A stretch of 64,000 nucleotides of DNA from Macrostomum hystrix (taxonomy: Eukaryota > Animalia > Platyhelminthes), in the NCBI GenBank assembly GCA_950097015.1, contig CATNEN010000025.1, positions 4,650,001 to 4,714,000 of the forward strand, read 5' to 3'. Made by a program: the position numbers and the translations under genes. The notes beneath the pieces are model-generated. The model was not told the DNA's origin, ran no database searches, and saw only the letters and a program-made list of their open reading frames with translations. Shown one piece after another: positions 1 through 64,000 of the stretch. Positions within the stretch are counted from its first letter, which is position 1. Every line of letters begins with the position of its first letter.

Positions 1-2790
1 ATCTGAGACTTTCTCATCTGTGACTTTCTCATCTGGGACTTTCTCATCTGGGACTTTCTCATCTGGGACTTTCTCATCTGGGACTTTCTCATCTGGGACT
101 TTCTCATCTGAGACTTTCTCATCTGTGACTTTCTCATCTGTGACTTTCTCATCTGTGACTTTCTCATCTGAGACTTTCTCATCTGGGACTTTCTCATCTG
201 TGACTTTCTCATCTGAGACTTTCTCATCTGGGACTTTCTCATCTGGGACTTTCTCATCTGGGACTTTCTCATCTGAGACTTTCTCATCTGAGACTTTCTC
301 ATCTGGGACTTTCTCATCTGGGACTTTCTCATCTGGGACTTTCTCATCTGAGACTTTCTCATCTGAGACTTTCTCATCTGAGACTTTCTCATCTGAGACT
401 TTCTCATCTGGGACTTTCTCATCTGGGACTTTCTCATCTGTGACTTTCTCATCTGAGACTTTCTCATCTGAGACTTTCTCATCTGGGACTTTCTCATCTT
501 GGACTTTCTCATCTGAGACTTTCTCATCTGAGACTTTCTCATCTGGGACTTTCTCATCTGAAACTTTCTCATCTGGGACTTTCTCATCTGTGACTTTCTT
601 ATCTGAAACTTTCTCATCTGTGACTTTCTCATCTGGGACTTTCTCATCTGTGACTTTCTCATCTGAGACTTTCTCATCTGAGACTTTCTCATCTGGGACT
701 TTCTCATCTGAAACTTTCTCATCTGGGACTTTCTCATCTGTGACTTTCTCATCTGAGACTTTCTCATCTGAGACTTTCTCATCTGAGACTTTCTCATCTG
801 GGAGTTTCTCATCTGAAACTTTCTCATCTGGGACTTTCTCCTCTGGGACTTTCTCATCTGGGACTTTCTCATCTGAAACTTTCTCATCTGAGACTTTCTC
901 ATCTGAGACTTTCTCATCTGAAACTTTCTCATCTGGGACTTTCTCATCTGTGACTTTCTCATCTGAGACTTTCTCATCTGGGACTTTCTCATCTAAAACT
1001 TTCTCATCTGGGACTTTCTCATCTAAAACTTTCTCATCTGGGACTTTCTCATCTAAAACTTTCTCATCTGGGACTTTCTCATCTGGGACTTTCTCATCTG
1101 GGACTTTCTCATCTAAAACTTTCTCATCTGGGACTTTCTCATCTAAAACTTTCTCATCTGGGACTTTCTCATCTAAAACTTTCTCATCTGGGACTTTCTC
1201 ATCTGGGACTTTCTCATCTGGGACTTTCTCATCTGAGACTTTCTCATCTGGGACTTTCTCATCTGAGACTTTCTCATCTGGGACTTTCTCATCTGAGACT
1301 TTCTCATCTGAAACTTTCTCATCTGGGACTTTCTCATCTGGGACTTTCTCATCTGGGACTTTCTCATCTAAAACTTTCTCATCTGGGACTTTCTCATCTA
1401 AAACTTTCTCATCTGGGACTTTCTCATCTAAAACTTTCTCATCTGGGACTTTCTCATCTGGGACTTTCTCATCTGGGACTTTCTCATCTGGGACTTTCTC
1501 ATCTAAAACTTTCTCATCTGGGACTTTCTCATCTGTGACTTTCTCATCTGGGACTTTCTCATCTAAAACTTTCTCATCTGGGACTTTCTCATCTGGGACT
1601 TTCTCATCTAAAACTTTCTCATCTGGGACTTTCTCATCTGGGACTTTCTCATCTGAAACTTTCTCATCTGGGACTTTCTCATCTGAGACTTTCTCATCTG
1701 AGACTTTCTCATCTGAGACTTTCTCATCTGGGACTTTCTCCTCTGGGACTTTCTCATCTGGGACTTTCTCATCTGGGACTTTCTCATCTGGGACTTTCTC
1801 ATCTGAGACTTTCTCATCTGAGACTTTCTCATCTGGGACTTTCTCATCTGGGACTTTCTCATCTGAGACTTTCTCATCTGAGACTTTCTCATCTGGGACT
1901 TTCTCATCTGGGACTTTCTCATCTGTGACTTTCTCATCTGGGACTTTCTCATCTGGGACTTTCTCATCTGTGACTTTCTCATCTGGGACTTTCTCATCTG
2001 GGACTTTCTCATCTGAGACTTTCTCATCTGTGACTTTCTCATCTGAGACTTTCTCATCTGAAACTTTCTCATCTGGGACTTTCTCATCTGGGACTTTCTC
2101 ATCTGAGACTTTCTCATCTGTGACTTTCTCATCTGAGACTTTCTCATCTGAAACTTTCTCATCTGGGACTTTCTCATCTGGGACTTTCTCATCTGAGACT
2201 TTCTTATCTGTGACTTTCTTATCTGAGACTTTCTCATCTGGGACTTTCTCATCTGGGACTTTCTCATCTGTGACTTTCTCATCTGAGACTTTCTCATCTG
2301 GGACTTTCTCATCTGTGACTTTCTCATCTGAGACTTTCTCCTCTGGGAGTTTCTCATCTGAGACTTTCCGATCATGTGACTTTCTCATCTGAGACTTTCT
2401 CCTCTGGGAGTTTCTCATCTGAGACTTTCTCATCTGTGACTTTCTTATCTGAGACTTTCTCATCTGTGACTTTCTTATCTGAGACTTTCTCCTCTGGGAG
2501 TTTCTCATCTGAGACTTTCTTATCTGTGACTTTCTCATCTGTGACTTTCTCATCTGAGACTTTCTCATCTGTGACTTTCTCATCTGTGACTTTCTCATCT
2601 GTGACTTTCTCATCTGAGACTTTCACATCTGAGACTTTCTCATCTGAGCATTTCTCATCTGAGACTTTCTCATCTGAGCATTTCACATCTGAGACTTTCA
2701 CATCTGAGCATTTCTCATCTGAGACTTTCTCATCTGTGACTTTCTCATCTGTGACTTTCTCATCTGAGACTTTCTCATCTGAGACTTTCT
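1..2790. repeat. 15-bp minisatellite (ATCTGGGACTTTCTC; variants TGA/AGA/AAA at the GGA position), runs off the window start
   Basis: Direct 15-bp periodicity, about 185 units. One 16-nt irregular unit near 2360-2376. It explains the TFSSG, RKSQM and VSDEK ORFs. Confidence 0.98.
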
Positions 2791-3226
2791 TAATACCGAA
2801 TTCCTTATCCAGAAATATCTGTTCTCCTTTCTCCTCTTTAGAAAATCGGTGAATCCGAAGCCGCAGTTGTTTATCATATATTTTAACAATGCGTGTCATC
2901 AGCTCATCAGCGGTTAATGGAAATTTTAAGCTTAGTGGGCGGTGGCCGCATAGTGACAGGTTATCCGAGGTCACGCCTCAGCACTGGGCTAGGGAGGCAT
3001 TCAGTCAGTGCAGCTTCCTATCCTTCAGTCTAGATCACAGTTGATCAATATCAATTTTTAGCAGGTATGCAATACCCTCGGGACAATGCCCGCGTGGGAT
3101 TCAGGGGCGGAGAGACAAAATTAACAGAAGTACAGTTGAAACAATGACTAAAAAAAGAATCCTTCTTACGGTAGAGAAAAAGGAGTGCGAGAAATAATCG
3201 AATTTGGCAATAGGGAAATTACTTAC

Positions 3227-4124
3227 TGGTTTATACGCCTTTTTTCAGCATGTTGCAGTCTTCTCAGTGATTTTACTTTGTATTTGATAGACTTTAAGAA
3301 AAATTGAGCGATAACTCTAATGCAATAGAATGATCTGATTTAATTTAATAAATTGATAATCAACTAGTAACTGAAGTTCTGCTTGAATCGGATCTTGAAG
3401 CGGCTGCTGTGGCGGCAGAAGTTGCACCTCCGCCTGCGGTGGAAGAGGCTGCTGCTGCTGCAGCTTCGCACCTGAGCTGATGCTCCCATAGACTGCGCAG
3501 AATATCTGAAAAATTTAATGTCGTTGCGGGGAACACTCTCGCACCAAGGTCCCTAAGCTCGATTCCGCGGCGAAACCACATTCATTTGTGGCTCAGCCGC
3601 GGAGAGAAGGCTTGGTGGCTTGTCCTGCACTTTACGCCCTTGAGGGTCAACCACCAAGGCACAGTGAGAGTGTACACAGTCTGACGATGAGAAAGTCAGA
3701 GCAGATGTACACACCTGTGTGAGCGTGTGCCTGTGTACTATATTTGTGTGCGTGTGTGCTCAGGAGTCAGCGAAATGGGCAGAACTGCCTCCTCGCAGGC
3801 TGCAGTCCTGCAATTATTTTTTGCAAGCACAATTATTTGACGCTTATTTTAATTGAAACTTTAATCAGCCAAAAACTCTACGAAGCTAGATATTTGTACA
3901 TCTAAAGTAGTTCGTGCTGCAGACTAACCAGAAGTTCCGGCCATGTGTTGCCGCATCTGTTCGTCGAAATTTGCCGACTCATCAGTTTCCTGATCTTCCA
4001 ACTCATCGCCCAGACCAGACTGACCGCCATCTGGGAATTCGAAGTCGCCCTGCAGCTCCACAGGTGACGGGCTGTCCAAGAAGCGGCTATTCGAAATGCT
4101 GTAGAAGCGATAAGTCATTGTGTG

Positions 4125-4155
<31 letters not shown>

Positions 4156-5278
4156 TGCAGCGGGGACTGCGGCTGCGGCTGCTGCTGTTGCTGCTGCTGT
4201 TGATCAACGCTGCTCACAGACAGACATGACTCACTGTCCTCTTCAACCATTGTTGACAAAGCGCCTTTGAAAAAGAGGGGCGTGATTTTAGACTAAATGA
4301 ATTAGCGACTCAAGATAATTGAGAATATGAGGTTGCTGAGTAAAATTAGGTAACTGGATGCTCACTTCAGTTTCTTCTAATTAGGAAATTTCAACCTTTT
4401 TTAGGATTCTAAGAAGCACTCGACGAGAGAGAAAGATTGGTCGAGGGCTCATCTGCCGGTCTATTCGTGGCCCAGGCTTCGTTTGCAACAAAAGTACTCA
4501 CTCATTAGGCAACCGAAGACATTTCTTGATGGCTTTTTGAGTGCCGCTTTTTCAGACCGCTTAGAAGACGACTTAGACGGCAACCTGTACATTTTTTAAT
4601 TAGAGCAGTTATAAACTCAATAAATTTCTGAATATTATCTATTGACGCAAATAAAAACAGACGATCTTTACCTGTAACATAAACTTTTAAACTTCAAAAC
4701 GAAATATTTCAGAATTCTGAATGCATTGGAAGTACACATCATTATTTTTTTCTCATTCACTAATGTTCTGCCTCAAGAATCAAGATAATAGGCTTTATGT
4801 GCAATTTTATTATAAAGCTTGTAAAGCAAGCACTTAACTTAACTTTTTATATAAAAAACTATTATCTGAATAAAGGAACGAAAAAAAAGCATTAAAACCA
4901 CTACTTAAATAAAACATAATTTTTTAATTTAATTTTGGGTTACCATCTTCATTTTTGTTAACCTAAAAGCCAAAAAATATAGATATTTTTACATATAATG
5001 ATACTTATTACACTCTTAATGATTAACAGAAAAATCTAATTTAACTTTATTCATTGTTAGAAGGTAACAAAGACCTTGGATTTCTCACCCTATTGCTGAC
5101 TGGTCCAAATCTTGCACTTTTAATTTCTCGCTTCGCTGGACAACTTCAACAATGAGCTCCTTAGAATGGTCCGACAGAAAGTGCACTGTTATTAGCTTCG
5201 TCTTTCCAGGTGGAGTTAACTTCAATTCTGTTTTGTCCACCATGGTGAAGTTATGAATAGTCTTTCTGTGAGTGGCAG
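3227..5278 (-). CDS. Unidentified multi-exon protein with polyQ and polyA tracts (5' and 3' ends unresolved)
   Basis: Five exons join in phase with GT-AG sites: 5278-5089, 4584-4502, 4264-3929, 3505-3372, 3291-3227. Translation ...IHNFTMVDKTELKL...DQSAIG|LPSKSSSKRSEKAALKKPSRNVFGCLM|SALSTMVEEDSESC..polyQ..GTS|DILRSLWEHQLRCEAAAA..RTS|SIKYKVKSLRRLQHAEKRRIN. No family recognised. Confidence 0.65.
3535..3815. mobile_element. Dispersed repeat, copy 1 (in an intron of the minus-strand gene)
   Basis: Shares long blocks (GACGATGAGAAAGTC, CTCAGGAGTCAGCGAAA, GCACCAAGGTCCCT) with 48160-48470 and 51550-51740, which are in the opposite orientation. Confidence 0.7.
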
Positions 5279-6308
5279 CTTGTAGATAAAGCAATGCACC
5301 CAGACACGCCAAATATTCCACTTTAAAAGTGTGGGATTATCACGCGGAAAAGGACTTCGCATAGATTTCCATTTTAGAATACCTTTTTACAATTATTAAA
5401 GTTTTGGGTATACATATCATTAGTATACCGAACAAAAAAGTATTTATTGCGGCTAGGAGTAGAAAACTGTTAAGCTAATTTAAATCTGAACGATTGCTCA
5501 GATAGCGCATTCTCATTTAAGCTCGTTTTCCGATTTCGTAAAACCATAGTTATTTTCATTTTCGCTTAGTCGAAATAAAACAAATAAGTAGAGCGGATTT
5601 TTCTGTGATAGATAATTAAATGTAACTATTTTTATAAGAATGCATGCTAATTTTTTTTAATTATGAATGCTAAAGAATATTGCTTAGAAATGCAAATCGC
5701 ACGATGTATTCGTTATTCTTAAGAGAAAATATAAAAGGAAGAAAAAATTGTATAGTTTCTTATTTATATTTATGGCTACATTGTTTCGAGGACTACTAAA
5801 GTGAAGGACTGCTATCTTTGTTCCTTGTCTATCCAGGGCGCCGAGTACTCGTAAACACAGCTTGCACACTGATATGGACTCTACATGTGTGCATAGTTTC
5901 TCATGAGCCCATATGCGCACTTCTTGTCTCTACCTTGTTCTCATTGCACATTATATTGAGTAAAGTTTTTATAAAACATATTATATTGAACTCTGCACTG
6001 TGTGATTGAAAAAATTGTTGACAATATAGCTCTCTATAATTCATGATAGTAAAAAATAAAAACAATCGGTTTTGACGGAATTAATTAACAGCTTTTATAA
6101 AATCATGGAGTTAATACCCGAGTGCGATTTTGGCATCTATAACCCGGAGCGGGTCTCAAACACGGCCCACTATTGCATGCATGGCTGAGCCGACCACCCA
6201 GCGAGACCTTCCGGAGGCGGCGGCTGCAGCTGGCAGGGCACATCTTGCACGCGGAATCAATTAAACCAAGGACTGCTAAAGTAGACTAGACAAATTTGCT
6301 ATACTGGA

Positions 6309-6403
6309 ATACTACAGTGGTCCTTGAGTCATACGGCAAGATCTTTGCAGGACGTCTTGCCCCTCGCCCCAAGGACCACTGTAGTATACTACAGTGGTCC
6401 TTG
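6309..6403. other. Perfect 34-bp palindrome plus a third copy of its arm
   Basis: CAAGGACCACTGTAGTA-TACTACAGTGGTCCTTG at 6370-6403. The arm TACTACAGTGGTCCTTG is also at 6310-6326. Confidence 0.9.
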
Positions 6404-7172
6404 CCTCGCCCTGCGGGGCCCGTCACGCCGAGGGCGTTGGAGAACGCGGCCCTACGTGAAAGGCCTGCTGCAGGCAGATGCCGGGCTAACACCAGATGAG
6501 GGCCAGTGCGATCGGGAGTTTCAGGAAGCTTGCAGCTATTCGGAATTTGTCCTTCTGACACCACAACCTTATGTCATTTTACTTTATATTTTTGTGCTGT
6601 GCTGTTGTTGCTTCGTTGACATCACAAATTTGATGTTGTTGGTATTTACTATGTATTAAATTATTAAGCCAAAGTTTAGAAAATATTTGTCCAAAATATT
6701 TAAGTAACGAGAAAGATATCGGGTTTTAATAAACTATACAATAACCGTTCGTGTAGAATGTTAAATTTTAAATTTCAAGCCCGATACTTTAAAAGTCATG
6801 CTACGTAATCGTTTTGGATTGAAATAGCGTTACGGTAATTAGTATCGTTTCCCCACGAGTTTAAATTTTTTGGTGGTCTCTTTTTTGAACACGTTATAAG
6901 GCATCAAATTTGCTAAAATATATCTAACTTCAAGTCGTGATAAAAACCTAGATTAGATTGTAATCAAATCTCACATCTATAGATACTGTTTCCGATGTGT
7001 AGAAAGTTGCACCCAATACCTAATATACACGGACGATTAGTGCTTGTTAGGTCCGGTGCGTCTGGTTACTAAAAATCGCTACATTAACATTTGTTGTATT
7101 TCTTGACTAGGCCTAAAAAGTTTTTTTGCTTTTTGCTTCAATAAAAATTTCCCACGTCAAATCTGCATAAGC

Positions 7173-10100
7173 ATGGCAGGAATGAAATTTGAATATGACG
7201 AGTCTGGCTCAACATTTTATTACTTTCTCTTAGCTTTTTATGCACTTGTTTTGCTGCCACTCACTTACTACTTCTGGCCTTCATCACAATCTGGTAAGTG
7301 AAACAATAATAGGCTTTTGTGGAATTATCCGTCGCACTATATTTTAATAGCTTAATATTGTATACATATCCTATCATATTATCATTTTTGGACAGGAACA
7401 TATAGCAAAGTTGCTACTCTAGTTAAAAATGGACAAACATAAATAAACTTTTAAATTTTGCTATGTAAGCTAAGAAGAAATTGTGTCCTTAGATTTTTTT
7501 AATTTTATATCTAAGGATTTTTTGTCAAGATTACATAACTAAAGATTTCCCTTTGGTATTTTGGTAATCTCCTATTTTACTATATTATTTATTTTTATCT
7601 TTTTTGAGTTGTAACCTAATTTTTTTACATAGGCTTATCTGTATCAGTATCTCAGAAATTTTCCCATAGCCTATATATATCTGTATCCATATCCACAACT
7701 AAATAAATCCTGTAACTTCCAGTAACATTTGTATCTTGTGCATTATGTATATTACACTTGTATGAATAGGCAATCCTATCCCACTCTAAATTATTTTGAC
7801 TCTATTTTTGAACTTTTTAGACTCCTGAGGCAACAAAAATGAGTTATAGAGGTTATAGATGTACAAAAGCAGTTCAAGTTTGGACTACATGGGGCAGTAG
7901 TGTGGGGTAGTATAGCTTAAATGCATAAATATAAGCTCTGTTGAATTAGTGTCTATAATTCTTAGTATTTTAAGTCTTTGGGGGCTTGAGTTTGTATAGA
8001 ATTTTCATGCCTTTTTCTATATATTATTTATTTTTCTTGTTATTGTCTGTTTGTTTTACTCACTTCAGTGCAAACTTTATTTGCTAACTCAAGATATAGA
8101 AACTAGATAGAGGAAATAGAAGTTCCTATAACCATAGATCCATATTCATAACTCTTGTCCAAAATGCTCATTAGTTGTAACTTCCCATAAATCCATAGCT
8201 ATGGTGGAACTCTAATATTTATATCATTTTTACACTCCATGTAGTAGACATCATAGACCCAACAATCCCCACCATACCAACACCATGAAAAGGTCTTTGG
8301 CTCTCATCAAGGCCTAATTCTGGTCAATGCATGGCATTTCCTATGTACTATTAGAGTAAGAGCATTGACACACAAAAATTGTTGCCGAAATGTGACACAA
8401 GATGAAGTTATAAAACAGTGTGACACAGTAGAAAATTGGTGGTAATAATGATTGTAAAAATGATATATCTATTCAAGCCAATGCTATTTCTATCTGCTAT
8501 ATTTATAGAAATGTTATTTTATATTTTTAAATGTTTCATAACAGTTGTTTAGAGTCTTACCTGAAAATTATTGCTAAAAATTATAGCAAAAGTGACATAA
8601 GGAGTGTGAATATCAGAGGACACAAAAGTTCCAAATTTAAACTTTAGTGGAATTGGTATATTGTAGTTTACTGGCTCCTTATTGCTACACACTTATAGAG
8701 TATTGTTGTTTTGCTATTATTACAACTAGTTTTGGTTTTCCTCATTGTTAATTATCTCAATATAAACATCAGATGCAGTTGTTTTTCATTTGAGCCCAAT
8801 TCCTTGAGTGGCCATTTTGACATGGAAGCTATAGTTTCAGATAGAAAACAGCATTTTAGGGTTATATCAAAATATTTTTGCTTTAATATTTTATTTAAGG
8901 TTATTGGTAATTGGCATTGACAATGGGTATTTTAATTATTGTTGTTATTAAGATAATTACAGGCCAAATTTGTAACAAAACATTTTTTTAACTTTAGTTA
9001 TATGCTGGTAGGCCTTGTTATTAATTTTTGTATAAAAACAAAAAGTAGAATATTTTTAATGAATTATGGTTCTCTAATTATAGAATCTGGTTTTTCTATT
9101 TTTTGTACCATAAGGCATGTGTTCAGTTTTAGTTAAGCATAGCATATTTTAGCAAATAAAGTTTAGCATATATTTATATAAATAATCAACATTGTGCTTT
9201 TTTTTCTTTAATCACAATATCAAAAGCAAAGACATGGTTATTCTTCCTATTTGAAATAAAGATTAATATTATTCATAAATTATAAAGTTATGATAGTTAT
9301 TATTAGTTAAGCACATAAAGTAAAGTATTTATGTTCAATTAGAATGTCTAAATATAATGCTATTGAAAACTCTTGTCAATTAATTAACTCCCAATTAGAT
9401 CGCAGCGAGCAAGGCAAACGAAAATGTCACTGCGACGGCTGCCAAATGAAGCGCCACCTCATCAAATCATTTTCGCCTTGGAAGGAGCGAAAGAAGAAGT
9501 TGCTGTAAGTAGTATAACTAGTTTGATTTGTTTAAAATCAAATGCAGTAGCTTCATTCCGACAGTTTTTCTCTTCTTTTTTCAGTAAGCTACTATTTTTC
9601 GTCCTGTGGATTGTGTTCGCCGTTCTAGTTTACAAGGTCAACACTATTAAAGTGGAATGGATGGACTTTGATCCTTACGGTGTCCTTGGAATCGACAGGG
9701 TACGCGCATCATTATTGATTAATATTGAAAGTCCTTTAGGCTCTGAGTTACGTTACCTAAAAACCATGCTGTAGTTATCATTACATCAACATTTTGGTAC
9801 GATTAGATTCCTAGGTAAGAGCAGTAACCTACCGCCAGATTCTCAGGTAGGATCACTGCCCTCCTGTCAGATTCTCAGGTAGGATCACTGCCCTCCTGTC
9901 AGATTCTCAGGTAGGATCACTGCCCTCCTGTCAGATTCTCAGGTAGGATCACTGCCCTCCTGTCAGATTCTCAGGCAGGAAGATAGCAGGACCGTGTTTT
10001 ATAATTATATCTCACACTTGCAAATTAAATATGGCGAGTCTATTGCTAACGCTGGCACCCGCTTACTCTCCCAATGCAGGGCGCCAGTCCGTTAGACATC

Positions 10101-13100
10101 CGCAAAGCCTATCGCCAGCTGTCGCTGACGCATCACCCTGACAAAGGCGGCGATCCGCAGGTGTTCCAGCAGATTTCAAAGGCCTACAGGGCTTTAACTA
10201 ACGAACAGGATCGCAAGAACTGGGAAATGCATGGCAATCCAGACGGTCCGGCCGCTGTTAATTTTGGTATAGCGTTGCCGAAATGGTTAGTTAAACAGGA
10301 GAATAGCATGCTAGTGCTGGGAGCCTATGGTCTCGTATTCATGGTGCTCCTACCGCTAGTCGTTGGCACCTGGTGGTATCGCACAATCAAGTTTACCGGA
10401 GAAGCGATTCTGCTGCACACTACGGAAATATTTCGCTACTTTTTACAACGCACTCCAAGCATGTCATATCGTCGCATCCTAATGATTCTGGCTAGCGCGT
10501 GCGAGTTTAATAGGGCGCAGAATCCTGAAATTGTTGAACGACCGTCCGATAACGAGGAGGTAGGTTGCATGGTGCGGTGCCTCTTTTACAGTTCGTTAGC
10601 GATAGTCTACTGATAGTAGGAAGATGTAGTTGTTAAATTCAGTTTTGGTACTGAAATTATTTAAAAAGATCGTCTGGTACTCTGGTAACAAGAAGGTTGG
10701 TTGGATTCCGCGTAGTTTGTCTACCAGTTTGTTAGCGATAGTCTACTGATAGTAGGAATATACGATTAGAGACTATCAGACTATGTTAATCCTGTGTGAC
10801 AAAAAAATTGTTTGTCAAACTAAAGATCTCCTTATTCCTCAACCATCTCCCATCCAGGTGCCGATGGCGATGAAACAGTTGCCGCAGGTGAACGAGAAGA
10901 ACAAAGAGCCGCCATTCTGTCTGCCCTACGCTTTGAAAGCTCGCGTATTGCTTCACGCCCATCTAAGCCGGCTAGATTTGAATCCCAACACTCTGGAGGC
11001 TGATAGGAGAACTGTTGTCCGCAAATGCCCAGCCCTACTGCAGGAAATGGTGTCTCTAAGCATGCAGCTTGTTGCCTACGCTCAGTACACTGGTGGGCGT
11101 TGCAATCATCCTCGCCTGGAGACCATCGAGTGCATTATGAAGCTCAGTCCAATGATTGTGCAAGGACTTTGGGAGAATAAGAGTCCGATTTTGCAATTGC
11201 CGCACATCTCCGAGGACTCGCTGCGACATTTTGTGACGCGAAAGCGCAACGTTAGAACTATTCGACAATTGGCGCAGATGCCGGATAACGAACGTCGGGC
11301 CCTGCTGCGCGGCCTGACTGAGGATCAGTATCGTGACGTCATGACTGTCTGCGCCGGCATGCCGCAGGTTGACGTCCAGTACAAGATTGAAGTTATCGAC
11401 GATGACAAGCCGGAACAGGTATGGATGCCGTTTATTACTTGGCTTAGGCGGCCAAACTGGGATAGTTGGTGGTCAACTGGGGTAGTTGGTGGTCAATTCT
11501 ATGGTAGTTGGTGGTCAATTCTATGGTAGTTGGTGGTCAATTCTATGGTAGTTGGTGGTCAACTGGGGTAGTTAGTGGTCAATTCTATGGTAGTTGGTGG
11601 TCAATTCTATGGTAGTTGGTGGTCAATTCTATGGTAGTTGGTGGTCAACTGGGGTAGTTGGTGGTCAATTCTATGGTAGTTGGTGGTCAATTCTATGGTA
11701 GTTGGTGGTCAACTGGGGTAGTTAGTGGTCAATTCTATGGTAGTTGGTGGTCAATTCTATGGTAGTTGGTGGTCAATTCTATGGTAGTTGGTGGTCAATT
11801 CTATGGTAGTTGGTGGTCAACTGGGGTAATTGGTGTTTGATGTCTAATCGGGTTTGTTGTTGGCCAAAAGGATAATTGTCAAAACGCTGATTTCATTAAA
11901 CTTGTCCAGGTGACCGCTGGCAGTTTGGTGACGATGACGGTCACTCTGACCAGGCGCGACCTATCTGAGCTTATGTCGTCCCCGGTCGCCGGCGAGGACG
12001 GCTCCGGTCAGCAATTAGACGATGGCGACGATGACTTGCAGCCGCAGCAGCAGCAGCAGCTACAAAACGGCCCCGCTGACGATTTAACTGCTTTGCAGCC
12101 AACATCCAATGGCGGCTCAATAGTCGCCGCCGCTGCTGATGGCTCACCGGCCAAGAAGCAATTGGCGCAGCAGCAGCAGCAGTCGTCACATCATCAGCAG
12201 CAACAGAAGAAGAAGCGTGGCAAGGACAACTGGCTCAATAAGGGCAAGAGTAAAGGAAAGCCAAAGCAGCAGCAAGCTAAGCAACAGCAGCAGCAGCAGA
12301 AGTCTTCTAACGCTGCGGCTTCGACATCGAACGGCGTTGCTAACGAGCAGAACAACAGCGGCGATGAAGCCGACGACGACGACCTGCCACCGCTTGTTGA
12401 GATGGCCGTCGGTGGTGACACTGCCCCGCCAGCCGATGCCGACGTCGCCAACGTCGATGGCCCAGTTGAAGACGAAGACGGATCTGCCAATGGCGGGGCC
12501 GGCGGAGCCGGCGGAGGAAGCGGCGACGGCGACGACTCAGACGGCGAGAGCGGCTGGGATCGGGTCCAAGAGGAGCTTCGCCGAGACAACTCTTTGGACA
12601 CGCGCAGTAGGACTACGCGTACTGTCCATTGTCCGCTGTTTCCAGGCGAGAAGCTGGAATTCTGGTGGCTATACGCCTGCGATAGGCGCGCCTCCAGGCT
12701 GCTCACCCAGCCAGTGTTTATCACTTCGCTGGACAACACTCAGCAGGTATGATTTTTTTATTGTTGGAATTGAACTAGTTAGAAATATGATCTCAATCTT
12801 GCTAATATTTTTTAGAATATTTAAAGAACCTACTAATAGTAGTGACAAAAACAATGCCTATATCGAAAGGCTTTTGTTTTGTTTCATAACATATTTCCCG
12901 GGAAAATATTTTCGATTTTTGTTTAAGTATACTTTCCCTTCAGAAAAGGTCGAAGCACTGTAATAAGATGATTAAAACATAAATTTGATACCTACTCATT
13001 TATTAGGTCTAACTGATGAAAACAAAAATAGAATGGAATAAATGTAATCCTGCAGCCATTTGACTGCATTCGTCCGAGTTGGCAAAAATGCTATTTAAAT

Positions 13101-16100
13101 ATTTCCTATTTACTTTCCGCAAACTGAGCCAAACCTATTATTGTCCCGACTCCTGCAATTCTTTGAGAATATCACAAATTTATCAATCGTCGAACATCTC
13201 TACTCCCCTGTTTTTTATTTCCTAATCCCAACCGTTTAGTGTCCACAAATCTCCACAGGTTATTGTTGACGAAACCACACATATTATTGTTGACGAAACC
13301 ACACAGATTATTGTTGACGAAACCACACAGATTATTGTTGACGAAACCACACAGATTATTGTTGACGAAACCACACAGATTATTGTTGACGAATTCCCAC
13401 AGATTATTGTTGACGAATTCCCACAGATTATTGTTGACGAATTCCCACAGATTATTGTTGACGAATTCCCACAGATTATTGTTGACGAAACCACACAGAT
13501 TATTGTTGACGAATTCCCACAGATTATTGTTGACGAATTCCCACAGATTATTGTTGACGAAACCACACAGATTATTGTTGACGAATTCCCACAGATTATT
13601 GTTGACGAATTCCCACAGATTATTGTTGACGAATTCCTACAGATTATTGTTGACGAAACCACACAGATTATTGTTGACGAATTCCCACAGATTATTGTTG
13701 ACGAATTCCCACAGATTATTGTTGACGAATTCCCAGAGGATATTGTTGACAAAACCACACAGATTATTGTTGACGAATTCCCACAGATTATTGTTGACGA
13801 ATTCCCACAGATTATTGTTGACGAATTCCCAGAGGATATTGTTGACGAAACCACACAGATTATTGTTGACGAATTCCCACAGATTATTGTTGACGAATTC
13901 CCACAGATTATTGTTGACGAAACCACACAGATTATTGTTGACGAATTCCCACAGATTATTGTTGACGAATTCCCACAGATTATTGTTGACGAATTCCCAC
14001 AGATTATTGTTGACGAATTCCCAGAGGATATTGTTGACGAAACCACACAGATTATTGTTGACGAATTCCCACAGGTTATTGTTGACGAATTCCCACAGAT
14101 TATTGTTGACGAATTCCCACAGATTATTGTTGACGAAACCACACAGATTATTGTTGACGAATTCCCACAGATTATTGTTGACGAATTCCCACAGATTATT
14201 GTTGACGAATTCCCACAGATTATTGTTGACGAATTCCCAGAGGATATTGTTGACGAAACCACACAGATTATTGTTGACGAATTCCCACAGATTATTGTTG
14301 ACGAATTCCCACAGATTATTGTTGACGAATTCCCACAGATTATTGTTGACGAATTCCCACAGATTATTGTTGACGAATTCCCACAGATTATTGTTGACGA
14401 ATTCCCACAGATTATTGTTGAAGAATTCCCACAGATTATTGTTGACAAATTCCCACAGATTATTGTTGACGAATTCCCACAGATTATTGTTGACGAATTC
14501 CTACAGATTATTGTTGAAGAATTCCAACAGATTATTGTTGACGAATTCCCACAGATTATTGTTGACGAATTCCAACAGATTATTGTTGAATAATTCCCAC
14601 AGATTATTGTTGACGAATTCCCACAGATTATTGTTGACGAATTCCTACAGATTATTGTTGAAGAATTCCAACAGATTATTGTTGACGAATTCCCACAGAT
14701 TATTGTTGAAGAATTCCAACAGATTATTGTTGACGAATTCCCACAGATTATTGTTGACGAATTCCAACAGATTATTGTTGAATAATTCCCACAGATTATT
14801 GTTGACGAATTCCCAAAGGATATTGTTGACGAATTCCCACAGATTATTGTTGAAGAATTCCAACAGATTATTGTTGACGAATTCCCACAGATTATTGTTG
14901 ACGAATTCCAACAGATTATTGTTGAATAATTCCCACAGATTATTGTTGACGAATTCCCACAGATTATTGTTGACGAATTCCCACAGATTATTGTTGACGA
15001 ATTCCCACAGATTATTGTTGACGAATTCCCACAGATTATTGTTGACGAATTCCCACAGATTATTGTTGAAGAATTCCCACAGGTTATTGTTGACGAATTC
15101 CCACAGATTATTGTTGACGAATTCCCACAGATTATTGTTGACGAATTCCCACAGATTATTGTTGACGAATTCCCACAGATTATTGTTGACGAATTCCCAC
15201 AGATTATTGTTGACGAATTCCCACAGATTATTGTTGACGAATTCCCACAGATTATTGTTGACGAATTCCCACAGATTATTGTTGACGAATTCCCACAGAT
15301 TATTGTTGACGAATTCCCAGACGATATTGTTGAGGAAACTACACAGATTATTGTTGACAAATTCCCAAAGGATATTGTTGACGAATTCCCAAAGGATATT
15401 GTTGACGAATTCCCAAAGGATATTGTTGACGAATTCCCAAAGGATATTGTTGACGAATTCCCAAAGGATATTGTTGACGAAACCACACAGGTTATTGTTG
15501 ACGAATTCCCACAGATTATTGTTGACGAATTCCCAGATGATATTGTTGAGGAAACTACACAGATTATTGTTGACAAATTCCCAAAGGATATTGTTGACGA
15601 ATTCCCAAAGGATATTGTTGACGAATTCCCAAAGGATATTGTTGACGAATTCCCAAAGGATATTGTTGACGAATTCCCAAAGGATATTGTTGACGAATTC
15701 CCAAAGGATATTGTTGACGAAACCACACAGGTTATTGTTGACGAATTCCCACTGATTATTGCTAACGTATCCCCTCAGCTGATTGTTGAATTCCCACCGA
15801 TTCTTGTCCTTAAATCTCCATCCATTATTGACCTCAAATCCTCACCGATTATATCCTCAAATCCCCATCTATTATTGTTCTAAAATTCCCACCTTAAGTC
15901 TCCACCGGTCGTCCCGCAGTTACTTTTGACTATTGTCCCCAAATCCTCACCAAGTATTCTTCCCACATACACGCCGAGTATTGTCTTCCCAAAACAACAA
16001 AAAATAGTCCAAAAATCACCGGCATGCAGTGCCCAGAAATTCCTTACATAAAAATACCCAGAAAACACCACTTCCAATTGCCTAAACCCCAGATACAGTT

Positions 16101-19100
16101 GCAGCCCGCAAAACTCGAAACAAAATTGTCCCGAAATTTCCACCTACAAGTCCCCAATAATTTCCCAAATCCTCACAGATTGTCTTTGATTATCCCTTGA
16201 TTTTTCCGCTAATAATCGTTTCCAAATATCTGCAGAAAATGTTTTCCAATCCTCTGATAATATAGGCCATTGGTTCAGTGGGTAAACTTTCTCGCAGTTT
16301 AGGCCATTGCTCCATTGGCCATTCACAAAACAATTTTTTATACAGGCTGCTTCCATGATGCCAACTAAATGCGACCGAAGTACTTCTAGGAGAAAGTTGT
16401 TTATGACGCAGATCGGGTCTCTTGTTTTTTGTAGGCCAATTGGCTCCCCCATCTTAACCAGCTGGTCCGACATGCCCAATCGCCCAATTATCCCCCGTTC
16501 CGCTCAGCAATGAGCTTAGCCGCACGATTTCGTCTGGGTCTGAATCTGTTTTTGTACTTGTTGCAGCTATTCTCACCTTGATTTGTTCGAACAGGCCATT
16601 GCGTGCATCTCCGAATCTGGCTATCATTCTAGTTTTCCATTCTTGAAACTTATATCAGTAATTTCATTTCCTGATGACTTTCCCCTTGGGAGTAGAAAAA
16701 TTGACTGGTCTAGTTTTTAGCATTCGTGATGTACTGGTTGCGTGTCGGTGTTAATAATTTACCCTTAATGAGATTAAAACCCAATAAAAATCCTCTTCAT
16801 TAAAATCTTAATTAAATCACACCATTTTTCATAAGTCTACAAGCTTTAGAAATACATATCGCAGTTATAAAAATGTAAAAATTGCAAATAAACTTTTGAA
16901 GTATAAATGCCTCTTAAATTCCGAATCCCATCCAAAAATTCAAAATCCCCATTCCCCATTCGAGTAAAAAATCCCTATTCCCCATCAAAACTCTCTAACT
17001 TCGGAATTTCTATCAAACTAATTTAATCCTGATTCCCATCCAAACTGGAATTCCGATTCCCATCCAAACTGGAATTCCGATTCCCATCCAAACTGGAATT
17101 CCGATTCCCATCCAAACTGGAATTCCGATTCCCATCCAAACTGGAATTCCGATTCCCATCCAAACTGGAATTCCGATTCCCATCCAAACTGGAATCCCAA
17201 CTCCCATCCAAACTGGAATCCCAACTCCCATCCAAACTGGAATTCCGATTCCCATCCAAACTGGAATTCCGATTCCCATCCAAACTGGAATTCCGATTCC
17301 CATCCAAACTGAAATCCCAACTCCCATCCAAACTGGAATTCCGATTCCCATCCAAACTGAAATCCCGATTCCCATACAAACTAAAAGATCCTGATTCCCA
17401 TACAAACTGAAATCCCGATTCCCATCCAAACTGGAATTCCGATTCCCATCCAAACTGAAATCCCGATTCCCATCCAAACTGGAATTCCGATTCCCATCCA
17501 AACTGAAATCCCGATTCCCATCCAAACTGAAATCCCGATTCCCATCCAAACTGAAATCCTGATTCCCATCCAAACTGGAATTCCGATTCCCATCCAAACT
17601 GAAATCCCGATTCCCATCCAAACTGAAATCCCGATTCCCATCCAAACTGGAATTCCGATTCCCATCCAAACTGGAATTCCGATTCCCATCCAAACTGAAA
17701 TCCCAACTCCCATCCAAACTGAAATCCCGATTCCCATCCAAACTGAAATCCTGATTCCCATCCAAACTGGAATTCCGATTCCCAACCAAACTGAAATCCC
17801 GATTCCCATCCAAACTGAAATCCCGATTCCCATCCAAACTGGAATCCCGATTCCCATCCAAACTAAAATCCTGATTCCCATTCAAACTGGAATTCCGATT
17901 CCCATCCAAACTGGAATTCCGATTCCCATCCAAACTGAAATCCCGATTCCCATCCAAACTGAAATCCCAACTCCCATCCAAACTGGAATCCCAACTCCCA
18001 TCTAAACTGGAATTCCGATTCCCATCCAAACTGAAATCCCAATTCCCATCCAAACTATGAGATCCCAATTCCCATCCAAACTATGAGATCCCAATTCCCA
18101 TCCAAACTATGAGATCCCGATTCCCATCCAAACTATAAGATCCCGATTCCCATCCAAACTATAAGATCCCGATTCCCATCCAAACTATAAGATCCCAATT
18201 CCCATCCAAACTATAAGATCCCAATTCCCATCCAAACTATGAGATCCCAACTCCCATCCAAACTGGAATTCCGATTCCCATCCAAACTATAAGATCCCAA
18301 TTCCCATCCAAACTATGAGATCCCAATTCCCATCCAAACTATGAGATCCCAATTCCCATCCAAACTATAAGATCCCGATTCCCATCCAAACTATAAGATC
18401 CCAATTCCCATCCAAACTATAAGATCCCAATTCCCATCCAAACTATGAGATCCCGATTCCCATCCAAACTATAAGATCCCGATTCCCATCCAAACTATAA
18501 GATCCCAATTCCCATCCAAACTATAAGATCCCGATTCCCATCCAAACTATAAGATCCCGATTCCCATCCAAACTATAAGATCCCAATTCCCATCCAAACT
18601 ATGAGATCCCAATTCCCATCCAAACTATGAGATCCCGATTCCCATCCAAACTATAAGATCCCAATTCCCATCCAAACTATAAGATCCCAATTCCCATCCA
18701 AACTATAAGATCCCGATTCCCATCCAAACTATAAGATCCCGATTCCCATCCAAACTATAAGATCCCGATTCCCATCCAAACTATAAGATCCCAATTCCCA
18801 TCCAAACTATGAGATCCCAATTCCCATCCAAACTATAAGATCCCAATTCCCATCCAAACTATAAGATCCCGATTCCCATCCAAACTATAAGATCCCGATT
18901 CCCATCCAAACTATAAGATCCCAATTCCCATCCAAACTATAAGATCCTGAAAATTACCAAGCACCTTACCTACTTCAGATCCCTAATCTTAAAATTCTAA
19001 TCGAACCATTGAACAGTTTCCGCTTCGCTTCCCGGCGCCTGAGAAGCCGGGCAGTTACACCTACACCCTGTGCCTCCGCTCCGACTCCTACCTGGATCTT

Positions 19101-19358
19101 GAGCTCAACCAGCCCATCCGACTGGATGTGCTGCCGGCCACCGAGGTGCCAACCAAGAAGCCGGTGTACGACTCTAGCGATCAGGAAGACGACTCAGCCG
19201 GATCCGACGAATACGACGCCGACTCAGCCGACGACGCTGACAACAATGCGACCGAGGCCAGGCGTCGTCGTGCTGTGGGCGGCGGCGCTGGCGCCAATGC
19301 AGCGACCGGGGCCAACGATTCAGACGGCGGATCTACGGATTACGACTATTCCGAGTGA
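7173..19358 (+). CDS. SEC63: Translocon-associated J-domain protein SEC63 (7 exons)
   Basis: Exons 7173-7293, 9399-9504, 9585-9699, 10080-10559, 10858-11418, 11910-12746, 19017-19358, all GT-AG and in phase. N-terminus MAGMKFEYDESGSTFYYFLL, TM segments, J-domain (IRKAYRQLSLTHHPDKGGD; NWEMHGNPDGP), Sec63/Brl domain (YALKARVLLHAHLSR; EFWWLY; FPAPEKPGSYTYTLCLRSDSYL) and an acidic C-tail. Confidence 0.97.
9837..9980. repeat. 32-bp tandem repeat, ~4.4 copies, SEC63 intron 3
   Basis: AGATTCTCAGGTAGGATCACTGCCCTCCTGTC at 9837, 9869, 9901, 9933, partial at 9965. Confidence 0.95.
11462..11832. repeat. 22/20-bp minisatellite, SEC63 intron 5
   Basis: GTAGTTGGTGGTCAATTCTATG interspersed with GTAGTTGGTGGTCAACTGGG. 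Confidence 0.95.
13250..15760. repeat. 24-bp minisatellite, SEC63 intron 6
   Basis: ATTATTGTTGACGAATTCCCACAG with variants, ~105 units. It explains the 834/838-aa repeat ORFs. Confidence 0.97.
17025..18948. repeat. 24-bp then 26-bp minisatellite, SEC63 intron 6
   Basis: TTCCCATCCAAACTGGAATTCCGA (24 bp) up to ~18040, then TTCCCATCCAAACTATAAGATCCCAA (26 bp) up to ~18948. Confidence 0.97.
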
Positions 19359-19689
19359 TCTTCAGAAGGCTTGCTTGACTGACTCGACTAGTGATTAGAC
19401 ATGTGCTTCTTCTACTGTTGTGTATTTCTGACGATTGACTTTACTCTTGAGGTGTTTGTGTCTGGGGGCAGGGCAATTGGCGGTGCAATTTGCTTTCATA
19501 TCTTGATTTCTTATTCTTGCTGATTCCTAATAAAAATATCTTTTTTGTTGCTAGGCCGAAAGGCACACATGTGGGAAGATGGAACTAAAACTTGATATTT
19601 ATGTTTTAAAAACTGTAATTTCTCGACAATATTACCAATACCAACTTACCAATGTAATGCAAAATAATGGCAATGGTAAAATATCCTCA

Positions 19690-20490
19690 ACCGTTGTTAA
19701 ATTATCCCCACTAGTTTGTAAATTATCACCACCAGTTTGTAAATTATCCCCACCAGTTTGTAAATTATCCCCACCAGTTGGTAAATTATCCCCACTAGTT
19801 TTTAAATATCCCTAACCAGTTGGTAAATTATCCCCACTAGTTTTTAAATATCCCTAACCAGTTGGTAAATTATCCCCACTAGTTTTTAAATATCCCTAAC
19901 CAGATGGTAAATTATCCCCAACCGGTTGTTAAATTATTCCCCACCAGTATCCCTAACCAGTTGGTAAATTATCCCCAACCGGTTGGTAAATTATCCCCTA
20001 CCAGTTGGTAAATTATCCCCACCAGTTGTTAAATTATCCCCCACCAGTTTGTAAATTATCCCCACCCGTTGTTAAATTATCCCCAACCTGTTGGTAAATT
20101 ATCCCCAACCTGTTGGTAAATTATCCCCACCAGTTGTTAAATTATCCCCAACCTGTTGGTAAATTATCCCCACCAGTTGTTAAATTATCCACACCAGTTG
20201 TTAAATTATCCCAAACCTGTTGGTAAATTATCCCCAACCTGTTGGTAAATATCCCTAACCAGTTGGTAAATTATCCCCAACCTGTTGGTAAATATCCCTA
20301 ACCAGTTGGTAAATTATCCCCAACCTGTTGGTAAATTATCCCCACCAGTTGGTAAATTATCCCCAACCTGTTGGTAAATTATCCCTACCAGTTGGTAAAT
20401 TATCCCCACTAGTTTTTTAATATCCCTAACCAGTTGTTAAATTATCCCCAACCAGTTTGTAAAGTATCCCCACCAGTGGATAAATTATCT
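19690..20490. repeat. Degenerate ~21-bp minisatellite downstream of SEC63
   Basis: GTTGGTAAATTATCCCCACCA-like units with length variants. Confidence 0.9.
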
Positions 20491-20889
20491 ACACCGATTC
20501 TTCTTGTCTTCTTAAAATAAAGCGAGATTTAAAAGAAAAAAAGCGTGAATCTATTTCCGAACAATTTGCACTTTTGCTTCATAAAAATATGAAGAAAAAA
20601 AATACATTCTTGGGGTTTGCTCGTTTCGTTCTGCTAAAAATGGATAACAAAACTTGCACGGATATAACAAACGGTTAGTAAAGAAGAATTCAAAATCTTG
20701 TGTTCTTGCGTCAAAACTTTGTTTAATTTATAACTTTTTTTCTTTCTGTCTCGAATGCTGGCTTTTTCAGATATATTTTACTTTCAGATATACTACTATA
20801 GTCCAGGTAGTTAGTTTTCTATAACATTTTAATAACTATTTCCTCTCTTCCTTACCTTAGACAATTATTACACTACTGATTACCATATG

Positions 20890-21300
20890 GGTTACCGATG
20901 ACCATCGTTGATAACCGATGACCATTACTGGCTAACATTGAACATCATTGGTTACCCATGAATACATTACATTACTGGCTACAGACCGATGACCATTATT
21001 GGTTACAAATATTAGTTACCGATGACGAATATTAGTTACCGATGACCAATATTAGTTACTGATGACCAATATTAGTTACCGATGACCAATATTAGGCACC
21101 GATGAACAATATTAGGCATCGATGACCAATATTAGGCATCGATGACCAATATTTGTTACCGATGACCAATATTAGGCACCGATGACCAATATTTGTTACC
21201 GATGACCAATATTTGTTACCGATGACCAATATTTGTTACCGATGACCAATATTAGGCACCGATGACCAATATTAGGCACCGATGACCAATATTATTTACC
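20890..21300. repeat. 20-bp minisatellite
   Basis: GATGACCAATATTAGTTACC / GATGACCAATATTAGGCACC, degenerate toward the left end. Confidence 0.9.
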
Positions 21301-21689
21301 AGCAACAAGAACAAGAAAACGCGAATAGTGGTCATGGTTGCCATTATTGGTTTACAGATTGGTAAAAAAAATTATCTGAAAAACCCAGCATTTGTGCGTC
21401 TAAAGACAAGTCGACTGTCATGATTGCTTTAACGAATTATTGATCATATTTTTGTCATTATTTGTCTTGTTTACTACATTTTTGGGTCAAGGTATTTGCC
21501 TAACTAGTTTAGTGCTTTGTTCAGCAGTGCAGAATCGATCATAAATTCCTTAATTCCATTTTGAACTAGTCGCTGTACTCTTCATTTCTGTTTTTTTTTT
21601 AAACAAACTTGTCAACTTTTTTAGTTTGTAGTTTTCAATTATCTTTCTCAAATTGCAGACTGAACTCATCCGGTAACAGTTATACGCCT

Positions 21690-23600
21690 GACAATGTGAC
21701 ACATCTAACAACTACTGTGGTGACGGCTTGTTTAAGCAAAACTAAAAAAATAGCTTCATTCCAGTCTATGATTTTTATATGGCTACTAACGATATGCAGG
21801 AAACTAAATTAATGTCATTCTTTAATATTAGCTAAAACACGCCCGCTCACATCTACATGCTAATGTATAGATCCTGCTGCCTCTCTTTAACCATCATGTG
21901 CACTGTACTTTAGTGTTAGCCCGTGTGTGCTGGTGTGCAAATTTCTGAGTCAAAACAGTTATATAAACATTAAAATTATTTAAACAAAGTCCAGTATATA
22001 AAAATATATGCATATTGTATTCACATCGTGCTTTGTGCTGCCTTTTACTCAATCTTTGAGTACCAACAGTACATTGTGCTTCGTGTGTTGATCATAGCTA
22101 ATCTATTATGTTGGACACTCTTTATCACCATCCTTATTTCATTACTTCTTTCTCTAATTTCGGGTCCTGCACAGATTGATAAGTCAAGCTCATGATCAAC
22201 TCCAAGATGCTCAGATTGATGAGTCAACTCCAAGATGCTCAGACTGATGAGTCAACTCCAAGATGCTCAGACTGATGAGTCAACTCCAAGATGCTCAGAC
22301 TGATGAGTCAACTCCAAGATGCTCAGACTGATGAGTCAACTCCAAGATGCTCAGATTGATGAGTCAACTCCAAGATGCTCAGACTGATGAGTCAACTCCA
22401 AGATGCTCAGACTGATGAGTCAACTCCAAGATGCTCAGACTGATGAGTCAACTCCAAGATGCTCAGACTGATGAGTCAACTCCAAGATGCTCAGATTGAT
22501 GAGTCAACTCCAAGATGCTCAGACTGATGAGTCAACTCCAAGATGCTCAGACTGATGAGTCAACTCCAAGATGCTCAGACTGATGAGTCAACTCCAAGAT
22601 GCTCAGATTGATGAGTCAACTCCAAGATGCTCAGACTGATGAGTCAACTCCAAGATGCTCAGACTGATGAGTCAACTCCAAGATGCTCAGACTGATGAGT
22701 CAACTCCAAGATGCTCAGACTGATGAGTCAACTCCAAGATGCTCAGACTAATGAGTCAACTACAAGATGCTCAGACTAATGAGTCAACTCCAAGATGCTC
22801 AGACTGATGAGTCAACTCCAAGATGCTCAGACTGATGAGTCAACTCCAAGATGCTCAGACTGATGAGTCAACTCCAAGATGCTCAGACTGATGAGTCAAC
22901 TCCAAGATGCTCAGACTGATGAGTCAACTCCAAGATGCTCAGACTGATGAGTCAACTCCAAGATGCTCAGACTGATGAGTCAACTCCAAGATGCTCAGAC
23001 TGATGAGTCAACTCCAAGATGCTCAGACTGATGAGTCAACTCCAAGATGCTCAGATTGATGAGTCAACTCCAAGATGCTCAGATTGATGAGTCAACCCCA
23101 AAGTCTATCATATTGTTGAAGCAGCAATTCTAATATGTTAATATTGGACCAAACAAACCCTGGTGCTTAGATTTTGGTGTTATTTTCCGTTAGCAGTCAT
23201 TAAAGCGCGAACATCGAGGAACGCGCATGCAATTTGGGCACCTGTAAGAAACGGTGCCTTCATCCACACGCGCTGAAAGTGCCTGCGCGGTTCGTACTAA
23301 CAGCTATACTAGCAGCCAATACGCCCACTCAGTGCGCCCTCGTTCACATGTTTACGAAGGTAAGCGGTCCTATTTCGCTTGTTGTCTCGTCTGGCCGATT
23401 GCCTGAGCATCACAATGGGCTTCTGGTGGGCTGTCTGGCCGGAGATACTCGATATCAAAGGATATAGCGCGCCAATTTCGAGTACGCGGGAGTTCTTAAT
23501 TGAGTCTTTTTTTGAGTCGGTTTTTTTCGCCTTGACTGTGCTCAATTCAGAACTGATTGATCTACCCGACTCAAGCCGGGTTGCTGCACCTGTTGCTCTC
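21690..23600 (-). CDS. Possible exons of an unidentified minus-strand gene
   Basis: The open segment 23309-23600, an exon near 22170-22070 (PEIRERSNEIRMVIKSVQHNRLAMINTRSTMYC) and an exon from ~21780 (CSHIKIIDWNEAIFLVLLKQ) can be joined in phase with plausible AG/GT sites. No homology recognised. Confidence 0.25.
22193..23098. repeat. 28-bp minisatellite, ~32 near-identical units
   Basis: GAGTCAACTCCAAGATGCTCAGACTGAT periodicity. Confidence 0.98.
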
Positions 23601-23865
23601 GCATTCGACAGAAGAAATTAGTGTGCCATAAACGGTGTCGCCTTCACATCCCTCTCCTTCCCCTTCTCGGGCCGTTACACCTTCCAATTTCAATTCTGGA
23701 GCATTCAGTGCGAGACAAAACCTGCGGCTTTTTTATTTGCAGGTGGGAATGAACTTTTTTTTAGATATTGTCAGTTCCTCAATAAACAATTTTTTGTCTG
23801 GTTATGCTTTCTGAAAATTCAAGGTCCACAATGCCACTAATCATCGTTCAGTCCAATTTTCTGTT

Positions 23866-26800
23866 GACAGTGGACAGTGGAGACACTGAAGTCACACTGA
23901 CAGTGGAGACAAAGTCACAGGGACAGTGGAGACACTGAAGTCACAGGGACAGTGGAGACACTGAAGTCACAGGGACAGTGGAGACACTGAAGTCACAGGG
24001 ACAGTGGAGACACTGAAGTCACACTGACAGTGGAGACACTGAAGTCACAGGGACAGTGGAGACACTGAAGTCACACTGACAGTGGAGACAAAGTCACAGG
24101 GACAGTGGAGACACTGAAGTCACAGGGACAGTGGAGACACTGAAGTCACACTGACAGTGGAGACAAAGTCACAGGGACAGTGGAGACACTGAAGTCACAC
24201 TGACAGTGGAGACAAAGTCACAGGGACAGTGGAGACACTGAAGTCACAGGGACAGTGGAGACACTGAAGTCACAGGGACAGTGGAGACACTGAAGTCACA
24301 GGGACAGTGGAGACAAAGTCACAGGGACAGTGGAGACACTGAAGTCACACTGACAGTGGAGACAAAGTCACAGGGACAGTGGAGACACTGAAGTCACACT
24401 GACAGTGGAGACAAAGTCACAGGGACAGTGGAGACACTGAAGTCACAGGGACAGTGGAGACACTGAAGTCACAGGGACAGTGGAGACACTGAAGTCACAG
24501 GGACAGTGGAGACAAAGTCACAGGGACAGTGGAGACACTGAAGTCACACTGACAGTGGAGACAAAGTCACAGGGACAGTGGAGACACTGAAGTCACAGGG
24601 ACAGTGGAGACACTGAAGTCACACTGACAGTGGAGACAAAGTCACAGGGACAGTGGAGACACTGAAGTCACAGGGACAGTGGAGACACTGAAGTCACACT
24701 GACAGTGGAGACACTGAAGTCACGGGGAAAGTGGAGACACTGAAGTCACAGGGACAGTGGAGACACTGAAGTCACACTGACAGTGGAGACAAAGTCACAG
24801 GGACAGTGGAGACACTGAAGTCACACTGACAGTGGAGACAAAGTCACAGGGACAGTGGAGACACTGAAGTCACAGGGACAGTGGAGACACTGAAGTCACA
24901 CTGACAGTGGAGACACTGAAGTCACAGGGAAAGTGGAGACACTGAAGTCACACTGACAGTGGAGACAAAGTCACAGGGACAGTGAAGACACTGAAGTCAC
25001 ACTGACAGTGGAGACAAAGTCACAGGGACAGTGGAGACACTGAAGTCACAGGGACAGTGGAGACACTGAAGTCACACTGACAGTGGAGACAAAGTCACAG
25101 GGACAGTGGAGACACTGAAGTCACAGGGACAGTGGAGACACTGAAGTCACACTGACAGTGGAGACAAAGTCACAGGGACAGTGGAGACACTGAAGTCACA
25201 CTGACAGTGGAGACAAAGTCACAGGGACAGTGGAGACACTGAAGTCACAGGGACAGTGGAGACACTGAAGTCACAGGGACAGTGGAGACACTGAAGTCAC
25301 AGGGAAAGTGGAGACACTGAAGTCACAGGGACAGTGGAGACACTGAAGTCACACTGACAGTGGAGACAAAGTCACAGGGACAGTGGAGACACTGAAGTCA
25401 CACTGACAGTGGAGACAAAGTCACAGGGACAGTGGAGACACTGAAGTCACAGGGACAGTGGAGACACTGAAGTCACACTGACAGTGGAGACACTGAAGTC
25501 ACAGGGAAAGTGGAGACACTGAAGTCACACTGACAGTGGAGACAAAGTCACAGGGACAGTGAAGACACTGAAGTCACTCTGACAGTGGAGACAAAGTCAC
25601 AGGGACAGTGGAGACACTGAAGTCACAGGGACAGTGGAGACACTGAAGTCACACTGACAGTGGAGACAAAGTCACAGGGACAGTGGAGACACTGAAGTCA
25701 CAGGGACAGTGGAGACACTGAAGTCACACTGACAGTGGAGACAAAGTCACAGGGACAGTGGAGACACTGAAGTCACACTGACAGTGGAGACAAAGTCACA
25801 GGGACAGTGGAGACACTGAAGTCACAGGGACAGTGGAGACACTGAAGTCACAGGGACAGTGGAGACACTGAAATCACAGGGACAGTGGAGACACTGAAGT
25901 CACAGGGACAGTGGAGACACTGAAGTCACAGGGACAGTGGAGACACTGAAGTCACAGGGACAGTGGAGACACTGAAGTCACAGGGAAAGTGAAGACACTG
26001 AAGTCACAGGGACAGTGGAGACACTGAAGTCACAGGGACAGTGGAGACACTGAAGTCACAGGGAAAGTGAAGACACTGAAGTCACAGGGACAGTGGAGAC
26101 ACTGAAGTCACAGGGAAAGTGAAGACACTGAAGTCACAGGGACAGTGGAGACACTGAAGTCACAGGGACAGTGGAGACACTGAAGTCACACTGACAGTGG
26201 AGACAAAGTCACAGGGACAGTGGAGACACTGAAGTCACACTGACAGTGGAGACAAAGTCACAGGGACAGTGGAGACACTGAAGTCACACTGACAGTGGAG
26301 ACAAAGTCACAGGGACAGTGGAGACACTGAAGTCACAGGGACAGTGGAGACACTGAAGTCACAGGGACAGTGGAGACACTGAAGTCACAGGGACAGTGGA
26401 GACACTGAAGTCACACTGACAGTGGAGACAAAGTCACAGGGACAGTGGAGACACTGAAGTCACACTGACAGTGGAGACAAAGTCACAGGGACAGTGGAGA
26501 CACTGAAGTCACAGGGACAGTGGAGACACTGAAGTCACAGGGACAGTGGAGACACTGAAGTCACAGGGACAGTGGAGACACTGAAGTCACACTGACAGTG
26601 GAGACAAAGTCACAGGGACAGTGGAGACACTGAAGTCACAGGGACAGTGGAGACACTGAAGTCACAGGGACAGTGGAGACACTGAAATCACAGGGACAGT
26701 GGAGACACTGAAGTCACAGGGACAGTGGAGACACTGAAGTCACAGGGACAGTGGAGACACTGAAGTCACACTGACAGTGGAGACAAAGTCACAGGGACAG

Positions 26801-29800
26801 TGGAGACACTGAAGTCACACTGACAGTGGAGACAAAGTCACAGGGACAGTGGAGACACTGAAGTCACACTGACAGTGGAGACAAAGTCACAGGGACAGTG
26901 GAGACACTGAAGTCACACTGACAGTGGAGACAAAGTCACAGGGACAGTGGAGACACTGAAGTCACAGGGACAGTGGAGACACTGAAGTCACAGGGACAGT
27001 GGAGACACTGAAGTCACACTGACAGTGGAGACAAAGTCACAGGGACAGTGGAGACACTGAAGTCACACTGACAGTGGAGACAAAGTCACAGGGACAGTGA
27101 AGACACTGAAGTCACACTGACAGTGGAGACAAAGTCACAGGGACAGTGGAGACACTGAAGTCACACTGACAGTGGAGACAAAGTCACAGGGACAGTGAAG
27201 ACACTGAAGTCACACTGACAGTGGAGACAAAGTCACAGGGACAGTGGAGACACTGAAGTCACACTGACAGTGGAGACAAAGTCACAGGGACAGTGGAGAC
27301 ACTGAAGTCACAGGGACAGTGGAGACACTGAAGTCACAGGGACAGTGGAGACACTGAAGTCACAGGGACAGTGGAGACACTGAAGTCACACTGACAGTGG
27401 AGACAAAGTCACAGGGACAGTGGAGACACTGAAGTCACAGGGACAGTGGAGACAAAGTCACAGGGACAGTGGAGACACTGAAGTCACACTGACAGTGGAG
27501 ACAAAGTCACAGGGACAGTGGAGACACTGAAGTCACAGGGACAGTGGAGACACTGAAGTCACACTGACAGTGGAGACAAAGTCACAGGGACAGTGGAGAC
27601 ACTGAAGTCACACTGACAGTGGAGACAAAGTCACAGGGACAGTGGAGACACTGAAGTCACAGGGACAGTGGAGACACTGAAGTCACACTGACAGTGGAGA
27701 CACTGAAGTCACAGGGAAAGTGGAGACACTGAAGTCACAGGGACAGTGGAGACACTGAAGTCACACTGACAGTGGAGACAAAGTCACAGGGACAGTGGAG
27801 ACACTGAAGTCACACTGACAGTGGAGACAAAGTCACAGGGACAGTGGAGACACTGAAGTCACAGGGACAGTGGAGACACTGAAGTCACACTGACAGTGGA
27901 GACACTGAAGTCACAGGGAAAGTGGAGACACTGAAGTCACACTGACAGTGGAGACAAAGTCACAGGGACAGTGAAGACACTGAAGTCACGCTGACAGTGG
28001 AGACAAAGTCACAGGGACAGTGGAGACACTGAAGTCACAGGGACAGTGGAGACACTGAAGTCACACTGACAGTGGAGACAAAGTCACAGGGACAGTGGAG
28101 ACACTGAAGTCACAGGGACAGTGGAGACACTGAAGTCACACTGACAGTGGAGACAAAGTCAGAGGGACAGTGGAGACACTGAAGTCACACTGACAGTGGA
28201 GACAAAGTCACAGGGACAGTGGAGACACTGAAGTCACAGGGACAGTGGAGACACTGAAGTCACAGGGACAGTGGAGACACTGAAATCACAGGGACAGTGG
28301 AGACACTGAAGTCACAGGGACAGTGGAGACACTGAAGTCACAGGGACAGTGGAGACACTGAAGTCACAGGGACAGTGGAGACACTGAAGTCACAGGGAAA
28401 GTGAAGACACTGAAGTCACAGGGACAGTGGAGACACTGAAGTCACAGGGACAGTGGAGACACTGAAGTCACAGGGAAAGTGAAGACACTGAAGTCACAGG
28501 GACAGTGGAGACACTGAAGTCACAGGGAAAGTGAAGACACTGAAGTCACAGGGACAGTGGAGACACTGAAGTCACAGGGACAGTGGAGACACTGAAGTCA
28601 CACTGACAGTGGAGACAAAGTCACAGGGACAGTGGAGACACTGAAGTCACACTGACAGTGGAGACAAAGTCACAGGGACAGTGGAGACACTGAAGTCACA
28701 CTGACAGTGGAGACAAAGTCACAGGGACAGTGGAGACACTGAAGTCACAGGGACAGTGGAGACACTGAAGTCACAGGGACAGTGGAGACACTGAAGTCAC
28801 AGGGACAGTGGAGACACTGAAGTCACAGGGACAGTGGAGACACTGAAGTCACAGGGACAGTGGAGACACTGAAGTCACACTGACAGTGGAGACAAAGTCA
28901 CAGGGACAGTGGAGACACTGAAGTCACAGGGACAGTGGAGACACTGAAGTCACAGGGACAGTGGAGACACTGAAGTCACACTGACAGTGGAGACACTGAA
29001 GTCACACTGACAGTGGAGACACTGAAGTCACACTGACAGTGGAGACACTGAAGTCACACTGACAGTGGAGACACTGAAGTCACACTGACAGTGGAGACAA
29101 AGTCACAGGGACAGTGGAGACACTGAAGTCACAGGGACAGTGGAGACACTGAAGTCACACTGACAGTGGAGACAAAGTCACAGGGACAGTGGAGACACTG
29201 AAGTCACACTGACAGTGGAGACACTGAAGTCACACTGACAGTGGAGACAAAGTCACAGGGACAGTGGAGACACTGAAGTCACACTGACAGTGGAGACAAA
29301 GTCACAGGGACAGTGGAGACACTGAAGTCACACTGACAGTGGAGACAAAGTCACAGGGACAGTGGAGACACTGAAGTCACACTGACAGTGGAGACAAAGT
29401 CACAGGGACAGTGGAGACACTGAAGTCACACTGACAGTGGAGACAAAGTCACAGGGACAGTGGAGACACTGAAGTCACAGGGACAGTGGAGACACTGAAG
29501 TCACAGGGACAGTGGAGACACTGAAGTCACAGGGACAGTGGAGACACTGAAGTCACACTGACAGTGGAGACAAAGTCACAGGGACAGTGGAGACACTGAA
29601 GTCACAGGGACAGTGGAGACACTGAAGTCACAGGGACAGTGGAGACACTGAAGTCACACTGACAGTGGAGACACTGAAGTCACACTGACAGTGGAGACAC
29701 TGAAGTCACACTGACAGTGGAGACACTGAAGTCACACTGACAGTGGAGACACTGAAGTCACACTGACAGTGGAGACACTGAAGTCACACTGACAGTGGAG

Positions 29801-32800
29801 ACAAAGTCACAGGGACAGTGGAGACACTGAAGTCACAGGGACAGTGGAGACACTGAAGTCACACTGACAGTGGAGACAAAGTCACAGGGACAGTGGAGAC
29901 ACTGAAGTCACAGGGACAGTGGAGACACTGAAGTCACACTGACAGTGGAGACACTGAAGTCACACTGACAGTGGAGACACTGAAGTCACACTGACAGTGG
30001 AGACAAAGTCACAGGGACAGTGGAGACACTGAAGTCACACTGACAGTGGAGACAAAGTCACAGGGACAGTGGAGACACTGAAGTCACACTGACAGTGGAG
30101 ACAAAGTCACAGGGACAGTGGAGACACTGAAGTCACACTGACAGTGGAGACAAAGTCACAGGGACAGTGGAGACACTGAAGTCACACTGACAGTGGAGAC
30201 AAAGTCACAGGGACAGTGGAGACACTGAAGTCACAGGGACAGTGGAGACACTGAAGTCACAGGGACAGTGGAGACACTGAAGTCACAGGGACAGTGGAGA
30301 CACTGAAGTCACACTGACAGTGGAGACAAAGTCACAGGGACAGTGGAGACACTGAAGTCACAGGGACAGTGGAGACACTGAAGTCACAGGGACAGTGGAG
30401 ACACTGAAGTCACAGGGACAGTGGAGACACTGAAGTCACAGGGACAGTGGAGACACTGAAGTCACACTGACAGTGGAGACAAAGTCACAGGGACAGTGGA
30501 GACACTGAAGTCACAGGGACAGTGGAGACACTGAAGTCACAGGGACAGTGGAGACACTGAAGTCACAGGGACAGTGGAGACACTGAAGTCACAGGGACAG
30601 TGGAGACACTGAAGTCACAGGGACAGTGGAGACACTGAAGTCACAGGGACAGTGGAGACACTGAAGTCACAGGGACAGTGGAGACACTGAAGTCACACTG
30701 ACAGTGGAGACAAAGTCACAGGGACAGTGGAGACACTGAAGTCACACTGACAGTGGAGACAAAGTCACAGGGACAGTGGAGACACTGAAGTCACACTGAC
30801 AGTGGAGACAAAGTCACAGGGACAGTGGAGACACTGAAGTCACAGGGACAGTGGAGACACTGAAGTCACAGGGACAGTGGAGACACTGAAGTCACAGGGA
30901 CAGTGGAGACACTGAAGTCACAGGGACAGTGGAGACACTGAAGTCACAGGGACAGTGGAGACACTGAAGTCACACTGACAGTGGAGACAAAGTCACAGGG
31001 ACAGTGGAGACACTGAAGTCACAGGGACAGTGGAGACACTGAAGTCACAGGGACAGTGGAGACACTGAAGTCACAGGGACAGTGGAGACACTGAAGTCAC
31101 ACTGACAGTGGAGACAAAGTCACAGGGACAGTGGAGACACTGAAGTCACAGGGACAGTGGAGACACTGAAGTCACAGGGACAGTGGAGACACTGAAATCA
31201 CAGGGACAGTGGAGACACTGAAGTCACAGGGACAGTGGAGACACTGAAGTCACAGGGACAGTGGAGACACTGAAGTCACACTGACAGTGGAGACAAAGTC
31301 ACAGGGACAGTGGAGACACTGAAGTCACACTGACAGTGGAGACAAAGTCACAGGGACAGTGGAGACACTGAAGTCACACTGACAGTGGAGACAAAGTCAC
31401 AGGGACAGTGGAGACACTGAAGTCACACTGACAGTGGAGACAAAGTCACAGGGACAGTGGAGACACTGAAGTCACAGGGACAGTGGAGACACTGAAGTCA
31501 CAGGGACAGTGGAGACACTGAAGTCACACTGACAGTGGAGACAAAGTCACAGGGACAGTGGAGACACTGAAGTCACACTGACAGTGGAGACAAAGTCACA
31601 GGGACAGTGAAGACACTGAAGTCACACTGACAGTGGAGACAAAGTCACAGGGACAGTGGAGACACTGAAGTCACACTGACAGTGGAGACAAAGTCACAGG
31701 GACAGTGAAGACACTGAAGTCACACTGACAGTGGAGACAAAGTCACAGGGACAGTGGAGACACTGAAGTCACACTGACAGTGGAGACAAAGTCACAGGGA
31801 CAGTGGAGACACTGAAGTCACAGGGACAGTGGAGACACTGAAGTCACAGGGACAGTGGAGACACTGAAGTCACAGGGACAGTGGAGACACTGAAGTCACA
31901 CTGACAGTGGAGACAAAGTCACAGGGACAGTGGAGACACTGAAGTCACAGGGACAGTGGAGACAAAGTCACAGGGACAGTGGAGACACTGAAGTCACACT
32001 GACAGTGGAGACAAAGTCACAGGGACAGTGGAGACACTGAAGTCACAGGGACAGTGGAGACACTGAAGTCACACTGACAGTGGAGACAAAGTCACAGGGA
32101 CAGTGGAGACACTGAAGTCACACTGACAGTGGAGACAAAGTCACAGGGACAGTGGAGACACTGAAGTCACAGGGACAGTGGAGACACTGAAGTCACACTG
32201 ACAGTGGAGACACTGAAGTCACAGGGAAAGTGGAGACACTGAAGTCACAGGGACAGTGGAGACACTGAAGTCACACTGACAGTGGAGACAAAGTCACAGG
32301 GACAGTGGAGACACTGAAGTCACACTGACAGTGGAGACAAAGTCACAGGGACAGTGGAGACACTGAAGTCACAGGGACAGTGGAGACACTGAAGTCACAC
32401 TGACAGTGGAGACACTGAAGTCACAGGGAAAGTGGAGACACTGAAGTCACACTGACAGTGGAGACAAAGTCACAGGGACAGTGAAGACACTGAAGTCACG
32501 CTGACAGTGGAGACAAAGTCACAGGGACAGTGGAGACACTGAAGTCACAGGGACAGTGGAGACACTGAAGTCACACTGACAGTGGAGACAAAGTCACAGG
32601 GACAGTGGAGACACTGAAGTCACAGGGACAGTGGAGACACTGAAGTCACACTGACAGTGGAGACAAAGTCAGAGGGACAGTGGAGACACTGAAGTCACAC
32701 TGACAGTGGAGACAAAGTCACAGGGACAGTGGAGACACTGAAGTCACAGGGACAGTGGAGACACTGAAATCACAGGGACAGTGGAGACACTGAAGTCACA

Positions 32801-35800
32801 GGGACAGTGGAGACACTGAAGTCACAGGGACAGTGGAGACACTGAAGTCACAGGGACAGTGGAGACACTGAAGTCACAGGGAAAGTGAAGACACTGAAGT
32901 CACAGGGACAGTGGAGACACTGAAGTCACAGGGACAGTGGAGACACTGAAGTCACAGGGAAAGTGAAGACACTGAAGTCACAGGGACAGTGGAGACACTG
33001 AAGTCACAGGGAAAGTGAAGACACTGAAGTCACAGGGACAGTGGAGACACTGAAGTCACAGGGACAGTGGAGACACTGAAGTCACACTGACAGTGGAGAC
33101 AAAGTCACAGGGACAGTGGAGACACTGAAGTCACACTGACAGTGGAGACAAAGTCACAGGGACAGTGGAGACACTGAAGTCACACTGACAGTGGAGACAA
33201 AGTCACAGGGACAGTGGAGACACTGAAGTCACAGGGACAGTGGAGACACTGAAGTCACAGGGACAGTGGAGACACTGAAGTCACAGGGACAGTGGAGACA
33301 CTGAAGTCACAGGGACAGTGGAGACACTGAAGTCACAGGGACAGTGGAGACACTGAAGTCACACTGACAGTGGAGACAAAGTCACAGGGACAGTGGAGAC
33401 ACTGAAGTCACAGGGACAGTGGAGACACTGAAGTCACAGGGACAGTGGAGACACTGAAGTCACACTGACAGTGGAGACACTGAAGTCACACTGACAGTGG
33501 AGACACTGAAGTCACACTGACAGTGGAGACACTGAAGTCACACTGACAGTGGAGACACTGAAGTCACACTGACAGTGGAGACAAAGTCACAGGGACAGTG
33601 GAGACACTGAAGTCACAGGGACAGTGGAGACACTGAAGTCACACTGACAGTGGAGACAAAGTCACAGGGACAGTGGAGACACTGAAGTCACACTGACAGT
33701 GGAGACACTGAAGTCACACTGACAGTGGAGACAAAGTCACAGGGACAGTGGAGACACTGAAGTCACACTGACAGTGGAGACAAAGTCACAGGGACAGTGG
33801 AGACACTGAAGTCACACTGACAGTGGAGACAAAGTCACAGGGACAGTGGAGACACTGAAGTCACACTGACAGTGGAGACAAAGTCACAGGGACAGTGGAG
33901 ACACTGAAGTCACACTGACAGTGGAGACAAAGTCACAGGGACAGTGGAGACACTGAAGTCACAGGGACAGTGGAGACACTGAAGTCACAGGGACAGTGGA
34001 GACACTGAAGTCACAGGGACAGTGGAGACACTGAAGTCACACTGACAGTGGAGACAAAGTCACAGGGACAGTGGAGACACTGAAGTCACAGGGACAGTGG
34101 AGACACTGAAGTCACAGGGACAGTGGAGACACTGAAGTCACACTGACAGTGGAGACACTGAAGTCACACTGACAGTGGAGACACTGAAGTCACACTGACA
34201 GTGGAGACACTGAAGTCACACTGACAGTGGAGACACTGAAGTCACACTGACAGTGGAGACACTGAAGTCACACTGACAGTGGAGACAAAGTCACAGGGAC
34301 AGTGGAGACACTGAAGTCACAGGGACAGTGGAGACACTGAAGTCACACTGACAGTGGAGACAAAGTCACAGGGACAGTGGAGACACTGAAGTCACAGGGA
34401 CAGTGGAGACACTGAAGTCACACTGACAGTGGAGACACTGAAGTCACACTGACAGTGGAGACACTGAAGTCACACTGACAGTGGAGACAAAGTCACAGGG
34501 ACAGTGGAGACACTGAAGTCACACTGACAGTGGAGACAAAGTCACAGGGACAGTGGAGACACTGAAGTCACACTGACAGTGGAGACAAAGTCACAGGGAC
34601 AGTGGAGACACTGAAGTCACACTGACAGTGGAGACAAAGTCACAGGGACAGTGGAGACACTGAAGTCACACTGACAGTGGAGACAAAGTCACAGGGACAG
34701 TGGAGACACTGAAGTCACAGGGACAGTGGAGACACTGAAGTCACAGGGACAGTGGAGACACTGAAGTCACAGGGACAGTGGAGACACTGAAGTCACACTG
34801 ACAGTGGAGACAAAGTCACAGGGACAGTGGAGACACTGAAGTCACAGGGACAGTGGAGACACTGAAGTCACAGGGACAGTGGAGACACTGAAGTCACAGG
34901 GACAGTGGAGACACTGAAGTCACAGGGACAGTGGAGACACTGAAGTCACACTGACAGTGGAGACAAAGTCACAGGGACAGTGGAGACACTGAAGTCACAG
35001 GGACAGTGGAGACACTGAAGTCACAGGGACAGTGGAGACACTGAAGTCACAGGGACAGTGGAGACACTGAAGTCACAGGGACAGTGGAGACACTGAAGTC
35101 ACACTGACAGTGGAGACAAAGTCACAGGGACAGTGAAGACACTGAAGTCACTCTGACAGTGGAGACACTGAAGTCACAGGGAAAGTGGAGACACTGAAGT
35201 CACACTGACAGTGGAGACAAAGTCACAGGGACAGTGAAGACACTGAAGTCACTCTGACAGTGGAGACAAAGTCACAGGGACAGTGGAGACACTGAAGTCA
35301 CAGGGACAGTGGAGACACTGAAGTCACACTGACAGTGGAGACAAAGTCACAGGGACAGTGGAGACACTGAAGTCACAGGGACAGTGGAGACACTGAAGTC
35401 ACACTGACAGTGGAGACAAAGTCACAGGGACAGTGGAGACACTGAAGTCACACTGACAGTGGAGACAAAGTCACAGGGACAGTGGAGACACTGAAGTCAC
35501 AGGGACAGTGGAGACACTGAAGTCACAGGGACAGTGGAGACACTGAAATCACAGGGACAGTGGAGACACTGAAGTCACAGGGACAGTGGAGACACTGAAG
35601 TCACAGGGACAGTGGAGACACTGAAGTCACAGGGACAGTGGAGACACTGAAGTCACAGGGAAAGTGAAGACACTGAAGTCACAGGGACAGTGGAGACACT
35701 GAAGTCACAGGGACAGTGGAGACACTGAAGTCACAGGGAAAGTGAAGACACTGAAGTCACAGGGACAGTGGAGACACTGAAGTCACAGGGAAAGTGAAGA

Positions 35801-38800
35801 CACTGAAGTCACAGGGACAGTGGAGACACTGAAGTCACAGGGACAGTGGAGACACTGAAGTCACACTGACAGTGGAGACAAAGTCACAGGGACAGTGGAG
35901 ACACTGAAGTCACACTGACAGTGGAGACAAAGTCACAGGGACAGTGGAGACACTGAAGTCACACTGACAGTGGAGACAAAGTCACAGGGACAGTGGAGAC
36001 ACTGAAGTCACAGGGACAGTGGAGACACTGAAGTCACAGGGACAGTGGAGACACTGAAGTCACAGGGACAGTGGAGACACTGAAGTCACAGGGACAGTGG
36101 AGACACTGAAGTCACAGGGACAGTGGAGACACTGAAGTCACACTGACAGTGGAGACAAAGTCACAGGGACAGTGGAGACACTGAAGTCACAGGGACAGTG
36201 GAGACACTGAAGTCACAGGGACAGTGGAGACACTGAAGTCACAGGGACAGTGGAGACACTGAAGTCACACTGACAGTGGAGACAAAGTCACAGGGACAGT
36301 GGAGACACTGAAGTCACAGGGACAGTGGAGACACTGAAGTCACAGGGACAGTGGAGACACTGAAATCACAGGGACAGTGGAGACACTGAAGTCACAGGGA
36401 CAGTGGAGACACTGAAGTCACAGGGACAGTGGAGACACTGAAGTCACACTGACAGTGGAGACAAAGTCACAGGGACAGTGGAGACACTGAAGTCACACTG
36501 ACAGTGGAGACAAAGTCACAGGGACAGTGGAGACACTGAAGTCACACTGACAGTGGAGACAAAGTCACAGGGACAGTGGAGACACTGAAGTCACACTGAC
36601 AGTGGAGTCAAAGTCACAGGGACAGTGGAGACACTGAAGTCACAGGGACAGTGGAGACACTGAAGTCACAGGGACAGTGGAGACACTGAAGTCACACTGA
36701 CAGTGGAGACAAAGTCACAGGGACAGTGGAGACACTGAAGTCACACTGACAGTGGAGACAAAGTCACAGGGACAGTGAAGACACTGAAGTCACACTGACA
36801 GTGGAGACAAAGTCACAGGGACAGTGGAGACACTGAAGTCACACTGACAGTGGAGACAAAGTCACAGGGACAGTGAAGACACTGAAGTCACACTGACAGT
36901 GGAGACAAAGTCACAGGGACAGTGGAGACACTGAAGTCACACTGACAGTGGAGACAAAGTCACAGGGACAGTGGAGACACTGAAGTCACAGGGACAGTGG
37001 AGACACTGAAGTCACAGGGACAGTGGAGACACTGAAGTCACAGGGACAGTGGAGACACTGAAGTCACACTGACAGTGGAGACAAAGTCACAGGGACAGTG
37101 GAGACACTGAAGTCACAGGGACAGTGGAGACAAAGTCACAGGGACAGTGGAGACACTGAAGTCACACTGACAGTGGAGACAAAGTCACAGGGACAGTGGA
37201 GACACTGAAGTCACAGGGACAGTGGAGACACTGAAGTCACACTGACAGTGGAGACAAAGTCACAGGGACAGTGGAGACACTGAAGTCACACTGACAGTGG
37301 AGACAAAGTCACAGGGACAGTGGAGACACTGAAGTCACAGGGACAGTGGAGACACTGAAGTCACACTGACAGTGGAGACACTGAAGTCACAGGGAAAGTG
37401 GAGACACTGAAGTCACAGGGACAGTGGAGACACTGAAGTCACACTGACAGTGGAGACAAAGTCACAGGGACAGTGGAGACACTGAAGTCACACTGACAGT
37501 GGAGACAAAGTCACAGGGACAGTTGAGACACTGAAGTCACAGGGACAGTGGAGACACTGAAGTCACACTGACAGTGGAGACACTGAAGTCACAGGGAAAG
37601 TGGAGACACTGAAGTCACACTGACAGTGGAGACACTGAAGTCACAGGGACAGTGAAGACACTGAAGTCACGCTGACAGTGGAGACAAAGTCACAGGGACA
37701 GTGGAGACACTGAAGTCACAGGGACAGTGGAGACACTGAAGTCACACTGACAGTGGAGACAAAGTCACAGGGACAGTGGAGACACTGAAGTCACAGGGAC
37801 AGTGGAGACACTGAAGTCACACTGACAGTGGAGACAAAGTCACAGGGACAGTGGAGACACTGAAGTCACACTGACAGTGGAGACAAAGTCACAGGGACAG
37901 TGGAGACACTGAAGTCACAGGGACAGTGGAGACACTGAAGTCACAGGGACAGTGGAGACACTGAAATCACAGGGACAGTGGAGACACTGAAGTCACAGGG
38001 ACAGTGGAGACACTGAAGTCACAGGGACAGTGGAGACACTGAAGTCACAGGGACAGTGGAGACACTGAAGTCACAGGGAAAGTGAAGACACTGAAGTCAC
38101 AGGGACAGTGGAGACACTGAAGTCACAGGGACAGTGGAGACACTGAAGTCACACTGACAGTGGAGACAAAGTCACAGGGACAGTGGAGACACTGAAGTCA
38201 TAGGGACAGTGGAGACACTGAAGTCACAGGGACAGTGGAGACACTGAAGTCACACTGACAGTGGAGACACTGAAGTCACACTGACAGTGGAGACACTGAA
38301 GTCACACTGACAGTGGAGACACTGAAGTCACACTGACAGTGGAGACACTGAAGTCACACTGACAGTGGAGACAAAGTCACAGGGACAGTGGAGACACTGA
38401 AGTCACAGGGACAGTGGAGACACTGAAGTCACACTGACAGTGGAGACAAAGTCACAGGGACAGTGGAGACACTGAAGTCACACTGACAGTGGAGACACTG
38501 AAGTCACACTGACAGTGGAGACACTGAAGTCACACTGACAGTGGAGACAAAGTCACAGGGACAGTGGAGACACTGAAGTCACACTGACAGTGGAGACAAA
38601 GTCACAGGGACAGTGGAGACACTGAAGTCACAGGGACAGTGGAGACACTGAAGTCACAGGGACAGTGGAGACACTGAAGTCACAGGGACAGTGGAGACAC
38701 TGAAGTCACACTGACAGTGGAGACAAAGTCACAGGGACAGTGGAGACACTGAAGTCACAGGGACAGTGGAGACACTGAAGTCACAGGGACAGTGGAGACA

Positions 38801-41800
38801 CTGAAGTCACAGGGACAGTGGAGACACTGAAGTCACAGGGACAGTGGAGACACTGAAGTCACACTGACAGTGGAGACAAAGTCACAGGGACAGTGGAGAC
38901 ACTGAAGTCACAGGGACAGTGGAGACACTGAAGTCACAGGGACAGTGGAGACACTGAAGTCACAGGGACAGTGGAGACACTGAAGTCACAGGGACAGTGG
39001 AGACACTGAAGTCACACTGACAGTGGAGACAAAGTCACAGGGACAGTGGAGACACTGAAGTCACAGGGACAGTGGAGACACTGAAGTCACAGGGACAGTG
39101 GAGACACTGAAGTCACAGGGACAGTGGAGACACTGAAGTCACAGGGACAGTGGAGACACTGAAGTCACAGGGACAGTGGAGACACTGAAGTCACAGGGAC
39201 AGTGGAGACACTGAAGTCACAGGGACAGTGGAGACACTGAAGTCACACTGACAGTGGAGACAAAGTCACAGGGACAGTGGAGACACTGAAGTCATAGGGA
39301 CAGTGGAGACACTGAAGTCACAGGGACAGTGGAGACACTGAAGTCACACTGACAGTGGAGACACTGAAGTCACACTGACAGTGGAGACACTGAAGTCACA
39401 CTGACAGTGGAGACACTGAAGTCACACTGACAGTGGAGACACTGAAGTCACACTGACAGTGGAGACAAAGTCACAGGGACAGTGGAGACACTGAAGTCAC
39501 AGGGACAGTGGAGACACTGAAGTCACACTGACAGTGGAGACAAAGTCACAGGGACAGTGGAGACACTGAAGTCACACTGACAGTGGAGACACTGAAGTCA
39601 CACTGACAGTGGAGACACTGAAGTCACACTGACAGTGGAGACAAAGTCACAGGGACAGTGGAGACACTGAAGTCACACTGACAGTGGAGACAAAGTCACA
39701 GGGACAGTGGAGACACTGAAGTCACACTGACAGTGGAGACAAAGTCACAGGGACAGTGGAGACACTGAAGTCACACTGACAGTGGAGACAAAGTCACAGG
39801 GACAGTGGAGACACTGAAGTCACACTGACAGTGGAGACAAAGTCACAGGGACAGTGGAGACACTGAAGTCACAGGGACAGTGGAGACACTGAAGTCACAG
39901 GGACAGTGGAGACACTGAAGTCACAGGGACAGTGGAGACACTGAAGTCACACTGACAGTGGAGACAAAGTCACAGGGACAGTGGAGACACTGAAGTCACA
40001 GGGACAGTGGAGACACTGAAGTCACAGGGACAGTGGAGACACTGAAGTCACACTGACAGTGGAGACACTGAAGTCACACTGACAGTGGAGACACTGAAGT
40101 CACACTGACAGTGGAGACACTGAAGTCACACTGACAGTGGAGACAAAGTCACAGGGACAGTGGAGACACTGAAGTCACAGGGACAGTGGAGACACTGAAG
40201 TCACAGGGACAGTGGAGACACTGAAGTCACAGGGACAGTGGAGACACTGAAGTCACACTGACAGTGGAGACAAAGTCACAGGGACAGTGGAGACACTGAA
40301 GTCACAGGGACAGTGGAGACACTGAAGTCACAGGGACAGTGGAGACACTGAAGTCACACTGACAGTGGAGACACTGAAGTCACACTGACAGTGGAGACAA
40401 AGTCACAGGGACAGTGGAGACACTGAAGTCACACTGACAGTGGAGACAAAGTCACAGGGACAGTGGAGACACTGAAGTCACACTGACAGTGGAGACAAAG
40501 TCACAGGGACAGTGGAGACACTGAAGTCACACTGACAGTGGAGACAAAGTCACAGGGACAGTGGAGACACTGAAGTCACACTGACAGTGGAGACAAAGTC
40601 ACAGGGACAGTGGAGACACTGAAGTCACAGGGACAGTGGAGACACTGAAGTCACAGGGACAGTGGAGACACTGAAGTCACAGGGACAGTGGAGACACTGA
40701 AGTCACACTGACAGTGGAGACAAAGTCACAGGGACAGTGGAGACACTGAAGTCACAGGGACAGTGGAGACACTGAAGTCACAGGGACAGTGGAGACACTG
40801 AAGTCACAGGGACAGTGGAGACACTGAAGTCACAGGGACAGTGGAGACACTGAAGTCACACTGACAGTGGAGACAAAGTCACAGGGACAGTGGAGACACT
40901 GAAGTCACAGGGACAGTGGAGACACTGAAGTCACAGGGACAGTGGAGACACTGAAGTCACAGGGACAGTGGAGACACTGAAGTCACAGGGACAGTGGAGA
41001 CACTGAAGTCACACTGACAGTGGAGACAAAGTCACAGGGACAGTGGAGACACTGAAGTCACACTGACAGTGGAGACAAAGTCACAGGGACAGTGGAGACA
41101 CTGAAGTCACACTGACAGTGGAGACAAAGTCACAGGGACAGTGGAGACACTGAAGTCACACTGACAGTGGAGACAAAGTCACAGGGACAGTGGAGACACT
41201 GAAGTCACACTGACAGTGGAGACAAAGTCACAGGGACAGTGGAGACACTGAAGTCACACTGACAGTGGAGACAAAGTCACAGGGACAGTGGAGACACTGA
41301 AGTCACAGGGACAGTGGAGACACTGAAGTCACAGGGACAGTGGAGACACTGAAGTCACAGGGACAGTGGAGACACTGAAGTCACAGGGACAGTGGAGACA
41401 CTGAAGTCACAGGGACAGTGGAGACACTGAAGTCACACTGACAGTGGAGACAAAGTCACAGGGACAGTGGAGACACTGAAGTCACAGGGACAGTGGAGAC
41501 ACTGAAGTCACAGGGACAGTGGAGACACTGAAGTCACAGGGACAGTGGAGACACTGAAGTCACACTGACAGTGGAGACAAAGTCACAGGGACAGTGGAGA
41601 CACTGAAGTCACAGGGACAGTGGAGACACTGAAGTCACAGGGACAGTGGAGACACTGAAATCACAGGGACAGTGGAGACACTGAAGTCACAGGGACAGTG
41701 GAGACACTGAAGTCACAGGGACAGTGGAGACACTGAAGTCACACTGACAGTGGAGACAAAGTCACAGGGACAGTGGAGACACTGAAGTCACACTGACAGT

Positions 41801-44800
41801 GGAGACAAAGTCACAGGGACAGTGGAGACACTGAAGTCACACTGACAGTGGAGACAAAGTCACAGGGACAGTGGAGACACTGAAGTCACACTGACAGTGG
41901 AGACAAAGTCACAGGGACAGTGGAGACACTGAAGTCACAGGGACAGTGGAGACACTGAAGTCACAGGGACAGTGGAGACACTGAAGTCACAGGGACAGTG
42001 GAGACACTGAAGTCACAGGGACAGTGGAGACACTGAAGTCACACTGACAGTGGAGACAAAGTCACAGGGACAGTGGAGACACTGAAGTCACAGGGACAGT
42101 GGAGACACTGAAGTCACAGGGACAGTGGAGACACTGAAATCACAGGGACAGTGGAGACACTGAAGTCACAGGGACAGTGGAGACACTGAAGTCACAGGGA
42201 CAGTGGAGACACTGAAGTCACACTGACAGTGGAGACAAAGTCACAGGGACAGTGGAGACACTGAAGTCACACTGACAGTGGAGACAAAGTCACAGGGACA
42301 GTGGAGACACTGAAGTCACACTGACAGTGGAGACAAAGTCACAGGGACAGTGGAGACACTGAAGTCACACTGACAGTGGAGACAAAGTCACAGGGACAGT
42401 GGAGACACTGAAGTCACACTGACAGTGGAGACAAAGTCACAGGGACAGTGGAGACACTGAAGTCACAGGGACAGTGGAGACACTGAAGTCACAGGGACAG
42501 TGGAGACACTGAAGTCACAGGGACAGTGGAGACACTGAAGTCACACTGACAGTGGAGACAAAGTCACAGGGACAGTGGAGACACTGAAGTCACACTGACA
42601 GTGGAGACAAAGTCACAGGGACAGTGGAGACACTGAAGTCACACTGACAGTGGAGACAAAGTCACAGGGACAGTGGAGACACTGAAGTCACAGGGACAGT
42701 GGAGACACTGAAGTCACAGGGACAGTGGAGACACTGAAGTCACAGGGACAGTGGAGACACTGAAGTCACACTGACAGTGGAGACAAAGTCACAGGGACAG
42801 TGGAGACACTGAAGTCACAGGGACAGTGGAGACACTGAAGTCACAGGGACAGTGGAGACACTGAAGTCACACTGACAGTGGAGACACTGAAGTCACACTG
42901 ACAGTGGAGACACTGAAGTCACACTGACAGTGGAGACACTGAAGTCACACTGACAGTGGAGACACTGAAGTCACACTGACAGTGGAGACACTGAAGTCAC
43001 ACTGACAGTGGAGACACTGAAGTCACACTGACAGTGGAGACAAAGTCACAGGGACAGTGGAGACACTGAAGTCACAGGGACAGTGGAGACACTGAAGTCA
43101 CACTGACAGTGGAGACAAAGTCACAGGGACAGTGGAGACACTGAAGTCACAGGGACAGTGGAGACACTGAAGTCACACTGACAGTGGAGACACTGAAGTC
43201 ACACTGACAGTGGAGACACTGAAGTCACACTGACAGTGGAGACAAAGTCACAGGGACAGTGGAGACACTGAAGTCACACTGACAGTGGAGACAAAGTCAC
43301 AGGGACAGTGGAGACACTGAAGTCACACTGACAGTGGAGACAAAGTCACAGGGACAGTGGAGACACTGAAGTCACACTGACAGTGGAGACAAAGTCACAG
43401 GGACAGTGGAGACACTGAAGTCACACTGACAGTGGAGACAAAGTCACAGGGACAGTGGAGACACTGAAGTCACAGGGACAGTGGAGACACTGAAGTCACA
43501 GGGACAGTGGAGACACTGAAGTCACAGGGACAGTGGAGACACTGAAGTCACACTGACAGTGGAGACAAAGTCACAGGGACAGTGGAGACACTGAAGTCAC
43601 AGGGACAGTGGAGACACTGAAGTCACAGGGACAGTGGAGACACTGAAGTCACAGGGACAGTGGAGACACTGAAGTCACAGGGACAGTGGAGACACTGAAG
43701 TCACACTGACAGTGGAGACAAAGTCACAGGGACAGTGGAGACACTGAAGTCACAGGGACAGTGGAGACACTGAAGTCACAGGGACAGTGGAGACACTGAA
43801 GTCACAGGGACAGTGGAGACACTGAAGTCACAGGGACAGTGGAGACACTGAAGTCACACTGACAGTGGAGACAAAGTCACAGGGACAGTGGAGACACTGA
43901 AGTCACACTGACAGTGGAGACAAAGTCACAGGGACAGTGGAGACACTGAAGTCACACTGACAGTGGAGACAAAGTCACAGGGACAGTGGAGACACTGAAG
44001 TCACACTGACAGTGGAGACAAAGTCACAGGGACAGTGGAGACACTGAAGTCACACTGACAGTGGAGACAAAGTCACAGGGACAGTGGAGACACTGAAGTC
44101 ACACTGACAGTGGAGACAAAGTCACAGGGACAGTGGAGACACTGAAGTCACAGGGACAGTGGAGACACTGAAGTCACAGGGACAGTGGAGACACTGAAGT
44201 CACAGGGACAGTGGAGACACTGAAGTCACAGGGACAGTGGAGACACTGAAGTCACAGGGACAGTGGAGACACTGAAGTCACACTGACAGTGGAGACAAAG
44301 TCACAGGGACAGTGGAGACACTGAAGTCACAGGGACAGTGGAGACACTGAAGTCACAGGGACAGTGGAGACACTGAAGTCACAGGGACAGTGGAGACACT
44401 GAAGTCACACTGACAGTGGAGACAAAGTCACAGGGACAGTGGAGACACTGAAGTCACAGGGACAGTGGAGACACTGAAGTCACAGGGACAGTGGAGACAC
44501 TGAAATCACAGGGACAGTGGAGACACTGAAGTCACAGGGACAGTGGAGACACTGAAGTCACAGGGACAGTGGAGACACTGAAGTCACACTGACAGTGGAG
44601 ACAAAGTCACAGGGACAGTGGAGACACTGAAGTCACACTGACAGTGGAGACAAAGTCACAGGGACAGTGGAGACACTGAAGTCACACTGACAGTGGAGAC
44701 AAAGTCACAGGGACAGTGGAGACACTGAAGTCACAGGGACAGTGGAGACACTGAAGTCACAGGGACAGTGGAGACACTGAAGTCACAGGGACAGTGGAGA

Positions 44801-45430
44801 CACTGAAGTCACAGGGACAGTGGAGACACTGAAGTCACACTGACAGTGGAGACAAAGTCACAGGGACAGTGGAGACACTGAAGTCACAGGGACAGTGGAG
44901 ACACTGAAGTCACAGGGACAGTGGAGACACTGAAATCACAGGGACAGTGGAGACACTGAAGTCACAGGGACAGTGGAGACACTGAAGTCACAGGGACAGT
45001 GGAGACACTGAAGTCACACTGACAGTGGAGACAAAGTCACAGGGACAGTGGAGACACTGAAGTCACACTGACAGTGGAGACAAAGTCACAGGGACAGTGG
45101 AGACACTGAAGTCACACTGACAGTGGAGACAAAGTCACAGGGACAGTGGAGACACTGAAGTCACACTGACAGTGGAGACAAAGTCACAGGGACAGTGGAG
45201 ACACTGAAGTCACACTGACAGTGGAGACAAAGTCACAGGGACAGTGGAGACACTGAAGTCACAGGGACAGTGGAGACACTGAAGTCACAGGGACAGTGGA
45301 GACACTGAAGTCACAGGGACAGTGGAGACACTGAAGTCACAGGGACAGTGGAGACACTGAAGTCACAGGGACAGTGGAGACACTGAAGTCACAGGCAGAG
45401 TGACCACGCTGAAGTCACGGGGACAGTGGA
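23866..45430. repeat. ~21.5-kb satellite array of 26-bp and 23-bp units
   Basis: Unit A GACAGTGGAGACACTGAAGTCACAGG, unit B ending ...CACACT, unit C GACAGTGGAGACAAAGTCACAGG (23 bp). No unique spacers. Degenerate units at both ends. Confidence 0.99.
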
Positions 45431-45724
45431 GTGGCGGCAGCAAACGTTCGCACGGCAAGGACGCGCAGCGTGACCAGCGTGGGCGGCTCCTCAGTGCACT
45501 TAGACGTCAGTCATGAAAATCCTAGTCGGATTGTGTTAATTGCGCACTGCATAGGACAAACGATCTTCAGGAGTTTACTGAATAAAGAAAACTAATCATA
45601 AAATCCAGAGCCGTTGAGGATTAAAGCCTCTGGAGACTTGTCTCTCCCGATTTCCGTTTTCGGAGAGAAACGCAAGACAGCAAAAGTATACGCATCACCG
45701 CCTCATCACTGTACACACTTGATC

Positions 45725-45840
45725 CACACCAAGCATGCTTATCGAAGTGCCGCTTCACACCAAGCATGCTTATCGGAGTGCCACTTTACTCAAAGCATGC
45801 TTATCGGAGTGCCACTTTACTCAAAGCATGCTTATCGGGG
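45725..45840. repeat. 31-bp tandem repeat, 4 copies, each containing the palindrome AAGCATGCTT
   Basis: AAGCATGCTT at 45731, 45762, 45793 and 45824. Confidence 0.9.
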
Positions 45841-46191
45841 TAATAATCCTCATCAAATTCATTTGTCACGCCCGAGTTCGCTTCTCTCCAATCAGATCTA
45901 CACCCATCTTTATTGGCTCGCACCAGTGCACTTATTCGACTAGTAAAGACTCGGTAGCTAAACGAAGAAGCAGGCATGACCTGATCCTGACTTTTCTATC
46001 CTTCTCAGTTAGTATTGTATATTTTCTTACAACTAAAAAGTAAAAAACGATCAGGAAAATTGAAGGCTGTGCTGGAAAACTATCTGGTAAGTTAAGATTG
46101 CAACAGTCCGTAAAAGACCTGAAGCTCCTCTTCTTTGAAAATCCTAATTTGTTATCCTGATGAATGTCGTAGGACCCGTCAGAATAGCTGG

Positions 46192-46817
46192 ATGTCGCTT
46201 CAACTATCTCCGCTGCTGCTGGTACTGGTGCTAGTGCTGATGCTAGTTATACCAGCTCTAACCTCACCAAAGTTGACCCTCGAGCAGGCGATCAAGCAGA
46301 ACAGATACGCGCACATGCGCATTCGCTCCTGCAATCTGCCGAAGCTGCTCAACACCATCAAGGTGCTGTGCAGACACGTCACTGTGTACAACAGCGCCAA
46401 TTCCGACTGCATCAAGCCGCCAGCCAGAAAACGAAACGCGGACTTCACCAAGCTGCAGTTGCTGCCAGAGGAAAACGCATCGATTGCGCCGTGGAACAAC
46501 ATGGACCCAGGTGAGTGCGCCATTCCTCTTATTGTGCCTTCATCAAATGAACGATCTCATTGACGTTCATCAACTCGACTACGCCTGTCGTTTCAGCGGA
46601 GAGAGTCGTGCTGGATGCGTGCTGCACCGGGCACTGCAACTACTGCATGCTGCAACTGTACTGCTGCAACACGCCAGTGTGAGTACTCGCTCACTCTGAT
46701 ATTCGTTTTGATTCGAAGCAATCCCTTCATTATCAGAATCCAGTGCATTGGGACTGCTAAATTTGTTTCAGATGGGCCAAGAAGTTCTGCTACTACACAA
46801 TGCCGTACGACGCTTAA
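46192..46817 (+). CDS. Insulin-like prepropeptide A (10 Cys), 148 aa
   Basis: Exons 46192-46510, 46597-46678, 46772-46817 in phase. Signal peptide MSLQLSPLLLVLVLVLMLVIPALT; B-domain RIRSCNLPKLLNTIKVLC...DCIKPPARKR; C-peptide; A-domain VVLDACCTGHCNYCMLQLYCCNTPVWAKKFCYYTMPYDA* matching CC-x3-C-x8-C. Confidence 0.88.
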
Positions 46818-47240
46818 CTGAGGGAGCTGAGAGAACTTGACAACATCAGGATGGGAGAGAACTTCAGGCTGATGAACGTCTTAGTGGTATTCGAAACAAC
46901 GAATCCCTCCCTTGTGGCTGTGGCGGAACTGCTTAGCAAGGAATGTATTTGCAAAGGATCAACTTGTCATTCTTCAAACTTCCCTCTTCTCTGTGCTTGT
47001 TTACGCTCGCGCGCCCTCCTATTGTACTTTATCCTCTCTCCCTCTATCTGTTTAACTTCTTAGCTAACCTTCACTTACTTCTCTTTCCTTTCCCTCGCCT
47101 CTGATTGGCTAGCTGCTCGTCTCTCTTTCCCCACCCCCTGGCCCGTCCTCACTCGTGTTATTCTGCCCCCTCCTTATCTCGTTAATATATTTGATTCTCG
47201 GCCTAGAACTAGTGGGCTTGGGCCTGCCGTTCGATTCGTT

Positions 47241-47345
47241 CAGTGCCGTAAACACTGGCTCTGACTGCGAAGTCTCAATTTAATTTAATAAGTCACTACA
47301 TAACTGAATACACGAGTGGCTATAGTTATTTTAAATGTCAGTTTT
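47241..47345 (+). ncRNA. Spliced-leader-RNA-like structured segment (variant or pseudogene)
   Basis: 47245-47282 matches 33/38 ungapped to the Macrostomum SL sequence as I recall it. Three stem-loops and a downstream T-rich tract are present, but the terminal ATG is missing. Confidence 0.4.
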
Positions 47346-48159
47346 GGCGAGTACACACTGCAGTTGGAGACGCAAAATTACGTACTCGGAGCTTTTTTAA
47401 ATTTTCTTTTTTTTAACGGGCGGTGCTATACCAATTTCAACTAAACTTGAACAAAAGTGGATCTCGTTTGTATAACTTCTATTTGCACCTACTGCACAAT
47501 ATTTTCTCTTAGGGAACTCTCGGTCTCACAGATCCCAATGTTTCGCAAGCTAACTTATTGTTTCCTAGTCTAAAAGAAGATAGAGTACCTCTCAACTCAG
47601 GCTTGCAGATTTCTTGTAAAATTTCGGCTGAATAATATTGTCTATTAGTAGCTCCTGTTTTTCACTCATTCAAAACGGCTGTGGTCCCAAGGACCCAGGT
47701 TCCCATGAGACAATAGCCCCCAGGCCTCACAGAGCTATCTATGCTCTCTATCATTGCAGTGCAGTACAGCATGAGCTGTTAGTATCTGACCGCCCCATAG
47801 CCTGCTAATTTCCTTAAGGAAATAATATGATAAGCCAAACCGTATGCGAATCCACGGTTCCCTTAGAATTGGTGTGAAAGCTCAGGTATTTCCATGAGCT
47901 TGAAGTTATTCACCAGATTTCGTGTGTGATTTCAAAAACCCTAGTCCATTTACGAGCGTATATTGGAAATTATCCCTTTCAGACTTTTTCATTCCTCTTT
48001 CCACAAGAATGCTACTATCTTCCCCGTATTATCAGGGTCAGTCCAAGCTCGAATCTCCTATGTTTTCGTCGCTGCAAGAACAGCAAAGCATCCATTTTTA
48101 AGGACTGTAAACTCTTACGGTAAACTGCGTCAGACACTTGAGTATGCTTAATTATTATT

Positions 48160-48470
48160 ATTACTTGCAGGAGGGGCTGTGGGCAATGGCACATCATTTG
48201 GCGACAGTTGAAGCAATTCTGCCCGTTTCGCTGACTCCTGAGCACACTCGCTCACTGGTACTGTACGCAGGCACACACGCACACAGCTGTGTACATGTAC
48301 GCCGACTTTCTCATCGTCAGGCAGTGTACACCTTCACTGTGCCTTGGAGGTTGGCCTTCAATGTCGCAATTTGCACAAGCCCCAAGCCTTATCTCCGCCG
48401 GAAGGCCCCAAATGAATTTGAATCGAGGTCAGGGACCTTGGTGCGAGAGGCAAACGCTTTAGACCGCTCT
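48160..48470. mobile_element. Dispersed repeat, copy 2
   Basis: Homologous to 3535-3815 (inverted) and 51550-51740. Begins at TTGCAGG. Confidence 0.7.
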
Positions 48471-48904
48471 GCTACTCACCAAACTGTGGAGTACTCAGTA
48501 CGAAAATATTGTTCTTACTGATTCACTGCCATCTAACTGACTGGCTGCTGGCCTAACGATGACGTTAACAGATGTCTAAATTTGAGCACTAGTCCGTGAG
48601 CTGCTTTAGCAGTCCGTTCCGAGCCTACAGCAGCTTAGTCTTTGGTTGAGCCGCCATTAACGCATTCGCTGCCCAATCAAAGCCATTTCGGTGCCGAATC
48701 ATCTCAATAGGTGCCTTTCACCCATTCTCATGGACTTGATTGGACGCCGCAGTCTATAAAGCTAGCAGCAATTTTCGGCCTCTTTAGTCAGTCCTTGCTT
48801 CCAGGTACGGCTGACAAGGTAACACTAGACTATATCATTTTTTTCGCAAATAGCACAGTTGCTTCCATTTCGGTCCAGCTTGGAATAATTTAATGCTAGT
48901 TAAA

Positions 48905-49701
48905 ATGCCCGCTAGAACTGTCTGCAGAGGTGAAAGGCTTCTTGGTGAGTGAAGAAAACTGCTAAACATCTCTTCAGCACTTTCGACCTACTGTCTACAT
49001 CTGTCTACTGTCTAGGTCGAGTGATTCTCTCATTTGCTTTCTTCCCTTTGCAGGATCTGCTCAACGAAGCTGGCTGCCGATCCCACTGCCTCCGCTACTG
49101 CTGCTGCTGATGCTAATGCTGCTGGTACCACCGGCTTTGGCCACCACAAAATTGACCCTGGAACAGGCCAACCGGCTAAACGAGTACGCGCACAAGCGGA
49201 TTCGCTCCTGCAATTTGCCGAAGCTACTCAGAACCATCAATGCGCTGTGCAGAGATGTCGGCCTGTACAACATTAGCAATCCTGCGTGTATCAAGCGGCC
49301 AGCAAGCAGCAAGCGGAACGTGGACTTCACCAAGCTGCAGGTACTGCCGGAGGATGGACCGGTCGTGCCTTGGAGCGACATGGACCCAGGTGAGTGCGCC
49401 ATTCCTCTTATTTTGTCTTCATCGAACGAACTATCTCCTTGACGTTCATGAACTCGGCTCCGCCTGTCGTTTCAGCGGAGAGAGTCGTGCTGGATGCGTG
49501 CTGCACCGAGTACTGCAACTACTGCATGCTGCAACTGTACTGCTGCAACACGCCAGTGTGAGTACTCGCTCACTCTGATACTCTTTTTTATAATGCTTCA
49601 ATGCCTTCAATATCAGAGTCCAGTGCATTGAGGCCTCCAATTTAACCTGTTTCAGATGGGCCAAGAAGTTCTGCTACTACACAATGCCGTACGACGCTTA
49701 A
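48905..49701 (+). CDS. Insulin-like prepropeptide B (10 Cys), tandem paralog of A
   Basis: Exons 48905-48944, 49054-49389, 49476-49557, 49656-49701 in phase (an in-frame ATG at 48893 is an alternative start). B-domain KRIRSCNLPKLLRTINALC...ACIKRPASSKR; A-domain VVLDACCTEYCNYCMLQLYCCNTPVWAKKFCYYTMPYDA*. Confidence 0.88.
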
Positions 49702-51254
49702 CTGAGGGAGCTTAGAGAACTCTACCTGAGGAGCTTCAGGTTGACGAACTGTTCAGTCACATTCCAAATTGACTAGTTTGGTGTACTGAACTGTGACGAC
49801 TTTTATGAAGCGCAAACATGAGTTGCTGGTTGCCAATCGCAAGTTGCTGTCGGCATTGCATCAGATTTTTGTGCACTTTGTCACTTTAATAAACATTAAG
49901 TGACATTTTGAAAGGCATAGATTAAGGCAAGCATATCAAAGCAAGCCGACTTTTCGTTTCCTTCATATTTTACTTGTTTCTTTGCTGCTTTTATGAGACA
50001 TGGAACGGATAAGACACGGAAGAGATGAGACAGTGGAGCGATGACTGACCAGAGAAAAGACACTGGAGAGATGAGACAAGGGAGAAGAGTTGGAAGGGCC
50101 TTGGACCGGATTAAGGACATTGCGGCCGGTATCTTAGGCGCTGATTGGAACGCTCGTGTGTTCAACTTTGATTACCTGATATCTACACGGAGACGCAAAA
50201 TAGTTGTTGTCAGACGCTGGAACGATTTTATTAACCTCTACTTGACTGCAGCAGGCTGTAAGCCCTCACTGCCGTTGCCGACGGCAATGCCGAAAACGGC
50301 CATAGACAGCTGCCACATCTATGAACGTATCTGTTGCTAATCCCAGTTTCAGTCGATAGTCTATAGTCCATAGTCTATGGTGTACGAGGGTAGTGAAATA
50401 TTGCCTATTCACATATCCGCTTCTGCTTTTTGCTTCTATATTTTCTCGCGCTTCGCCGTTTTTCCCAACTTGATTTTGCCCAAGACCAAACAATACTGAA
50501 TATCAAAATAAAAGTCCATCGCGTGCAATACTCAATATCTAAATAAAAGTCCAACGTTGTCTTAATGCCACGCCATCACACAAATTTACCCGACTGTGAT
50601 AAATAATGACCCGATGAACTACTAACTATACTTCTAGTTTAAGTGCACTTATAGACTAAAGATTTCTGTGGGGGCGTGTTTGAAAGGGAGAGTCCCACAG
50701 GCTGATTGATAAAGCTTTAGAAAGAATTTCTATAGAAAAAGTGTACGAAAAGAGATAACAGAAATAATTAGACATTGCGTAAGGTCTTTTGTCGGCGCCT
50801 GTTTTGCTCATGGATAATCAGGAGGCTGAAGAGAGTGATTCACATCTAGACAGAGATTAGAGCACGCCCCTCACTGCAGCCACCTCAACGGCAGTCTCAT
50901 TGTATATCAATTCAATTAGCAATTCTTTAATTACAGTAATATTTAATAATATCCCCTGAGAGATGAGCCATCCGCCCACCTGTGCGGCTCAAAATTTTAT
51001 TGAGTCCGGCAGAAAGCGAGTTTCGAGTTTAAGAACTATAGCTTATGCGCTTAAGGGTGTGGCCGGTGCGTTTGAAGTGACAAAACTAGTGTCACTTCAA
51101 ACCGGGATTGATTTCTGCCAAGAGCGAACAGTCTGAGTAAAGCTGGGAAAATTCATTATTCACCATTTTTATTGACCACTTCACATTTTAGCCTATTTAC
51201 CTTCCAGTAAATTAGGCTTAATTTATTAAGAAATTATTTTAGAAATCGACAAGT

Positions 51255-51445
51255 AGCGATTTCGGCTAGTAAGGATCCCGCTTTGCTGTCGGAACTCCTT
51301 CAATTGGTAGGATGTTAGTGGAGAGCCGTTGTCGGGGGTGAAGCACTCGAGACATTTCAAGCCGTGCGAAACTCCCCCTTAGATACAGAATTGCGGTGTC
51401 CGACGTAGCATTCCTCAAAAGGAAAGGCATACAGTTTTTTTTACA
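51255..51445 (-). mobile_element. Degenerate LTR-retrotransposon (Ty3/gypsy-like) integrase fragment
   Basis: Two frames joined by a frameshift: PFLLRNATSDTAILYLRGSFARL then TPDNGSPLTSYQLKEFRQQSGIL. These resemble rve core motifs (..T.....I..L...FAR.G and SDNG.QFTS.EF..F....GI). Confidence 0.6.
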
Positions 51446-51549
51446 AGCATAGGCCATTCTTCGGTCTTTGTTTAACGTGAAGTAAGGTAAAGCGTTACAA
51501 TATGGTTTCAGCTTCTTTGACTGACCATAATATAAAATAATTTTTAAAA

Positions 51550-51740
51550 AATAATAATTGCAGGAGGGCTGTGGGCAATCGCAACACCCTTTGGTGACTC
51601 ATAGACCCGCAGCCTGCGAGTAGGAAATTCTGCCCAATTCGCTGACTCCTTAGCACACACGCTCACAGATACTGTACGCAGGCACACACTCACACAGGTG
51701 TGTACATCTGCCCTGACTTTCTCATCGTCAGTCCTTGCCT
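51550..51740. mobile_element. Dispersed repeat, copy 3 (truncated)
   Basis: Homologous to copies 1 and 2. Begins ATAATTGCAGG, as does copy 1 read on the minus strand. Confidence 0.7.
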
Positions 51741-52341
51741 TGGACTTACACTCTCTTGACTGACCGCAGTTAAATGATTTTTCGCTGAATGGCATAACTT
51801 TGTAGTGGCTGATGTTAATGCAGACGGAATTCAAGAAAAAATCACATAGAAAGTCACTTTCTAAACGTGTCAAACACTGCACTGCGCTTTGATCCACTTT
51901 AGGGACAACTTTTTTTGTTAAAGAAAAAAATTATTTTACAACGCACTAAAATATCATCTGCCACCACTTATCGAGCTAATTTCGTATTTAGAAGTGCCTA
52001 AAGCTCCTAACGACTTTGAGACACTTTTACAGTGGTTTCAGCTGCTTCCAAATGCCTCAACTCGAATTGACACATGTCACTCGAGTCCTTCCTTGTTATC
52101 GAATTTGTTTACACCGACTTAATTCCAAAAAAATTGTCTCCATTCTAAGCAATGCACCTGTCATCAGCAGGTGTTAGTCTACTGGCAGCCCCACTTAGCG
52201 CGGGGTCAGTGGAGCGCATAAATACGAGAAGTCCCTTGCTAGCCGTTGACAGTCATAAAAAAATCGGATCTGATAAACTTTAGATAATACAGCTTTGAGT
52301 TTTGATTGCCGTATTAGTTTAACAACTTGCCACCTCTAAAG

Positions 52342-54192
52342 ATGGGCAGATCACTGACGCTGCCACTGCCGCTGCTGCTGCTAATGTTGGCTGTCTGCGT
52401 GGCGGCTGTGCAGTCGGTCTCCGTGAAAAGTAAGTTCAACCTGTAGACATTCACATTCAATCTGTTCACAATCTTCTAGCCTTTCGTTTGGGTGGTGGTT
52501 TTCTACAATTTTTATGCATAGTATATTAACTGTTGATGGAATTTCTGTGAGTTAAAATTTCGGTGAGTTTTTATTTCAGTGAGTTGGGATTTCAGTGAGT
52601 TGGGATTTCAGTGAGTTGGGATTTCAGTGAGTTGGGATTTCAGTGAGTTGGGATTTCAGTGAGTTGGGATTTCAGTGAGTTGGGATTTCAGTGAGTTGGG
52701 ATTTCAGTGAGTTGGGATTTCAGTGAGTTGGGATTTCAGTGAGTTGGGATTTCAGTGAGTTGGGATTTCAGTGAGTTGGGATTTCAGTGAGTTGGGATTT
52801 CAGTGAGTTGGGATTTCGGTGAGTGAGTTGGAGTTACTTTGAGTGGGGATTTCGTTGAGTTGGGATTTGGCGAGTTAGAATTTCGGCTAGTGGGGATTTC
52901 AGCGCTGGAACTTCCAAGATATAGTCTATATCTAAAATCGCCGTATAGATAACGTATGGACGACACAACTAAACTTCGTTGTCAAACAGAAAAATGCGCG
53001 AGCGCCTGCTACGGCAAGCGGCTCACGCTGGCCTGTAAGAAAGGCCACATTCTCGCCGTTCGCTCTGCCATCTACGGCCCGGCGCCGCGTAATCGCTGTC
53101 GTCGCGTAGGTCTCTCGAAGCGGCGACCTGTCCGGCACGGCTGTGCCACTCGCAAAGTGACGCGCATCCTGCGTGGGGTCTGCGACGGCAAGCGGAAGTG
53201 TCGCTTAGCGGTTAAAGCGTACAAAGGTGCTATGGGCAGATACTGCAGCGGAGTGAGCGCCTACCTCAAAGTGACGTACACTTGCAAGCGAGGTAAGTTT
53301 TTAGCATGCGATTTATTGCTAACATACTCTTGTAGGTATATCAGATCAGAGAGCAGAATTGACATTATGGCACAACTACTTCTAAATGTCCCCAGATCGA
53401 TGCTCTAAAGTGCGAAAACAAGCTGCTAAAATCTTGAAGAAGCTGAGCAAATGCAAGAAAGGGCGTCACGGCAAAACCGGGAAAGATGCGAAGAAGCTCT
53501 ATAAGAAGTTGGGCAAACTCTGGGCCACCAAAAGAATTTGCTTCGAATGGAAGAAAAGTTACTGGAAGCACAGCAAACTCAATCGACGTCACAAGAAGAG
53601 CCATCGACACAAAAAATGGAAGCACAGCAAACTCAATCGACGTCGCAAGAAGAACCATGGACACAAAAAATGGAAGCACAGCAAACTCAATCGACGTCAC
53701 AAGAAGAGCGATGGACACAAAAAATGGATGCACAGCAAACTCAATCGACGTCGCAAGAAGAACCATGGACACAAAAAATGGAAGCACAGCAAACTCAATC
53801 GACGTCACAAGAAGAGCGATGGACACAAAAAATGGAAGCACAGCAAACTCAATCGACGTCGCAAGAAGAGTCATGGACACAAAAAATGGAAGCACAGCAA
53901 ACTCAATCGACGTCACAAGAAGAGTCATGAACACAAAAAATGGAAGCACAGCAAACTAAATCGACGTCACAAGAAGAGCGATGGACACAAAAAATGGAAG
54001 CACAGCAAACTCAATCGACGTCACAAGAAGAGCGATGGACACAAAAAATGGAAGCACAGCAAACTCAGTCGACGTCACAAGAAGAGCCATGGACCCAAAA
54101 AACGTTACTGGAAGCACAAAAAACTCAATCGACATCGCAAGGACAGTCATGATGGACTAAAAAAACATAACTGGAAGCGCCACAAGCCGTGA
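52342..54192 (+). CDS. Secreted SUEL/rhamnose-binding-lectin-domain protein with a His/Lys-rich 18-aa repeat tail
   Basis: Exons 52342-52429 (signal peptide MGRSLTLPLPLLLLMLAVCVAAVQS), 52990-53292 (ACYG..LTLAC..ILAVRSAIYG..C..C..C.GKRKC..YCSGVSAYLKVTYTC, SUEL pattern), 53396-54192 (10 copies of WKHSKLNRRHKKSxGHKK plus one degenerate copy). Phases agree. Confidence 0.85.
52577..52825. repeat. 16-bp minisatellite in intron 1 of the lectin gene
   Basis: CAGTGAGTTGGGATTT, ~15 copies. Confidence 0.97.
53560..54140 (+). repeat. 54-bp coding tandem repeat
   Basis: TGGAAGCACAGCAAACTCAATCGACGTCACAAGAAGAGC...GGACACAAAAAA units inside the last lectin exon. Confidence 0.92.
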
Positions 54193-55097
54193 TTACCATT
54201 TTAGAAGTGTGGTTTACAATAAATCCTTATGTAGAATATAATGTGCTTCTCGATGTGGAATATTCGAAAGAAAATTAAACACAGTATAGTTTAGCTACTA
54301 ATGCTTTCGCAAACCAGTCCACTAACTATTTCAAGAGTCTTCTTTCGGTTAAAGCTTTTTTGCTAGATTATGTTCTTTTAGACAGATTACGTTTTTTGTT
54401 TTGCAGAGCGATTTTAGAACGATTCTGGCTTGAAAACACAAAATTTTCTGAATAAAACTGTGTCTTGGTTCAAGGATTTCCCTATTCGCATATGCTATGA
54501 TTTCAATTGTTTTTCTACTTGGAAATCACATGCAAACAATTCATGTTCACACCTAACTTAGCGAGAGAGTTATGAAAGGAAACATTTATATTTGGAAATA
54601 TAAGTACAAAGATAGACTAGATTAAAACTGATTGCAGCCGAAAGGCAAATTTAGGAATCAAGGGAGAAGCTCCGAATGACTTCTAATCAAAAGGAATTGC
54701 ATTTCACAAAAGATTATGCCCTCTGGTCACAAAGTCTGGCAGCTTAAACTGAGTAAAGCAATGCAAAACTGACAAGCCGCTTAGCAATTAAATCGAGTTT
54801 CAAACATTTAATCAGACAATCTGATTCAATCGAACATTTTCAATGATCAAACTTGCTCGAATTATCGCAGCTCGATGCAAAAGCAGCAGATAAGCCAAAG
54901 AAGATTAAAATGTAACTCTTTAAAGACCTAGGTTCTTTCATTACGTATATCGACGCCTAAAATGTGCAAAACAAAACAATGAAGATTTAAAAATTTGATG
55001 CCTCAACTTGTACTAACAGATTTATACTATTTATGCTATAGGAAAGTACCTCATTCCACCATGCCTGATATGAGATTCGTTGTCACTGGGACACCGC

Positions 55098-55826
55098 TTC
55101 ACATCCTGCTTCGATTCTAGTTTCACTTCCTGCTTCGATTCTAGTTTCACTTCCTGCTTCGATTCTAGTTTCATTTCCTGCTTCGATTCTAGTTTCACTT
55201 CAGCTGCTTCGATCCTAGTTTCACTTCCTGCTTCGATTCTAGTTTCACATCCTACTTCGATTCTAGTTTCACTTCCTGCTTCGATTCTAGTTTCACTTCC
55301 TGCTTCGATTCTAGTTTCACTTCCTGCTTCGATTCTAGTTTCACTTCCTGCTTCGATTCTAGTTTCACTTCCTGCTTCGATTCTAGTTTCACTTCCTGCT
55401 TCGATTCTAGTTTCATTTCCTGCTTCGATTTTTTTAATTTCCTGCTTCGATTCTAGTTTCACTTCCTGCTTCGATTCTAGTTTCATTTCCTGCTTCGATT
55501 CTAGTATCACTTCCTGCTTCGATTCTAGTTTCATTTCCTGCTTCGATTCTAGTTTCACTTCCTGCTTCGATTCTAGTTTCATTTCCTGCCTCGATTCTAG
55601 TTTCACTTCCTGCTTCGATTCTAGTTTCATTTCCTGCTTCGATTCTAGTTTCATTTCCTGCTTCGATTTTATTTTTATTTCCTGCTTCGATTCTAGTTTC
55701 ACTTCCTGCTTCGATTCTAGTTTCAATTCCTGCTTCGATTCTAGTTTCACTTCCTGCTTCGATTCTCGTTTCACTTCCTGCTTCGATTCTAGTTTCACTT
55801 CCTGCTTCGATTCTAGTTTCACTTCC
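55098..55826. repeat. 24-bp minisatellite
   Basis: TTCCTGCTTCGATTCTAGTTTCAC, ~30 units, with -2 and +2 irregular units near 55430 and 55200. Confidence 0.96.
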
Positions 55827-57077
55827 TTAGATGATTCATGCTTTAAATTTCAATTTCTTCCAATAATATATTTCGTTTGCCCCTTATGTTATCTATTTCT
55901 ACCAACTGAGAGTATCTGAATTGTTTTTCCTTTATCCGAATTATTTTATCTCAGAATCTGCATTTCTACCTGTCGGCTTGCCTCAATAAGAAGAAGCGGG
56001 GCGGCTTTCTGCATTCAAATGAAGCGGCAGACAATGCAGGGCTAGGGCAAAAAGTGCTTCAAAATTTTTACGACTATAAATTTAGTAACTGCTGCAGGAG
56101 AGAAACACAGTAAATGACGGAAAGCAGACGCATTGGCAGATGAATTCGGGAGCACCCGCCTTATATGTCATCTAGGCAGCGCAGAAGCTTTCTCATCGCT
56201 AGCCAACAATTGTGCTATTGAGGGATCTGCAGTTCCAGAACATTGCGCTGCATCTCCTTGAAGCCAGCTCAGGCAGGCAGGCACATTGGAGGCAAAAAGT
56301 CTGGGGTTGAAGTCAAGTAACCTCCAATTTAGCTGACTGCAGGCTGACGGACTAGAACGATAGGCACCGAATCTCAGGTTTTGCCATATATTATATATTT
56401 TAAACTAAAATTTCACAATGCACTGTTATTAGTATGTTCAAAAAGTATTATTTTATAAATAGTTCTGCCCTCCACCAGAAGGAAGTTAGTCGGCTTTGCT
56501 TTGGAGGTAGCGAAAGCAGAAAAACCGGAAGTATGCTTTCTTTAAAAAAAAGATGCGTGAACACAATTGTGAATAAGGTTGAATGCAGTTATATTAACAA
56601 ATAGTGTTACAACATCTTATCGGCAATCATGCATTTCGGCGAGGCCGTCCGTACCCCAAGAGACAATAAATATAAATTTGTCAAAGAAAAAAATTGCTGA
56701 GCGAATTTTACGAAAAAAATACAATTATCGCACTTATCAGAAATCTCATGAAATAATGAGTCAAGCATAGCGCGCTACTTGTCAGTAGCAGTATTCGGAC
56801 AATGGCAGAATAAAATACGCACATGGTTTGAATAAAACGGTTCGGAAGATGATTTAGCATAAAATAAGCCATGCAGGCTGAAAAGTAGGAAAGCTTGGCA
56901 AACGTGGCAGATTTCTCGAGTTATAAAATTGCCGCAACAAAGGCACCTGTTTGAGTTGTTTGCTACAGAAAATCATGGATTCAAGCTGAAAATGACGGTA
57001 TACGGACACGGTGTCAGAAATACAAGGGGTTGATTTGGCCCGTCTACTCTGAGACATAACAGAAAGCATATATGGAG

Positions 57078-58533
57078 CTACTCCTGCTTCTTGCTGCCGG
57101 AACTGCTTGCTTGGCTTGTGGCATTGCTTCCAGGAGCAAATCTGTGAACCACTGGCAGGCGGCTGGCCACTGCGCCGGTGGCCGCAGCTCCGGCACCAGC
57201 CGTCCATTTGATTGCACTCCAGCCGTAGGAGGCGGTGCCCGATGCGGCAGCGAAGAGGCCTCCAGCTAGCCGGCCAGTCAATCCGGTGCTGCCATCTTCG
57301 GTGGCAGCAGGCCCAGCAGATGCATTTGTTGCTGTTGATGACTCATTGACCGGTTGTGAACGCTCTGTGGAGAGGCATTTTTGTTAATTATGAAATAGGT
57401 AGTCTACACTACACTACAGCCAGCTGTTAAATCAGTGCAAGCATTAGTTGGGGTAACATTCAATAGCTGCTGCTGTGCCATTGGCTAAACAGCTGATCAA
57501 ACTTGGTAGGATTAATTTTTATTTAATATCATTCATACATAGGGCCTATATAAAACAGAAAAGCCAAAAGGTTCTTATTTTACTAAAAGGAAATTACTAG
57601 GCCTCGTACTCATTTTATTTCATTAAAAAGTATCATACTTTCATTGCTTATAGTTGGTTACTCTATGGTTTGGTCTACTCTAGGGAAATGATCTTCAGTT
57701 TTTTATTATCTGTCTGTGTAACTATAACTTTAGACTTTAATAAGAGTATTAGGGCCTGCTATTTTTTTGCATTTGAAACAGATATGAGCCAACCTATAGG
57801 TAACATCTTATATGAAAAACTGTGGACCAAAATAGAGAAAATATTATTTTTTATATCACCTCACCTGCCTCAGAAAACTCATCAGTACTATCAGAATGGG
57901 TGGTCTGCTTGGTTCCACTTCCGGAATCCTTTCTTATGTGTCTCTGATACATGACGATTTGCTGAAATTTATAATAAATTTGTCATTTAATTCAGTTAAG
58001 AATACAATATATTAAAAGTAACAAACGCAAACGCAAAAGTTGAATGAAGCTTAGCTCTAAAGACTTACCCTGTATAAAACAAAACCAGCTATAAAATGCT
58101 GATTGTTGCACTTTTTATATAGTTACACTTTGTACTAGAGTTCAGATTGCTTTCTAGAAACCAGACAATTTGAATGTAAAAATGCTAGCTTTTAAAACTT
58201 TTAAAAGAAATTAAAATCGTTTTAACTAAGAAAACGTTTTTCGTTTTGTTTGCTTTACATATAAATTAAATTTTCAGCGCATGAAAGAGCCTATTTTAGT
58301 TTTACCTAGGTCCACTTTATTTGAAAAGTGAGTTCTTAGAAATAAAGTTCCGAGGAAAATCTTCATGCCTTTGCTTTCTCACCCTTTATCAAATTTTGTA
58401 GTAGGTTAGTAACAGCATACAGTTTTATGGCTGCGGGTGCTTTCTGCTCTTTTATTCGACTAGGCTTAGGAACTGGAGCAGGCTTAATATGCTGTACAAA
58501 ATTCGCATCTGGTTCGAACCCAAAGATCGGTAA
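57078..58533 (-). CDS. Unidentified multi-exon protein; last exon has a weak TMEM263-like Gly/Ala motif
   Basis: In-phase exons ~58533-58383, 58088-58069 (20-nt micro-exon), 57961-57865, 57364-57078: ..NLLQNLIK|AGFVLYR|QIVMYQRHIRK..FSEA|ERSQ..GLTGRLAGGLFAAASGTASYGWSAIKWTAG..ASRLP..KKQE*. The 5' exons are unresolved. Confidence 0.55.
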
Positions 58534-59162
58534 GATGTTTTCTCATCGATCAATGTTATGAATGTTATTAAGGTTATGAAGTCCACTTTGTCTCTGGTAA
58601 CAATCCTAACCACTTCAGTAAGACATCTGAAGACATCTGAGATCTGTAATAAATGATCTGATCTGATCTGAGTATATATGGTCTTAAACATAAATATATA
58701 TATATAAATATTTGCTTTTTTATATGTTGTAGAAATCAAGCAGTGTAAACATTTATGTATTAGTTCCCATTGGTTTGTTTATATCCTTAATGACTTACAG
58801 ACATTATTATCAGTGATGAAATGAAATATTAATGTTAGCAACATTTTACCACACGGTAAAAACTGCTAACTTTACCACACACTAATGTCAAAATTACCCT
58901 ACATTGAAGTTAGTGGTGCAGTGGACTAAAAATAGCTTCTTAATTGGCAAAGCCAATAAACAGTGCGGTAAATTCCACATAGTTTACCACATAGTCCACT
59001 GCATAGTCAAAGCCTGAAATCAGGTATATTTAACAGTGTGGTAAATTCCACATAGTCCACTGCATAGTCCAAGCCTGAAAGAGGTTTTTTAAACAGTGCA
59101 GTAAATTCTGCATAGTCCACTGCATAATAAGATTTGTTAAACAGTGCAGTTTTTTAACATGT

Positions 59163-59951
59163 TATAAACGGAAGTGCTTATTCCCACGGTCCCGTGCCAA
59201 TATTTTCAATTTTATCCACACGGATCCGTGCCGATAATTTCTGCTTATCCACACGGCAGCTTGTATGAATATAGGTCTACAACTCATATATGCCGTGCCG
59301 TTAATTTCAATTTTATCCACACAGATCTGTGCCGATAATTCTCTGCCTGTCCACACGGCAGCTTGTTTTGCCGATAACTTTAAGAACTTAAAGCACATAT
59401 TTTACAGGAACTGTGTAGCAATTTTCATGTACTATATACAACTGGTCATACATGTTTTCCAGAACCTGCAGTTACCTGTAGTAGGGCGTCTTTTAATTAC
59501 GAGCAATGCACATGTTAAATTTCGAATAATCGTTAATTTCGAATAATCGTTAATTTCGAATAATATGCAACGTTGCTAACAATTGCATGAAGAATCACGC
59601 AGACATTTGTATTGCACACGCGCTTGAAATATGATATGATGCACATGCGCAAATGATAACTATTGACTTGTTACCGTACGAAAATAAGGTTTCAGAAACT
59701 CGACGAAAGCATGTTAACTAGTTCCGCGCTTTCCTCTGCGAATCTTTACAATTGTGTGTCCTTCGGACTTAGGCGTTAAATTCTTGAGAGTTAAAACAGT
59801 CTCCCAATGCTTTTGCTGGACAATTTTCTTAGTTGTAGACCTATTCATACAAGCTGCCGTGAGGATAAGCAGAAAATTATCGGCACGGATCCGTGTGGAT
59901 AAAATTGAAATTATCGGCACGGGACCGTGGGAATAAGCTCTGCCGTTATAA
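59163..59951. mobile_element. MITE/foldback-like element with ~120-bp terminal inverted repeats
   Basis: 59163-59284 is the near-perfect reverse complement of 59831-59951. The arms contain ATCCACACGG..GCCGATAATTT sub-repeats, there is a partial extra arm copy at ~59295-59378 and a 17-bp triplication at ~59517-59565. No coding capacity. Confidence 0.7.
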
Positions 59952-61055
59952 ACAGTACTGTAAAGTGTCACTAAAGTAAATATTAAATTTAAATTAAAAA
60001 TTATAACATAAAAATAAAACAAAGATTAATGTTTGCATGTGTGATAAATTGCAAATTCTTGCAAAAAATACATTATTTATAAAGATAAAATACAATTGTT
60101 ATTATTAGTAATTGCATTTAGAAGTGTAGCTCAAAATAGCAATGGCGACACTCCAAACAATAATAATTCTGATACCAGAACCAGATGTCCTCTTGCTAGA
60201 CTTTTGTCACTTATGATCTCACTGAATGTCTAAAGAAAGCAAGTTTGCCAAAAAACTTTTTGAAGACAAAAGTCAAATTTTAAGCTAATACTTGTAAAGG
60301 CTCAATGTGTAGAAAGAGTATTTTGTTTGTTAATACAAATTTATCTATATAATAAATAATGCTTCTACATTCTTTAAATTTATGCATTGTTTTTTCTTAG
60401 AGATAGTTTAGTAATACTTAAATTTTCTGTATATTTACTACTGTAAGTACTGTTTGCTAAAACTGTGCATATGCTATATTCAGTTACTGTTTTTATGCTA
60501 TTAGCTATCTAGACATACCTTATTAATTGTGTACTTACTCTGCTCTTATTAATTCTCCCAGCTTTAACACATTATTGAAATTTGCCTAGGATGAGAATGC
60601 AAATTAACTCTTAAGTGAAAACAAGTGACAACTTTAGCAGAACAAAACCTTGGGTTTTAGTATTGGAGCTGTAGCCACTGCCTGCAAAAGTGTGAAATGC
60701 ATAAAATTACAAGTGTGAATTTTAAGAAATGTTCCACACATTGTATATAGCCATTGGCTATCAAAGTTTTGCATTTTTTAAATATCTTTCCTTTCATATT
60801 GCAAGCACAGTTGCTATCAAAGTGGTTGTTACTAAGTGGTCATTACTTGTTACTAAAGTGACTATATTTTAACTATTCAATAAATACTTTTCACTGAAAA
60901 TGTCTGTGAATGACCTTCAATGAAATGTCCTTAAAACATTTGTTTGTGGTTCTATGTTTCTTTACAATTTTGTTGGTATTTTTTTCTGTAAAGTCAATGG
61001 ATTCGAGCACAGCAAATATTATATTATTTCTGATATAAAACAAACAAACGAATAC

Positions 61056-63034
61056 ATGAAAACTATTATTTTAGTCACCCCAGTTCGGCATGGTCACTGG
61101 TTCACCAAGTACTACAGCAGGAAGTGGACTATGCGTCCAATTTCTCAGGAAGTCTTGGAAAAATATCGTCAGTGTTCTGTCTAGTTATGTTACTGCTTTT
61201 ATTAGATATATGAAGTTAAGTATTCTAAATGTTTTTTCAATAAAAAATCATTTGCAGAGGAGAGATCAACAGCAAAACTGCCGAACGAAACTTCTGCACC
61301 ATTTCTGCTGCGCAAGTATTTAGACGAGTAAGTTGTTGGTAGGTTTACAAGTGTCTTAACGAATTTTTCTCATAATCTATAATTCCTATTTTTGCTTCTA
61401 ATCGCTTCTCTTTATTATAGTAGTATACCAGAGTCGGTGCGGAAGATCCACTCCTATGAGTTTACCGATATTGTAAGTTACCTCATTGCTAAATTCTTGA
61501 GCTTCTAAATGCCACAAAAATCCTGATCACAGCTCAAATTTTGTCACATGACTCAATTCATTGGTGTAGGAGGCGGCAATCAAGGACGTTATGAAGGAGA
61601 AGACAATCGAGATGGGCTTGGATCCTGCTCAAGATTCTACTGCGCATGAGAGTGAGATTTCCTTATAAGATGCGTTGCCTAGGTTACAGAGCATGACATC
61701 CACAGTTATTCACAGCTCACGGTCCAAGACATTCACGGGGACAGCTGGCTCACCAAATATCCCCAAGACATTCACGGTGACAGCTGGCTCACCTAATATC
61801 CCCAAGACATTCACGGTGACAGCTGGCTCACCAAATATCCCCAAGACATTCACGGTGACAGCTAGCTCACCAAATATCCCCAAGACATTCACGGTGACAG
61901 CTGGCTCACCAAATATCTTCAAGACATTCACGGTGACAGCTAGCTCACCTAATATCCCAAGACATTTACGGTGACAGCTAGCTCACCTAATATCCCCAAG
62001 ACATTCACGATGACAGCTAGCTCACCAAATATCCCCAAGACATTCACGGTGACAGCTGGCTCACCTAATATCCCCAAGACATTCACGGTGACAGCTAGCT
62101 CACCTAATATCCCCAAGACATTCACGGTGACAGCTAGCTCACCTAATATCCCCAAGACATTCACGGTGACAGCTAGCTCACCTAATATCCCCAAGATATT
62201 CACGGTGACAGCTAGCTCACCTAATATCCCCAAGGCATTCACGGTGACAGCTGGCTCACCAAATATCCCCAAGACATTCACGGTGACAGCTGGCTCACCA
62301 AATATCCCCAAGACATTCACGGTGACAGCTGGATCACCAAATATCCCCAAGACATTCACGGTGACAGCTGGCTCACCAAATATCCCCAAGACATTCACGG
62401 TGACAGCTAGCTCACCTAATATCCCCAAGACATTCACGGTGACAGCTTGCTCACCAAATATCCCCACCCAATCGCAGTTGTTCGCCTTACCGTGCGAGTT
62501 CGAGTCCTTCGCGAGCAGATGAACACGAAGAATTATTACGCCCTGGAGCGCAGCCTGTTGGACATGCTGGATAGGCGCAGGGAGCTGTTGAAAGCTCTGC
62601 GCTCGGAGGACTATAATCAATTCTTGCGCCTCACAACCGGCCTGGAGCTAAGCTTCTCACACGAGCCCCGGCCGGGACAGGCGGAGACGCCGAAGCCCGG
62701 CTTTCCCAGCCGGCTAGCCGAGACTCGCGACCGCTGCCAGAGCTTGAAGCAGCGCCGGCTAGGTGAACTGGCCCGCCGCACCGAGGCTGCCAAGGCCGAC
62801 TTCTTGAAGCGTCGCGAGGCCGCTCTGAAAGACGCAGCTGAGAAGCTGAACAGTTTAGGCCTGTCTCTGGATCAGGTGCTTGACGAGGTCTACGCCGACC
62901 GGCGGGCCAGAGCCGAGGCCGACTTGCTTGAGGACCAGCTGCACTGGTTCTATGGCGAACAGCGCGCCCACATCAAGTATGTGGCCAAATTGGCCGAGAA
63001 GGCTAAGGCGGCTCAGACTCGCGGAAAGAAGTGA
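61056..63034 (+). CDS. MRPS15: Mitochondrial ribosomal protein S15 (uS15m); start uncertain
   Basis: Exons (61056/61075)-61167, 61258-61327, 61421-61472, 61570-61651, 62478-63034 in phase. SIPESVRKIHSYEF..; IVRLTVRVRVLREQM..ERSLLDMLDRRRELLKALRSEDYNQFLRLTTGLEL matches the S15 core (D.RRKLL..L...DY..F). Confidence 0.85.
61712..62465. repeat. 39-bp minisatellite in the last MRPS15 intron
   Basis: CACGGTGACAGCTGGCTCACCAAATATCCCCAAGACATT, ~19 units, ending immediately before the 3' splice site at 62477. Confidence 0.97.
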
Positions 63035-63436
63035 TTAAACCTGATTGTACGATTCGTTTTTTTTTTCAAACGGCGCTACTTATAGTAAGTAGTAGTAGGC
63101 TTCTAGAAATATTTTACTTAAATTGTGTCCATCATTGCGTCATTGAGTTAGGTGCATTTGAGTTTGACTCGTTGAAAAAATATATAAACTTGGTTGCACA
63201 AATGTTTTAGTCAGTTTATTGACTTGTTCTGTTAGTGTCTCGTTTAATTCTACACTATGCTTATAGCAGAATGAGTCTTCTGTGTCAGTACTTTATCACT
63301 ACCAAGCCATTTTGCCGCCCGTTTTTATACCAAGGTGGCATTCGCCCCCTGACGATTAGTGCTGCACCCGAACGGAGCAACTTAGGATAATAACGCGGGT
63401 CAAATGTTTTTGCGCATCTTCTGAAACAAGAAACAA

Positions 63437-64000
63437 GTTGTTTGTTGTTGGCGTACGGATCCCTCGCTAGGTATACGGGGAGGGGCGCGCCAGCGCGCCC
63501 GTCGCCTCGACGAAGATCCGCACCCGATTCGGGTCCTCCCACAGGAGGGACATTGAGCCAGAAGAAGGGAGGAGGTTGCAGCGTTGATCGGCCCACCTGG
63601 GGCAGTCGAGCAGGAAGTGCCGCGTGTCCTCCTCGGGAGCATTGCAGTGGGGACAAGACGTAGCGGGTACCTTGCCCTAGCGGTGTAGGGTAGCTTGCAG
63701 GAAAGGCGCGCGGTTCGCCCTGAGTTGGAACAGCGCCACCTCCGCCGCACGAGGCCAGTCACGGCCGACCTGCAGCCGCTTGCCGCCGCTGAGTCGATGT
63801 GGATGGTTCAGAGGGACTAGGTCTTCGTATGCTCGGTCGTCTTCCGCTTGACCTTGCCGCCTGAGAGCAGCTCTGAGCGCCGCGACCGGTGTTCTCTTGC
63901 GGGAGCGTGCAGCCCACACGGGCCAAAATGTCGGCTTCCTCGTTGAGCACAAGCCCGGCGTGGCCTGGCACTCAGATTACAGTGGGCTGGTGGTCCGTGG
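63437..64000 (-). mobile_element. 3' end of a degenerate RNase H-containing non-LTR retrotransposon (continues beyond the window)
   Basis: I*VPGHAGLVLNEEADILAR (RNase H WVPGH..NE.AD.LA), then after a frameshift ALFQLRANRAPFLQATLHR*GK..CPHCNAPEEDTRHFLLDC (CCHC knuckle), stop at 63467, and a CAACAACAAACAAC tail at 63437-63450. Confidence 0.85.

What the first reader, a model, noticed from the sequence alone, without database searches (positions are those of the whole stretch)
46192..49701. Tandem pair of insulin-superfamily peptides with a non-canonical 10-cysteine scaffold
Neither gene is visible in the ORF track; splicing is needed. Seen: signal peptide, B-domain C-x12-C (canonical spacing is x11) plus a third Cys before a KR site, C-peptide, and an A-domain with the exact CC-x3-C-x8-C motif. 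Seen: three extra A-domain Cys (one inside the x8 spacer, one adjacent to the last canonical Cys, one in a WAKKFCYYTMPYDA tail on its own exon). Established: classical insulins have 6 Cys and some invertebrate ILPs have 8. Inference: five disulfides and a lineage-specific ILP class with possibly distinct receptor use.
Basis: partly seen in the sequence, partly recalled or inferred. Interest (0 to 1): 0.8.

Follow-up and report, generated by a model that had tools for sequence, protein, structure and literature searches.

The report
Tandem ten-cysteine flatworm insulin-like genes
Two neighbouring spliced genes in the flatworm Macrostomum hystrix encode secreted insulin-family peptides with ten cysteines instead of six; they are real, conserved in a sister species that already has a database entry, and are an unusual variant of a well-known hormone family.

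Summary
Two paralogous genes sit on the + strand at 46192-46817 and 48905-49701. Each has canonical GT-AG introns. Each encodes a signal peptide, a B domain (C-x12-C plus a distal Cys), a conserved KR site, a connecting region, an A domain (CC-x3-C-x8-C plus two extra Cys) and a tail exon with a tenth Cys.

An exhaustive profile search found one relative cluster: Macrostomum lignano proteins of 152 and 167 aa. They have the same ten Cys and the same intron positions and phases. Both pass Pfam's Insulin gathering score, and UniProt already labels them insulin-like. The A-domain exon alone finds insulin and IGF A chains in the PDB.

dN/dS is 0.18-0.36, so the genes are under purifying selection. 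The 3' halves of the two copies look homogenised by gene conversion.

An uncalled eight-Cys paralogue beside the M. lignano gene lacks two of the extra Cys together and keeps the other two. This suggests how the two extra disulfides pair.

Ten-Cys insulin-like peptides are not unprecedented: locust aIGF has ten.

No RNA run was listed, and the structure models were too weak to show a fold. The joined M. hystrix proteins were not searched or folded.

The scan had noted other, eight-Cys insulin genes in this genome, but not this pair.

The parts
46192..46510 (+). Gene 1, first coding exon: start codon, signal peptide, conserved N-terminal extension, B domain (C-x12-C, distal third Cys), RKR site and connecting region. 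Ends in a phase-1 donor.
   Evidence: dN/dS 0.35 against gene 2 and 0.36 against M. lignano.
46511..46596 (+). Gene 1 intron 1 (86 nt, GTGAGT...TTTCAG, phase 1). It sits at the connecting-region position typical of insulin-family genes.
46597..46678 (+). Gene 1 A-domain exon: CC-x3-C-x8-C, with an extra Cys in the spacer and an extra Cys next to the last canonical one.
   Evidence: (DILP5 A chain, E 0.0049).
46679..46771 (+). Gene 1 intron 2 (93 nt, phase 2).
   Evidence: Same position and phase in M. lignano.
46772..46817 (+). Gene 1 tail exon: a 14-residue tail with W-x4-C (the tenth Cys), then the stop codon.
   Evidence: 4 synonymous and 0 nonsynonymous differences against M. lignano.
48905..48944 (+). 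Gene 2 probable first exon, with an ATG and a phase-1 donor. This is inferred.
   Evidence: Sequence. The frame joins 49054 onward. The 167-aa M. lignano model also starts in an upstream exon.
49054..49389 (+). Gene 2 exon with signal peptide, B domain, SKR site and connecting region.
   Evidence: dN/dS 0.23 against M. lignano.
49476..49557 (+). Gene 2 A-domain exon. It is 97.6% identical to that of gene 1.
49656..49701 (+). Gene 2 tail exon with stop codon. It is identical to that of gene 1.
49888..49893 (+). AATAAA about 190 nt after the gene 2 stop: a candidate polyadenylation signal. None lies within 1.5 kb after the gene 1 stop.

Best explanation
These are two functional, tandemly duplicated genes of Macrostomum hystrix. 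They encode secreted prepro-peptides of a divergent, Macrostomum-restricted branch of the insulin/IGF/relaxin superfamily.

Likely mechanism, inferred:
- The signal peptide is removed.
- The three canonical insulin disulfides form: B first Cys to A CC, B second Cys to A last canonical Cys, and the intra-A bond.
- Two extra bridges staple the extensions. Most likely the distal B Cys pairs with the Cys next to the last canonical A Cys, as in the extra inter-chain bond of nematode beta-class peptides. The spacer Cys then pairs with the tail Cys.
- A prohormone convertase cuts at the conserved KR after the B domain.
- No basic site is conserved at the connecting-region/A boundary, and the connecting region is itself conserved. 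So the product is probably a two-chain peptide whose A chain keeps the connecting segment, or an uncut IGF-like single chain.
- The peptide most likely signals through the worm's insulin-receptor-type tyrosine kinase. A-chain positions equivalent to A2/A3, A16 and A19 keep insulin-like residues, and so does a Gly-aliphatic-Tyr stretch after the second B Cys.
For: Gene structure and coding:
- Canonical splice sites with frames that join.
- The same three coding exons and intron phases in M. lignano, with introns of different length and sequence.

Family:
- The orthologues P0001 and P0002 score 27.3 and 26.8 bits against a cut-off of 23 for PF00049.
- The A exon alone gives 20 insulin/IGF chains among 26 PDB hits, best E 0.0049.
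- A profile of the family hits IGF-II and DILP5.
- The nearest ESM Atlas clusters are all insulin family, top score 0.91.
- The phase-1 intron matches the three canonical insulin-like genes of the same genome.

Constraint:
- dN/dS is 0.23-0.36 in exon 1 and 0.18-0.22 in the A and tail exons.
- The tail exon has 4 synonymous and 0 nonsynonymous changes.
- All ten Cys are conserved in four sequences.

Cys pairing:
- An uncalled M. lignano paralogue 3 kb upstream of the orthologue has the same x12 B spacing, intron phases and W-x4-C tail.
- It lacks both the distal B Cys and the second terminal A Cys. It keeps the spacer and tail Cys.

Processing:
- KR is conserved in all copies.
- M. lignano has no basic residue at the connecting-region/A boundary.

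Transcript basis of the orthologue:
- M. lignano gene names of this type come from an RNA-seq-guided transcript assembly (PMC5730564).
Against: - No RNA run was listed for this stretch, so expression and junctions in M. hystrix are not shown directly.
- Exon pieces alone hit no Pfam family, and the B piece alone hits no insulin in the PDB.
- B spacing is x12, and the Gly after the first B Cys is replaced by Asn.
- The AlphaFold models were poor (mean pLDDT 38.9 and 53.1). Neither Foldseek nor VIA-align recovered an insulin fold.
- The paralogue used for the pairing argument is my own splice model and is not in the protein collection.
- Receptor and processing are inference only.
Confidence: 0.8

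Rival explanations
1. They are genuine insulin-fold peptides, but they do not act as insulin-receptor agonists. They could be ligands of another receptor class (relaxin-type LGR or Venus kinase receptor), or antagonists or decoys of the insulin receptor. The extra bridges and the retained connecting segment would change the binding surface.
For: - The nearest ESM Atlas cluster is labelled arthropod insulin-like peptide 7, a relaxin-like group (a lead only).
- The scaffold is strongly altered: x12 spacing, no Gly after the first B Cys, two extra bridges and a conserved tail.
- C. elegans insulin-like peptides include antagonists (bioRxiv 10.1101/336750).
- Earlier scan notes report several Venus kinase receptor genes in this genome (not tested here).
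Against: - No conserved Arg-x3-Arg-x2-Ile/Val relaxin cassette is visible in the B helix of the four sequences (the motif is from established knowledge).
- Insulin-like residues are kept at A2/A3, A16 and A19, and in the stretch after the second B Cys.
- No receptor data of any kind are available.
Confidence: 0.12
2. The insulin fold has been recruited for a non-endocrine secreted role, for example a reproductive or glandular secretion. The local duplication and faster evolution of gene 1 would reflect that use.
For: - The family is restricted to the genus.
- The duplication is lineage-specific: dS is 0.57 between copies against 0.92 between species.
- Gene 1 evolves faster: dN to M. lignano is 0.33 against 0.21 for gene 2.
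- Extra disulfides are typical of stable extracellular secretions (general knowledge).
Against: - dN/dS stays well below 1 in all comparisons.
- The tail and A domain are nearly invariant between species.
- No expression data place the genes in any tissue.
Confidence: 0.05
3. The models are wrong or the genes are dead: the exon-like pieces are chance Cys-rich ORFs or unexpressed pseudogene copies.
For: - No RNA run was listed.
- The word search found no M. hystrix protein for exon 1.
- No AATAAA follows gene 1 within 1.5 kb.
Against: - Frames are intact and splice sites canonical in both copies and in M. lignano.
- Selection is purifying.
- Exons 2 and 3 are more conserved than the introns beside them.
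- The orthologue passes the Pfam cut-off.
Confidence: 0.03

Closest known systems
Macrostomum lignano Mlig005970 proteins (PAA68463.1 / UniProt A0A267F414, 152 aa; PAA69009.1 / A0A1I8H0G4, 167 aa)
   Same: - Orthologues: 54-70% identity in the B/connecting exon, 69-73% in the A exon and 100% in the tail.
- The same ten Cys, the same x12 B spacing, the same KR site, and the same intron positions and phases.
   Different: - One ten-Cys copy per locus in M. lignano, with a divergent eight-Cys neighbour upstream. M. hystrix has two ten-Cys copies.
- M. lignano has no basic residue before the A domain.
- The database names are automatic. The searched paper library mentions neither the gene nor a Macrostomum ten-Cys peptide.
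Described flatworm insulin-like peptides (schistosome SjILP/SmILP type; also three loci of this genome, L003-L005)
   Same: - Same superfamily and same phylum.
- Signal peptide, then B, connecting and A order.
- A phase-1 intron in the connecting region.
- More than six Cys.
   Different: - The described type has the A-chain signature CCC-x2-C-x8-C (PMC5391603), an upstream A Cys, and B spacing x11 with Cys-Gly.
- The present pair has no third consecutive Cys and has x12 spacing with Cys-Asn.
- Its extra Cys lie elsewhere, and it has an additional tail exon.
C. elegans beta-class insulin-like peptides (INS-1 to INS-10, DAF-28)
   Same: - Three canonical bonds plus one extra inter-chain bond (bioRxiv 10.1101/336750).
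- From established knowledge (Pierce et al. 2001; the INS-6 structure), that bond links a Cys after the second B Cys to a Cys next to the last A Cys. This is the arrangement proposed here for one extra pair.
   Different: - No hit to Pfam Ins_beta PF03488.
- The distal B Cys lies 12-13 residues after the second B Cys, not about 3.
- A long connecting region is present.
- There is a fifth bridge and a tail exon.
Locust arthropod IGF (aIGF)
   Same: Ten Cys, four more than a typical insulin-like peptide, with five disulfide bridges predicted (PMC8220825).
   Different: A different phylum and a long IGF-like protein. The positions of its extra Cys were not compared here, and no specific relationship was tested.
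Drosophila DILP5 and vertebrate IGF-II A domains
   Same: They are the best solved-structure matches of the A exon and of the family profile. Shared features are the CC-x3-C-x8-C motif and hydrophobic residues at the A2/A3, A16 and A19 equivalents.
   Different: They have six Cys only, x11 B spacing and no tail. The matches are short, with E values of 0.005-0.3.

Membership tests
Insulin/IGF/relaxin superfamily (Pfam PF00049) | Profile match above the curated gathering score | tested here: met
   - The M. lignano orthologues score 27.3 and 26.8 bits against a cut-off of 23, over profile positions 8-81 of 81.
- The window's own exon pieces give no hit, because the domain is split by a frame-shifting intron.
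- The joined M. hystrix protein was not scanned.
Insulin/IGF/relaxin superfamily (Pfam PF00049) | A-domain Cys motif CC-x3-C-x8-C | tested here: met
   Present in both genes. It aligns with the motif of canonical flatworm peptides and with the DILP5 and insulin A chains.
Insulin/IGF/relaxin superfamily (Pfam PF00049) | B-domain C-x11-C, usually with Gly after the first Cys | tested here: not met
   - Spacing is x12 and the first Cys is followed by Asn in all four Macrostomum sequences and in the eight-Cys paralogue.
- The Pfam profile still aligns across the B domain in the orthologues.
- The hydrophobic periodicity counted back from the second Cys fits the B helix (inference).
Insulin/IGF/relaxin superfamily (Pfam PF00049) | Precursor order signal-B-connecting-A, with basic processing sites | tested here: inconclusive
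   - The order is met.
- KR after the B domain is conserved.
- The connecting-region/A boundary has a single Arg in M. hystrix and no basic residue in M. lignano.
Insulin/IGF/relaxin superfamily (Pfam PF00049) | Phase-1 intron in the connecting region | tested here: met
   Phase-1 donor at 46510/46511 and at 49389/49390. The phase is the same in L003, L004 and L005 and in M. lignano.
Insulin/IGF/relaxin superfamily (Pfam PF00049) | Insulin fold (B helix packed on two A helices, three bridges) | tested here: inconclusive
   - AlphaFold2 on the orthologue gave mean pLDDT 38.9 and 53.1. Helices fall at the expected B and A positions.
- Foldseek and VIA-align gave no meaningful insulin match.
Insulin/IGF/relaxin superfamily (Pfam PF00049) | Binding to an insulin-type or relaxin-type receptor | not testable with these tools
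   This needs binding or activation assays.
Described flatworm insulin-like peptide type | A-chain signature CCC-x2-C-x8-C (PMC5391603) | tested here: not met
   The pair has CC followed by Thr, not a third Cys. The own-genome loci L003-L005 do carry the signature.
Nematode beta-type insulin (Pfam PF03488 Ins_beta) | Profile match | tested here: not met
   PF03488 is not among the hits of P0001 or P0002 even at E up to 10.

The most novel reading that the evidence does not exclude
Macrostomum carries a genus-specific class of insulin-fold hormones. Two extra disulfides lock a B-chain extension and a separately encoded C-terminal tail onto the core, and the connecting segment stays attached. 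This would create a binding surface that selects a receptor other than the canonical insulin receptor, or that antagonises it. It would be an independent signalling axis in a stem-cell and regeneration model.
Probability: 0.12. Interest if true: 0.6.

Novelty: new variant of a known kind. Interest (0 to 1): 0.4.

Why it matters
Insulin signalling controls growth, stem-cell activity and the germline in flatworms, and Macrostomum is the flatworm genus with working transgenesis. A conserved, divergent insulin-like peptide gives a concrete candidate ligand to knock down or tag in M. lignano (Mlig005970). It has five probable disulfides, a retained connecting segment and a tail on its own exon.

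For peptide chemists it is a natural example of extra stapling of the insulin fold. The eight-Cys paralogue gives a testable prediction of which Cys pair.

It is not a new kind of system. The family is known, the orthologue is already in databases with an automatic insulin-like label, and ten-Cys insulin-like proteins have been reported in locusts.

Tried and rejected
- **Pfam on single exon pieces:** nothing. This is uninformative because the domain is split.
- **Word search with exon 1 and with the M. lignano paralogue exon:** no relatives.
- **PDB search with the B piece:** only a chance hit to a pterin synthase.
- **Structure:** two AlphaFold2 runs on the orthologue with shallow alignments, then Foldseek against the PDB and VIA-align wide. 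These gave only generic helical matches (Z up to 6.2) and stray IGF rows at E 6-9, so they count neither for nor against the fold.
- I rebuilt it without that row and did not send that row anywhere else.
- **Candidate third paralogue on contig C5:** a poly-Leu and minisatellite artefact.
- **M. hystrix orthologue of the eight-Cys M. lignano paralogue:** not found with that query.
- **Synteny beyond the genes:** none detected by tblastx.
- **Typed peptide script:** I replaced it with coordinate references.
- **Joined proteins:** the joined spliced M. hystrix proteins were not searched, scanned or folded, following the operators' rule. I used exons by reference and the full-length M. lignano proteins instead.
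Full report
**What is there**

The + strand between 46192 and 49701 holds two paralogous genes.

- Gene 1 has coding exons 46192-46510, 46597-46678 and 46772-46817, giving 148 codons.
- Gene 2 has the homologous exons 49054-49389, 49476-49557 and 49656-49701. The frame stays open upstream of 49054, and an ATG exon with a matching phase-1 donor lies at 48905-48944. That gives 167 codons, the length of the longer M. lignano model.
- All introns are 86-109 nt, with GTGAGT donors and mostly TTTCAG acceptors.

Each product has these parts:

- a Leu-rich signal peptide;
- a conserved extension of about 20 residues;
- a B domain with C-x12-C and a third Cys 12-13 residues further on;
- a KR site;
- a connecting region of about 27 residues;
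- an A domain with CC-x3-C-x8-C, carrying an extra Cys inside the x8 spacer and another right after the last canonical Cys;
- a 14-residue tail on its own exon, with W-x4-C.

**Which genome**

The assembly has 220,453,370 bases in 42 contigs. This matches the published Macrostomum hystrix assembly of about 220 Mb in 42 contigs (PMC10468722). It also agrees with earlier scan notes, and the only relatives found are from M. lignano.

**Is it more than chance?**

- In the whole genome, exon 1 finds only these two copies.
- The full-length M. lignano protein finds exactly the six exons and nothing else significant.
- The A-type Cys motif occurs three times in the six frames of the window. Two are these genes and one lies in a CTG/CAG microsatellite.

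**Relatives**

The word search with exon 1 found nothing. Because that search and the family scans left the protein open, I used the exhaustive HMMER search with a profile of the two mature exon-1 parts. It found exactly one cluster among 1.84 billion representatives, at E 4.6e-28.

- The cluster holds P0001 (152 aa, PAA68463.1) and P0002 (167 aa, PAA69009.1 and PAA82142.1) of M. lignano.
- NCBI names them hypothetical proteins. UniProt names them 'Insulin-like domain-containing protein' and 'IlGF domain-containing protein'.
- They have the same ten Cys, the same x12 spacing, the KR site and an identical tail.
- The M. lignano locus has the same coding exons, with introns at the same positions and phases but different length and sequence: 114 and 75 nt against 86 and 93-98 nt.
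- Gene names of this kind in that assembly come from a genome-guided assembly of RNA-seq reads with TransDecoder ORFs (PMC5730564). The orthologous junctions are therefore very probably transcript-derived. That is my inference from the paper's methods, not a read-level check.

**Family membership**

- Both orthologues pass Pfam's Insulin gathering score: 27.3 and 26.8 bits against 23, covering profile positions 8-81 of 81.
- The 26-residue A exon of the window, searched alone against all PDB chains, has the Drosophila DILP5 A chain as its best hit (E 0.0049). Twenty of its 26 hits are insulin, IGF or DILP chains.
- A profile of the family hits IGF-II and DILP5.
- All ten nearest ESM Atlas clusters with a family label are insulin-family. 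The top one is 'insulin-like peptide 7' at 0.91 (a lead only).
- The intron between the connecting region and the A domain is phase 1. So is the corresponding intron of the three canonical insulin-like genes that PF00049 finds elsewhere in this genome.
- Those three genes carry the described flatworm signature CCC-x2-C-x8-C (PMC5391603), with x11 B spacing and Cys-Gly.
- The present pair does not, so it is a different branch of the superfamily.
- It is also not a Pfam Ins_beta (nematode) member.

**Selection and history**

| Comparison | Measure |
|---|---|
| Exon 1, gene 1 vs gene 2 | dN/dS 0.35, dS 0.57 |
| Exon 1, gene 1 vs M. lignano | dN/dS 0.36, dS about 0.92, dN 0.33 |
| Exon 1, gene 2 vs M. 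lignano | dN/dS 0.23, dS about 0.92, dN 0.21 |
| A and tail exons vs M. lignano | dN/dS 0.18-0.22 |
| Tail exon vs M. lignano | 4 synonymous, 0 nonsynonymous differences |

Both copies are therefore under purifying selection. The duplication, or the last homogenisation of exon 1, is younger than the species split. Gene 1 evolves faster than gene 2.

Identity between the two copies is uneven:

| Segment | Identity |
|---|---|
| Exon 1 | 76% |
| Intron 1 | 89.5% |
| Exon 2 | 97.6% |
| Intron 2 | 80.6% |
| Exon 3 | 100% |
| Upstream region | not alignable |

Identity jumps near 46495. This fits a gene-conversion tract over the 3' half, with added constraint on exons 2 and 3.

**A paralogue that hints at the bridges**

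About 3 kb upstream of the M. lignano orthologue lies an uncalled gene with the same architecture. It is intact in a second, 98.8% identical contig copy.

- Shared with the pair: signal peptide, Cys-Asn, x12 spacing, a phase-1 donor, an A domain with the C-x2-C-x5-C arrangement, a phase-2 donor, and a tail exon with W-x4-C.
- Different: an RRRR site in place of KR, and eight Cys.
- It lacks both the distal B Cys and the Cys next to the last canonical A Cys.
- It keeps both the spacer Cys and the tail Cys.

Joint loss of one pair and joint retention of the other suggests two extra bridges: distal B Cys to the terminal extra A Cys, and spacer Cys to tail Cys.

The first of these resembles the extra inter-chain bond of C. 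elegans beta-class peptides. The class is defined in bioRxiv 10.1101/336750. The exact Cys positions come from my knowledge of Pierce et al. 2001 and the INS-6 structure.

This is an inference from my own splice model. The paralogue is not in the protein collection, and no M. hystrix counterpart was found with that query.

**Processing and action (inferred)**

- KR after the B domain is conserved in all copies.
- The boundary before the A domain has one Arg in M. hystrix and no basic residue in M. lignano.
- The connecting region itself carries conserved motifs.
- I therefore expect a single cut, leaving the connecting segment on the A chain, or no cut at all (IGF-like).
- Several positions keep insulin-like residues: the A2/A3, A16 and A19 equivalents, and a Gly-Leu-Tyr stretch after the second B Cys in gene 2 and in M. 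lignano (Thr-Val-Tyr in gene 1).
- No relaxin-type Arg cassette is conserved (the motifs are from established knowledge).
- An insulin-receptor-type kinase is therefore the most likely target, but nothing here tests it.
- Earlier notes place an insulin-receptor gene about 2.09 Mb further along the same contig (not checked).

**What failed or was left out**

- No RNA run was listed, and that tool's one call was used.
- Two AlphaFold2 models of the orthologue were weak, with mean pLDDT 38.9 and 53.1. Helices fall where the B helix and the A helices should be.
- Foldseek and VIA-align gave no usable match. The fold is supported by sequence only.
Exons were used by reference, and the full-length M. 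lignano proteins served as proxies.

**Novelty**

- The family is known, and the orthologue carries an automatic insulin-like label.
- Ten-Cys insulin-like proteins with five predicted bridges are reported for locust aIGF (PMC8220825).
- In the searchable library I found no description of Macrostomum insulin-like peptides of this type, and no mention of Mlig005970.
- The combination of features is a new variant worth a modest follow-up: x12 B spacing, two extra Cys pairs at these positions, a retained connecting segment and a tail exon.
- The scan had already noted other, eight-Cys insulin-like genes on other contigs of this genome, but not this pair.

Noticed in passing
L006:6686-7211 (+), M. 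lignano NIVC01001393.1; the same stretch in L008 at +154: An uncalled insulin-like gene 3 kb upstream of the Mlig005970 orthologue. It has the same x12 B spacing, the same intron phases and a W-x4-C tail exon. It has eight Cys and an RRRR site. It is intact in both contig copies and absent from the protein collection.
   Followed up: partly
window 46495-46840 vs 49375-49725: The 3' halves of the two genes, introns included, are 80-100% identical, while exon 1 is only 76% identical. This looks like a gene-conversion tract that starts near the end of exon 1.
   Followed up: partly
window 46818-48900: No AATAAA or ATTAAA lies within 1.5 kb after the gene 1 stop, whereas gene 2 has AATAAA at 49888. 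An AG at 46184-46185, 6 nt before the gene 1 ATG, could be a cis or spliced-leader acceptor. The two genes might share a precursor transcript, as reported for about 7% of M. lignano transcripts (PMC5730564). Another first-stage note flags a spliced-leader-like RNA at 47241-47345.
   Followed up: no
L007 (G000:C5:4151500-4155000), from about 2050 to the end of the locus: A long minisatellite with a unit of about 48 nt. It reads as a 16-residue repeat with scattered stop codons in all three + frames. It caused a spurious weak hit to the signal-peptide part of the query.
   Followed up: no
window 4100-4230: A CTG/CAG trinucleotide repeat that mimics the CC-x3-C-x8-C motif in one frame. It lies inside overlapping ORFs on both strands.
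   Followed up: no
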